Part shown: piece after piece, positions 1 through 64,000 of the stretch
Layout of the letters: each line of letters opens with the position of its first letter
Numbering within the stretch: the first letter of the stretch is position 1
From: Antedon mediterranea
Taxonomy: Eukaryota; Animalia; Echinodermata
Assembly: GCF_964355755.1 (NCBI RefSeq)
Contig: NC_092680.1
Location: forward strand, 18,237,045 to 18,301,044
Length of the DNA: 64,000 nt
Direction: 5' to 3'
Made by a program: the position numbers and the translations under genes
Notes under the pieces: model-generated
Database searches by the model: none
Told to the model about the DNA's origin: nothing
The model's input: only the letters and a program-made list of their open reading frames with translations

Positions 1-262
1 TTTTTGCTGAGAACTTGGAATCAGCATATTAGCAACTATTAAGCTCTATGTGCATGGTATGAGTTATTTTGCGGACAATTTCATACTACATATTCAGTTA
101 GCATTCAAATATGCACTCAAATATGCACGAGGCAGTAGAATTTCTGTTTTAGAGGAAACCTCTATTAAGGGGACAATTCCTGTCAAACGAACGAAGAGAA
201 ATTTCAACCACTAATCAGAGGACACTTAGGTCCTGAAAGTGTACTCTGATTAGTGCTGCTAT

Positions 263-268
263 TTTATT
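263..268 (-). terminator. Possible THOC1 polyadenylation signal AATAAA
   Basis: AATAAA on minus strand about 500 nt after the stop, with ATTAAA just upstream; motif is common in AT-rich DNA. Confidence 0.3.
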
Positions 269-763
269 ATATTTAATGACGATGACAGTGTCATCACTTC
301 TGTACTTATAGACTTATTAGGATTACTGCTTTATCTCATCTATTTGCTGATCAGCATTGCCCATTTCAATTATTAAACAAGCCCAATTAGACTTGTAAGC
401 ATAATCATGATAATTCAGATACCGTATATGAGGAAAAAATTTAAAAGCATTTACAAAACCATATAAAAATTACATTACAGGTTTGGATAGAATTAATTAC
501 TTTTTTACTTTTTCAAGGGTGCTGTGAGTCATAACTAAAAACATTCACAGGGGTCTGTGCTTGGTTTTCTCTGTGGTAAAATAAATCCTTTAGCCTTTAG
601 AATAATGACGATGAATTATTATAGGTTCAATTTGTTTGTGTGGTCTTTAAAACCACAGTATATAGACTCCACCTAAATAAAACCTTTTCTATGGTCCTGA
701 TTGTATGATATAACCATTTTCAATTACCATTCAGGGAAACCCACGTCACAAAATCTTCAAATA

Positions 764-1035
764 TCAGGATTCACTGAAGACAGACTCCACAATGTCGACC
801 AGACCACTTTCCTGGAGAGCTTTCACCAGAGTATCTTTTGTTGCAGATTCTCCTTCTCTTTCTTGCCAGAGATGCAGCAGCTGTCGTGCCTGCTCTTTTG
901 CCTCCGAGTGTTCTGTCTGCAGGTTTGTGATGTCATCGTCGCTCAAGAACAACTCACTAGCCAATGTCTTCCAGTTTTCGCCAACTTTATTGACCACCGC
1001 CTCTAATTGGTCATCAGTCAAAACATCACTTTTCT
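764..1035 (-). CDS. THOC1: THOC1 exon 18, death domain, stop TGA
   Basis: ORF 764..1021: GENWKTLA...[25 protein letters not shown] death-domain pattern; ttttttag acceptor at 1036. Confidence 0.96.
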
Positions 1036-4000
1036 CTAAAAAAGTAATAGATTTTATTACAATTAAAATTTAAAAACTTGTATATCTATTTAAAGAATTT
1101 TTATTATTAAAACTTTGGTCTTTGGCTTTAACTGTAGATACTATACACTACCATTAGAAATGTCTAATAATTATAATTACTACAAAAACATACAATAACA
1201 AAAGAAAAGAAATGGAAATGTACATGTTCCATTTGTCTGAAATAAAGTTGAATTGAAATATAGAATTTATACCCTTAAATATTAATGATATAACATTATT
1301 ATAACACACACATGTCATGAATTATTATTTGATAACAATTGGGGTATTTAATGCTCAGCTTTTGGTACAACATTTATAGAAATTTGTTTGACATGGTTGT
1401 GTGGTGAACAATTCAGGATCGAAATCTATAGTACAATGTATGCCATTTACTACTATTCTACTATATTATTCTATTAGTATATATTGTATTTATATAGTGC
1501 AAAATAAACTAAAGATATATTGTCGCCCTGAATAAAAATTGTTTTTAATTTTTTGTTGAAAAATCATTTTAATGTCACATTAATATAGTTATTCACTTTG
1601 ACCAAATATTGGATCACTTAAAACATTTAGTTATCTGAAAAAATGTATTAAAAACAAAAAAATACTTAAATTGTATGTCAGACAATGGTTTTTGGTTAAA
1701 ATTAACCGTTTATTTTGTCTTTTAAAGTGTAATCCTTGTTTTTGTTCATTTTTTTTCTATAGTAGAAATAAATAACTGCAAAATGATGGCCTATTCAAAG
1801 GCTGATTTTATAATTTTCATATTTCATATTTTTGGGGGCCAAACTATCTCTAAGCATTTTTTTAATGCACCAATCTTTTATAACATTAATACATTACCTT
1901 CTTCACCACCTTGGAGAAGATCATCCGTTTCTGCAAATCCTTCACCAGTCTTAATCTCTTCTGATGAGGACAACGTTTGCTGTAAAATTAAATTTTAACG
2001 ATGGAAAATAAATCAATACACATCTAGAGATTTGTTCACAAACTTTATTTTCAATGTGTAAATAAATGTTTTCATATTTTGTTAAAACATATATACATAT
2101 AAATCTGAGAATTATAATAAAAGTGGGAAGACCCCACACAAGACAAAAAAAAAAAACATGTATACATCACTACAATTGAAATATACATTTTTAAAGCTTT
2201 GTCTTTACTATCAAACTAGTCTGACAAAAAAAAGTATGATATGCCCAAATACGGTAGTGATATGCTTAAATATGGTATGATATGACATCATCATGTCCAT
2301 ATTTGGGCACGTCAAAAATTTGTCACATAAAGTTTGATAGTGTAGACAGTGCTTTACAACCGACATGATCATGTGATTAAAACAATACACATCTTATAAA
2401 ATCTACAAACAAACTTACTGGCATTTCTTTGGCAATTTTTGTTAGAATCCACTCTAAATACTGTGATAGTTTTTTGATTGGTGGTTCAGCGATGACCGGT
2501 TGAAAGAAATGGGGTGACTTTCTGGCAAGTATACGAACAGCCTGCCAGGCAAAGTTACTCTCATTCACAACCCTTACGAGTTAAAAAAAAAGGGAAAATC
2601 ATGAAAAAATAGATATTAATATCAATCCATTAGGACAAAAACTCTTTGAATAAAAATAGGACAAAGCGACCTATTTGTATATAGCTTTCGTAAATTTCAT
2701 TTTACACCTAACCCCTTCTACTCTTCTTTTAGATTTCGACAAACATTTAATTTATCGACCCACCCGTACTGTGAACATTTGCCTTGTAACCCCACCCCCC
2801 CCCCCCTTAAACTTTAAATAAACCAAAAACACACTTAAAGGAAATAAGGCTTTTTTTTTGGCTGTTTGACAAAAGGTGTAGAGAGCTTTACGAAACATTT
2901 CCGTTAGATGTATGAACAAAGGTAATATGCACTTTAGAACTGATCCCATTTTTCATTGACCTTTCTAAAGTTCAGCACAAATCCAGCAGATAACTTAATT
3001 TTCAATTATATCGATAAAACTACACATTATGCTTTTATAATACAAAACCGTTACAAACAATAAGGTATTGGCACTGTTTGGTCATGAGTATACTCTTGGT
3101 ATAGAGCCAGATGATTTGAACCTGGCTATGATAAACAACCACCAAACTACAGGTCTAATAATAAATATTGAGACATACATCCGGATACATTATCAAATAA
3201 CCACCCAAATGTTAATACATTAAAGTCTTGCAGAACCAATGATGTTACTGGTAAGCAATCACCAAAATGCTGCAGTGAACCACATTAAATATTAGACTAC
3301 CATTTTAAACCACAATAATTATAAAAACAGAGACTTGAGCTCTGTCTACACTATCAAACTAGTTTGCCAAAAAAAAGTGCCCAAATATGGTAGTGATATG
3401 ACATCATCATGTCCATGGGCAAATAATTGTATTTGTCACATAAAGTTTGACAGAGCTTTACAAATTTTATTATGCATTCCTTTCAATAAGAATCAGTACA
3501 TTTTTGGGGTTTTTTTAGCACAGGGGCGGATCCAGGGGGTTACGCTTAAAAATGTGCGATCTGTGTGAAAACACCTTCTCAACCGTGACGAGTTGTAAAC
3601 AATCCTAATTAGCATCATGCATAATGCATACTCGTGGTTTGAAATCGCTGTTTACTTTCGCTCGCGACGATTTTCCAGACGAAATGTAATCAAATAAATT
3701 TACCTGTTAATGACGTAAACTTGTTGTTTTTGGCTCGAATTTTCGACTTAAAGTGACTAATTTTAATATTACTTTGATGTGGCCAATTTAAATTTAGAAT
3801 ATTTGAACCTTTATTTTGTGTGTTTCAAGGCTTGTTCTCCCCTCTTTTGACATCTTATATGGATATCAATTTCTGTTTGAGATCTATACTTGACAGAATA
3901 TTAATGTGTATTATATGCATCCTCAATACATTTTACTTTCTATGGTTGACTTATGGTCATACAACAATATATATTGAACAATGTGGAGACCTGCAGTGGT

Positions 4001-7000
4001 AATAGTATCATTCCTGTAATTGAGAGAAAGCAAAGCCCTATTTCTTACTTGTACTCATCTTCTATCATTGCCTCTGGGTCGGCCTGCTCAATTGCTTCTT
4101 CAAAAAATTCTTCCATATTTGGTAAAAATATTCTAAAAATAAAAATGTTTTTTAAATTATTTAAAAACTAAATCACAGAAAATATATTATTATTATTATT
4201 GAAAAAGAATTACATAAAGACTTATTTATTCATTATTGTACAGTATTTCATACTTGGCAAACATATTTACATATCTCAAATTTTTTTAAAACAATGCATT
4301 GCACTTAATAATGGTTAAATATTGAACTTTGTTTTTGTAACATCAAACAGTAACAAAATTAGGTTACATTTCTAGCGACAGAAAAGGTGGGTAAGTCCAG
4401 TAGGGTAAGAAGCTGTTAGGAGCTCATTGTACTAAGCCATGGCATTATGTGCTAGGGTAGCCAGTTCTTTTCCACACCGCCTTATTCTCTCTAACTATTT
4501 TCGACCAGGTACGCATTTACAGCTGAGTAGACTGGGAATTGTAAGGAATTGAACCCAGGTCTCTCTGTATGAGAGTATCTTAACCACTTGGCTACTCAAC
4601 TCCTTGTGACAGTAATACTACAAAAAAAAACATAAAATACATCTATTCTAAATAGTAGAGGACATTCAAAAAATTGGGCTGCCCAGTATTGACTATCATT
4701 TTAGGAGAGTTGAGTGTATATTTTACCTGCTTTCTGATCTACAGGCTTCCATGTTATCAGGACAGATGTTCCACAGCTTGGTAAGTTCAGGACTTCCCAT
4801 GTCTCGTCTCTTAAACATGTCATCTCCTGTAAGTTCCTCACGAATACTTCTTTTTCTGGATCTGAAAATTATATTTTTATTTTAGTGATTATTTGTAGAT
4901 TCTGTAAGATGAGATGAGACTTATAAAAGTGAAGTAAGACTTATAAAGTGAAGACTTATAAAGTGAGGTAAGACTCATAAAGTGAAGTAAGACTCATAAA
5001 GTGAAGTAAGACTCATAAAGTGAAGTAAGACTCATAAAGTGAAGTAAGACTCATAAAGTGAAGTAAGACTCATAAAGTGAAGTAAGACTCATAAAGTGAA
5101 GTAAGACTCATAAAGTGAAGTAAGACTCATAAAGTGAAGTAAGACTCATAAAGTGAAGTAAGACTCATAAAGTGAAGTAAGACTCATAAAGTGAAGTAAG
5201 ACTCATAAAGTGAAGTAAGACTCATAAAGTGAAGTAAGACTCTTAAAGTGAAGTAAGACTTTTAAAGTGAAGTAAGACTTTTAAAGTGAAGTAAGACTCA
5301 TAAAGTGAAGTAAGACTCTTAAAGTGAAGTAAGACTCATAAAGTGAAGTAAGACTCATAAAGTGAAGTAAGACTCATAAAGTGAAGTAAGACTCATAAAG
5401 TGAAGTAAGACTCATAAAGTGAAGTAAGACTCATAAAGTGAAGTAAGACTCATAAAGTGAAGTAAGACTCATAAAGTGAAGTAAGACTCATAAAGTGAAG
5501 TAAGACTCATAAAGTGAAGTAAGACTCATAAAGTGAAGTAAGACTCATAAAGTGAAGTAAGACTCATAAAGTGAAGTAAGACTCATAAAGTGAAGTAAGA
5601 CTCATAAAGTGAAGTAAGACTCATAAAGTGAAGTAAGACTCATAAAGTGAAGTAAGACTCATAAAGTGAAGTAAGACTCATAAAGTGAAGTAAGACTCAT
5701 AAAGTGAAGTAAGACTCATAAAGTGAAGTAAGACTCATAAAGTGAAGTAAGACTAATAAAGTGAAGTAAGACTAATAAAGTGAAGTAAGACTCATAAAGT
5801 GAAGTAAGACTCATAAAGTGAAGTAAGACTCATAAAGTGAAGTAAGACTCATAAAGTGAAGTAAGACTCATAAAGTGAAGTAAGACTCATAAAGTGAAGT
5901 AAGACTCATAAAGTGAAGTAAGACTCATAAAGTGAAGTAAGACTCATAAAGTGAAGTAAGACTCATAAAGTGAAGTAAGACTCATAAAGTGAAGTAAGAC
6001 TCATAAAGTGAAGTAAGACTCATAAAGTGAAGTAAGACTCATAAAGTGAAGTAAGACTCATAAAGTGAAGTAAGACTCATAAAGTGAAGTAAGACTCATA
6101 AAGTGAAGTAAGACTCATAAAGTGAAGTAAGACTCATAAAGTGAAGTAAGACTCATAAAGTGAAGTAAGACTTATAAAGTGAAGTAAGACTTATAAAGTG
6201 AAGTAAGACTTATAAAGTGAAGTAAGACTTCTAAAGTGAAGTAAGACTTCTAAAGTGAAGTAAGACTTCTAAAGTGAAGTAAGACTCATAAAGTGAAGTA
6301 AGACTCATAAAGTGAAGTAAGACTTCTAAAGTGAAGTAAGACTTCTAAAGTGAAGTAAGACTTCTAAAGTGAAGTAAGACTTCTAAAGTGAAGTAAGACT
6401 TCTAAAGTGAAGTAAGACTTTTAAAGTGAAGTAAGACTTTTAAAGTGAAGTAAGACTTTTAAAGTGAAGTAAGACTTATAAAGTGAAGTAAGACTCATAA
6501 AGTGAAGTAAGACTTCTAAAGTGAAGTAAGACTTCTAAAGTGAAGTAAGACTTCTAAAGTGAAGTAAGACTTCTAAAGTGAAGTAAGACTTATAAAATGA
6601 AGTAAGACTTATAAAGTGAAGTAAGACTTATAAAGTGAGGTAAGACTTATAAAGTGAAGTAAGACTTATAAAGTGAAGTAAGACTTATAAAGTGAAGTAA
6701 GACTTATAAAGTGAAGTAAGACTTATAAAGTGAAGTAAGACTTATAAAGTGAAGTAAGACTTATAAAGTGAAGTAAGACTTATAAAGTGAAGTAAGACTT
6801 ATAAAGTGAAGTAAGACTTATAAAGTGAAGTAAGACTTATAAAGTGAAGTAAGACTCATACAGTGAAGTAAGACTCATACAGTGAAGTAAGACTTATAAA
6901 GTAAGGTGAGACTTATAAAGTAAGGTGAGACATATTAATTGTAATAAAGAACTTCACTAAATTAATAATAAAACTTACCTTGATCTTGTAGGTGCTGGCA

Positions 7001-10000
7001 CTTCTTCTCCAGCTTTTGGCCTGAGATTGAGGAAAAACAAAAAAATATGTATGTAATTATGACATCATCATGTCCATATATGGGCACATCACATTTTTTG
7101 ACACATAAAGTTTGATCGTGTAAACAGAGCTTTAGACATTTTAGTACATTACATCAGTAAGTAACAACATAAGCGTGGTTCCCACTGGCGACGCAACACA
7201 AGGACGTAACGCAACGCAAGTGCATTGACCAATCACAAACGATGGCTTATTCGCTTGTGATTGCTAACTGTCTATAACTTCGCTTGTCATTGGTTAAAAC
7301 GCTTGCGTTGCGTTTACGTCCTTGCGTTACGTTCTAGTGGGAACCAAGCTTTAGGAAATGGTCTTTTAAAACTTTTAAGGATATTCTAATATCTTAAAGA
7401 TAATTGTTTATTTTATTACCTTTCTAAAACAAAAGTTGGACATCCTTTATTTTTCCACTCATTCCAGTGTTCCTCACGACTTAAAATTTGCTGCAAGAAA
7501 AAACAAAAAGGTTTAAAAGGACTTAATAATTGATGATTTCAATTTTTAATAATTAAAAGTGAGTATACAAATGTATAGAAAACATATTCAATTTTCAATA
7601 AACAAGGCCAACAGCCATTAAGTCGCGTGCTACACAATGCATAGTGATACCGGACCGACAGACAAACAGACTGACAGACAGACAGACCGACAGACAGACG
7701 GACCGACCGACATAGTGAACTATACTGACCGAAATTACTGAACATGTTTAAAAATGTTAAAATGTTTAAAAACATTTATATTGTTTTAATTTACACGTGC
7801 GTAGCCTGTCACATTTGACGTGCTCGTATAACGTAATTTCGAGTTGAAAATTAAATCAAGAAAACAGAAATCGGGCAAAAAGTGTGCGCAATAACATTTA
7901 ACGCGCAGTGCGCGCGCAAAAATCTGCGCACTCATGGCAATTTTGTAAACGCTTAAAATTGCCTGAAACGTACTCTTATTTCATCGAAAATAAATTTTGA
8001 ACATTTTAAGCGCGCGTACGCATGCGTTACATGCGCTACGCACGTAATTGTATTGCCATATGATGATTTATGCCCTGAAATTTATGAGTACCAAATTTTA
8101 TTTAATTGTGATTCATGGTTGTTAAGATATGATTACAAACGTGATTTCGTTAAATCGTGCGTAGACCGCGTAATTTTTTATTGCGCACCGTGAAAACATA
8201 ACCACATCGATTCCTGGCCATAAGGAATATTCTGTGAAAAATTGACTTAGCTAGATTAAACTGATATCAAGATAAGGTCATAAAGCGACAAAACGCATAG
8301 TGATACCGGACCGACAGACAGACAGACCGACAGACAGACCGACAGACAGACAGACCGACCGACCGACTTAGTGAACTATAGAGTCGCTTCCACGCGACTA
8401 AAAATTATTAATGATGTTAATTTTGTTTATTTTGATTTCCATTCTTTTTGGATTTTTTTGTAAAATAAACAATACTATATATTCAATATTTATTTATTTA
8501 TTTGTTTAAATTTTAATCTAGTGGCCATGACTTACAGTTTTTCTCAACTAATTTGGTATCCTTCTGCACACTTTGTTTAATAACTAGTGTAACTTTGTTC
8601 TTTTATTGTAAATGTTATGTGTGCATGCAGAGAAACAATAGAAAAACAAACAATTAGTTTGTTTCAGTCTTATTGTAGTGATAAATTATTTGTTATTATA
8701 TAACACCTATATAAATTCCTGTCATTTGATTGGACGAATGTGGGTCACATGGCGTGCAATAGTACGCACTATTCAACGATCGTTAAATAGTACTTTTTGA
8801 AACATTTTTGTTTGTTATTTAGATGTTATATAAAACAAATAATGAATGTTTTGTATTCGTGTAATGGTACAAATAATGGCACTTGGTGAATGATGAAAGG
8901 TTATATCAACTCGGCTTTGCCTCGTTGATATAACCTTTCATCATTCACCTCGTGCCATTATTTGTACCATTGCACTCATAAACATTCATTATTTGTATAT
9001 TATTATATGAACTGTTTGTACTTTCAATCGGCAAATTCAAAATATAAATATAATTATATGGTTAAAGACATACAGCTTATAAACCTATTATTTTGACTTG
9101 TTAAACACACATTTTTCAAGTGCAAAAAGAAAATCGTTCAAGTGTGGCATTTCTGTTGGCAATATTATTGATGACAAACGACAGTTTCAGTATTAACCTA
9201 TCACTCATCAAGGCACTCAACAGTACAGTAGCGATCAATTAAAAAGTACAATATGTATTCAACTTAGTCTAACTATGAACCAATCAATCAAAGCTCAGTC
9301 TTTTAAGTATGTTGACTTTTATGTCTGAAATTGTACTAACAAATTTGGCCGGCATCTAATTGTTTTATTCCTCATGTTAAAATTTGCTTATTTACGAACA
9401 TGGTGGTTTAATTTTAAGTTCTCCTATTTAATTTTAAAAAGCAGTGTTGAATTTTTTAATTTTTGAGTTTTCATAAAAAGATTCAATTATGTTGTTCTTT
9501 TTCCTTAAGTTGTAACAAAAATAATTTATGATTTTACTATATAAAATAATTTGTCTTCAAATAACAAAAATGAAGTTATCATTTTTTTTGAATGAACGTT
9601 ACTGATCTTAATATACAATCCAAAAAATTCAAATGTTTATTTGATTGAGTTTTAAAGTGGGCAGAGTTTTGTGCAAATAATTATGATTAATAACTCTCGT
9701 TGACAAACTGAATAAAAAGCCACAGAGGCTTGAGGGGGTTGTGTGTACAATTATTTCCTGGGAAAGTGGTGACAAATATGATCAACCTATATTTCTATCA
9801 ACAAGTTATAAATAAAAAATGAAATCAAAGACTAATATTATTATTACGTGAAGATCACACACAGTTGAACAACCGTACTATAACCACTAGCTACAGTAAG
9901 TGACTTTTCCTGCACTTTACTAAGGTTAATATTCTTGAAAAAAAAATGTTTATAATTTAAAAACTATTGATGAGTCAAATAGTACAAGTTGGATTTCAAT

Positions 10001-13000
10001 AAATCGAAGGATAGAAACTAGGCTTTTAAAAAAAATGTATCTTCATTGAGATCGAGCCACTGCCCCAAAAGTAGTGTGATTATTTTAATAATTTACCTTT
10101 TTGATTTATATCTGTTTTGCTTTGAACAATGATGTTTGTCTTAAATGACGTTCCATCCTTTGATGAGTTCATTAGAAAATCTGTTTTTAGTTTAAAAAAT
10201 TGTGTAAACGCAAGTAGTTATTCTTTGATTATGGCCATTATTCGGCACGTTCTTACCTTGTTGCATTGACTTTATATATATATATATACATTTTTGTTTT
10301 TGTTCTTTGAGGTCTTAGATTAAGATTTTTTTTTCTCTCTTTTGCTATATTAGGTCATCATGGTATTCCGAAAGAAAAAGGTGAATGAAATGAATGAAAT
10401 ACCATGAAAGCCCCAGTGGCCTAATGGTTAGGAAATCTGCATATCAAGCAGAATCTCGGTTTTAGGGCGATTTGTTCTCAATCTCACAGATTTCCTCATC
10501 TTCATCGTTAAAAATAATTAATTAAATTTCAGACTATAGATAATAGTATTGAAAATAATGTAATTGAAAATACGTAATTGTGAGTATTATAATTATGATA
10601 TGTATGAAATGCCATATGTGACAAAATATTTATCTTTACTAATAACGGGCTAGAACCTACTCTAGATTAGACCAGAAAGAATCTCATTATATCCTGTGAA
10701 GTTCACTCACCTTTGGAGACTAATTAATGTGATACTTACTACCGGCCTACTTAAAGTACTTAGCTCACCTGTTATATTCTAAGAGTGCTACATTACACTA
10801 ACGGCAACAGCTTATTTAAGTGAAATGGATGCGATTCTACTATTTTGAAATCCACCGTATGCGCAACCAACTTTCGAAGCTGACAACGGGCTGGTTGGCT
10901 AGCCTAGGGCTATCTGAACTAGCAGATAACTAGTTGCCTATAAGCGAGGGTAAGTATGTAAACATTGATAATCATCCACGATGATGTTAATTTGATCAAC
11001 AAATGTTGTGTTCTCTCAATTCTGTCAATTGGAAGCAAGCAGCTAACAGAATTTCAAAAAGTTGACCAAATATAAACCTTTGGACAAATCTTTCTTACTG
11101 CGTCCAAATTGAGTGTCATCACCAGGCTTGACTTCTGTCACATACGATAGAATTGAAATTTGTCGTGTCTGGTGTTACTGTTAAGTAACCATATTTTTCT
11201 ATCCATGCACCCTTAATAATTTTGACACCCAATATGCAATAAATATTTTATTTTGACACAGAAACAAGAACTTTGTCTGTTTTATTTTTATACATATGAT
11301 CCTGCCTTTGCAGCACTAATTTTTTTCCTGCTATTTTGACACCCAACCTCCTATTTATTTATTTTATTTATTTACTCAAGATCCAACAGTGTAAAGAAAA
11401 ACACCAAAACAGGATCGCCATAAAATATACAATACATTGACATAAACAAGGAACAAACAGATTTATATATTATTAAAAATGACATTAAAAGCAGAAGTAT
11501 TACAACTAAAAATATTGATGTAAGGAAACATTTGAACTAGACTGTTACAGTATATGAATGAGCAACCCGACAAAAAATACAGTTTTTACATACATTAACA
11601 CAAGAAAACTGCACTTTTAAAAGATTAATACAAAGTTTACGCTTCTCTAGCTAAATTCTCTCTTTCTCCTTAATCTTACAGGTAAAAAAAATAAGATGCC
11701 ACCACAACATACAGAATTCCTACAGTGCTGTCAAATATTGTCAACAACTGTACAAAAAAGTACTGTGTAATTTGTTCATCCTTTCTAAAATTGTTTAACA
11801 CCCACCCCTACACTTCTCTAGCTACCATAACTGACTATTGAGGTGTATTCGAAATATCAACAAATACTGTCAATTGAGTACTGTAGTACTATACCAACAA
11901 AATATTATTATCGTAGCAAATGACGACGACAACAACAACAACTATAAAGTACAAGTTCAAACATTATACAGATTTTTTGTTATGCATGATAATTTCTCTT
12001 GGGAAACTCAAGACTTTTTTTTGGAAAACATAATGTTTTGGAATTATTCGTAAGTATTAGTAACCAATAGCTTTAAAAGTACAAATGCAACATTTTCAGT
12101 AGAAAGATTTATTTTTAGCTGTTATGTCCAACTTGCACTATTGATTGTACATGACATAAAAACATTAAAAGTACATTACAAGTTTCAGATATTATTAATG
12201 TTTCAAGCTGTCACTCGAGGAACATGATTTATAAAGGTCATAAGTTGTTCTTTCATTTCCAAATGATAATTAACGAATTAATTTTGTAATTCTGGTAAAT
12301 CGATACTAACCTTGATTTCCATAAACTTTTCTTACATTTGTGTAATCATTGAGCAAATACTAATGTTATTGAAGCAGAAGCATTAGAAAAATATTTATGT
12401 TTGTATTGTTTATGAATAAATAAATATACCTGACTTTTAATAATGAATATTCATGAGTTACAATTTAATCTGTGTACTACGATTGGTCAGACAAATTGGT
12501 TGAAAAATAAGCCCATGCATGCATCATCACTTCATGCACATTTATATTATATAGGGCTATTTTAGTGTTGATGTCAATGTTTAGATTTTATAATAAACAA
12601 TAAAATCTTTATATCTGTACCTTTTAATTTTAGATAACTGTAGCTTCTGCCTTAACTCATTGGAAATAATAATGCAGGTTGGGACAGGGTCACAGATCCT
12701 GAATTTATTTCACCCTGTTTTTAGACTTTACTGACCTTAATATCTAGCACCCCTCATTACATCCTCTCTATTCCTAAAATTTTTTTACCTTTTCCCACCC
12801 ATCACAAGCTTTTCCGACCTCATGTACTGTTTATAATTACACTTGTAGAAAAGTGCACCATAACAGGTGGCCTTTATATGAAATTTGAATAAAGTAGCAC
12901 ATGCGTCATATGCTATCACTGCAAAATGTTTTTTCTAATATATATCCTTGAGATCTAGCACCTGATATGCAAAAATAAATGTCTGGTTCGTGTCTTACGT

Positions 13001-16000
13001 CACTCTGTTTCCTTCATCTTTCTCTTTATACAAAGTCTGTCTAATTTCCATTTTTGGATTGATATGATTGTGTTATCATTTTGGCAGCTGTGTACTTTCA
13101 TGTATCTGTTGTTTAATTTGCATCTTGAGTGCAGCTAACCTTTATACGCCATAATAACAATATTCACGCCTATCTTTACAGCATTTTTTCTAAAAATCGA
13201 AAAAGGTTAGAACAACTTGATATAATTTTTCTCGGGGTTATACTTCTTTGTATGCTTGGAGATGAAATCTGTCTGATGTTTATTAAAATCCATTTATAAT
13301 ACTTTATTTAATTTCAATGTTATGCATGTTTGTTTTATGTACAGAATTACCTAAATATCAGAAGATAGTGGTCTAGCAATACGTATGCAAGACTAGTGAT
13401 CGATTCCTGCCCGAGAATTATTTGCCAATGTTTTTTCGCATTAAGTACTAATTACATCATAGTAGAGAAAAGCATCTGACTTAATACGATCACGCCATGC
13501 TATCATCAATTAAATTTTAAGCATTATTTTACAGGTCTCCACGCCTGCTGCAAATGTCGCAGATAAGCGGTCAACAAACATCAAATTTAACATTTTGATT
13601 GAAAACTAAAGTTCCCATTGGAGACTGACGTAAAGTATCAAGGGAAATCTGTTTCTCGATTTCAATCAAACCATCGTATCAACCGATTTTTCGACAGCAT
13701 AAAGCGGAAGCGCTTCCTGGCTAAACCAAACTTTCTCCACCCTTGACACTAAATTTGTCTGTCCAACTTATCAACTGGAAAAGTGCAAGCTGAAAGGGCT
13801 TTTGAACTTTCAAATCACAATTAACTTTGCAAAAACAACCAAGATTTGTTTTTAACTGTCCCGTAACATGTAAGAACTCCCTTACAAAAGAAATAATAAA
13901 TCAACTATAATATTAATAGTAGGTTAGAAATGTATATTTTCATTTACACATTTAACACACACATTCATATACTAATTATTTATACATTTTTTTAAAAAAT
14001 TAACATAGTTTCAAAATAAAGATGAACATTACCTGTTTATTGAAATAGGATATTAGAACATCTCGTTTGGGACACAATTATTTAAGGGACACCCCTATTA
14101 AGAGGACACTTCTTTCATGTGAAACAAACAAGGGGCAATACATGTTTTAATGCTACAGCTAACCCCTATTCAGAGGACACTTTGTTGAGTCACAAAGGTG
14201 TCCCAAAGGTTTATATCTATATAAGATATATACTTCATAATTTTTATTATTTATTTATTTATTGAACTTCTCACAAACTCTGTGAAGGATCGGGACCAAC
14301 AGGTGGTAAACACCTCTTAAAATGGTCCAGTCACAATTCCGCAGTGGCTGTGTTTGTGTGGACTAGTACACCGGGGTAACCCCTTACTCGTCTCTAAAGA
14401 TGTACTAGGTTCTTTAAAGTGCACATGAGCTATGTATTGTATTCCTTTTCCGTGAAACATAATATGGAGAACTGAAAAGAAACCAAAGCTGTCATGGACC
14501 ATCAACGGCAAAAGGGCGTGTCTACTCAAACATTGGTGTTAGCACAACTTGCATTTGCCATGAAAGGAAATTGCAAAAATTAGGACATTTAGATTAAATT
14601 TTGCACTTCATTTCACCATCTTTAGGTCATTTTATTTCAAAATCCTAGATCTTTCGCTGATTTGATCCCTACACCAAATTCAAATCCTTTCTACATAACT
14701 TCTACTTTTATATTTCAAATAAATAAAATATATGTTTGTATAGATTATGAAAAAATAAATATACCTAAATATAAATAATGAATATTCATGAGTTAAAATT
14801 TAATCTGTGCACTACGATTGGTCAGACAAATTGTTTGAAAAATAAGCCCATGCATGCATCATCACATCATGCACATTTATATTATATAGGGCTATTTTAG
14901 TGTTGATGTCAATGTTTAGATTTTATAATAAACAATAGATTCTTTATACATGTACCTTTTAATTTTAACTGTAGCTTCTGCCTTAACTCATTGGAAATAA
15001 TAATCCAGGTTGGGACACCCTGTTTTTAGACTTTACTGACCTTATCTACTTCTACTATTTTTTTTAAACTTTTTCTTTCAGAGGTCAGAAAAAGTTTAAG
15101 GTTATAGACAGTTTAAGTAAAACCCATCCAAGTGAAATAAATAATACTATTTTCGTCCAAAAATAACAAAACACCAATAATAAAACTAAAAAGTAAACAA
15201 GATAACAAAAATGAATTGTTATAAACTGTACAGTGCTATGGACGTAATAATTGCATACAGTATTTAGACTCTTACTTATTTAATTTTTACCACGCTGCAA
15301 AACAAAAAAGAAATGGTGTATTTATAGCCTTTCCTAAATATTTTATTCTGAGAGTTACTGTAGATTGTATGCCCTTACAACAGTATACAAAAATAAACAA
15401 ACAATAACAACACAAACAATATAGTATGTACTTTTATTTTTATAAGCAAAAAGGTCAAGTTTACCAGTGAAAATGAAACTAATATATAAACAAATTTAGT
15501 TTAATATTGAAAATAAAAGAAATGGAAATAGACTACACAAAGATAGGTTTAACATGTGTTACAAGTTTGTTTTGCTTTATTACACTTTTGTTTTTAACAA
15601 ATAAACATTTATTTTTCAACTCAGAGTTTAAAGATGTATTGTCCCTTGAAACACAAAAAAATGAAGGTCAAAATATACTAAATTTTAATTGGCCATATCA
15701 AAGTAATATTAAAGTTATTCACTTTAAGTCGAAAATTCGAGACAAAAACAACAATTTTACGTAATTAATAGCTAAATTAATTTGATTACATTTCGTCTGA
15801 AAAACAAAGTAAACAAAGATTTCAAACCATGAGTATGCATTATGCATGATGCTAATTAGGATTGTTTACAACTTGTCACGGTTGAGAAGGTGTTTTCGCA
15901 CAGATCGCAAGGAAGTTTTATGATTATGCATACAGAGTAGCCAAATATGCGCATTGCATTATGAGATATGTTTTGGTCGAAAACTTTGACTGGAAGAAGT

Positions 16001-19000
16001 CAAAGTTATTTTTTTAACCAAAAAAAATCTGTATTTCAGTTAAAGGGTTTTTTTTCTCGACTATTTTTTGGTGAAAGTTAACTATTATAATACTTCAAAA
16101 TGACCCACTTTTTTTCTAAATCTTTTTATTTTTATTTTTTTGGAATTTGACAAAGGGACAATACATCTTTAATGTGTCTCAAATGTTATGGCTAGCTAAA
16201 TGATCCTGTATATATATTTATCTACTTTTTGTATGTGTACATATTTATGTATGTTTTTTGTTTAAAGAAAATTATATATATAACTTTGTTTTTATAATTT
16301 TCTGTAAGTACAACTCCCAGTTCACTCAGCTGTAAAATGAGTACCTGGTTGAAAATACTAGGGAGAAAAAAGGCGGCGTGGAAAGGAACTGGCCACCCTA
16401 CCACATAATGCCGAGGCTTAGTACAATGAGCTCCTAACAGCTCATTCCCCTACGTTCAGAGAACACGGGACTCACCTTTATAGTATATTTAAAAAAATTA
16501 TGTATTGTGTTTTAAATTTTCTTTAATTACTTGAAAACCTTGCTGGGTCATTTTGAAAAGCAGTCATTATCGAAAATGCAATTGAGTCAAAAGAAGAACA
16601 AATAAAAGAAAAAATATTTTACAAGAATAAAAAATGTTTGTAAAATTACCAATTTACAGTATAACTATAGAGTATTACTTTTGAATTATATATGTTGGTA
16701 TTTTAAAGATGTGTTTCCCTCCTAAAATTATTTTAAACTTTTATGAAAATTAAATTTAAAATTAGCTCAGAAATAATAAACCAAGTTTTTATCCTGGTTG
16801 TTGTACTAAATGAAGCTAAATATGTTGAATGGTTGCCAGTAAATTGTGGTTTTTATGCCATCTTTGAAACATTTAGTCTAGCGACTAGCTCATTCTTCAT
16901 ATGACTAGCCAACTGGGTGTGTATCTTTGACCGAATATTTATTGATAGACATTGTACGCCCAAATTAGACCCTGAAATGTACTTTACATTTTAAATTTTC
17001 TTACAAGTTCATTTTAAATCTATTAAAAAAAAAACATCTTTTAGTTTTAGGGAGGTAGGTAGGGTGGGAGTCAAATAGATCTCTGAAATTTGGACTTAAA
17101 TGTTTGTATTATACCTCAAATGGGTTATATTTCATTTTTGTTGAAATGTAATGTTACAGTATAAAACCTCCTTTGGGACACACCTATTAAGGGGACATCC
17201 ATGGGGACACACCTAATAAGGGGACATACCTATTCAAGGAACACACCTATTAAGGGGACATTCATATTCAGGGGACACTCACTCTTATTCAGGGGACACA
17301 CCTATTTAGGGGACACACCTATTAAATGGATATTCCAAATTCAGGGGAGATTTTATCCTTAGGGTTTTTTTATAGAATATTATTAGGATTATTAAAGTAA
17401 TCCTTTCCATAGATAATATCATATCACAGACGACAAAAGAAACTGTTGTTATAATAAATTTTTTTTAAATATCACGTTTTTTCAAGTAGTGACAACAATC
17501 ACATTATTATTAATATTGACAACAAGTTTATTTATAACATTGCAAACAATAGAAATTTAATATAATTTACAAAAAAGAAAGTGAATTAACAATTAACAAA
17601 AATTGAATTAAGTTGATAGTGATCCATGTTCAGTTCTACACAATATTTGTGACTCAAAAGTACAAGACAGGGTCACGATAAAACAGCAGAAGATTGAACA
17701 CTTGAGTAATATCTGACTCAGAAACTCGCTGTCAGCTTTGAAAGGAATCGAGTACAATTTCCCAGACTGTTGGCTTATCGCGCTGCGAAATCCTATGGGA
17801 ATGCTAACTAGAGTAGAAAGAAAATTAAGTAAAAAGTACATGCTGGACAACCTCCTACGATGCTATCATCCAGTCGCAGATAAGCAAAGCGAGGAAATGT
17901 TCGAAAAGTACAGTGGATGGGGTGAACTAACCTGTCGTGGCAAATCAGGATAATAAGGGGTACACAGCTGTGTGTTGGAATTGCGCCAATCTTTAATTTC
18001 AACATTAGTTCAAGTTAAAAGTTATTTATGTTGACTTTTGTATAGGAAAAGTTTACTCAATTACATTAATGATCATCATTGGGCTAAATGCCCTGCAGAG
18101 AAATACAAGTTAAGCGTTTTTCTAAACGATTAAAACATTATAAATGTTAACTAAACATACAATGTTAAAAAGTACTCTCTTGAAGTTTGTTTGAATACAG
18201 AGATATGTGTTGGACTTTATGAACATTGGCTCAGTGGCCAGTTTAAATAAATATAATAAATATTAAATGTAATTTATATTTACCAACATTAACTTGAACG
18301 AAGGGCCTTACACCACTACTTGAACCCAGGCTCTTAGATCACGAACATGAACCCAGGCCCTTAGATCACTAACTTGAACCCAGGCCCTTAAACTACTAAC
18401 TTGAACTCAGGCCCTTAGATCACTAACTTGATCCCAGGCCCGTAAATAACTAACTAGAATTCAGGCCCTTAAATCACTAACTTGATCCCAGGCCCTTAAA
18501 TCACTAACTTGATCCCAGGCCCTTAAATTACTAACTTGATTCCAGGCCCTTAGATCACTAACTTGAACCCAGGCCCTTAAATTACTAACTTGAACCCAGG
18601 CCCTTATACCACTAACTTGAACTTAGGCCCCTAGATCACTTTAACTTGATCCCAGGCCCTTACACCACTAACTTTATTCCATGCTCTTAAACCATTAACT
18701 TGAAACCCAGGCCCTTAGATCACTAACTTGATCCTTGGCCCTTAAAATTACTAACTAGAACCCAGGCCCTTAAACCACTAACTTGAACCCCGGCCCATAA
18801 ACCACTAACTTAAACCCAGGCCCTTAAACCACTAACTTAAACCCAGCCCATAAACCACTAACTTAAACCCAGGCCCTTAAACCACTAACTTGAACTCAGG
18901 CCCTTACACCACTAACTTGAACTCAGGCCCTTAAATCACTGTAGGACTTGAACTCAGAACTTGAACCTAGGAGCTTAAATCAGGACTTGAACCTAGGAGC

Positions 19001-22000
19001 TTAAATCAGGACTTGAACCTAGGAGCTTAAATCAGGACTTGAACCTAGGAGCTTAAACCAGAACTTGAAAAAAGGAAACATTGTCGTGTAAAAATAATTG
19101 TTCATTTAAAAAATTGTCCACAGTATTTTACTTTACATAGGGATTTTTTTGTTGTAATACATTAAATTTTTTGCTACACCATTTTCAAAATGTGTAGCAA
19201 TAAGGTTGTTTTGTATAGCTTTTTGCTATGCTACACTGGCGAAAATGTTCCCTAATTACAATGATTCTAAAGTACATTTAAATACCGTATCATGTTATTC
19301 CTATAATCCTATTTATTCCTGAAACATATCTAGTTGAAAATTAACCTTTAATACCTTGAAACTTGTAAAAAGTCATAACATAAAATAAACACATGCTGCA
19401 CATTGAACATTAACGATATTGTCACTATCATCAAAATATTAATTACATTGATATAAGCAAGGTACACACTTTTTCCTATGCACTCATAAAGGTTTAGAGA
19501 ACTTTAAAAAGTACAAGTTAACTCTACAGTTGGTGGAAATTGGAACATGGAAAAAAAAGAATGCCTCGGAATAATAAGCTGGTTAGGCATTAGTCAGTTG
19601 CTGTACAGTAATTGTATCACATGGCACACTGTTGATTCTCATTATGCTTTGAATGTGAATAACTATAACTATGAATTGTAAATCATACTTTATATTAAAA
19701 CATAAACTAGAATGTTTTTAGAGGGCAGCCTGTAGGATCTAAAGCTCTGTCTGTACACATAGAGATATTATAGTGTCTCTATGGTCTACACTATTAAACG
19801 TTATGCGACAACAAAATGTGATGTGCCCATATATGGAAATGATGATGTCATATCACTACCATATTTGGGCACATCACATTGTTTTTTGTCAAACTAGTTT
19901 AGGGTTTTTCTTGCGAATTTAAAGATACAATATTCATTTGGCCATTCAGTCAACTAAAAATCTGTAATCACTTTTTTATAATATGAATGGTAGATTAACA
20001 AATATTTACTTTTTTCATTTGAATAGTAATAACTAATAGATACAGCATTTATAACAAGCTATTGAGTACTCTAAAACGAACGGAAAAGCTACAATGTAGC
20101 TATATATTGTAGCAATTAGATGTCATAAAGATAAACTCAAACCTATTCTACTTCATAACAATCATGATTGAGACATAAATTATGTATTATTGGTGTAATA
20201 TTTAACACTGAATACTAAAGGTTAATTAAAGCTATTCTATACCGCTATTATTAAAGCAATGAATTGAGAAACAAGGTGAAACTTACAAAATACAACAGAA
20301 ACAATGAGCTATATAGAAACCTTGATTTTAAGTTCATAGAGACTTACATACCGTGACTAATATAGTAATAAAAAAAATGTCTTTTTTTTATTAATAAGAA
20401 GCTTAGAATGTCAACCTAGCACCAATACACTGTACAACACATCTGCATGTAGGCCATTGACTGTAAAGGTCAAAGTACTATCAAAAACACTAAAGGTCAA
20501 TGTACTTTTTTTAATCAGCTGTATGAAACTGTAGCTGTGTAATCTTATTCTTGTTTGCTAGGTTTATAAAGCATATCTCCACATCTAGAAGGAATATGTC
20601 TTGTTTTATAGATGTTTTGTTTAATATCATGACAACAGTTCATTTAATTCTAGAATATTTTATACAAAAATGTAAACACAATTTTAATTTTAAAAATGTT
20701 AATCAGATATTTTGTTTTCTTAACAATCATGACGTCACTTGATAGTTTTTTTAGGATGAAAGCTTTCTTATTTCCTTTGTTTTATGTAAGAAAAATGCAA
20801 ATATATCTATATTATTTATCTATTTATATAGAGGTTATCGCTTGCCGTTTACCCGTCCATCGTTTAGTAATAGTATTTTCTATAACAACATCTGTATTTT
20901 GAACACTCTCTCAATGTACAAATGAAAAAGATGAAACAGAAAAGGGGTCAAAGTTATTGAATAAGCTAAGTTCAAATAAATTTACTATATATCGGAAAAG
21001 GGGCTGAAAAAAAATTCTGAAACCAAAACTGGTTTCAATAACTCTAAAATAATTTAGAGGAATAGGTAATAATTAAATTTGGAAAACAGGTCATTGGTTC
21101 TAAATAATAAAAAAGAGTTGAGTTATCGGAAACGTTAACTCATGAAAAAAAAGAAAAAACACACTCGGAGGATCTATTTCGTCATTCTGAACCCCAAACT
21201 GCCGCCAATTAGTCTAAATATTTAGAGGGATTCGGAAGAATGAAAAGTAGAACACAGGTGAAAGGAATTACAAACACAGATCAAGACCAACAAAAGCAGG
21301 TGATGTGAAGAGGCGACTAAAAAACAATACTGTGCTGTCTAAATGCATGGTTCTGGTGGATGTTACAGTAAATGCTAAGTAAAGCTTTTTGTACGCGACA
21401 TCCAGAGTGTGTTCGCTTGACTACCATTGCATAGGATCTGACCTATATGACAGCAAAGGTAACTGCACTATTATCGTACTTATACTTCTTTCACACTATT
21501 ATGAAATTAATCTTTAGTTAGGCAAAGAAAAATCAAAAACTGTTATTTTATACCAATGCTTACATAAACTATTGAATGAGTATGCCGTTACATAGGATTA
21601 ATAGAGTTCAGAAATAGGATAACGTACTTAAACAAACTAATTTTCCAGTCCAATTATCAACATTACTATAAAACGAAAATTACGATATGATAGTTCAGTA
21701 TTTTAGTTTTGGCAGTTTCTTAAATATATCAGTGATTTTAACAGTATAAAATTAGGAGTTTTTCGAAAAAAGTTTGGCAGAGTGAAAAATTTAATGTACA
21801 TAAAATAAAAGCATAAATATAAAAAGTGAGATCGATGAAATAAAATCTATGTTCAAATAGTATTACATATATTAAAAAATGGTAGTGTCATACTGTAATT
21901 TCTTTTTAAAACAGGACACATACATACACACAATGCAGATAAAATTAAAAGGACTGTAACATTGTATTATTATTGAATGCACAATAAAAGTGCAATAGTG

Positions 22001-25000
22001 GGGTCAGGATTGTACAATTAATCTCCCATGATCACGATAGCACGCACCACGTTCCCCTTCAATAGTCACGAAAAATACATCCCACTGATATCCGTTACAA
22101 TCCCTTTTTCACACGTACCACTTGTAAAGTAATAAATTGTAATACAATATAATAATAAGAGTCCAGACAAAGATAATGATGAGCTAAACAGACAAAGAAC
22201 TGTCAGAAGAGATTGTAAAATATAGGAATATAGAATTGATTTATTGTTTGGTACGCTCATTAAAATAACATGACAGGTGTCAATCACCTGTTGAATAGGT
22301 TGGAACATAACAACAGTACTTTAATTGGATTTTAGAGTCTATCAACACAAAACCAAAATATGATTTTCACATATTTATTTTTAATAACATTTTCAAACTT
22401 CTGAAACTGGTTATGGTTTGCCAAAGACCCAGTTTTAATGCAAAAAAAATTAATAATTCAGAAACATAAATAAATCAATTTAAGCAATTACAAAGATATA
22501 ACAAGTTTTCACCATGAAATTACTAAACAAAAATGATTATTTATTATCAAGATATACTATAGGAGCCTACTATGACTTTAGTTTTTTTTTTAATATTTTG
22601 ATTTCTGGAAACTATGTATTTTTAATCCTATACCTGATTAGTATCTTTGTCAAAGAAAATCATATTAACTTTAATAACCTAAATGAGGGCGCTACACCGA
22701 TAAATACATTTTAGGAATAAAGTTCATCAAACTTTAATAAATTATTGTTCAGTGGCTATGAGCGCTCACTGGCTAAACCCAGGGGCAGGGGCCCCAGAGT
22801 TTAAGGGTCCCAGAGTTTAAGGGGTCCCGGTGCTTAAGAGGCTCCAGAGCATGAGCAGCTCATATGTTATTTTTACTTATAATCATTGATGAACGTTATT
22901 TATTTTTACTGTATAACACTGTAAGGGTGAATCCAAATAACATAAAAATGATATTGTAAACAGCCTAAACATATTTTACAATTAGCAGTATAGGATAGTA
23001 AGTTGTATGGTTAGCAGTATACAGTAGTAGTATAGTACTGTAAGTTACAGTACATCATACATTTAAGGGGCAACTTCGTTGCTGTTGATTTTGAAGAAAT
23101 AAAATAAAAATCTGTAGTGGTAGTATACTATAAGTTGCATAGTTAACAATATAGCTGGATTTAACTATTGCACTTGTATGTTATCAGAAAGTCCATGAAA
23201 AGTCCGATGTTTAATAAATTATAGGATTTAAGGTATTAGTAGATTTGAACATCCTAAAAAAATATGCTATTATAAACTAATTTATAAGAAACAAGAAACT
23301 CTAGAGGGAAGCATTCATATAAAAATATTTTAAAGTATATTTAACTTTCGATTGTGGGATAATAAATACTAGTCTGTTTTGAGGCGATCTATTGTTAATT
23401 TCTTTGTTCTTTCTATCTGAGCAAATGGATTAGATCATGAAGTACCATTTGAATTTGAAACCCTCTTATATGTTACTATTCATTAATGCTGTAGAATATA
23501 TTAGTGCTGTGTACATGGGATCTCCACAGAGGCATGTCTTAATACTATTCATAAATTTACATAATAGTATTCTTTGCCAGCCAATATATGTGTAATATCA
23601 TTTGCTTTGGATGTAATTCATGACAAGAAAAAAATATCAGTATAAAATAAAGGGTGTTGGCCTATTTTTTATGTCTCGCTGGTTTTAATTTCATTTTCTT
23701 TTTTGTCTGATCTTCTTTTTGAATATATACAGAAAGATATAAGTTAGAATTTTATCTCTTAATAACTGGGTTTTGATAAGTAATTAATCTCAACACCTCG
23801 TAATTAGTAACTTATGTTTTTTGAATATTTAAAAAAAAAGTACTGTAACTAATAATTTAAAAGCGAAACACTGTCAAATTATATTAAAATTAATTTCTTA
23901 CCGCCACTGTTTTCGTAAATTCCTCTCCGTTCGGGGGTGTCTCTCGCAGGAGTGCATAAACCACTTCGGAACTGTCCTTTATATGGCCAGACATTTCATC
24001 GGTCAGTACGTGCACGTTTCTATAAATCGTAAAGACATTTTTAGTAGAAGCAGACGAATGCGTGGGTTCAATATCCTTAAGGGTAGTAACAGCCTTCTAA
24101 GATATCTAATCATGTCAAAGGTCACATCTTTGAAAAAAATGAGATATCGAGAAAATTTATGAAAGCATGGTTTAAAGAGAGCTGCTATAACATACAAATT
24201 TAGAAAAAAAAAATCATCTTGAACATCAGCATTTCATTTAGCATAAAAGATGGCAAGTGTAGAAAGAATCACATTGTTCACTAATTATTTTATACATTAC
24301 TGTATCTGTGTTTTTTTTTCATGTTAAATGAATCAAGAAAAATTTAACCATACAGGAGGCGGGCGGATATTTGGAATTGGCAATTATGTGAGAATTGAGT
24401 TTATTTTTTAATTTAGCAGGAAAACATTAGAAAGATTAATTATAATATTATTGCATGAAAGTATAAAGAAAAATAAAAGTAGAAGATTAAAATATCCTGA
24501 TAAAAATGTTATTATTATAAAATTATAATTGGGACACTTGGATCATAAGTGACTTTAGGTATACATTTAATAATGAAATTTATATACAATGCAAAATTAT
24601 CATCCAACAAATGTCCTTCTTAAAGTACAAATAAATAGTGCCATCAGAAAATCAGAAAATGAAAGAGAACATTTTGACAAAGTGACAGAAAAAGGAAAAG
24701 AGATTGAAATGGTGTGCACTATTAAGGATCTAGATTAGCATATTTCTAGAAACTAAAGAAGTTATAAAATTGAAACGAACGTTTTAAATTTGACTGTATG
24801 ATTTAAATATTGGTACAGAATGAGAAATTGCACCAAGACGCTCCGCCGGAAACTTGAGTCACTAATTTGTAGATCAAATAACTGCAAAGAAATAAAAAGA
24901 AAACAAAAGTTTATTACTTTATATAGAAAATAACAAAAATAAGTTGTATAAATTACAATGCCTTTGTTCAGAGAGAGTGCTATATTTGTCTTTTAACTAT

Positions 25001-28000
25001 TAGTATTACTTAAATTAGTATTTAGTCTAGATACTCAGAGTCTAGATAATTTTAATAATAAACAAACAATCAAAGCGCTTTGATCTTTATGAAATAGTGC
25101 TATATAAATGTCGCATTATTAGGTTATATGCATTATCATGCATATAACCTCTTGATTCTGTCAAAATCTTTATTAGGTTATATGCATGATATGCATATAA
25201 CCTCTTGATTCTGTCAGAATCTTTATTTATTTCTTTATTTATTCTTTCCTTAGCACTATTTTGTCCGTGAATTATCTTGATATCAGTTTCATCTATCTAA
25301 GTCAATTTTTCAGAGTATATTCCTTATGGCCAGGAATCGATGTGGTTATGTTTTCACGATGCGCAATCAAAAATTACGCGGTCTACGCGCGATTTAACGA
25401 AATCACGTTTGTAATCATATCTTCACAAACATGAATCACTTTTAAACAAAATTTGGTACTCATAAATTTCAGGTCATATTTCATCATATGGCAATACAAT
25501 TACGTGCGTAGCGCATATAACGCATGCGTACGCGCGCTTAAAATGTTGAAAATTGTCAGAATTTATTTTCGATGAAATTAGAGTACGTTTCAGGCAATTT
25601 TAAGCGTTTAAAAAATTGCCATGAGTGCGCAGATTTTTGCACGCGCACTGCGCGTCAAACGTTAATGCGCACTGTTTGTGTCCGATTACTGTTGTATAAC
25701 CTTTCTTTAATAATATCATCATATTTTATTCACTTTTCAACGCGAAACAGCGTTATACGAGCACGTCAAAAGTGACGGGCTACGCACGTGTAAGTTAACA
25801 AAATGGTGAAAATATGCTAAATTTTAAAATTAATATATATCGTTAGAATGCTCGGGAACACCTATTTTTTATTTAATTTTCTTGAAGTGTATGTATCATA
25901 TGTATGATTTATTATGAAATTAGAAGAACAAAAGTTGATTAAGTCATCATTAATGGCATATTAAATTTAACAAAACTAATTTCGACAATCAAACAAATTA
26001 TAACATTTTCTTAGGCCAAAATAACAAACTTAACGTTAACTTTCTTCATTAAGAAGTTCATATATTAAAGTTAAAAGTATATAGTTTGACAGTGCATCAT
26101 TTTTTTAAATTTTTAAAGATGTCATCATAGTAAAACATTATAATTCATTGCGGTATGTAATAATCTATCTGCACCAAAGTGGTTACTGCATAGTAAATAC
26201 ACGGAGGAATTTTTCTCCAACTTTTAGTCAGTTGTGTATGGATCGATGGTCTGTGCTCGTGTCAATGGCATTCAAGGTACCGAGTTCGAGTCTCACCTTG
26301 GGAAACGAAACAAAATTAGTTTTTTTTTATTATCCGTATTGTTTGTTCAAATTTATTTCTTAGTGTATAGATTATACACATGATTTATAATGAAATCTAG
26401 ATAAAAATTAACTTATGTCTTTATTATTATGTAACAACAAATGTGGTTTATGACATTATACGCATATGGATCTTTGATCGGATTGTGATACCGGCTATGG
26501 TGTTCGCGTTAGCAAGGTCCTATCATATATTATAAATAATTAAAGATTCTGAGAAAATCAATCAATCAATATATATTTTAAAAATCAATTATCTTTATTT
26601 AAATCAATGCATATAACCTATAATTCGTCATAGTGACGAATTAAATCTAGTTTATTTATTCTTTCCTTAGCACTATTTTGTCCGTGAATTATCTTGATAT
26701 CAGTTTCATCTATCTAAGTCAATTTTTCAGAGTATATTCCTTATGGCCAGGAATCGATGTGGTTATATTTTCACGATGCGTAATCAAAAATTACGCGGTC
26801 TACGCGCGATTTTACGAAATCACGTTTGTAATCATATCTTCACAAGCATCTATATATAAATTTACGTAAGGGCAAAATTCGGTAAATCGCGCCTTACTTC
26901 TATAATTTTTACTCGATGGTATATAAAGTTGGTTCGTACTTTCGGTACTGATTTTAACCACCTGATGTAACCCTGTTTACTAATTAAATTAAGTTAGATA
27001 ATAAGTTATTGACGGTTAAAACGAATTTAGGTTCCAAGATTTGCCCCAAATAGGGGTGGTTTCCGACCGTGGTATACACTGTATAATGGATGTCCGTCTT
27101 GAAAAATACCCGCCACAAAAATGCGAGGAGGCTTCGCATTTTCCTATCTCCTCCTACGATAATTGTTTTTAATGGCTGAAAACCGGTTGAACAGCTAGAG
27201 TACACCATCATAATGTTGAAGACAGGCCGATTTTCTTTAAAAAATACTATTTTGATACATTTAATATACGTTTTTACAAATGTATTGATTTGTGATGAAT
27301 GGAACATTCCAAATTATTTGGTTTAACCATACAGGTATAGATTTAGATTTATGGGCCCCCTTGGAGAATGAACATAAATAGTATTGCAATGCTGTACAAT
27401 ACTGTTAAGGTATTAACCACTTTTGATTGCAATTTGAATCGCAAATTTCTTACTGTGAGTGTTGGTACTGTTAGATGTAATATAAAAATATATACAAATA
27501 AACTTTATTACTGTGAGTGTGGGTAGGCCCTACTGTTAGATTATAAACATATAATATACAAATAAACATTCCACATTATTTGGTTTAACCATAGAGGTAT
27601 AGATTTAGATTTATGGGCCCCCTTGGAGAATAAACATAAATAGTATTGCAATGCTGTACAATACTGTTAAGGTATTAACCACTTTTGATCCCAATTTTAA
27701 TCGCAAATTTCTTACTGTGAGTGTTGGTACTGTTAGATGTAATATAAAAATATATACAAATAAACTTTATTACTGTGAGTGTGGGTAGGCCCTACTGTTA
27801 GATTATAAACATATAATATACAAATAAATAAACGTTATTACTGACAGTTGCTTTTCAACGTTTGTATTAATTAATAATTTAAAAATATATAAACGTCGTA
27901 GTGGTGTATCGTTACATGTACTTTACTATTTCAATCGACTATGACAGTGAGAGTTTAACAAAGTACCGTATTAAATCGTAAATGTTTTACTGTATTTAGT

Positions 28001-31000
28001 GGTATATTATTTATAGGCCTATAAAACATTAAAAACAATATTTCGTTACTGAGTGGATAAGAATATATTTTAAAATGATTCCTCTTTGTACCTATCTTCT
28101 TCCCCCATCCCTCAACCCTTAATGTTACATACAAAACACAAATTGGGTTTGTTTAAATGAGTCCAAATAAAAAAATTTGACTCATTTTGTTTCTCTCTCG
28201 GAAGTAATTCCCAGGGTGCTAATTTTGGTTGACTACATAAATCATTGTGTATATTTATTCGTTTCTGTAAACGACAATGTATTATAGTCCTGCGGTACGT
28301 ACATTTGAAATCTCCATTTTTTTCTCGCTGGAAATACTGTGTATTCGAGAACCATCTGTGGGCACGACCTAGATGGTACGCGAGCGAAGCGAGCGTGCCA
28401 TCTAGTGAATCACAATTAAACAAAATTTGGTACTCATAAATTTCAGGTCATATTTCATCATATGGCAATACAATTACGTGCGTAGCGCATATAACGCTTG
28501 CGTACGCGCGCTTAAAATGTTCAAAATTGTCAAAATTTATTTTCGATGAAATTAGAGTACGTTTCAGGCAATTTTAAGCGTTTAAAAAATTGCCATGAGT
28601 GCGCAGATTTTTGCACGCGCACTGCGCGTTATACGTTAATGCGCACTCTTTTTGTCCGATTTCGGTTGTACAACCTTTCTTTAATAATATCATCATATTT
28701 TATTCACTTTTCAACGCGTAATTGCCTTATACGAGCACGTCAAAAGTGACAGGCTACGCACGTGTAAGTTAACAAAATGGTGAAAATATGCTAAATTTTA
28801 AAATTAATATAGATCGTCAGAATGCTCGGGAACACATATTTTTTATTTAATTTTCTTGAAGTGTATGTATCTTATGTATGATTTATTATTAAACTAAGGG
28901 AACAAAAGTTGATTAAGCCATAATTAATTGCATATTAAATTTAAAAAAATTCATTTCGACAATCAAACAAATTATGACATTTTCTTAGGCCAAAATAACA
29001 AACTTAACATTAACTTTCTTCCTTCAAAAGTTCATATATTAAAGTTAAAAGTATATAGTTTGACAGTGCATCATTTTTGTACATTTTTAGAGATGTCACC
29101 ATAGTAAAAAATTATAATTCATTGCGGTATGTAATAATCTATCTGCACCAAAGTGGTTACTGCATAGTAAATACACGGAGGAATTTTTCTACAATTTTTA
29201 GTCAGTTGTGTATGGCTCGGTGGTGTGTGCTCGTGTCTATGGCACTGAAGGTACCGAGATCGAGTCTCACCTTGGGAAACGAAATAAATTTTTTTTTTTA
29301 TTATCCGTATTGTTTGTTCAAATTTATTTCTTAGTGTATATATTATACACATGATTTATAATGAAATCTAGATAAAAAATAACTTATGTCTTTATTATTA
29401 TGTAACAGCAAATGTGGTTTATGACATTATACGGATTGTGATACCGGCTATTGTATTCGCGTTAGCAAGGTCCTATCATATATTATATATTATTTAAAGA
29501 ATCTGAGAAAATCAATGAATCAAAATATCTTTTAAAAATAAATTATCTTTATTTTAATTATCAATGCATATAACCTATAATTCGTCATAGTGACGAATTA
29601 AATCTAGTTATTATTATTATTGGCTTTTGTTAAACAAAAATGAAATTTGAATATGGTCAATGTTCAGTACTATTTCTTTTTGTACAGCCCCCTCAATATT
29701 TCCAAGGTTCATTGGTATTTTGCAAAATTTTTTTTTTGAAAAACCCTAAATATTGCTCGAACTTGTACAAAGAAAACCTACATTTATAAAATATTGTGAT
29801 GTGAAGAACTTAATGTCACATATTTTAAAATTTTCTAAATGTATGGGTCAACTTTTTAAAAATCCGAGAGAGGGTGTCCCATTTTAGAGAGCACATAAAT
29901 ATGCATTATAAGAGGCGCTATGACTGTAATGATAGTTTAAAATTCACACAGAGAATAAAGTAACTTTTTAGGATTCGAACACATACCTTCTCGCTTGTCA
30001 AGAACTTGGCAAAATAAACTTGATCTTTGCCTTGCTTTTGCAGCTTCTGCGATGCCTGATGTTTTCTTTTTGACCCTTGGACAGAGTCTAGTTTTAAACT
30101 TGAAAATGCATCCAGTACAACTTTGGAATACTGTTGGTACAAACAAAAATATGATCAAACATAGATTATTAAGTAATTATAGAACTAGAGTCATCTACAA
30201 AATAATCACAGCTCAAAAATGTGATCAATCATGGAGAGGGACCATTTCAAACATCAGCTGATCATAAAAAAAATGTTGAGGTCTTTGCTTGCTTGGTCGT
30301 TATTTGGTGTTGTAAGACTAAGTTTTTATCTGTGTTTATTTCAATTTTTATGTTATCTATTTGTTCACTCATAATTGACTGAACTTGTTTGATTAAATAA
30401 ATAAATAATATATAAATAATATCATTGTTGCATCAAAAATTGATCAGAAAACTTAAAATGTAATTATTAAGGAACAGGACTCGTGACTGTTGCCAGTATA
30501 TTACCATCAACTTGCTTCAATCTTTAGTATATTTACAGACTTTTCTTAAATAATATGCAAGCATGAAAATGTGTAATATTGTGTTATTTTTATTGTATGC
30601 ATGAATCAGGTATTAGAACAAATTTAATCATAAACCTTATCAACATCTCTAAGTTATGGTTTAATATATTATATCATGCGTAGTGTCGTCTTATTACATT
30701 TACAAACACCCATTTATTCTATAGACTACACATCTGAGAATGACTTTTATATGGAAAACCCTTTTTATTAACTTTACACTTCTTTATCATTCAATAGACA
30801 TTAATTACATGATTTGATTTGTGTATTATAAAAAAACACAACTATGTTCTAGTAACGTTAACTAGATATTTTGATAGTATTTTATGAATTGAGTGCCTAG
30901 CTTACACATGGGACAGATGAATGTGAAGGAAAATAAATCAGGTTGAAATTAATGTTATCTAAAGGTGATATTTTATATATGCTATAAACGCAATTTATAA

Positions 31001-34000
31001 GCCTTGTAGATGCAATCTACAAGACATGTTTACTGCTATAAAACATTAGGGTGCTTTTGTTATTACAACGCACCACTTGACTACAGCTGTCATGTAACAA
31101 GTTATTCTGAGCATGCTCAGAAACATAACAAGCATGTATGATTTTTTTCTTGACAGCTGCATAGATGAGTGGTGAAAATGAAATCTCCCTATAAAGATTT
31201 ATAGGAGACTGCTGTAATTTTATTGTTTATCCTGTTCTAACTGGTTCTAAATTGGTTTTCTTTTTTCAGTTTTTTTTTCTTTTTGCAAATTTTTTTGTTG
31301 GTTTTAGTTTTATGGTTGCATTTCTCATGGTTTTTACAAGCGCCTTGAGCCCTTTGTGGATATGTGCGCTCTATAAATCTTATTATTAACAAATGCTGTA
31401 TGCTATATATGCAAGGCTCAATTTACTGTCAGAGAATACAATAAACAATAAAAACGTACATTTCTTAAGTGGTAAATTAGAACAAATTTTCATTATAACA
31501 CTCAACAGCATTTAGATTGGGCTAGAATAATAATAATAATACCACATTTATATAGCGCCCTTTTCATAAGTAATCATGCTCAAAGGCGCTTTACAAGCAT
31601 TATTACCCCAGTATTTTTTTGGGATCAAACACGTATGGAAACATACTCCCATAATGCAGCCGGTAACCAGCGCAAAGTTGTGTCTAGATCTAACTGGGTA
31701 CCCATTTATACACCTGGGTGGAGAGAGGCAACGTAAGTAAAGTATCTTGCCTACGGATACAAGCAATGCGGCGAGAGTTGGATTCGAACCTAGGTCTGAC
31801 AATCGGTAGTCCAACGTCCAACACACTGCGCCACACGCCCTTACTAGAACATTAGCTTGTGGGTTAGTATCAAGCTACTTCAGGGAACAATAATAATAAT
31901 AATCAAATAAAGAACAGCGCAGATAGGTTTTAGTATATAACGTAAAATGTTTATTTTTTAAAATAAAAGTGCAATTGTATTTTCCAAAATTTTGTATTAA
32001 TATTCTTAATATTGTAAATTACAGTGAATAATTGTGAAATTTTGTAATTGTATTTTCCGAATTTATTGTTGTATTTTTATAGATTTCGTTTCAATATTTT
32101 TTATTATAATACAAACATTATTAGCTATGTGCTTTTGTAAATTTTATATTTACCGTAATAAATAAATAAAAAAACAAGGTAAACCAAGCATGCGGATATC
32201 TATGTCACTAAACCTGTCTTACTTTTGTTGAATGTTTAAATGTTATAATTTTTTTTAATAAAGTGTTTTATTAAATTTTACCTACAGTATACTATCAATA
32301 TGAAATGTTCATTAAACTGATTGCTATAATTATATGATAGTAAATATTAAATGCATAATTTACGATGATGTTTACTTACTTTCTGAAATTGCCTCCATTT
32401 TTCTTTTTTATAACACTGAGTAGGATTGCGAAAGAAATCCTGAAGAGACCAGAATTTCCTGTATAGAATGTAGTCAATTGGTTTCTCTGTCTTACTAGCC
32501 TCTGGCACAGACACATCCATATTGGAATTATCTAACTGAAAATATAATAATATTTTGACAGTTTGTCTGTCAGTCCAGTTGCTATGACAGTTAGTTTCAT
32601 TATAAGATAATAGTCTACCAATCCCAATATAATAGAATAGAGTGGTTCATTTTTTTTGGGTGTAAATTTCACATAACAATCTTTAAATATTACTGTACAT
32701 CTCACACAGGAAGTGGTTTGTACTGCAAGCGTTCCAGAAACTTTTATATGGCGGCCTACTAAACACGGTTCCAAGAAGAAGCCACGGCCAGCCCTCAGCA
32801 TTACCTCTGTCCACTACTGTACCTCAGCCCCACCATTGTTGGTAAGCTGAGGTAAGAACATTTAGGTCACCGGATATTGCACATGTTTGGGAGGGTAAAA
32901 ATTGCACTGATCTACTAGTCAAAGCTAAGAAATTTCAGCGCAGCTCGAGTCTCCTCAAAACACACAGGACATCATGACACTGTGTCCACCAAAGGATTTT
33001 ACATTATACAGTTTCGCGATTTGATTCATGGACAAAACAACACAACACAAAATCTGAAGATTCAATATTTTTTTCAATTCCATAAATGTTTTGCGGCCCA
33101 TCCTAATTTGCAGAACATCAGTCTATGGTGGACCATCCCGGTGAATTGCTATAAGCTTAGTATATATGTCAAAATATTTTTTAAGCCACTATACTAATAA
33201 AATATATACAAACTTTTATGGAAACCAAAATGTATTTTCCATTCAAGAGTGTTTTTATATTCAACAACACTTTATTAAACTGAGAAAAGCTTATTTTATC
33301 TATCTTTATAATGGTACTTACTGATAGTGAGACATCCGAATCTGTTGTATTGAAGGTGGTTACATTGGCCAAGTTAAACTGACTCATAAGATTTAGACCT
33401 GCAACAAATACAATTAAACAAGATATGCTTTAAAAATTGTCTAAATGATCTCTGATTGACAGATGAACCTAGACATTTAAAAGAATGTGATGTACCCATA
33501 TATGGACATGATGATGTCATATTTGGGCATACCACTAACATATTTGGGCACATCACACTTTTTTGTCAAACTAGTTTGATAGTGTAGACAGAGCTTTATG
33601 TAAGATTGTACAAACATGAAGATGATTTATACTGACCTGATCTTTCATCTAATGGAAAGAATCTTGCCAGAAAAAGTTGAATTCTTCCACAAAACACAGT
33701 ATTTTGGGATTTTGATAACCGTCTTAACAAATCTGAAAGAAAAAATAAAAACAGTTGAATATAATTATCTAATATACTGCAAAATATTGTAAAGCTCTGC
33801 CTACATCAAACTAGTTTGAAAAAAAAAGTGTGAAATGCTCAAATATGGTGTTGATGTGCCCAAATATAGTAATGATATGACATCATCATATCCATATATG
33901 GGCACATTTTTTTGTCACATAAAGTTTGATAGTGTAGACAAGGCTTAACATTTTCTTCACATTTCTTTTGTGATTATATAATTATTAATTTACAGAAGAT

Positions 34001-37000
34001 CAAAGACAAAACAATTTAAAGCATCCTACTGTAGGCATGTAACACATTAAAAAAAATGTGATGTAACCATATATGGACATGATGATGTCATATTTTGGCA
34101 TACCACTACCAAATTTGGGCATACCACTACCATATTTGGGCATATCACTACCATATTTGGGCATACCACTACCATATTTGGGCTGAAAATTTCATAATAT
34201 TATTACCGTTACACATTCTCAGGATGTAATTTCTACCAGCTACATAAAAGGTATCCTGAAAGAAAAAACAAAATTAATTTATTATTTTTGTTATACTTAT
34301 TTTTATGTCATACACATCCAAACCATATTGTGATAAGTGTCATTTGAGGATTGGGGAGTGTAGTAGAAACAATTACACCTCTAGTACTAGGTCAGAATTG
34401 AGCCCTGAATTTTGGGGTTGGAAGGTAAGCATGTTAACAACCAAGCTACAGCACTAATAGAAAAAAACGCATTTCTAAAAACACACCTAAAAAGCCGAAG
34501 AACTTTGATAAATCGCGGATTAATACTATATAATACTGTACTAATAGGGGCGCTGCTCTACAACTAGAAAAACTACTCCTAGCAACCTCTAACATCTAGT
34601 CATTGCCAGATGAATATTTGTTTAAAACAAGTCGAAACGTCACACAGTTACGTATTTATTAATGGTTTAACGTAAAGAATTGTATACGGATACAGTAGTT
34701 AATATAAAACCAGATGAACATATTTTTTGAACACACCTAATGTTGAACATTATCTTTATCTGAACTTTGAACTCACCGATTTCCAAACCATAACCTGAGC
34801 TTCAACAAACTTAAACACTTCTTTGCATGTTTCTATGGTAACAGTATCAAAGAGATCCCCTAGCAACAGGAAAGGCGTGTAGGCCGAGGCAAGAGAATTT
34901 TCAACCGCATCGATGGACAATTGTATGACACGTAGATATTCACTATGCTGGCATTCTTCAACCTAAATGGATAAGTTGGATAAGTTCAGTTGGTCTACAG
35001 CATTGTTCAAACAAAATAAATAAACATCAATATTCATTGCGATACTGTAATATTTACGTATCATCAGATGAAACTATAATTAATTGTGGAAGGAAAAACA
35101 TTTTTTTTTCCTTCACATGCATCCAACAGCGAGTGACTCGCCAATTACAGGATGGATAAACTATTTAATACTCTATCATGCTTTTAAACTAAGTCTCATT
35201 TGAGGCTTAGGGAGTGGCGTTGAAAGAGTCGTGTGTTATAACACTGGCAGTATGTCAGGATTGAACCCTGGACCTTAGGATTAGAAGGCAAGCACATTAA
35301 CCACCAAGCTACAGCTCCACTAATACTGTTACCAATTTTGTCTTAGTAATAAAAATTGTTTAACATATAGAAGAAAATGTCCCTTTTTTAAACATTTAAA
35401 TATAGTTGCTTAGTAGTGGTTGCAATGGCTGAATGGAGTGGTCACTTGTTTTATGAGTGGCCGGTGGCTAATGGAGTGGTCACTTGTTTTATGAGTGGCC
35501 GGTGGCTAATGGAGTGGTCACTTGTTTTATGAGTGGCCGGTGGCTAATTGGATATTTCAGTTTAGTTGGGTGTTTTAGTCACAACTACTGTAATATTTAA
35601 ATTATTTGATACTTACAACTAATTTCCATAACACATCCCGAAATGCTTGGTCCAAAGCAGGTTTTTTTTCATTGTCACTAAAATATAAATATAAATATAT
35701 GAAAAACAGATACATAACATTTTGGTATTATTTTATACATTTTTTGTTAAATTAATTTATGCACCTATCTTAGGAGTTAGTAAAAATTTACAATTAAAAA
35801 AAAATATTCAATCTAAAAAAATAAAATATTTAAGGCCATACATGCATTTTAAAAATAAGGAATACTTTAAATAAAAGAACAAGGAGATGTTGGTAGAGGG
35901 ATAATGGAGTAAAGGCTCCGTGTTCATTCTGAATGGAATGATCTGTTATTAGAAACTCATTTTACTAAGCCGAATTCATTTACAAATCTTAGGTCTGCTA
36001 ACAGTACGTTTTCTGGCCCAGACTTCTGTACGTTGACAAAACGTAATTCATGTATGTTTTTTTAAACATCCTTATGATTGTCCTGTGAGTTTGAGCATTT
36101 AAAGTTATTAGCTCAATCAAACAAATGCCACAATAATGAACTCCCTGGGTGATTCTGTAATAAGATTGCAGTTTTAATGAACATGACATTCAAACCACAC
36201 AGGTACTTCGCAATAACAGACATTTCGAATGAACTTTTGCCTAATAGTTGATTATGACAATAAATGTAGGCTCAATGTTTAATCTTTTCATGGATTGTAA
36301 ATGTGCAATCCACAGGATAATCGCTTTCAAAATCTTCTACCCACTCTGGTAGTGTGGAGTCACTAATTCAAGGCGATGGATGTACACTGAGTGAGAGTGG
36401 AACATTTTTTCACCGCGTAAAATCCATTGATAAAAACTCTTGTATAAACAGAGGCATACTGTATGTGGAAAAATGGTGGCTATGCTTATACACTGTGGTG
36501 TCTTTTTCGATGAATTTTAGGCAATCATAATAATTGTTCTAATTTTGTTCCCATCATACAGGGATGTATACCAATCTTTTAAGAACATTTTATGATTTTT
36601 TTTAACATGGTGTCTATAAATCCCCGGAAAACACTACATAATTTTGGTTTTTTATGCTCGGCTAGTCTAACTGTTTGTCATCTCTGCAAGTATGGCTTCC
36701 GTAGCTCACGAAAATCTTATAATCTTTGTCAAGCCTACCTCCCATCGAGTGATGCAGTAGATTCAACAAGTCCTTTTAGATCTTTGTTGGGTAATGCAGA
36801 CTGTATAGCTACCTACAGAAAATAAATGTACAGTGTATTATCTATCTGTAAAATTAAACTTCACTCTCAATGTGATCATAGGGGATGTGCAAATCAAAAA
36901 GTCCCTAATGGCTAATAAATACTGTTCTGTATTTGCAGTCTACACTACAGTTTATATACAGATCAGTCAGAGTAGTTATTAGTAAAAAGGATGTACCCCA

Positions 37001-37454
37001 GCAGTAAAACCATGGACCATGGTCGTGGAGGAATTATTAGATAGGCTAATAAATACGATAAATAATTCATCCATGCATGGTAAAACATTTATAAATCATC
37101 AACATAATTACACTTTATGAATGAATCATCCTTCAAACTCATTATCACAATCTTAGCCTAGTTTTATAACTACACGCGGAACGAACAGCAGGCCAGTGAG
37201 GCGGCGGCAGCAGTATCGCAGTGAAATGAACTCTCGAAGTTCGGGCTTGAAATGCTAGGAGGCCTAGCCTAGCCTAGCTAGAAATTATTTACCTCGTTTA
37301 CAGTTTTCTGCACGAAAAATTGAAGCTTTAAATTGACTATTTATTATTTCCTTAAAATGTATTACTTTTTAATTATGTAACTATACAGATACCAATAAAA
37401 ACTTACAGAATATTTCTGCCTAGACAGCGCATAATCAAATGTGGCCGCCGCCAT
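764..37454 (-). CDS. THOC1: THO complex subunit 1 (whole gene span, 18 coding exons, 649 aa, C-terminal death domain)
   Basis: Exons splice in consistent phase to 1950 nt. The translation carries THOC1 hallmark blocks: [83 protein letters not shown]. All introns are GT-AG. Confidence 0.97.
1510..1853. mobile_element. Kolobok-like non-autonomous DNA transposon (degenerate)
   Basis: Ends resemble AGATGTATTGTCCC TIRs in TTAA-like flanks; body is homologous to 46494-46802. Confidence 0.5.
1898..1979 (-). CDS. THOC1: THOC1 exon 17 ([27 protein letters not shown])
   Basis: 82 nt, SEEIKTGE motif, CAG/GTAATG. Confidence 0.93.
2195..2353. mobile_element. PIF/Harbinger-like MITE family A
   Basis: TIR AGCTCTGTCTACACTATCAAACT, TAA/TTA flanks; at least 10 copies in the window. 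Confidence 0.75.
2419..2572 (-). CDS. THOC1: THOC1 exon 16 ([25 protein letters not shown]...IAKEMP)
   Basis: 154 nt, AAG acceptor, GTAAGT donor. Confidence 0.95.
3338..3457. mobile_element. MITE family A copy
   Basis: Same TIR and cccaaatatggtagtgatatgacatcatcatgtcca core. Confidence 0.75.
3553..3800 (-). mobile_element. Internal fragment of Kolobok-like element
   Basis: Reverse complement of about 15680-15910. Confidence 0.6.
4049..4132 (-). CDS. THOC1: THOC1 exon 15 ([27 protein letters not shown])
   Basis: 84 nt, TAG/GTAAGA. Confidence 0.97.
4400..4602 (-). mobile_element. tRNA-derived SINE family B
   Basis: A-box tagccaagtgg and B-box gggttcaattcc on minus; body matches 16314-16480(+) and 59620-59762(-). 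Confidence 0.7.
4727..4861 (-). CDS. THOC1: THOC1 exon 14 ([10 protein letters not shown]...[24 protein letters not shown])
   Basis: 135 nt, CAG/GTAAAA. Confidence 0.96.
4915..6931. repeat. 19-bp minisatellite (GTGAAGTAAGACTCATAAA)n, roughly 105 units
   Basis: Near-perfect tandem array with variant blocks CTCAT/CTTAT/CTTCT/CTTTT/CTAAT. Confidence 0.99.
6979..7020 (-). CDS. THOC1: THOC1 exon 13 (42-nt small exon, [13 protein letters not shown])
   Basis: ttcctcaatctcag acceptor, AAG/GTAAGT donor; symmetric phase 2-2; low-complexity linker. Confidence 0.8.
7172..7350. mobile_element. PIF/Harbinger-like palindromic MITE family B
   Basis: TIR AGCGTGGTTCCCACTAG...CTAGTGGGAACCAAGCT, TWA-like flanks; copies at 41585, 53094, 56387, 56569. 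Confidence 0.8.
7420..7490 (-). CDS. THOC1: THOC1 exon 12 ([23 protein letters not shown])
   Basis: 71 nt, CAG/GTAATA, WN.WKN.GCP motif. Confidence 0.96.
7600..8404 (-). mobile_element. Non-autonomous Helentron (HINE/DINE-1-like) family 2
   Basis: 5' TTTTTAGTCGCGT subTIR plus short inverted copy and (GTCY/GTCG)n microsatellite; 3' CACGCGACT subTIR, small GC hairpin, CCTTGTT end. Confidence 0.75.
8700..8998. mobile_element. Long-hairpin non-autonomous element (possibly Crypton-type)
   Basis: Imperfect arms of about 75 bp at 8835-8996 around a TCGGCTTTGCCTC loop; family assignment is from memory of similar marine-invertebrate repeats. Confidence 0.5.
10100..10400 (+). mobile_element. RTE-X-like LINE 3' fragment
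   Basis: Translates [34 protein letters not shown] (RTE-X ORF2 C-terminus pattern); (TGAA)n-like tail. Confidence 0.55.
10410..10512 (+). mobile_element. tRNA-like-head repeat, internally deleted copy
   Basis: Matches 43542-43668. Confidence 0.6.
12396..12741 (+). repeat. Direct repeat of about 320-340 bp, copy 1
   Basis: High identity to 14731-15045. Confidence 0.9.
14250..14435 (-). mobile_element. Deu/Nin-domain SINE fragment
   Basis: Minus strand gtgcactttaaagaacctagtaca...gagtaagggg resembles the Deu/Nin central domain; (AATA)n tail. Confidence 0.55.
14731..15045 (+). repeat. Direct repeat of about 320 bp, copy 2
   Basis: High identity to 12396-12741. Confidence 0.9.
15632..16168. 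mobile_element. Kolobok-like non-autonomous DNA transposon
   Basis: TTAA-AGATGTATTGTCCCTT...AAGGGACAATACATCT-TTAA: TIRs with TTAA TSD. Confidence 0.75.
16314..16480 (+). mobile_element. SINE family B, 5'-truncated
   Basis: Matches reverse complement of 4400-4540. Confidence 0.7.
17157..17350. mobile_element. Tc1/pogo-like MITE fragment with internal (GGGGACACACCTATTAA)n repeats
   Basis: TA-CAGT start; related fragments at 133-250 and 14050-14210. Confidence 0.5.
18290..19068. repeat. 26-27-bp minisatellite (AACTTGAACCCAGGCCCTTAAACCACT)n
   Basis: About 28 diverged tandem units; 26-bp variant block at 18943-19068. Confidence 0.97.
19743..19900. mobile_element. MITE family A copy carrying a 26-bp palindromic insertion
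   Basis: TIR interrupted by CATAGAGAT...GTCTCTATG (19758-19783). Confidence 0.7.
23902..24019 (-). CDS. THOC1: THOC1 exon 11 (NVHVLTDEM...[17 protein letters not shown])
   Basis: 118 nt, TAG/GTAAGA, LL.E.PP.GE.F motif. Confidence 0.95.
24781..24881 (-). CDS. THOC1: THOC1 exon 10 ([33 protein letters not shown])
   Basis: 101 nt, CAG acceptor, weaker GTTCGT donor. Confidence 0.95.
25172..26650 (+). mobile_element. HINE family 1, inner full-length copy
   Basis: Same termini; sits in the (TTTA)n tract of the outer copy. Confidence 0.8.
26849..28405 (+). mobile_element. Canonical non-autonomous Helitron
   Basis: Starts TCTATATATA, ends with GC hairpin and CTAG; inserted between A and T (empty site CA/TGAATCAC visible near 25430); no TSD; internal 262-bp tandem duplication 27303-27826. 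Confidence 0.85.
29987..30130 (-). CDS. THOC1: THOC1 exon 9 (YSKVVLDAF...[11 protein letters not shown])
   Basis: 144 nt, CAG/GTATGT; inside ORF 29918..30142. Confidence 0.97.
31050..31192. mobile_element. Small palindromic MITE
   Basis: CACCACT..CAGCTGTCA / TGACAGCTG..AGTGGTG arms with central TTCTGAGCATGCTCAGAA. Confidence 0.5.
31526..31842 (-). mobile_element. Full-length tRNA-derived SINE with CORE-like domain and L2-like tail
   Basis: A-box tggcgcagtg, B-box ggttcgaatcc, ctctccacccaggtgtataaatgggtacc, gtaaagcgcc...gcgctatataaatg(TTA)n. Confidence 0.8.
32380..32535 (-). CDS. THOC1: THOC1 exon 8 (LDNSNMDV...[24 protein letters not shown]...QK)
   Basis: 156 nt, CAG/GTAAGT. Confidence 0.96.
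32691..33145 (-). ncRNA. Candidate structured intronic RNA (THOC1 intron 7) with H/ACA-like 3' module
   Basis: Several nested helices with G-U pairs on the minus strand; ANANNA hinge at 32749-32744; ACA at 32696-32694. Confidence 0.5.
33322..33398 (-). CDS. THOC1: THOC1 exon 7 ([26 protein letters not shown])
   Basis: 77 nt, CAG/GTAAGT; overlaps ORF 33181..33387. Confidence 0.95.
33485..33595. mobile_element. MITE family A, partial
   Basis: One TIR plus core. Confidence 0.7.
33637..33732 (-). CDS. THOC1: THOC1 exon 6 ([32 protein letters not shown])
   Basis: 96 nt, near-identical to vertebrate THOC1 core, CAG/GTCAGT. Confidence 0.98.
33793..33945. mobile_element. MITE family A copy
   Basis: Both TIRs, TAA flanks. 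Confidence 0.75.
34050..34183. mobile_element. MITE family A internal part with 21-bp tandem expansion
   Basis: (CATACCACTACCATATTTGGG) x4. Confidence 0.65.
34207..34255 (-). CDS. THOC1: THOC1 exon 5 ([16 protein letters not shown])
   Basis: 49 nt, CAG/GTAATA, conserved LRMCN. Confidence 0.96.
34336..34456 (-). mobile_element. tRNA-derived SINE head, family C (degenerate)
   Basis: Homologous to 35190-35322. Confidence 0.5.
34777..34962 (-). CDS. THOC1: THOC1 exon 4 (VEECQH...[11 protein letters not shown]...VWKS)
   Basis: TPF.LLGD and WKS motifs, 186 nt, TAG/GTGAGT. Confidence 0.95.
35190..35322 (-). mobile_element. tRNA-derived SINE head, family C
   Basis: tagcttggtggttaa A-box, gggttcaatcc B-box on minus. 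Confidence 0.6.
35433..35548. repeat. 38-bp tandem repeat x3
   Basis: ATGGAGTGGTCACTTGTTTTATGAGTGGCCGGTGGCTA. Confidence 0.95.
35617..35677 (-). CDS. THOC1: THOC1 exon 3 ([20 protein letters not shown])
   Basis: NEKK..LDQAFR motif, 61 nt, TAG/GTAAGT. Confidence 0.95.
36739..36812 (-). CDS. THOC1: THOC1 exon 2 ([24 protein letters not shown])
   Basis: ttttctgtag acceptor, GTAGGC donor, 74 nt; aligns to vertebrate ALNNKNIKPLL. Confidence 0.88.
37407..37454 (-). CDS. THOC1: THOC1 exon 1 ([16 protein letters not shown])
   Basis: aaaATGGCG start context, GTAAGT donor, 48 nt, phase 0. Confidence 0.85.
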
Positions 37455-38000
37455 TTTAAAAAATAATATTATAAATGAAAATCGTTCCGAAACCTTTTTT
37501 TTATTTGTTTATGTCAAGTCGCAAGCCACAGTCCCCCTCCACGCGTTGTTACGGCGGGAAAGTGAAAATATAGGAGGAAAGATGTACGTTAATTGAAATT
37601 AGTGATCATCACATCATTAATTTGTTGGGATCTCTCTCAACGGAATTAAAACACAAAATCTTCTCTGCTCAAAATCAGGACAAGAAGTAAAAAAGAAAAG
37701 AAAACAATTTTCTATTGTAGACCTACATTTTTAGTAATTGTTTGTGCAAAATATAGGCCTATATATTTCTTCTTTTTTTTTTCGCGCCGCTGCTCTAGCC
37801 AGCTATGTCCCATGAGGACATATTCATTAATACGCTGTTTCATAGTGGTAGCTTTAGTACCTAAGGCCGACAGTTTTGCGAATTTGCAAACTCGACTATA
37901 ATATTTATAGGTCCCAGCTGCTGGACCCAAAAACGTCTGGGAAAAGAAAGTCTATGAGGGCTCACGGTTGAACGATTTTGGATTCTTGCCCTTTGATTGG
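37455..38000 (-). promoter_or_regulatory. THOC1 proximal promoter / 5' region
   Basis: CpG-enriched sequence directly upstream of the ATG; YY1-like GCCGCCATTTT overlapping the start codon; CCAAT-type gattggtt near 37996. Confidence 0.5.
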
Positions 38001-38138
38001 TTGACGCGAATCAATAGATTGTGGAAGAATTTTCACTTGTACCACCGTGAAGTCACTTTGTCTCTAGAGGGTATTCAGCAGTGCCTACAGTTCAGGTTGA
38101 GGTCACACACACAAAAAGGCTACAGCACATTTCAATGT

Positions 38139-38194
38139 ATTTAAAAATGGTCAATTTTGAACTTTAAAAAGTTCAAAATTGACCATTTTTAAAT
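38139..38194. repeat. Perfect inverted repeat, 27-bp arms, 2-nt spacer
   Basis: ATTTAAAAATGGTCAATTTTGAACTTT-AA-AAAGTTCAAAATTGACCATTTTTAAAT. Confidence 0.95.
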
Positions 38195-39165
38195 GCCATT
38201 TTTAAATTAGTAGATTAATATTTTTTGGCAAATAATACATTGTTGGAAAGGTACACGTCACATGTCTTCTTTCAAATGCTGTGTATACAATTAACTAGTG
38301 AAAAAATGGACAAGTGATTCATAATTAAACAACTATCTGTGATTTGTATGTATCTTTGCGATTTAAGGACATCTTTTTAATAATTAATCATAAATTAATC
38401 AAAAGAACAATGATTAATTTTAAAATGTCGAGCGGCGTTTTTTTGTAAGAAATATTTCTTGTTTATTATTAAAACCTATTTCCTCTATACACCAGAAATG
38501 TGTAAACTAGTATTTTTCATGACTCGTGAGTAGCCGGCCTATGGGCATTCTTAATAGTTTCAGTGTGCATTGTAATCTGGGAGGATGGTACATCATGAAG
38601 TATTCGTTCTTATAAAAGATTGTTAGAAGAGAATGCATTTTTAGTTTAGTAGACAGGAGGAACAACTAATGATTCGAACTCGTGCGTATAATGCTCTGAG
38701 TGCCCTCTGACGTTAATGTACCATACACTGTTTTATCTAAAATTTAAGTGCAGTAATGAAAGACGAAATTAATCATTATATAAATTGGAAATAGTACAAT
38801 TGGTGAAATTGAATAGCCAGCATATGCCACGTGAAAAATATATGATCATTAATCATGTCGTAACCGTTGATCTGTATATTGGTGTGATAGCCAACATTTA
38901 CATTCTTTATGGTTATTGTAATGATTATTGTTTATATGTCTGTCATACATCTGTCAGATATATTGCATGTAATGTATCACTTGCTATTGGCAGTTACTCA
39001 ATTTCACTTCCTTTCAAATTTAAGTATATGATGTTGCTGAACCAGGATTTCCAAAATGAGAAGATAAAATGTTGTTTAAATGTAATTTAGAGCCTTGGGT
39101 GGTACTAACATGAAAACGCTAATTGATGAATCGAGGTCTTATTAAGATGGTCAACATATATCTCG

Positions 39166-39330
39166 TTTTAATAATAATAATATCGAATATTAGAGCGCTC
39201 TTAACCGGAATCTGCACAGCGCAAACGAAAAGAATAACTATGATAGGTAGTTTTCAGGAGAGATTTAAATTGAAAAGGGCCGGGGATGGAATGTAACGGA
39301 GAAGGGAACGAGGATCAGATCTGGTACCTG
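39166..39330 (-). mobile_element. L2-like LINE 3' end
   Basis: Minus strand QFKSLLKT motif, gagcgctcta...(TTA)n tail. Confidence 0.5.
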
Positions 39331-39973
39331 AGCAAAGATTAAGCCATTGTGCACGGATTTGGAGGCTATGTGCTCACCACATTTTTATTTAATTTTCACA
39401 TAGGGTGCATTGTCAATCAAAGAAGCCTTCAAGATTTTGCAAAACTTTACTGCAGGTATATTAGAGTGTTGTAAGGTGAAAGATTACTATTTATTGCAAA
39501 CCTCGTCTGACAAAAATAATTGCTGAAAAGTTCACCCTTATCTGTGCCGTCCACAACAGATGTACGCAAGGCCTGATATTAGCCTACAATCATTCAATTT
39601 CTGGAATTCCTTGGTAGGTTTTGAGAGGTTATCACAATAACCAATTCATAGATGTTGATATTTTGCTGAATTTCTTTCTTAGGCTGCACTGCATGGGAAC
39701 GTTTACAATGTGAATAATTATTAAATATGATACCATATGTGAATATTACGTGAGTAATAATTGTTATTGAATATAAAACAAAAAGAATAGAGTCAACAAA
39801 TTAAACAAATCATACTAAAATGTATGTATGTGTCTTTTCTCCCATCTGCTATTATTACTTCAAGCATTCTGGCTCGAAAATATTTTTGTCACGTATATAA
39901 AAACATTAAAAATATGATAAAATGGGTAAAATACAAACAGTACGACACCAAGCAACAAATACAAAATTATGTA

Positions 39974-40242
39974 AGGTTAACACTACCACCACAGTAAACG
40001 CCTTTAAAAATAAACTTGATAAATTCATTGAAAGAAAATACAACAAATTTACTTTTATGGGATAAAGTGTATTGCAGAAGAATTTAAATCAAGGAAACGA
40101 ATGAAAAAAAAAAAAAAACTAAAAAAAAACCATGCAGTGATGACTTGATGAAATTGGAAGGGCATGGCATGTACCATAAAGAAATGTATGGTCTACTTAC
40201 GATCCCGACAAGACAGGTGATTACAGGTGATTACAGGTGATT
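39974..40242 (+). mobile_element. CR1-like LINE 3' end
   Basis: VNTTTTVNAFKNKLDKF (CR1 ORF2 C-terminal motif) and (ACAGGTGATT)n tail. Confidence 0.6.
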
Positions 40243-41014
40243 AAAACATGGTTCGTCCAATGTAAACAATATCGTACAAAATGTAGAGAACAGTATTATA
40301 AAAATTGGATAAAAAGTATGTTGACCTGACAACATTTGCATTAAAAAGCCTCATAGTCATATGACTATGAGGCTTTTTAATGCCAGAATGCTTGAAGTAA
40401 TAAAATAATTGAATCGAATTGAAATGTAAGAATGGACTACCGGATGATACACCAATTAAACCAAAACAATGAAGGAAACTAAAAGGAAATTGAAAAGACA
40501 ACCAGGAAGACAAAAATTATTAGATGAACCAAACAAATTGAAATATTTAAAAAGAAAAAATAACAATAACAAACCATCCTGCCCTAAACCGAAACAAATT
40601 TTGGAAAGCATCAGGTAATGTCTGAATAACGGAAAACGCTAAAAGATGGTATTTACGTATTACGTCCAAATTGTATTGGAAGTGGTACTTTTCAACTGCA
40701 TTTCAACGGGGACTGACATTTCGCCCTTCCCTGGTTTCAAGAAATGCCATGTTGCTGGACAAAATTTACAAGAATTGCACCGGGATGGTTTTAAACTAAT
40801 TGGAAGGTGTTAGCGGATTAGAGGAGTAGGGTATCCAAATTACCGGAAATGTACTGGAATGTTTTATTCTACATTTCAAAACCGTCACGAACTGGAATGT
40901 TACTATGGCAGGTATTTCTTCTAGTTAGTATATCAACATGTACCAATGACCATACGATAGCACTGGTTCGCGCATTCTATAGCTCATATCGCGCATCTGG
41001 TAATTGCACGGTAA

Positions 41015-41534
41015 AGCGTGGTTCCCACTAGAACGCAGCACAGCGATGTATCGACGCAAAGTGCTGTATTGCGTAAGCGTGGTTCCCACTAGAACGCAAC
41101 GCAACGACGTATCGACGCAAAGTGCTGTATTTCGTAAGCGTGGTTCCCACTAGAACGCAACGCAACGACGTATCGACGCAAAGTGCTGTATTGCGTAAGC
41201 GTGGTTCCCACTAGAACGCAACGCAACGACGTATCGACGCAAAGTGCTGTATTGCGTAATCACAAGTGGGAACCGACGACGCAACAGTGCTGCAAACATC
41301 GCAGGTTTGATTTCACGCAGGTAGGGGCAAACACAATGAGTGGAAGGGAATTTTCTTACGTTGCGTAGATTACGTTACGTTGCGTCGCGTTCAATCACAA
41401 GTGGGAACCGACGACGCAATAGTGCTGCAAACTTCGCAGGTTAGGTTTCACGCAGGCGGGGGAAAACACAATGAAGGGCATTTGCTTACGTTGCGTAGAT
41501 TGCGTTACGTTGCGTCGCTAGTGGGAACCAAGCT
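41015..41534. mobile_element. MITE family B-related subfamily with four tandem 61-bp left ends and two right parts
   Basis: Same TIR as family B; TAA/TTA flanks. Confidence 0.8.
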
Positions 41535-41584
41535 TTATAGTCATCATCACAAACGCTGAACGTCTTGCGACATAGCGCGCTTAA

Positions 41585-41736
41585 AGCGGGGTTCCCACTA
41601 GCGACGCAACGTAAGGACGTAACGCAACGCAAGTGAATTAACCAATCACAAGCGATGGCTTTAACTTCGCTTGTCATGGTTAAAACGTTTGCGTTGCGTT
41701 TACGTCCTTGCGTTACGTTCTAGTGGGAACCAAGCT
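41585..41736. mobile_element. MITE family B copy
   Basis: TAA...TAA TSD, TIRs. Confidence 0.8.
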
Positions 41737-43541
41737 TAAAAGGACTTCTCCAATCATAGCGATTATTGGCCAAAGTGTACATAAACTTAGTTATTTGTCT
41801 TTCATTTTCTATAAATTGTACCCATGTGGTTTTGGGTTGTTCTCTTGATCTCTTGACTTTTCTTATTCATTCGAATATAGTGTTGGGACGAAGAAGTTCA
41901 CACTATGTCAAGCGTCTTCTTTTTACCAGGTACGTATGAGATGAATAAAAAAAAGGAGATTAAATATGAATGGTTATTTATTAGAAAGTTATGCTGGAGG
42001 GTGGTTATTGCTGAATGCGTTTAAAGTACGCGACCACTAAAATCAATATTATATATAATTTCATATTAATTATATACAATATGAATATTGCCTTAACTTT
42101 AAATTCCTCAATGCTTGTGATTAAGAAAATTGGTTTATGATTGCAATTGATAGCCAGTGGTGTACGGCGTCACAAATTGTACGACGCAGTGATATGATTG
42201 GTTAACAAATTTACCAGGTGAGAAATGATACATTTTACAATTAATGAAATTACCCAGGTTAAATAAGCGTGACCTTTTGAAGGACATCATTTTACTTTTT
42301 TTCATTTTTTAACCCAAATGAAAATGAGATATAACAATACCGTATGACATGTTTGTGCCTGCTAGACTTTAGTTAAATACCCGGGTAAGTTGGTTGGGTA
42401 CAGTTATCGGTAACTTTCGTGGCTTAGATTTCTTTATCAGGATAAATAATTAAGGCTAAATAGCCCAAATATAATCTTACCCAATGTGTCTACTTTGTGT
42501 AAGATAAGGGATAGTAACACATTAAAATGGATAAAATACAAAATAGTACAAGATAAAAACAGTACGAAATTCAATTTATCACATCTGATCTGAAACGACA
42601 GGAAGGTTAAAATAAAATAAGCAGCGTCGGTCTATCTAGTTGTTCTAAGCACTACACAGTGTTTATCGAAGATGTACACTTTTTCACAGAAAAATGTCTC
42701 TGGTTGATATTACTGCTTAATGGATGTATTGTATTATAGTATGAAGGTGTGGGAATGATATTTCTAGGGATTTATAATAGTAGGGCATGTGCTGTTAATT
42801 GGGTTAATATACTTTTTTAAGAAAACATTTGAAAGACGAAACAAAATGAGAACAAATTTTGAGACTCAGAAAAAACAAATGCGATAACGCAAAAACAAAA
42901 AGAGCACATTATAAGTTGAATAAAACATTGCCGCCGTTGAAAACAGGTATAGTGCAGCTACAATAAGTAGTCACGACAGGTCATTATTATTCATGGAATG
43001 TGCATACGTTCTGTTTTACGAGAACATTACAAAAAAAAACATTTTAGACTTAATCGTATACCAGAAACGAACTTAAGATCAGCCGAGAAAAACACCCTAA
43101 AGTTGAAATGGATTTTATTGTCACTTCAAAAGTTGAAATACATAGTTTAAAATGACTTAATCCCCATGGTAGCGACTACAATGCGTCAAATGCTACGTGA
43201 AGTTGAACTGGTTGATGATGATGACTTTACTCATCATGTTACTTTACTTCAAATAAAATTAGATTTGAACTCGTCACTCGCCACAAACGCAGCATGTACT
43301 TTATGAGCGCGGAAAGTTAATGTCTGCCATCCTATGACCTGAAATATATTTATAGCGCTATTTTGTATCATATAGTATAGGCCTATTGTACACTACAGTA
43401 TTAGACTATACCTGGCGTTTATATATATTGATCTCTGGTGCGCGAGTATACAATTGAGGGACTAGTGCTGTTCCGCCGTACCACGCCGATAATGTTAAAG
43501 AGTCGCTATCCAATCGAGTTTGAACAATACCATGAATAAAT

Positions 43542-43668
43542 TCTAATGGTTAGGACATCTGCATATCAAGCAGAAGCTTCCGGGTTCGAGTCTCGGTCGG
43601 GGCGACTTTTTCTCATTCTCACAGATTTCTTCATCGTTATCGCTTCAAAATAATTAATTAAATTTCAG
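43542..43668 (+). mobile_element. tRNA-derived (Asp-like, anticodon loop ATC) SINE/pseudogene repeat
   Basis: TCTGC-ATATCAA-GCAGA anticodon arm, GGTTCGAGTC B-box, 3' tail shared with 10410-10512. Confidence 0.6.
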
Positions 43669-44552
43669 TATGCCTATATCACCGGGGGTTTAGAATTTAT
43701 TCTGTGCTTATGATGTTTATATAATTATTAACATGAATATATAACATAAAGATATAATTTACGAAAAATAAATGAGCAAGAACAAAGTAAATTTTGAAAT
43801 CGGACAGTACGTGGTATATTATAACGAAAGAACTTTCAGTGGCAACAACGAGTGTTCAACGCCTATATACTGAATATAGTCCAATTTGTTCGTTATTATG
43901 AACGTGTTACGACAAAGCGATTTTGACTGGCATAGGCCATAAATAAAATAATCGTAATATTAAAGTTGTTACGTGCGGGTTTTTTTCTGCATTTTCGTGA
44001 TTTTGTAGAAGAATTAGTTGACCTCTAATTGTATGGATTCGATGCGAAGTCATAATGTAACATTTATGAATACATTAGGGGTTAGTGTAAATTACGTGAC
44101 CTCGTACGTGACCTCGCACAGAAGACGTATTCATACGAAACCGACTGGAGTTTGTAAGTTGAGTATTTGAGTATTATCACTGTACACATTCGGTACTTTG
44201 ATTCTAATATTATCCGTTCATCTTTGCTTACCATTGATTAGATTACTATCAATACAACTCTGAACATTAAGGGCCAATCGAATGACCACTCGCGCAACAT
44301 GAAGTCAATAGCGTCACATAATGACGCATTTGTCCTAGTAAAAACGCGCGTAACGCAACAAGGCACAGTACTATTGTATAACAAATTAGGTCACACGTGA
44401 CCTTGCATGCTGCTTACTAATTAAAACATTAATTTGACGAATGTACATGACAAATAACAAAATTATATCTCTTACAAACAATCTGGATAAATTGGTGATT
44501 GAAAGCCGCCGGCGAGTTATCTTGTTCTCGATGTGATTTGAAATTTATTAAT

Positions 44553-44795
44553 ACAGTGACATGAATGTCCTTTTTTGTCTAAACATCTATTTATAGTTTA
44601 ATTATTTTAATGTCAAAATTTCAGGATTTCTTTTAAAACAGTGACATAAATGCCCCCTTTTTTTCTAAAAATATATTTATAGTTTAGTATTAATTGAATG
44701 TAAATATTTCAGGATTAAAATAACATATGAATGTTTTTTTTTTCTAAAATGTTTAGTTTTTATTAATTGAATGGTAATATTTCAGGATTTAAAAT
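44553..44795. repeat. Degenerate tandem repeat of about 80 bp, x3
   Basis: Recurrent TTTCAGGATT, ATGAATG and TAGTTT blocks. Confidence 0.6.
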
Positions 44796-45001
44796 CAATA
44801 ATGTTTGAGCCATGTATTTGTGTCAACATTGATTTAACTTTATTTCCTCGCCGTTTGCGGTATCATGGTAAGTAGTACACTCTTTTTATAAACCTCTTCA
44901 TTTTCATTTAATAATGGACCATCAAAGCATGTGTCCCTCCTCATAAAATGGTTGCTTGAAAGTGATTGAATTTTTATTGATGTTTAAAGAAAATGCCCTT
45001 G

Positions 45002-45139
45002 TATCAAACATTTGACAAAAAAAGTCTGATGTTCCCAAATAGGGTAGCGATATGCCCAAATATGGTAATGATATGACATGTCCATATATAGGCACATCAC
45101 ATTTTTTCACATAAAGTTTTTGATAGTATAGACAGAGCT
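45002..45139. mobile_element. MITE family A copy
   Basis: Core plus right TIR. Confidence 0.7.
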
Positions 45140-46493
45140 TAAAATAGCATTCCTAATTAATTTTACAATGTTAAGCTACTTAGGACGCTAATACAATGAT
45201 TGTTTGCAATTTCCTCTAAGTGAACATTCAATGTATATTTTAAATAATTCTTTATAAAGATGAGAAATAACACACACCTGCCTTCCTGAGTGAGACGAGA
45301 ATACACTTGGGAAAGAAATCAATAATTGACATTTTGAACTCTTATATTATGCCAAAAGACAATTATTTTTATTGTATTTTTTAACAAAATCAACGTTTGA
45401 TTATAAACCCATCCGTCATCCAAAACAAGAGCATTGGGTTTGCATGCAAAATATAGTGCAGGTACAATAATTATGTCAAGAGTTGAAAGGATGGCTATAT
45501 AAGATACCTTTATACTTGTATTGTGTACGCGGAATTCGCAAACACTAAACCGTTTACTTTAAATTTACCACATTTTGTAGGCCTAGATGTGATATGATAT
45601 TTACCTTACGTGATCTGATGTTAACTGACGTTAGGCCACGGGGATGGGGTTTGCCTTTTAGGCATACATCTATATCAACATCATACAATTAGCAAACGTT
45701 ATACACATTTTATTTCATGTTGCTAGTATTTTAAATATCCTAGTGTGTATTTAAGGCCTACTAGGGGAGGTACGATAATTATAGACATCTTTCAACCGTA
45801 ATTGCAGCATTTGCCTTTAGCGACAACAGTGGAGCTAGTAGCAACGGGAGCGGAAATGGGTCGTGAGAAACGTTTTTTATGAGATATTCTCGTACGGAGA
45901 GGTTTTTGAAAAAGAGGCTTTATAATGTCAGGAGAAGCTATACAGTATCTCAAAATTGATAAAGACCATTTAGTTTATAATATAAGTTTGATTGTTTGAA
46001 AGTTCAAAGACACATAAATGTAATTAGATTAACTTAGCCAGTCCAGCTTCCTCTAAAGGACACACTTTAACTAATTACTAAACCTACAAGTTTTCATTTC
46101 AGAAGTAATCTCTACTAAAACATTTGATTTAATCATGTATCGCTGTCGAACTAGTTTAAAATTGACGCTATTAATTTTCAATTTTTTTTATTCACCTTAA
46201 ATGATCTTTTTAAATGACCTTTGACATTTAAAATAGTCGAAAATGCACAAGAGAGACGGAAATATGTATATAATAATGGTCTGGACAGGACCCATTTGAC
46301 ATTTACCCACGATATTTAGAAAACATTGGAGTTGCACTTAAGATTTACAGCCATCATACATCAACACATTTTGTAGGATTTATAAGTAGTCACTGCTGTA
46401 ATTTATATTTTGCAAGGGTTAAACAAATGTCAGTTTTAAATTTATTATGTGTTCTTTGAACTTTACAATTGAGTAGAAATAATAAGTCGGTAA

Positions 46494-46802
46494 AGATGTA
46501 TTGTCCCTTGAAAAAAATAATTAAAAAACATTTATTGTTTAATATGCCATTTTAATGTCACGTAATAGCTATTCAAAAATTAGATCACGAAAAAAAATTA
46601 TTTACCTGAAAAAAATGTAATTTAAAGCAAAAAATAGTCAAATTGGCCGCCAGCCAATGGTGTTTTATTTTATCATTTTATAAGTTAAAACATTTTTGTT
46701 TCTACAGAAGTGATTAACTTCATGAACACTATAATAACCTATTCACCGTATGATTTTATCAATCTTCAATGTTCATGTTTTTAGGGGACAACACATCTTT
46801 AA
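46494..46802. mobile_element. Kolobok-like non-autonomous element
   Basis: AGATGTATTGTCCC...GGGACAACACATCT-TTAA. Confidence 0.65.
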
Positions 46803-47147
46803 ACAAAAGCAAAACACAATTTTCTCCACCGTCACGGGTGACAAATAATAGACATAAAAAAATAATAATAATGTATTTTTACCTTATTTTGTAGAATAGT
46901 GGATTTGGTCTCTCATTCTGTGATGTAAACAAAGCTGTAAAGTCTACTAACAAAATGCTAAGAATGTGCTGACTTCTATTTCAATGCGAAAAAAACTTAC
47001 AAACTTTAAATAATTTGGGTGATTGTGCAATGATTTCTACGACGAAACATTATGATAGACATAAATTAATATATCTGCGTGTTCGAGTCATTACACGGTT
47101 GCTTTTATAAGAAATACATTTAATTACAAAACACTTACATACTCCAA

Positions 47148-47275
47148 AGCTCTGTCTACACTATATCAAACTTTATGAAACAATGTGATGTGCCCATTAT
47201 GAACATGATGTCATGTAACACATTTGGCAACATCACCCTTTTTTGTCTAACTAGTTTGATAGTGTAGACAGAGCT
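47148..47275. mobile_element. MITE family A copy
   Basis: Both TIRs. Confidence 0.75.
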
Positions 47276-47799
47276 TAAGATAATAAAAAAGAGAGAATCA
47301 ATTTTAAAATAAACAACTGACCAGTAAAGAAAACACAAACTGAGCCAGTTTTCATCTACGAACGAGTGCAGTAATTTTAACCAAGGCAATTTAAACCCGG
47401 ATTAAACAAACTATACAACTGGTACCGGTACTTTTAAAGTAACAATAATAACAATAAAAACTTTCGTTTTAGGCCGAAACAAATAATTTGTTGGTGATAT
47501 CGCATTTTAGTGACACGTTAATGTGACTTATGTAGCAGTGAGGGAATGTACTTAGATGACATGTGTAGGCTAGGCCTATACGCGTTTATAGGGGTGTATA
47601 TTATACACACAAGAGAGTAAAAGCAGGGAGATACACAAATAATTATGTTTATACAGTACCTCCATGGTAAAAGTGTGTGGATGATTTCGAAATGCAAACT
47701 CTTAGTGCAAACTTTAACCTCACATAATTTCCTCATATCACACTTCTTCCCAATGAAATCAAGAAATACGTTGATAGACCTCAGGACATTCGGAATGTA

Positions 47800-48359
47800 C
47801 TTAAGGTAGGGGCGGTATCGAACTTAATCAATCAGCACTATTCGTGACGGCACGAACCTGCGCAGCTGTGGTGTTTCACCAGCTTCAGGCTACTGCTTCT
47901 CCTAATCACTTTATACACCAGCAGCAAATCAAAACACACAGTAGTCCCTATCTTTCGTAACGTGTTTTACTCGTTGGAACATCTGATTCTTGGAGTTGTT
48001 TTTATACGACAGCCTCTCTAATAACATCACCCCTGCAGTTCGGCGGGAGACCTGATCTTATGTGCGGTACAGGTGAACAGGAAAGGTGAAAAGGTAAGCC
48101 AAAGTTTTCGCATAAACCCCGTTTAAGGCATATTTTAACCGACTGCCTCGGTCATCTCAAATATTGTTCACAGTGCCTCTATTATGATGAATTCAATTTT
48201 TAAAAAAGAGTTGCGCGGAATTACATCGCGAGCACATTAATGACACTCACACTTTTCTGCTATGTGCGATTTGTCGATGTTAGTCGTCTGAAAGTGTTTG
48301 AGAGGACCACACGCATGCTGTTTGCTGGATGCTCGCAGTATCATACTCAACAGGTAGGA
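47800..48359 (+). other. Possible promoter / non-coding first exon(s) of a plus-strand gene extending beyond the window
   Basis: CpG-enriched unique sequence with GC box GGGGCGG near 47809 and strong donors AAG/GTAAGC (48094) and CAG/GTAGGA (48354); no ORF. Confidence 0.35.
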
Positions 48360-50779
48360 TTAAATTATTAATTTATGATATTACAGTATAGTTATGCAGT
48401 TACGTCGCTATAGGTCTAATCACTTTTGGATCAAATTTGTAGAACCGGTAACGTTGTTGGTTATTGATAGATAATCTAAAGTAATATTGAAAGGTATAGA
48501 ATCTATTCTCCAAACAAAACACAATTTGCAGAAATAGATGTGTATAAAATGGAAAAATACCGCAGTCTGAATCCTAAAATCATTATACAAAACTAAATAA
48601 ATACAATTCTGTTTTTAGATAATTATAGATCATAGCATTGATGTTTCGTTTTTTTCGTTACATGTTGAGGTTGTTCTAGTCGATGTTGGTGTTTCTAAAC
48701 AGCATGTGAAACATAGTATAGGCAGGAAGATGAAAAAATAAGTTATAATAATTTTTCACCTCCCTGGTATAGGTTAGTAGAAAAAAAAACGACTTACTAA
48801 TTGGCTGTTGTTTTTAAAATTAATTTTTTTGTTCCAATGTTTCGTTTATTATTTATTTTGAACTATTGTTATGGTCACAGTGAATAATTATTATGTGATA
48901 TTAAAATGGCACATTCAACAAAAAGAACGAGAAACAAATCAGTGTATATAGGCCTATATCATAGAAATTAAATGATTAAGTGTGAATAGACAGTGTGTTA
49001 TATGTACTTAAATAAATACCATCTGTAGACTATAATACATGACGTGTTGATTGACAGATTTTAACGGTTTAACTTCATCACGTGATCAGTGAACCGCCTA
49101 TAAACTGTTGATTTAGATCTGCCTTCAGCATTATAGCATGAATGCATGTGTGCGACATAACAGCAGTTCTGTGGTAACATTGTCAAACCAGGTAGTGAAA
49201 TGTCACTCTTACCTGGTCAAACCTACATTCGAACTTGGAATACATTAACCCTCTCTTTAGTCTGGGTTCCAGACGGAGTTTTGTCTTAATATTAGTAAAA
49301 AGATAAATATTTTGGCACATATGGCGTTTCATACGTATACTATTTTATTTTGGATTTTCAGACAAAAAACAAAATAAAAACAAATAAATACAACAAAAGA
49401 CAATGAATACAGACTTGGGGCAAGTCTAACCCTCTCTATACGACGGCTTTCATCCTAATTCATATGCATAACTGACAAATTATTAGTTAGGCCTAGCGAA
49501 GAATTAATTAAAATACGTGTTTTTTACCTTGAAATTTGATATAACGTTGCTAATGATTTTAAATTAGTTTTTGAGTGGAGTTTTGTTTTTGAGTTAGGCT
49601 TATTCCTTCAGTGTCTGATGTATGTCATGTGCAAAATCATAAGTATGGGAAGCAAACAAACGCCAAATCACAATTTAAAAAACATGCACACAAAAAGACC
49701 ACACCAGAGCCACATGAGGCCTACAATAGTGTATGTTTGTACTGTATAATATGTTGATGTGTTTAAGTTATATCAAGTCAATCTAACAACATGATTTTGA
49801 GCTCCCAAAGGGTTTATCTGGCTGCACGCAACACGATCAGTTCCCCGCCCCTTAACAGACACCGCGCGCCGCTGAGAATGTACATAGAACATGGAGGTAT
49901 ATCTTTTTTATACCTCCATGCATAGAACAGTACTGTTGGCATTTGTCGCAGTCAGACATAAGATCAAAAGACTATTACGAGTACCTACCTTGGCAAGGCG
50001 AGCTCAGTGTCCTGTTTAGATTGCCTTGGTTATACGTTATGTGTTTGTGATATGAGTATATTGCCAATTCCATACTGTAGTCTAGTTTATCACTATTAAC
50101 GTCACAGAAAATATACTTAAGCCTATCATTGCATTGTCATGGTCAAAATCAGAAATTAATCATTGACAAATAATAAATTGACAATCAGATTTTCAGTAAA
50201 TGTATTGATTTTTAAATAAAAATAAAAATAGATGACTTTGCTTAAAAAAGAGCACCAAAACTAATCGGATTAAAATACAAAATACGATTTCATTGATGCA
50301 AATTAAATACAATTTAAAAACAAATGTATTATTCATTGTAAATGCTGTCCTAGAACCTACTTTTGTGTTTAAATGATTTTGAGTAATTAAAATTACTGAG
50401 TCCACGTACAGTTGGAATAATCTTATCCATTAAATGAAGTTGCCTTTTTATTTAACAAACCACAAAAGCCATCAATTTATACGTGTATATAGATGCTGAC
50501 AATAAAGGCCGAATGACTATACTATTAATCGTTTCAAGTGTGGAGTTGAGTTGATGATCGGTTAAGAAAGTTGCATGCAGTACCTCAGGTTATTACTTAT
50601 TATATTTTGATGAAATTAATTGGAAAGCAAATCTAACCCATAACTATAGCAGATAGATTTATAAAGTGATGCATCGTATTAAATAAAAATACACATTATA
50701 ATTTTTTTGAAATAACATTAGTTTTTTGCACATCTAGCTTTATAAGCGCATGCGTATAAACCAAGTATACGCTTTCATT

Positions 50780-50897
50780 ATGGCGCGCCAAGCTGTTATT
50801 TATTTAAGCAATAGAGAGATATCTTAGTTTCTAATAGAGATTTAGTTTAAAACTAAGATATCTTTATTTCCGAATAAATAACAGCTTGGCGCGTCAT
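50780..50897. mobile_element. Palindromic MITE-like element of about 118 bp
   Basis: ATGGCGCGCCAAGCTGTTATTTATT / AATAAATAACAGCTTGGCGCGTCAT plus inner AGATATCTTAGTTT / AAACTAAGATATCT. Confidence 0.65.
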
Positions 50898-51890
50898 ACT
50901 TTCAAAATGTCAACTCAAAGTGAATTTGCGTATTGGCGCTTTTAATACATCATGCACAACTGTCTTATAGTGTATTGTATGAAATCATAAAATATGAGCT
51001 AAAAAATTGCTATTGTCCGCTGGCGTCGTCTGTAACTATATGACACAGTAATAAACTGCGTTATTATTAACAACTATTCCAGACTTCGTTGAGGGAATTG
51101 CAATATAATAAGGAATAAAATAAAGGTGAATAAAAAAAGCTGTTCCGAAGTTCCAAGGTATCGAGTTTTACGAAATACCTGTATACCTGTATAATATGAG
51201 AAGTTTGTTGTTTTACACGTTGTTAACTCAAATGCATGGTTTTATGCGATATCGTTGTTATGGTTCGATATTATTGTTGTAGACTTTATATAAAATAATG
51301 GCAATAAAAAAATAGTGTAAAACCAGGACGATTCTTTTATCGGTTGATTGTAGCAAATTGCTAGACTTTTAAGAGAAATAAATCTCAATAAGTATTTTAT
51401 TGCACGTAAAATCTCAGTAATTATGCGCATGCGTAATTGAACACGTGAAATAAGCACCGTAAACACAGGTTTATTATAGGATAGTAAAGTTACCGAGATG
51501 TAAATACCAAGTATTGATAGTTGTAAATCAGATACCAACAATGTAATAGGACACTTCAAACGTTTCTATATTTAAAAACCTATTTATGATTATAAGAATT
51601 AGGGGACAACGATCACAGATGCCACCGTCAATTCATTGCTAAAAAAAATGGTATTAAGACACCATCAAATATAATGGGTATAAGACGATCAAAATACTTC
51701 CGTAAATCAACCGTTTGACGTCATTATCGATAGCTAATTATAGTTTATACATGTTTATTATCGGCAATGCCTTCTTAAATTATTGCGAACAAATTAGCTA
51801 TCAAATCAACCCGTATTTTTTAAAGCTGATTTAGCAGGGAGGCGTAATCTGTAGATGAAATGTTTATTCAGATTTTTTCTACCAATTATA

Positions 51891-52012
51891 AGCCTTGTAT
51901 ACACTATCAAACGTTATGTGATGTGTCCATATATGGACGTGATGATGTCATAACACTACCATATTTGGGCACATCACACTCAAACTAGTTTGAAATATGT
52001 GTAGACATTGCT
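51891..52012. mobile_element. MITE family A copy
   Basis: Diverged TIRs plus core. Confidence 0.7.
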
Positions 52013-53093
52013 TTAGAGAACCAAACCTTTGGGCTCATCATTATAATTGGGGTGGGGGGGGGGGCGATTGTTCAGTCGGGTCCACCCAAACTATGGTCTT
52101 TAATTGGAGGAGTCTTTGATTGGAGGCTCCGGTCCTCTATATTATTTTAAGCCTGGTTTTGATTGTTTGAGACATTCATTCATATCCGTCGAACTGCTAA
52201 TGCTTTAAGATATATATTTCTTTTTTGATTAACCTTTTTTCAATCTTTTCGGCCGCATTGGTCAAAGTCCAGTCTATAGTCTTCTGGGGAAGGATCAAGA
52301 GTTTTATCATAATTAAAGAAATTCATTTAGTTTAGCTTTTTTAATTAAAATGAAATGTTTTCGTATCACTAAGGCACTTAATTACTCATCGAACGTTTTT
52401 ACTTCTATCTGGTTTTTGTGCGGATAGAACAACCGTATATACTACTTTAATCGTGAGTGTTTAATGATGTTACGACGGCCTAATCAAAGCGTTCAGTTCT
52501 AATAATGAACTCAATGTGACCTGTAGAAAACATCGAAGTAGTGCTTCATTTTTATTATAGGCCTGTTTTACAAACTGTTGTAGACACGCTCAGTGGAGGA
52601 TCCAGGTTGAAAAAGGAGGTAGAGGGGAAATGCCTAAAACAAAGTTCTGAATTTATCAAATGTCATTATGAATAAGTAAAGATAACGAACTAGAAACAGT
52701 CAGGTCATGTTTATTGATTATCGCATGCGGGGACATTAGAACGTGTTTTCTTACTCTATTACTCGACGGTGGTTTCATGTCTTTCTTTCCGGATCGTCGC
52801 AAATAATAGAAAGCTCCTATTAGGCCTACTATTACTATCGTATCAATGGCGGATCCAGAGTGGAGAGTGAGGAATCTGCCTTCAAATTTAGTTTATCCTC
52901 ACAATATAGAGACAGAATAAGTCTGTGACACCTATCATCACCTAAAGTTACATAAATAACCACACATTAACTATAGAATTTATAAACATACAGAAGGCTA
53001 ACCAAAGATTTGAAGACAAAAGAAGACATTTTCTACGATGATAGATTTTAGGTCTGGTGGGATTACTTCACGGCTTCCGCTCTGCTTACCGAT

Positions 53094-53248
53094 CGTGGTT
53101 CCCACTAGCGACGCAACGCAAGGACGTAACGCAACGCAAGTGAATTGACCAATCACAAGCGATGGCTTATTCGCTTGTGATTGCTAATTGGTTAAAACGC
53201 TTGCGTTGCGTTTACGTCCTTGCGTTACGTTCTAGTGGGAACCAAGCT
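53094..53248. mobile_element. MITE family B copy
   Basis: TIRs and palindromic body. Confidence 0.8.
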
Positions 53249-54288
53249 TAAGTGGGGTTATATCTTGCAATGTTCTTTCAAAGGTTTATATTTTGCAATA
53301 AACAATACAAAGTTTAAACCCGGAGCTATCATTTAAACATTACATCATTTACCTAATGTTGTAAAGATTTGACGCATTCGTCGTTCCATACTTCTATCAT
53401 CGGTCAGGTGGGAGATGTAAAATAAGTGCACTGACCGCAATGAAACGTTAATTGCACCATGTGTGTGTGACAGGCACTTCTAAAACAAGAAGATGATATA
53501 TAAAAGTAACAACTTCAAGTCTTCCCTGATCTAATAGTGAATGGGGTTAAGACAGCGATCCATGCTATAAATATATCCAATCGGCAATTTGTTTGTCTGT
53601 AATGTTTTGTTTTGTAAGTAAACGACTTTAAGTAACGGAAACATCATCGCACTCGAAGCAACATTATAACGTCACGTTACATCACAAACAAATACTGCAG
53701 TAGATGCTATCAGAAAGAGGGGAGCACTGGTAAATATGAAAGGCGTCGGGGCTTGGGACGTTTTCTGCGGTTGGTATTGTGGTGGACCAAGTCTGTAGTT
53801 TAATTCTGAAGCTTTTCGATGTTTACAAGATAAATTAGTACACGTATGAAACGTGCCAAAATATTTATCTTAACTAATATTAAGTCAAAACTCCGTCTGG
53901 AATCCAGACTGGTGTTGTAGTGGCGATGGTGCTTGGTTTAAAGTTTGGTTCCCACTAGGACGCAAAACGCAATGACAAAAGTAATTTGACCAATCACGTG
54001 CGATGGATTATTTGAACTATTTGTAACTGGTCAACTCGCCCATAATTAATGTTCACAGTATTCCTACTAAAACTAAAACTACAGTCAACCAAATCTATTT
54101 TGATTTTCTAGCTAGAAACAAAAATACTACCGTAGTAGCCTATACCTTCATGAAAAAAAAAAATCATGGTTTCATACTACATTATATTTATTTGTATGTG
54201 TGTTTTAACGGCGGTTGTTAGAGGGAGCAAAATCAAATAAAATCTTAACGAATAATGCATGTAAAATGTTAAAAAACGTGTTGTTATT

Positions 54289-54713
54289 GGTAAATCCCCA
54301 TCCTCCGACCACCACCCCACTCCTCCATTCTGTACGTAGGCCTACATAATACAAACGTGTTGTTTTATTAAAACATATCGGTAAATCCCCATCCTCCGAC
54401 CACCACCCCACTCCTCCCTTCTGTACGTAGGCCTACATAATAAAAACGTGTTGATTTATTAAAACATATCGGTAAATCCCCATCCCCCGACCACCACCAC
54501 ACTCCTCCCTTCTGTACGTAGGCCTACATAATAAAAACGTGTTGATTTATTAAAACATATCGGTAAATCCCCATCCCCCTACCACCACCCCACTCCTCCC
54601 TTCTGTACGTAGGCCTACATAATAAAAACGTGTTGATTTATTAAAACATATCGGTAAATCCCCATCCCCCTACCACCACCCCACTCCTCCCTTCTGTACG
54701 TAGGCCTATATAA
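54289..54713. repeat. 91-bp minisatellite, about 4.6 units, C-rich/G-rich
   Basis: Unit starts GGTAAATCCCCATCC at 54289, 54380, 54471, 54562, 54653. Confidence 0.97.
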
Positions 54714-56386
54714 TGGTAAAATAGCAAATGATATGGAATATTTCGTATTTCGTTCACGTGCCTTACCCACACGTTTTATATCTCTTGTGGTCTTCTCACG
54801 ATTTCTTTATAATTGACACGGTTTGCTTGGTAGGAATCATGGCATTCAAAGGAGGGCTGTGGGAATATTATATTTTATAACACGTCGAATTCTCGATTAT
54901 TATATAGCCAGCGATAGAAAGACGTGTGAAAAAAGGTATGGACAGATTTATGGGAGATTTATCAAATATGCTAGAAAAAAAAAATCATTATGTTATGAGT
55001 TTTGCGGATCGATGTAATGTTGTCGTTTTTGCGAGTATAACTAAACGCGAGCCCTCTGCGACGAAATAGCAATACGTTCTTGTTATAGCTTAAAAGCTTT
55101 TTTTTATTCAAATTGCTGCTTTTAAAATAAATAAATGTACATTTTAGAAATTTCTATGAAAAACGATAACATTACACTGCTTAAGTTAAATGATATGTTC
55201 TACATATTAAATCCAATAATTTATTTAGATTGGGCGTAATTGCAGCGCACTCATTGAACGTCAAATGTGTATCCGCATCGCACATACAAAAACACTTGTA
55301 AAATAATGATGTATATTGTATTACATAAAGCTTTTATATTAGTATTGCTTCGACTTTTAAGATGATATAAATTTAGGTTACATTAAGATGCTTTCATATC
55401 TAGGCCTACTTGAATATTATTTAATTGTAAAATCTCATGGCTTTGATTACAGGTGTACACAGAGACTTTTAATTCCCAAATCCATTACTTTATTCTTGAC
55501 TTGATGTTTTTTTGTTGTTGGATATTATTACACAATTTTCCATTATGTTATATTGACTTTTCTCATGGGTAATATAGAAGATTAGTATTTTTGTAAAATG
55601 AAATATTTTATCTTAATTATATGGTTTTACCTTTAGGTTACACTGAGCTCATATTACCATAGCAATACTTTATTATTTAATATTTTGTAAAATCTATGTT
55701 TTATCTAAATGTATTGAATAGTTTTGCTTCGGGCTATGTATACTCAGGGTGTGTAACATAACACAAGCGGAAATGCTCTTTTACTTAATACACGAGTTAG
55801 CTATTCGTGAAGGGCAAGGACCTATTGTCTCGCCCTAATGGAATCAGTCATTGTAACTGAGTATGCCAGTGTTCCTCTCAAGTATAATCTTAAGCAATTA
55901 AGCTTACATGATAAAAGGCTTCTTTGGTGTTGTATTACTGACGTTACGTCATGTTTTAAACTTGACTTTGAGTTGACAGTAAACATCACTTTTACAAGAC
56001 AAGAGGACAAACGGGGTTTAGACTTCACAATAAAGAGCGGCACGTCGACGTCATAGAAAGAGAGCAGCCGCGTTTTTAAGTGTAATATCTTGTGCAAATC
56101 GTCTCCTGGTACTCGTGGTATTGTGATTTTAGTTCTCTTTAAAATTGTATTTATTTATTATTCGTGTTACCGTAAACATTGCACTGGTAGAAGCATCATA
56201 TTTTTTTGTTATTTTCTTATAAAAAAATAGATACTAAATAGATAAAATTAGGCCTATCGGAGGGTTTTAGTACAATTTTAAAATTAATAATTTTCAAAAT
56301 GAGTTACATTATTTAGCATCAGACATTCTAGTTTACATTCGTAGTTACTACTGAAACTGAAGTAGAATAATTGACATCGTCTCTAA

Positions 56387-57316
56387 AGCTTGGTTCCCAC
56401 TAGAACGTAACGCAAGGACGTAAACGCAACGCAAGCGTTTTAACCAATGACAAGCGAAGTTATAGACAGACAGCAATCACAAGCGAATAAGCCATCGCTT
56501 GTGATTGGTCAATTCACTTGAGTTGCTATACGTCCTTGCGTTGCGTCGCTAGTGGGAACCACGCTTAAGGCGTGGTTCCCACTAGGACGTAACGCAAGGA
56601 CGTAAACGCAACGCAATCGTTTTAACCAATGACAAGCGAAGTTATAGACAGTTAGCAATCACAAGCGAATAAGCCATCGCTTGTGATTGGTCAATTCACT
56701 TGCGTTGCGTTACGTCCTTGCGTTGCGTCGCTAGTGGGAACCACGCTTTTAGCGTGGTTGTCACTTATAGCATGCAGCGACGTATCGACGCCGAAGTGTG
56801 CTGTATTGCGTAATCACAATCGGGACCCGAATACGCAACAGTGCTGTAAACATCACGTAGGCGGGGGAAAACACAATTATTAGAAGGGCATTTTCTTACG
56901 TTGCGTAGATTGCGTCGCTAGTGGTAACCAAGCTTAAAGCGTGGTCCCCACTATCACGCAACGCAACCAGCGACGTATCGACACAAAACGCAACAAAATT
57001 GCAGGTTTTATTTCACGCAGGCGGGGGCAAACAACATTATTGGAAGGGCATTTTTTACGCTGTGCGTAGGTTGCGTCGGTAGTTGGAACCAAGCTTTAAG
57101 CTTGGTTCCCACTAGCGACGGAACGTAACGCAACCTACGCAACGTAAGAAAATGCCCTTCCGGTAATTGTGTTTGCCCTCGCCTGCATGAAATCAAATAT
57201 GCGATATTTGTAGCATTGTTTCGTCATCGGTTCCCACTTGTGATTACGCAATACAGCACTTTGCATCAAAACGTCGCTGCGTTGCGTTACGTTGCGTCGC
57301 TAGTGTGAACCACGAT
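56387..57316. mobile_element. Stack of five Harbinger-like MITEs
   Basis: Elements 56387-56565, 56569-56747, 56751-56934, 56938-57095, 57099-57316, each separated by 3 nt. Confidence 0.85.
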
Positions 57317-59619
57317 TTAGATAACAATGAACGTTTAAATGTAATGGGTTTTAATATTGTCCACATTTGAAAAGCAATATGGAACCACGTTTATGTTTAT
57401 TTTAGTGATTACCGTAATTACTCGTTCACCACCAAACAAACTCAATTGCCATTAGGTCTAATTAAAAAATGCAATCACACCAATTATAACAATAAACAAA
57501 CGATACACAATGAAAGTCAATATTAAGATAATGCATTACTGTTAGCATAAATTGCAACATTGACCTTCGAGTTAAATATTCTAAAAGCAAATAGCATCGC
57601 TATCTATTTTCCCTCGAAGGAAAAAATCGTTATTCCTCTAGCGAACAATTGATGAGCAGAATATTAACAATTTCTAACATTGGCGATTTCTACATTTGAA
57701 ATAGGTCTACAGCAGTATATACAGCGTGGAAAAAATCAAGGTCAAAATAGAATTTATAATACGGCAGTAGTATTGTCTTTGCTACATATATTTTCCATTA
57801 AATACATGTTAACATTTCATATCATACAAAAAGATTATTCATGCATTGCAAAATCTAGAAAATCCACGTCACTAGTAAATTTCACTGTAGAAGTTAGGAA
57901 ACATTCTATTGGCACACTAGTTTATTATGTTTTAAGGCCGATACCTGCTGCAAATATCTTTGATGGCAGTTGAAATTATTCAGTGTACCAAATATATTCT
58001 TATTCTTTTAAATAGTCGCTATTTCTTTCTCCGATCTTACTGTACGTCTCGTGTTATCGCTCCAAGTCTCTCTCCCCACCGCTCTCAATCTTTGTCTTTC
58101 CCTCTCTCTCAATCTTTGTCTTTCCTTCTCTCTCTCAATCTTTGTCTCCTTCGTTAGAATCTTCTATCAATGACGATAACTTATGTTTTCTACTAATGTC
58201 TAAGTTTTGAAATAGTCCCTTCCATCTCTCTCCCATGTCTGTATACACAATGGTCAATTGAATTACCTGTTCAACTCTTCAACATTTTAGTGATTGACAC
58301 TATTTACACACATCAGGTTTTTATGTACATCCAATTCTTCAGCTGTCACTAGATAGTATCTAACTTACTAGTGAAAGTCAGGTAGATACAAGTCTAGGTG
58401 TTATCTCTGTCAGTACCTTCTTTTTGCAGACAAGATATAACGTGAATGTATTTTGCAGCAACGGTGTCTGCAGACAAGGATATTTTAAGAATGTTAGTTG
58501 GTCAGCTCACTCATTCTGCATTTGTTCCAGTGCATGTAAAGCATACACTGATCTCAATATGTCCAAACCATGTCAATCTAACCATGGCAGAATTTTCCCG
58601 AGAAAACTTATAATTAACGATATTGATGTTGTACTATTGGCCTACTGTATTAACTGTTTCATCTTTATAAAAATACAGTTTTCATTTTGGTTGAGTAGGC
58701 CCACTGTACGTACGGTATGTAATAAAAATATGTCAGATAACGTTTGTATTGTACCTAATTACGCCATTTAATGTATCGGCCATTTTCATATCACAGACTA
58801 TACTGATAACGACAGCCACATAATTGATTTTTTTCTTGTAAAATACAGTGTCTATATTTTATATTGAATTTTACGCACACCAATCAATATTGCTGTTTTA
58901 ATATATTTTATATATTGTTCTATATATCTGTCACTCTGACGGAACAACGCTAAATGAATCGAAGCATTTCTATTAAATTTTACTGCTAAATTGATACTCA
59001 ATATTTCTATACGTGCTTATCTACTTTTTAATTTGTCTAACGTTCATAATACAAAAAAACAACCATTTGTTCACCATCACATTATACCTAGAAGAAATGT
59101 ACAAATGTGTCTCGTTGCCATAGTAACCCACGTTTCTAATGATTTAGTACAGCTCATCTATCATAGGTTAAAGTAACTTATGGTGTAGTGTGTTATACAT
59201 CACTCTCATCGGATGACCTACGGGAATTAAACCTTGCCGCAGCCCAGATAGGGGTTCAATTGTATACATAAACATGTGGTTACACGCGCGCGTAGTCGAG
59301 TTTCATTTGCATAATTTGGATAAGTGAAAATGACTCTTTAATGTTTCATTAAATACATAAGTACTACTGGCTCCAGTACAAAAGTTAAGTGTCATTCTAT
59401 GAACCAGCTTATCAAAAAGGTTAAACATGCGAAAAGAGGAAACAATTACTTTTCAAAATGTGGGTATTTGTAAGCCACAAAGCCACAAGATGCGTACAAA
59501 CGTTGGTAGTAGGTAGTTTTAGCGGATGACGTAAACATTCTACTCATTTACATATTACTCGTGTAGGTAGAGTATCCCGTATTTATTCTGAACGTAGAGG
59601 AATGTTAATAGCCTGTGAT

Positions 59620-59762
59620 GATAGTGGCAGTTCCTTTCCACACCTTTACCTCCAAAGTATTCTTCAACCAGGAACTCATTTACAGTGGGTAGGACCTGCT
59701 TATATCGGGAATTAAACCCGGGTCTTTCTGTATGATAGTCAAGTTTACACTCAGCTACCACA
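59620..59762 (-). mobile_element. SINE family B, degenerate
   Basis: ctgtaaatgagttcctggttgaa...gtggaaaggaactg on minus. Confidence 0.55.
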
Positions 59763-61255
59763 TGCATTTCCGCGCGCATTTGTCATGATATTTTAATAAA
59801 CGATGTATTCTGCAAAAAAAAAAGGAAAAAGAATTATCAAAATGGATATTCAACACCGTCAATATTTACGCGCTGTTTCCTTTTGAAATGTGTGTTAGGG
59901 CAATGATTGATGGTCTTGCAACACCATTTTATTATTATTATATATATTGATTTCGCAAACGATTCCAGTCAATTCTTATTAATTTGTAGACCTGTTATTT
60001 TTTACAGTTTCTGCGTCACAACTAGTACGTGACTTAAAACTGGAGCCATATATAATAACATAAGGCACTTAGAACGAATGGTCAACTGAATTACGCTGTT
60101 CTTTTGGTCGACCTCACCCAGTTGCTTCAGTAACATTCGTGACGAATGTTCATTAGGTTAAACATATTAGCTAAAATAAAAACGAGCTCTGGTGGCGTAT
60201 GTGGAACTCAATCTCCCAATGTATTTAATTAATACTTTATATCATACGAGCTCATGTAAACTTATACTCGTACTAACAACATGCAGCGTTCCACAAGCTA
60301 AAATAACACCGAAACCAGTCTACTTCTATTCTCGCTATGCTCAATATTCATATCTATCCTCCTCATGAATATTAATTAGATCAGAAAGATCGAGCTTAAA
60401 ACCACCTGTTATTAGTTATCATCAAGCAAATATATATGTTTAGGCCTATGTATGTAAATATCTATTTTCTTTATCTGTGTGTGCTAGATTTACTGCGTAA
60501 CACCAATCAATAAATCGATCAATCAATCAAATAGACTTTTTGTTGAATTTAACTATTTGTTTTGTCATTTTATAAGTGAAAACATTATTTTGTTCGTGTT
60601 TTTTTTTCTACGGAAGTTATAAACTTTATTAAAACTAAAAAATAACTAATTCAAAGTCTGATTTAAGTAATCTTAATTGTTTTTTTTTGGGGGGGGGGGA
60701 AGGGGGTGGCAATACATCTTTAACTGATGTCCCAGATTTATGAACTTTTAAATGTTTTATATTAAATAACAAACAGACAAGTTTATTTAGATACAGCCGT
60801 TTGAATGCTTTTAAGTTGTTTATACCACTATTCTAGTCATGTTAACATTTGACAAATGACTTTGTATTGAAACTTTAGGAAACGTAATTAGAAAGCATTT
60901 GCCAATTGCAGTATTCTCAATGTTCAGTTTCCTTAATCAAACTCCTCCCGATAGACCAATACCATTACTGTCAATCAAGAAATGCCCCTAGTTAAAGAAG
61001 TAGTTAATTACAGACAGTAATTACAGAATGCTCATGAGGTTGAGATTTGAACTGGACATGTTTTGAAACTAGTTCACATTCGGGCCAGTTTTTCATAAAA
61101 AGACAATTTGCTTAATTAGTGCTTATTTCTTCCTAATTAAGGTCACAAAATCGTAAGGAAGTTTTTCGCGAGGGATAGGTCTACATCAATGTATATCATG
61201 ATACATATACTGATTTCGTTTATGCAGCAATCGTGAGCGTAATTAGATAGCGTAA

Positions 61256-61335
61256 AGCTAAAAAAAGTGTGATGTACCTAAATATGGTAGTGATATGCTC
61301 AAATATGGTATTGATATGACATAATCATGTCCATA
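61256..61335. mobile_element. MITE family A, partial
   Basis: Core aaatatggtagtgatatg...catgtccatatatgggcaca. Confidence 0.65.
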
Positions 61336-63324
61336 TATGGGCACATAACATTTGTGACGTTATTTGCTAGATCTTGGTTTAAAATTAGTCTGGCCGTCCT
61401 TCTACATCTAAAATATCCAAAACACGTACACTTGATAAACATGTTTTGACGCGCGCTATAAACTCTGAAACGTGACCATAATTAGAATAGGCCTACGTGG
61501 TTTGTCTGTTTCACGTAATATGTTGGTCATTAGATTGTTGCAAACTCTAATTCAATCTGGATATCCCAAATGTACAACATAAACTGTAGACCTGCCCTAA
61601 GCATGTAGTTATTTTAAAGCTCAGGTACAGGCATGAATTTTAAATATAATATTTGGTTAATTGTACATAAATCAAATATTTGTAACAGAAATCAAGACGA
61701 AAAAACATGAATTTTCCTTAATATGGTCTAATACAAAATTTGGCAAAATTCTTCCATAAAAACCAGAAAGACTTTTTTTCGGTTACTATTAAGGGTCGCT
61801 TATGGTCTTTCCGATTGCTTTCTCTACAATACTATTTATTCTCCCATCTTGGGTGGCTATTGTAATAACGTGAGGAGAGAGCGCCATATCTCAATCTTGT
61901 CTGGAGGCAGAATCTCGTCTATGACACAATTATAATGCATGTTGAAAAAGATTGTATATCGAAGCGTTATAATATTTCTGAATTACGTAGGCCTTCCATG
62001 CCTAAAACGTGACAAAATTATTATTTCATTTATCTAACTTAACTCTTAACAGCATGACGTCTCTACTTTGTTCAAAATAAAAAATAGGTCTTGTGCAATT
62101 ATAAACCAATGTCCTACTCACTATTGCACACATCTTACAACCATTATGTCTCATTTAGTCCCTTGACGACCCGACTGGCTGCATTCTCAATGTTGCTGAA
62201 ATTAGGCTAACGTTAATGAACTTAACCTACTATACTACTCATGAGGGTTGAACTACTTTTACAAGTCCTCTGTCAATAAAGTTTATTCAAGTACGTGTCA
62301 TTTTTATTTTTATTTCAACTTATGAGGGATGACCCTTCAAATCAGACCCAGGCGTTCAAGGCATGTTTCTACATTACGGTACCGGTAATGTATTTCAAAT
62401 TCTCAGATAGGCCGTATATCGATTTATAAATGCTTGAATAATAGTTAAGAACCATGCATGCGATGGATTAAAATTACTCTTTTACAGTCTAAAAGTATAT
62501 ATATATAGTAAGTGTATATTGGTAACACTAGACATTATGTTATATCTAAAATATATGTGTATTTTAATAGACCTAGACACTATAGTTCATATGCCTAATG
62601 ACTGTCAACGGACAGTTGAGATATACCTAGTGACATCAGAAATAAGTTCTTTTGGAACGGAGCTCTTGGTTCGAAACCCATTGATGTTATTGGGTGTTTT
62701 CTTTATGTTGTTAGTTGAGAGCAGGGAAGAATGAAAAAGAGAGATTATTTAGAGTGATAGGCTGAGTTATATTTAGGAAATGTCTTGCAATCTCTTGGAA
62801 TTCAAAGAAACTCTTTGGGGAAACAGATTACACTCCTTGGATTATGTATACATTTTCTGAATCAATAGGAATTATTTCCTCTTAAAATCCAATGTTCTAA
62901 TTTGTTGTTCTTAACTCTCACGTGTCGTACACTATTATTTATGTAACATTTACTAAGACTTAATCGTGCTATGCGAGTTTTGTCGTTATAGCTTTCCTGA
63001 TAAGCAGTTATTACATTTTATCCCCATCAAATTTTATGACGTTGTTTATTCTGGACAATAGTTATTAGGCCATGAAACCTTTATTAATTCACGACATTTG
63101 CGAGATAAATATCTGCTTTGCTGTGCAACGCGGTTTTTTTAGATCAACAGCTGCCGCAGTTCGAAGCATAGCTTCATCATAGGATTGTCATTATGTAACT
63201 ACGATGTGTTGAAATAAAATATGTTCCATTTGTTTATTAGGTCTAGTAAAAATTTAAAATAAGTACAGCTTTATAAGCATTATAAAAAAATATATATAAA
63301 ATAATAGCCTTTTTAATGCTCTTC

Positions 63325-64000
63325 ATCAGATTGATGTTTTTCAGATAGATTGATCTTCAGTTGTAGTGATCTTTTTCAGGTGGATTGATCTTTTCCAATT
63401 GGATTGATCTTCCTCAGATAGATTGATGTTTTTCAGGTGGATTGATCTTCCTCGGATAGATTGATCTTTTTCAGGTGGATTGATCTTTTCCAATTGGATT
63501 GATCTTCCTCAGATAGATTGATGTTTTTCAGGTGGATTGATCTTCCTCAGATAGATTGATCTTTTTCAGGTGGATTGATCTTCCTCAGATAGATTGATGT
63601 TTTTCAGGTGGATTGATCTTCCTCAGATAGATTGATCTTTTTCAGGTGGATTGATCTTTTCCAATTGGATTGATCTTCCTCAGATAGATTGATGTTTTTT
63701 CAGGTGGATTGATCTTCCTCAGATAGATTGATATTTTTCAGGTGGATTGATCTTTTCCAATTGGATTGATCTTCCTCAGATAGATTGATGTTTTTCAGAT
63801 AGATTGATCTTCTTCAGTTGGATTGATCTTTTCAGATAAATTGATCTTCAGTTGGATTGATCTTCTTCAGATAGATTGATCTTTGATGTTTTTCAGATAG
63901 ATTAATCTTACTCAGATAGACTGATCTTTTTTAGATAGATTGATCTTCTTAAGTTGGATTGATCATCCTCAGATAGATTGATCTTTTTCAGGTGGATTGA
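63325..64000. repeat. 19-bp minisatellite with higher-order structure, runs off the window end
   Basis: Units TTGATCTTCCTCAGATAGA / TTGATGTTTTTCAGGTGGA / TTGATCTTTTCCAATTGGA. Confidence 0.95.

What the first reader, a model, noticed from the sequence alone, without database searches (positions are those of the whole stretch)
32691..33145. Candidate undescribed structured RNA of about 455 nt in THOC1 intron 7 with an H/ACA-like 3' end
Seen on minus, the same sense as THOC1. (1) UCACCGG(G)AU 33144-33135 pairs with AUCCGGUGA 32875-32867, closing a multibranch domain of about 280 nt. (2) Inside are GUCCACCA/UGGUGGAC (33133-33126 with 32991-32984), AUGUUCUGC/GCAAAACAU, an uninterrupted 14-bp stem with five G-U pairs (GAUUUUGUGUUGUG 33054-33041 with UAUAAUGUAAAAUC 33008-32995) and UGCGCUGA/UCAGUGCA. 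(3) A 15-bp hairpin UACCUCAGCUUACCA-ACAA-UGGUGGGGCUGAGGUA (32854-32820). (4) A hairpin GGCUGGCC/GGCCGCC, hinge AUAUAA (ANANNA), a further hairpin and ACA plus 3 nt, about 155 nt before the 3' splice site. The wobble pairs work only on the transcribed strand, arguing for RNA-level selection rather than a DNA palindrome. Established: a large 5' domain plus H/ACA is the layout of animal telomerase RNA and U17/snR30, and G-U stems target some scaRNAs to Cajal bodies. However, I find no CUAACCCU template and no U17 m1 motif. Inference: a new long sno/scaRNA-like RNA, or a cis element for feedback control of this TREX subunit, analogous to the NXF1 intronic CTE.
Basis: partly seen in the sequence, partly recalled or inferred. 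Interest (0 to 1): 0.8.

Follow-up and report, generated by a model that had tools for sequence, protein, structure and literature searches.

The report
Possible long snoRNA in feather-star intron
A single-copy, GC-richer 455-base stretch inside an intron of a feather star's RNA-export gene THOC1 is predicted to fold into several helices and ends in the two short boxes of H/ACA guide RNAs, so it is possibly an uncatalogued long small-nucleolar-type RNA, but it is not telomerase RNA or U17, and neither a free RNA nor conservation in a relative could be shown.

Summary
The helices, the ANANNA box and the final ACA are at the stated places in intron 7 of THOC1 of the crinoid Antedon mediterranea. 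For a discrete element: the highest-scoring GC segment of the intron (33143-32693) matches the proposed ends within 2 nt; it is single-copy in three DNA runs; hairpin 3 is the most stable of 4960 non-repeat 45-nt windows of the gene; four natural alleles lean towards keeping the fold (P=0.05). Against: whole-fold z -0.9 and explained by GC; the two-hairpin H/ACA part folds worse than 196 of 200 shuffles; a 14-bp wobble stem arises in 9.5% of shuffles and vanishes with one allele; its one RNA-type contig looks like intron background; no relative in 79 non-crinoid THOC1 loci, no Rfam family. Telomerase RNA, U17/snR30 and wobble-stem scaRNA fail their defining tests. Verdict: orphan intronic H/ACA RNA about 0.42, old repeat remnant or neutral DNA about 0.33, splicing element about 0.15. 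The Anneissia intron would decide it.

The parts
32691..33145 (-). Whole element: single-copy GC-richer island (43% against 23% and 27% in the intron flanks), candidate intronic RNA
33135..33144 (-). P1 5' strand; pairs with 32875-32867, or alternatively (33149-33136) with 32711-32697
32867..32875 (-). P1 3' strand
   Evidence: p 0.94 in the 5' domain under all allele sets tried
32984..33133 (-). P2 sub-domain; closing helix 33133-33123/32994-32984 is 11 Watson-Crick pairs with the natural allele at 32992; inner stems are not robust to alleles
32995..33054 (-).
32903..32942 (-). 8-bp hairpin stem (p 0.98) with a 24-nt loop; no pseudoknot partner longer than 5 bp before P1 closes
32820..32854 (-). 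Hairpin 3, 15 bp, -21 kcal/mol; followed at once by ACAGUA (32820-32815), a second H- or ACA-like box; its 5' arm can also pair with a repeat at 32806-32794
32750..32793 (-). Hairpin 4, ending directly before the H-like box (z +0.1)
32744..32749 (-). H-like box AUAUAA (ANANNA)
   Evidence: sequence
32697..32743 (-). Hairpin 5, weak (-4.6 kcal/mol); holds AAACCA at 32719-32714, 16 nt before the ACA
32691..32696 (-). ACA plus 3 nt, proposed 3' end
32805..33053 (-). Cryptic 249-nt exon with in-frame stops between the best-scoring cryptic acceptor and donor of intron 7 (rival reading; inclusion not seen)
33322..33398 (-). THOC1 exon 7 (upstream host exon)
32380..32535 (-). THOC1 exon 8 (downstream host exon)

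Best explanation
The 455-base island in THOC1 intron 7 is likely an intron-encoded, so far orphan H/ACA-type RNA that would be trimmed out of the spliced intron and would act by base-pairing to a pre-rRNA or snRNA target. Shown: position, single copy, GC island, boxes, predicted helices. Inferred from known H/ACA biogenesis: dyskerin, NOP10, NHP2 and GAR1 would load on hairpin 4 plus H box and hairpin 5 plus ACA, fixing the 3' end at 32691; occupying the last hairpin would free the 5' end to form P1, which would stop 5' trimming near 33145. The loops of hairpins 4 and 5 would carry the antisense elements, and the 280-nt 5' domain and hairpin 3 would be a non-guide extension, as in snR30. A shorter mature form (about 110-170 nt, the 3' part only) is about as possible as the full 455 nt. 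No target was tested.
For: The GC segment found from composition alone is 33143-32693, against the structure-based ends 33145 and 32691; it is the top GC segment of the gene that is not repeated within the window. Depth in 3 of 3 DNA runs laid is single-copy at 85% likeness, unlike the repeat in intron 6. Hairpin 3 ranks 1 of 4960. Hairpin 4 ends directly before ANANNA, and hairpin 5 ends 2 nt before ACA. P1, P2 and the 32942 stem persist under all 5 allele sets folded. Of 4 allele differences in the element, 2 turn a Watson-Crick pair into G-U, 1 repairs a U-U mismatch to give an 11-bp perfect helix and 1 breaks a terminal pair; summed stabilisation P=0.051 against random substitutions. With the two stabilising alleles the 5' domain has z -2.8 (0 of 100 shuffles; alleles picked by me, phase unknown). 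Indels: 0 in 455 nt against 4 in 511 nt of flanking intron (P about 0.08 by hand).
Against: Whole-fold z -0.89 (19 of 100 shuffles as good), explained by GC. The H/ACA part folds worse than 196 of 200 shuffles; hairpin 5 is weak and short (47 nt), and 13 of 776 other ACAs pass a filter that it misses. Intron 7 has 34 ANANNA and 15 ACA matches. The 5' domain folds at least as well on the other strand (z -1.7 against -1.2). In the full-length fold the 5' end pairs with the last hairpin (p 0.93), which would block the ACA hairpin unless proteins bind first. SNP density is not lower than in the flanks (4 in 455 against 3 in 511). The one contig of the RNA-type run over it (32742-33272) does not match the proposed ends, and five other THOC1 intron stretches have like contigs. 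No Rfam family. No relative in 79 THOC1 loci by blastn or nhmmer, nor in 52 of the 79 by a one-sequence covariance model; none of these loci is crinoid.
Confidence: 0.42

Rival explanations
1. An old, low-copy transposon or SINE remnant, or neutral GC-richer DNA, whose helices are partly chance and partly inherited from the element; it makes no stable RNA.
For: Folding is explained by GC. Of the 15 GC segments listed for the gene, 6 are mostly repeated within the window and another looks like a tRNA-type SINE (that label is my reading). The two ends are imperfectly complementary, like decayed terminal repeats. Excess depth of one-copy size over about 40 nt at 32820-32860 in 3 of 3 DNA runs points to a related piece elsewhere in the genome (inferred from bin arithmetic, the piece was not seen). 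No depletion of SNPs.
Against: No multi-copy signal at 85% likeness, no second copy in the window, no clear target-site duplication, ends only about 14 of 21 alike (by hand); allele test leans to structure; island ends coincide with P1 and ACA+3.
Confidence: 0.33
2. A cis-acting splicing element: a stop-codon (poison) exon and its folded context, by which THOC1 message would be sent to decay or held back, a feedback loop of the kind known for the TREX factor CHTOP.
For: The best cryptic acceptor (33053, 8.4 bits) and best cryptic donor (32804, 7.0 bits) of intron 7 both lie in the island, score like the gene's true sites (leave-one-out medians about 7) and frame a 249-nt exon with stops; only 5 such pairs exist in the gene and this has the highest GC. 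Hairpin 3 pairs a weak acceptor (32846) with a donor-like site (32822), and its 5' arm can switch to the stronger donor. CHTOP autoregulation: PMC5175361, search listing only.
Against: The RNA-type run joins exon 7 to exon 8 directly, its intronic contig runs unspliced across both sites, and it shows no extra cover over the exon. The scoring matrix rests on 15 donors and 16 acceptors. Pairs as good as the short exon occur 40 times in the gene. The island extends about 90 nt and 110 nt beyond the exon.
Confidence: 0.15
3. A DNA-level control element (enhancer or antisense promoter) that binds transcription factors; the folding is incidental.
For: An ETS-like site (32707) and a YY1-like site (32748) lie 40 nt apart on the plus strand, each the only plus-strand match in the window (motif labels recalled).
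Against: CpG observed/expected is 0.53, the median for the gene; the sites cover a small part of the island.
Confidence: 0.07
4. Telomerase RNA or a derived paralogue hosted in an intron.
For: Size and layout (closed 5' domain, one short helix, H/ACA end without CAB box) resemble the description of feather-star TR (PMC4712671, passages and part 2 of the text).
Against: No template within one mismatch and no 6-mer of it on either strand of intron 7; no pseudoknot; no telomerase model hit at E up to 10; a TR with template/pseudoknot domain is described for the crinoid Anneissia japonica.
Confidence: 0.03

Closest known systems
Intron-encoded box H/ACA snoRNAs and scaRNAs (definition from PMC2664660 and PMC7601244, passages)
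   Same: Sense-strand intronic position in a housekeeping gene; hairpin, ANANNA, hairpin, ACA plus 3 nt.
   Different: About three times the usual length if the 5' domain belongs to it; weak, short 3' hairpin; no CAB box in a terminal loop; no target tested; no Rfam match.
snR30/U17 (SNORA73)
   Same: Long variable 5' part, extra internal hairpin, H/ACA end; one AAACCA hexamer.
   Different: No m1 core on the RNA strand; the m2-like word reads AAACCAC and lies 16 nt, not 7, before ACA.
Echinoderm telomerase RNA (PMC4712671, PMC8480181, passages)
   Same: Length range, P1-closed 5' domain, simple central helix, H/ACA end.
   Different: No template, no pseudoknot; intronic.
Wobble-stem box C/D scaRNAs U90 and mgU2-47 (PMC4041459, passages)
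   Same: A stem with G-U pairs, three of them consecutive.
   Different: There the stem is terminal and mostly wobble, in a C/D RNA; here it is internal, 5 of 14 wobble, allele-dependent, with no consensus C box.
AluACA RNAs and snoRNA-ended lncRNAs (named in PMC4914119, passages; structural detail recalled)
   Same: Long intronic RNA protected by an H/ACA end; may derive from a repeat.
   Different: No repeat family identified; only one end is snoRNA-like.

Membership tests
Box H/ACA sno/scaRNA | H box (ANANNA) in a hinge after a hairpin | tested here: met
   32749-32744 directly after hairpin 4; 34 ANANNA matches in the intron, so weak alone
Box H/ACA sno/scaRNA | ACA three nucleotides from the mature 3' end | tested here: inconclusive
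   ACA 32696-32694 at the island edge; the mature end was not mapped
Box H/ACA sno/scaRNA | Two stable hairpins | tested here: inconclusive
   hairpin 4 about -14, hairpin 5 -4.6 kcal/mol; the pair folds worse than 196 of 200 shuffles
Box H/ACA sno/scaRNA | Pocket 14-16 nt from the box with complementarity to rRNA or snRNA | not testable with these tools
   no animal rRNA or snRNA could be fetched
Box H/ACA sno/scaRNA | Stable RNA bound by dyskerin complex | not testable with these tools
   only contigs of one guessed RNA run
H/ACA scaRNA | CAB box (ugAG) in a terminal loop | tested here: not met
   5 UGAG/GGAG words, none in the terminal loop of hairpin 3, 4 or 5
snR30/U17 | m1 AUAUUCCUN in the 3' hairpin | tested here: not met
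   no AUUCC on the RNA strand; motif from PMC7601244 table
snR30/U17 | m2 AAACCAU at the base of the pocket, close to ACA | tested here: not met
   AAACCAC, 16 nt before ACA; fixed spacing stated in PMC2664660, the figure of 7 nt is recalled
Animal telomerase RNA | Template of 1.5-2 telomere repeats | tested here: not met
   TTAGGG assumed for Antedon, not checked
Animal telomerase RNA | P2b/P3 pseudoknot inside P1 | tested here: not met
   no partner longer than 5 bp for the 32934-32911 loop before P1 closes
Box C/D wobble-stem scaRNA | C and D boxes with terminal stem | tested here: not met
   one imperfect C-like word at 32975; D-like words sit in stems
Box C/D wobble-stem scaRNA | Terminal stem mostly of alternating G-U/U-G pairs | tested here: not met
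   internal stem, 5 of 14 wobble, lost with one allele
Any Rfam 15 family | Score at gathering threshold | tested here: not met
   0 in the window; best weak hit mir-8, 19.4 bits against 47
Young transposon or SINE | Many similar copies in the genome | tested here: not met
   single-copy depth at 85% likeness in 3 of 3 DNA runs; older copies not excluded
Poison cassette exon | Inclusion isoform degraded by NMD | tested here: inconclusive
   sites present; no inclusion contig in one run, where rare forms are dropped

The most novel reading that the evidence does not exclude
A stable 455-nt intronic H/ACA RNA with the domain layout of telomerase RNA but no template: a third kind of long non-guide H/ACA RNA in animals beside TERC and U17, with a paralogue elsewhere in the genome sharing hairpin 3, and with a 5' end that switches between P1 and the ACA hairpin so that folding links its release to THOC1 splicing.
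Probability: 0.12. Interest if true: 0.7.

Novelty: new member of a known kind. Interest (0 to 1): 0.3.

Why it matters
Invertebrate snoRNAs are poorly covered by Rfam, so an unlisted intronic H/ACA RNA in a crinoid would be a routine addition. It would matter more if the whole 455 nt is the mature RNA: long H/ACA RNAs in animals are few (telomerase RNA, U17, some scaRNAs) and each does something other than plain pseudouridylation. If the poison-exon reading is right, it would give THOC1 a feedback loop like other export factors. On present evidence there is a real chance that it is only an old repeat remnant.

Tried and rejected
No whole genome is held. No RNA holder on record was listed; X1 is only guessed to be RNA, though it holds a spliced THOC1 contig. 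X1 has no cover at 32578-32739 and X5's contigs break at 32746-32749 (over the H-like box) and at 33147: not interpretable. Search with P0001 in metagenomes found nothing; the alignment search gave 77 loci, the best 80 of 112 matches, plus 2 in prokaryote bins and none in viral contigs. A block conserved in the matching region of 15 animal loci turned out to be an extra coding exon. Rfam on 20 of the 79 loci: nothing. One-sequence covariance model of the 3' 173 nt over the window and 52 of 79 loci: only the element itself; low power; the 5' domain was not modelled. Attempts to fetch eukaryotic 18S, 28S or U2 for target prediction failed. The element against two contaminated bins gave chance hits only. 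CpG enrichment: none. mir-8/200 hit (E 0.07) rejected: far below threshold, two short arms only. Hammerhead core and Sm site words absent. A recalled likeness of the 32942-32903 hairpin to vertebrate TR P2b was dropped because no pseudoknot partner exists. A fuzzy search for hairpin 3 in the loci timed out and was not repeated in that form. Look-ups of earlier findings by sequence gave nothing; those by words or place gave nothing on this element.

Full report
Setting. The window holds THOC1 on the minus strand from 37454 to 767. Exon 4 is 100% identical to the THOC1-like protein of Antedon mediterranea and 89% to that of Anneissia japonica, and the Antedon protein maps across all exons. Exons 1-8 were placed by their splice sites; the element lies in intron 7 (33321-32536), in the sense of the gene, 155 nt before the acceptor.

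The observation. All named helices and boxes are in the sequence, with one unmentioned C-A mismatch in the 33118/33094 stem. Their statistical weight is mixed. The whole 463 nt folds at z -0.89 on minus (19 of 100 shuffles as good) and -0.72 on plus. It is the most stable of 348 overlapping non-repeat 455-nt windows of the gene, but regression on GC leaves a residual z of -0.27. Hairpin 3 is strong: z -4.2 on minus, -4.4 on plus, first of 4960 windows. The G-U stem has z -3.0 on minus and +0.1 on plus, but the strand is G+U-rich and 9.5% of 200 shuffles contain a helix of 14 bp or more, so the strand argument is weak. The two-hairpin H/ACA part folds worse than 196 of 200 shuffles; the last hairpin gives -4.6 kcal/mol and misses a crude hairpin-H-hairpin-ACA filter that 13 of 776 ACAs in the gene pass. 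P1 has probability 0.93-0.998 in RNAs that stop at or before 32742 but 0.02 in the full length, where the 5' end pairs with 32711-32697.

A discrete island. The best GC segment of intron 7 is 33143-32693 (43% against 23% and 27% in the flanks), within 2 nt of P1's first base and of ACA plus 3. Among 15 GC segments in the gene it is second, and first among those not repeated in the window; 6 of the 15 are mostly self-repeats. It has no second copy in the window and single-copy depth at 85% likeness in the three DNA runs laid, all from one sample. In those runs two bins carry a surplus with the same ratio (2.07-2.09), which fits one further single-copy piece of about 40 nt over 32820-32860, that is hairpin 3. 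This is arithmetic on bin depths; the piece was not among the rows shown, and AT-rich bins also show surpluses.

Alleles. Four substitutions and no indel fall in the element; the flanking 511 intronic bases have three substitutions and four indels. On the RNA strand, the changes at 33092 and 32890 turn Watson-Crick pairs into G-U, the change at 32992 repairs a U-U mismatch and makes P2 an 11-bp perfect helix, and the change at 33038 breaks a terminal pair. The summed ensemble change is -5.8 kcal/mol, P=0.051 against random sets of three transitions and one transversion. P1, P2 and the 32942 stem survive all five allele sets folded; the inner stems of P2, the G-U stem included, are replaced by another fold when 33092 changes. 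So the outer frame is robust and the wobble stem is not.

Expression. Five runs hold the stretch, none on record as RNA. X1 holds a spliced THOC1 contig joining exon 7 to exon 8 and one intronic contig, 32742-33272, which starts 127 nt upstream of the proposed 5' end and stops 51 nt short of the 3' end. Laid on 20 kb of the gene, the same run shows five other intronic contigs of 274-523 nt among the 8 longest pieces listed. The contig is thus what unspliced RNA or DNA would give; it neither shows nor excludes a stable RNA.

Relatives. No crinoid or other echinoderm intron 7 could be fetched. 79 THOC1 loci from other eukaryotes, some of them animals with the same intron positions, gave no match by blastn or nhmmer, and 52 of them none by a one-sequence covariance model. 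The only conserved block in the matching region of 15 related animal loci is a coding exon. This says the element is not deeply conserved in place; it says nothing on crinoids.

Known families. Rfam gives no hit at threshold in the window and only weak ones locally. Telomerase RNA needs a template and a pseudoknot (PMC8480181, passages); both are absent, and a feather-star TR is described (PMC4712671, passages and part 2 of 7; its supplement PDF could not be read, so that sequence was not compared). U17/snR30 needs m1 and m2 in the 3' hairpin (PMC7601244 and PMC2664660, passages); m1 is absent and the m2-like word is altered and misplaced. The wobble-stem signal belongs to box C/D scaRNAs (PMC4041459, passages) and is not met. 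Searches for THOC1 with intronic and telomerase RNA (2 papers), telomerase RNA with Antedon (0), THOC1 with retention or autoregulation (65, 20 listed), echinoderm or crinoid snoRNAs and long orphan H/ACA RNAs showed no report of this element in the listings; THOC1 does not occur in the main text of the human snoRNA catalogue PMC4914119 (supplements not searched).

A rival found on the way. The best cryptic acceptor and donor of intron 7, scored on a small matrix from the gene's own sites, both fall in the island and frame a 249-nt exon with stops; five pairs of that strength exist in the gene. Hairpin 3 also pairs a weak acceptor with a donor-like site, and its 5' arm can swap to the stronger donor at a cost of about 5 kcal/mol. 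No inclusion was seen in X1.

Verdict. An orphan intronic H/ACA RNA is the most likely single reading (0.42), made by intron trimming and protected by the dyskerin complex; every step beyond sequence and predicted fold is inferred. An old repeat remnant or neutral DNA follows closely (0.33), then a splicing element (0.15), a DNA element (0.07) and a telomerase-RNA relative (0.03). One alignment with the Anneissia intron would move it sharply either way.

Noticed in passing
window 32820-32860: Surplus DNA depth in three runs suggests one more single-copy locus that resembles hairpin 3 over about 40 nt; not seen directly.
   Followed up: partly
window 32846-32805 and 32846-32823 (minus): Short cryptic exons (42 nt with a stop; 24 nt in frame) whose acceptor and first donor are paired to each other in hairpin 3; the acceptor scores weakly.
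   Followed up: partly
window 32707-32715 and 32748-32755 (plus): ETS-like and YY1-like words 40 nt apart, each the only plus-strand match in the window (labels recalled).
   Followed up: partly
window 32535-32380 against L035:5200-6400 and L063:4140-4600: Antedon has one exon where other animals have two; the acidic stretch coded there is also changed in both crinoid proteins.
   Followed up: no
window 33434-33598 and 33787-34182: A very high-copy repeat family with internal hairpin and short tandem units sits in introns 5 and 6 (summed depth over 10^6).
   Followed up: no
window 31885-31555 (minus): GC-rich stretch with a tRNA-like head, probably a SINE, in intron 8.
   Followed up: no
L078:9584-11185 and L079:9614-11170: Intronless eukaryotic THOC1 genes in two genomes filed as bacterial bins (one of 20.3 Mb), probably eukaryotic contamination.
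   Followed up: no
window 36246-36768: Intronic contig at the start of intron 2 in the RNA-type run, the deepest of the intronic pieces listed; possible retained intron.
   Followed up: no
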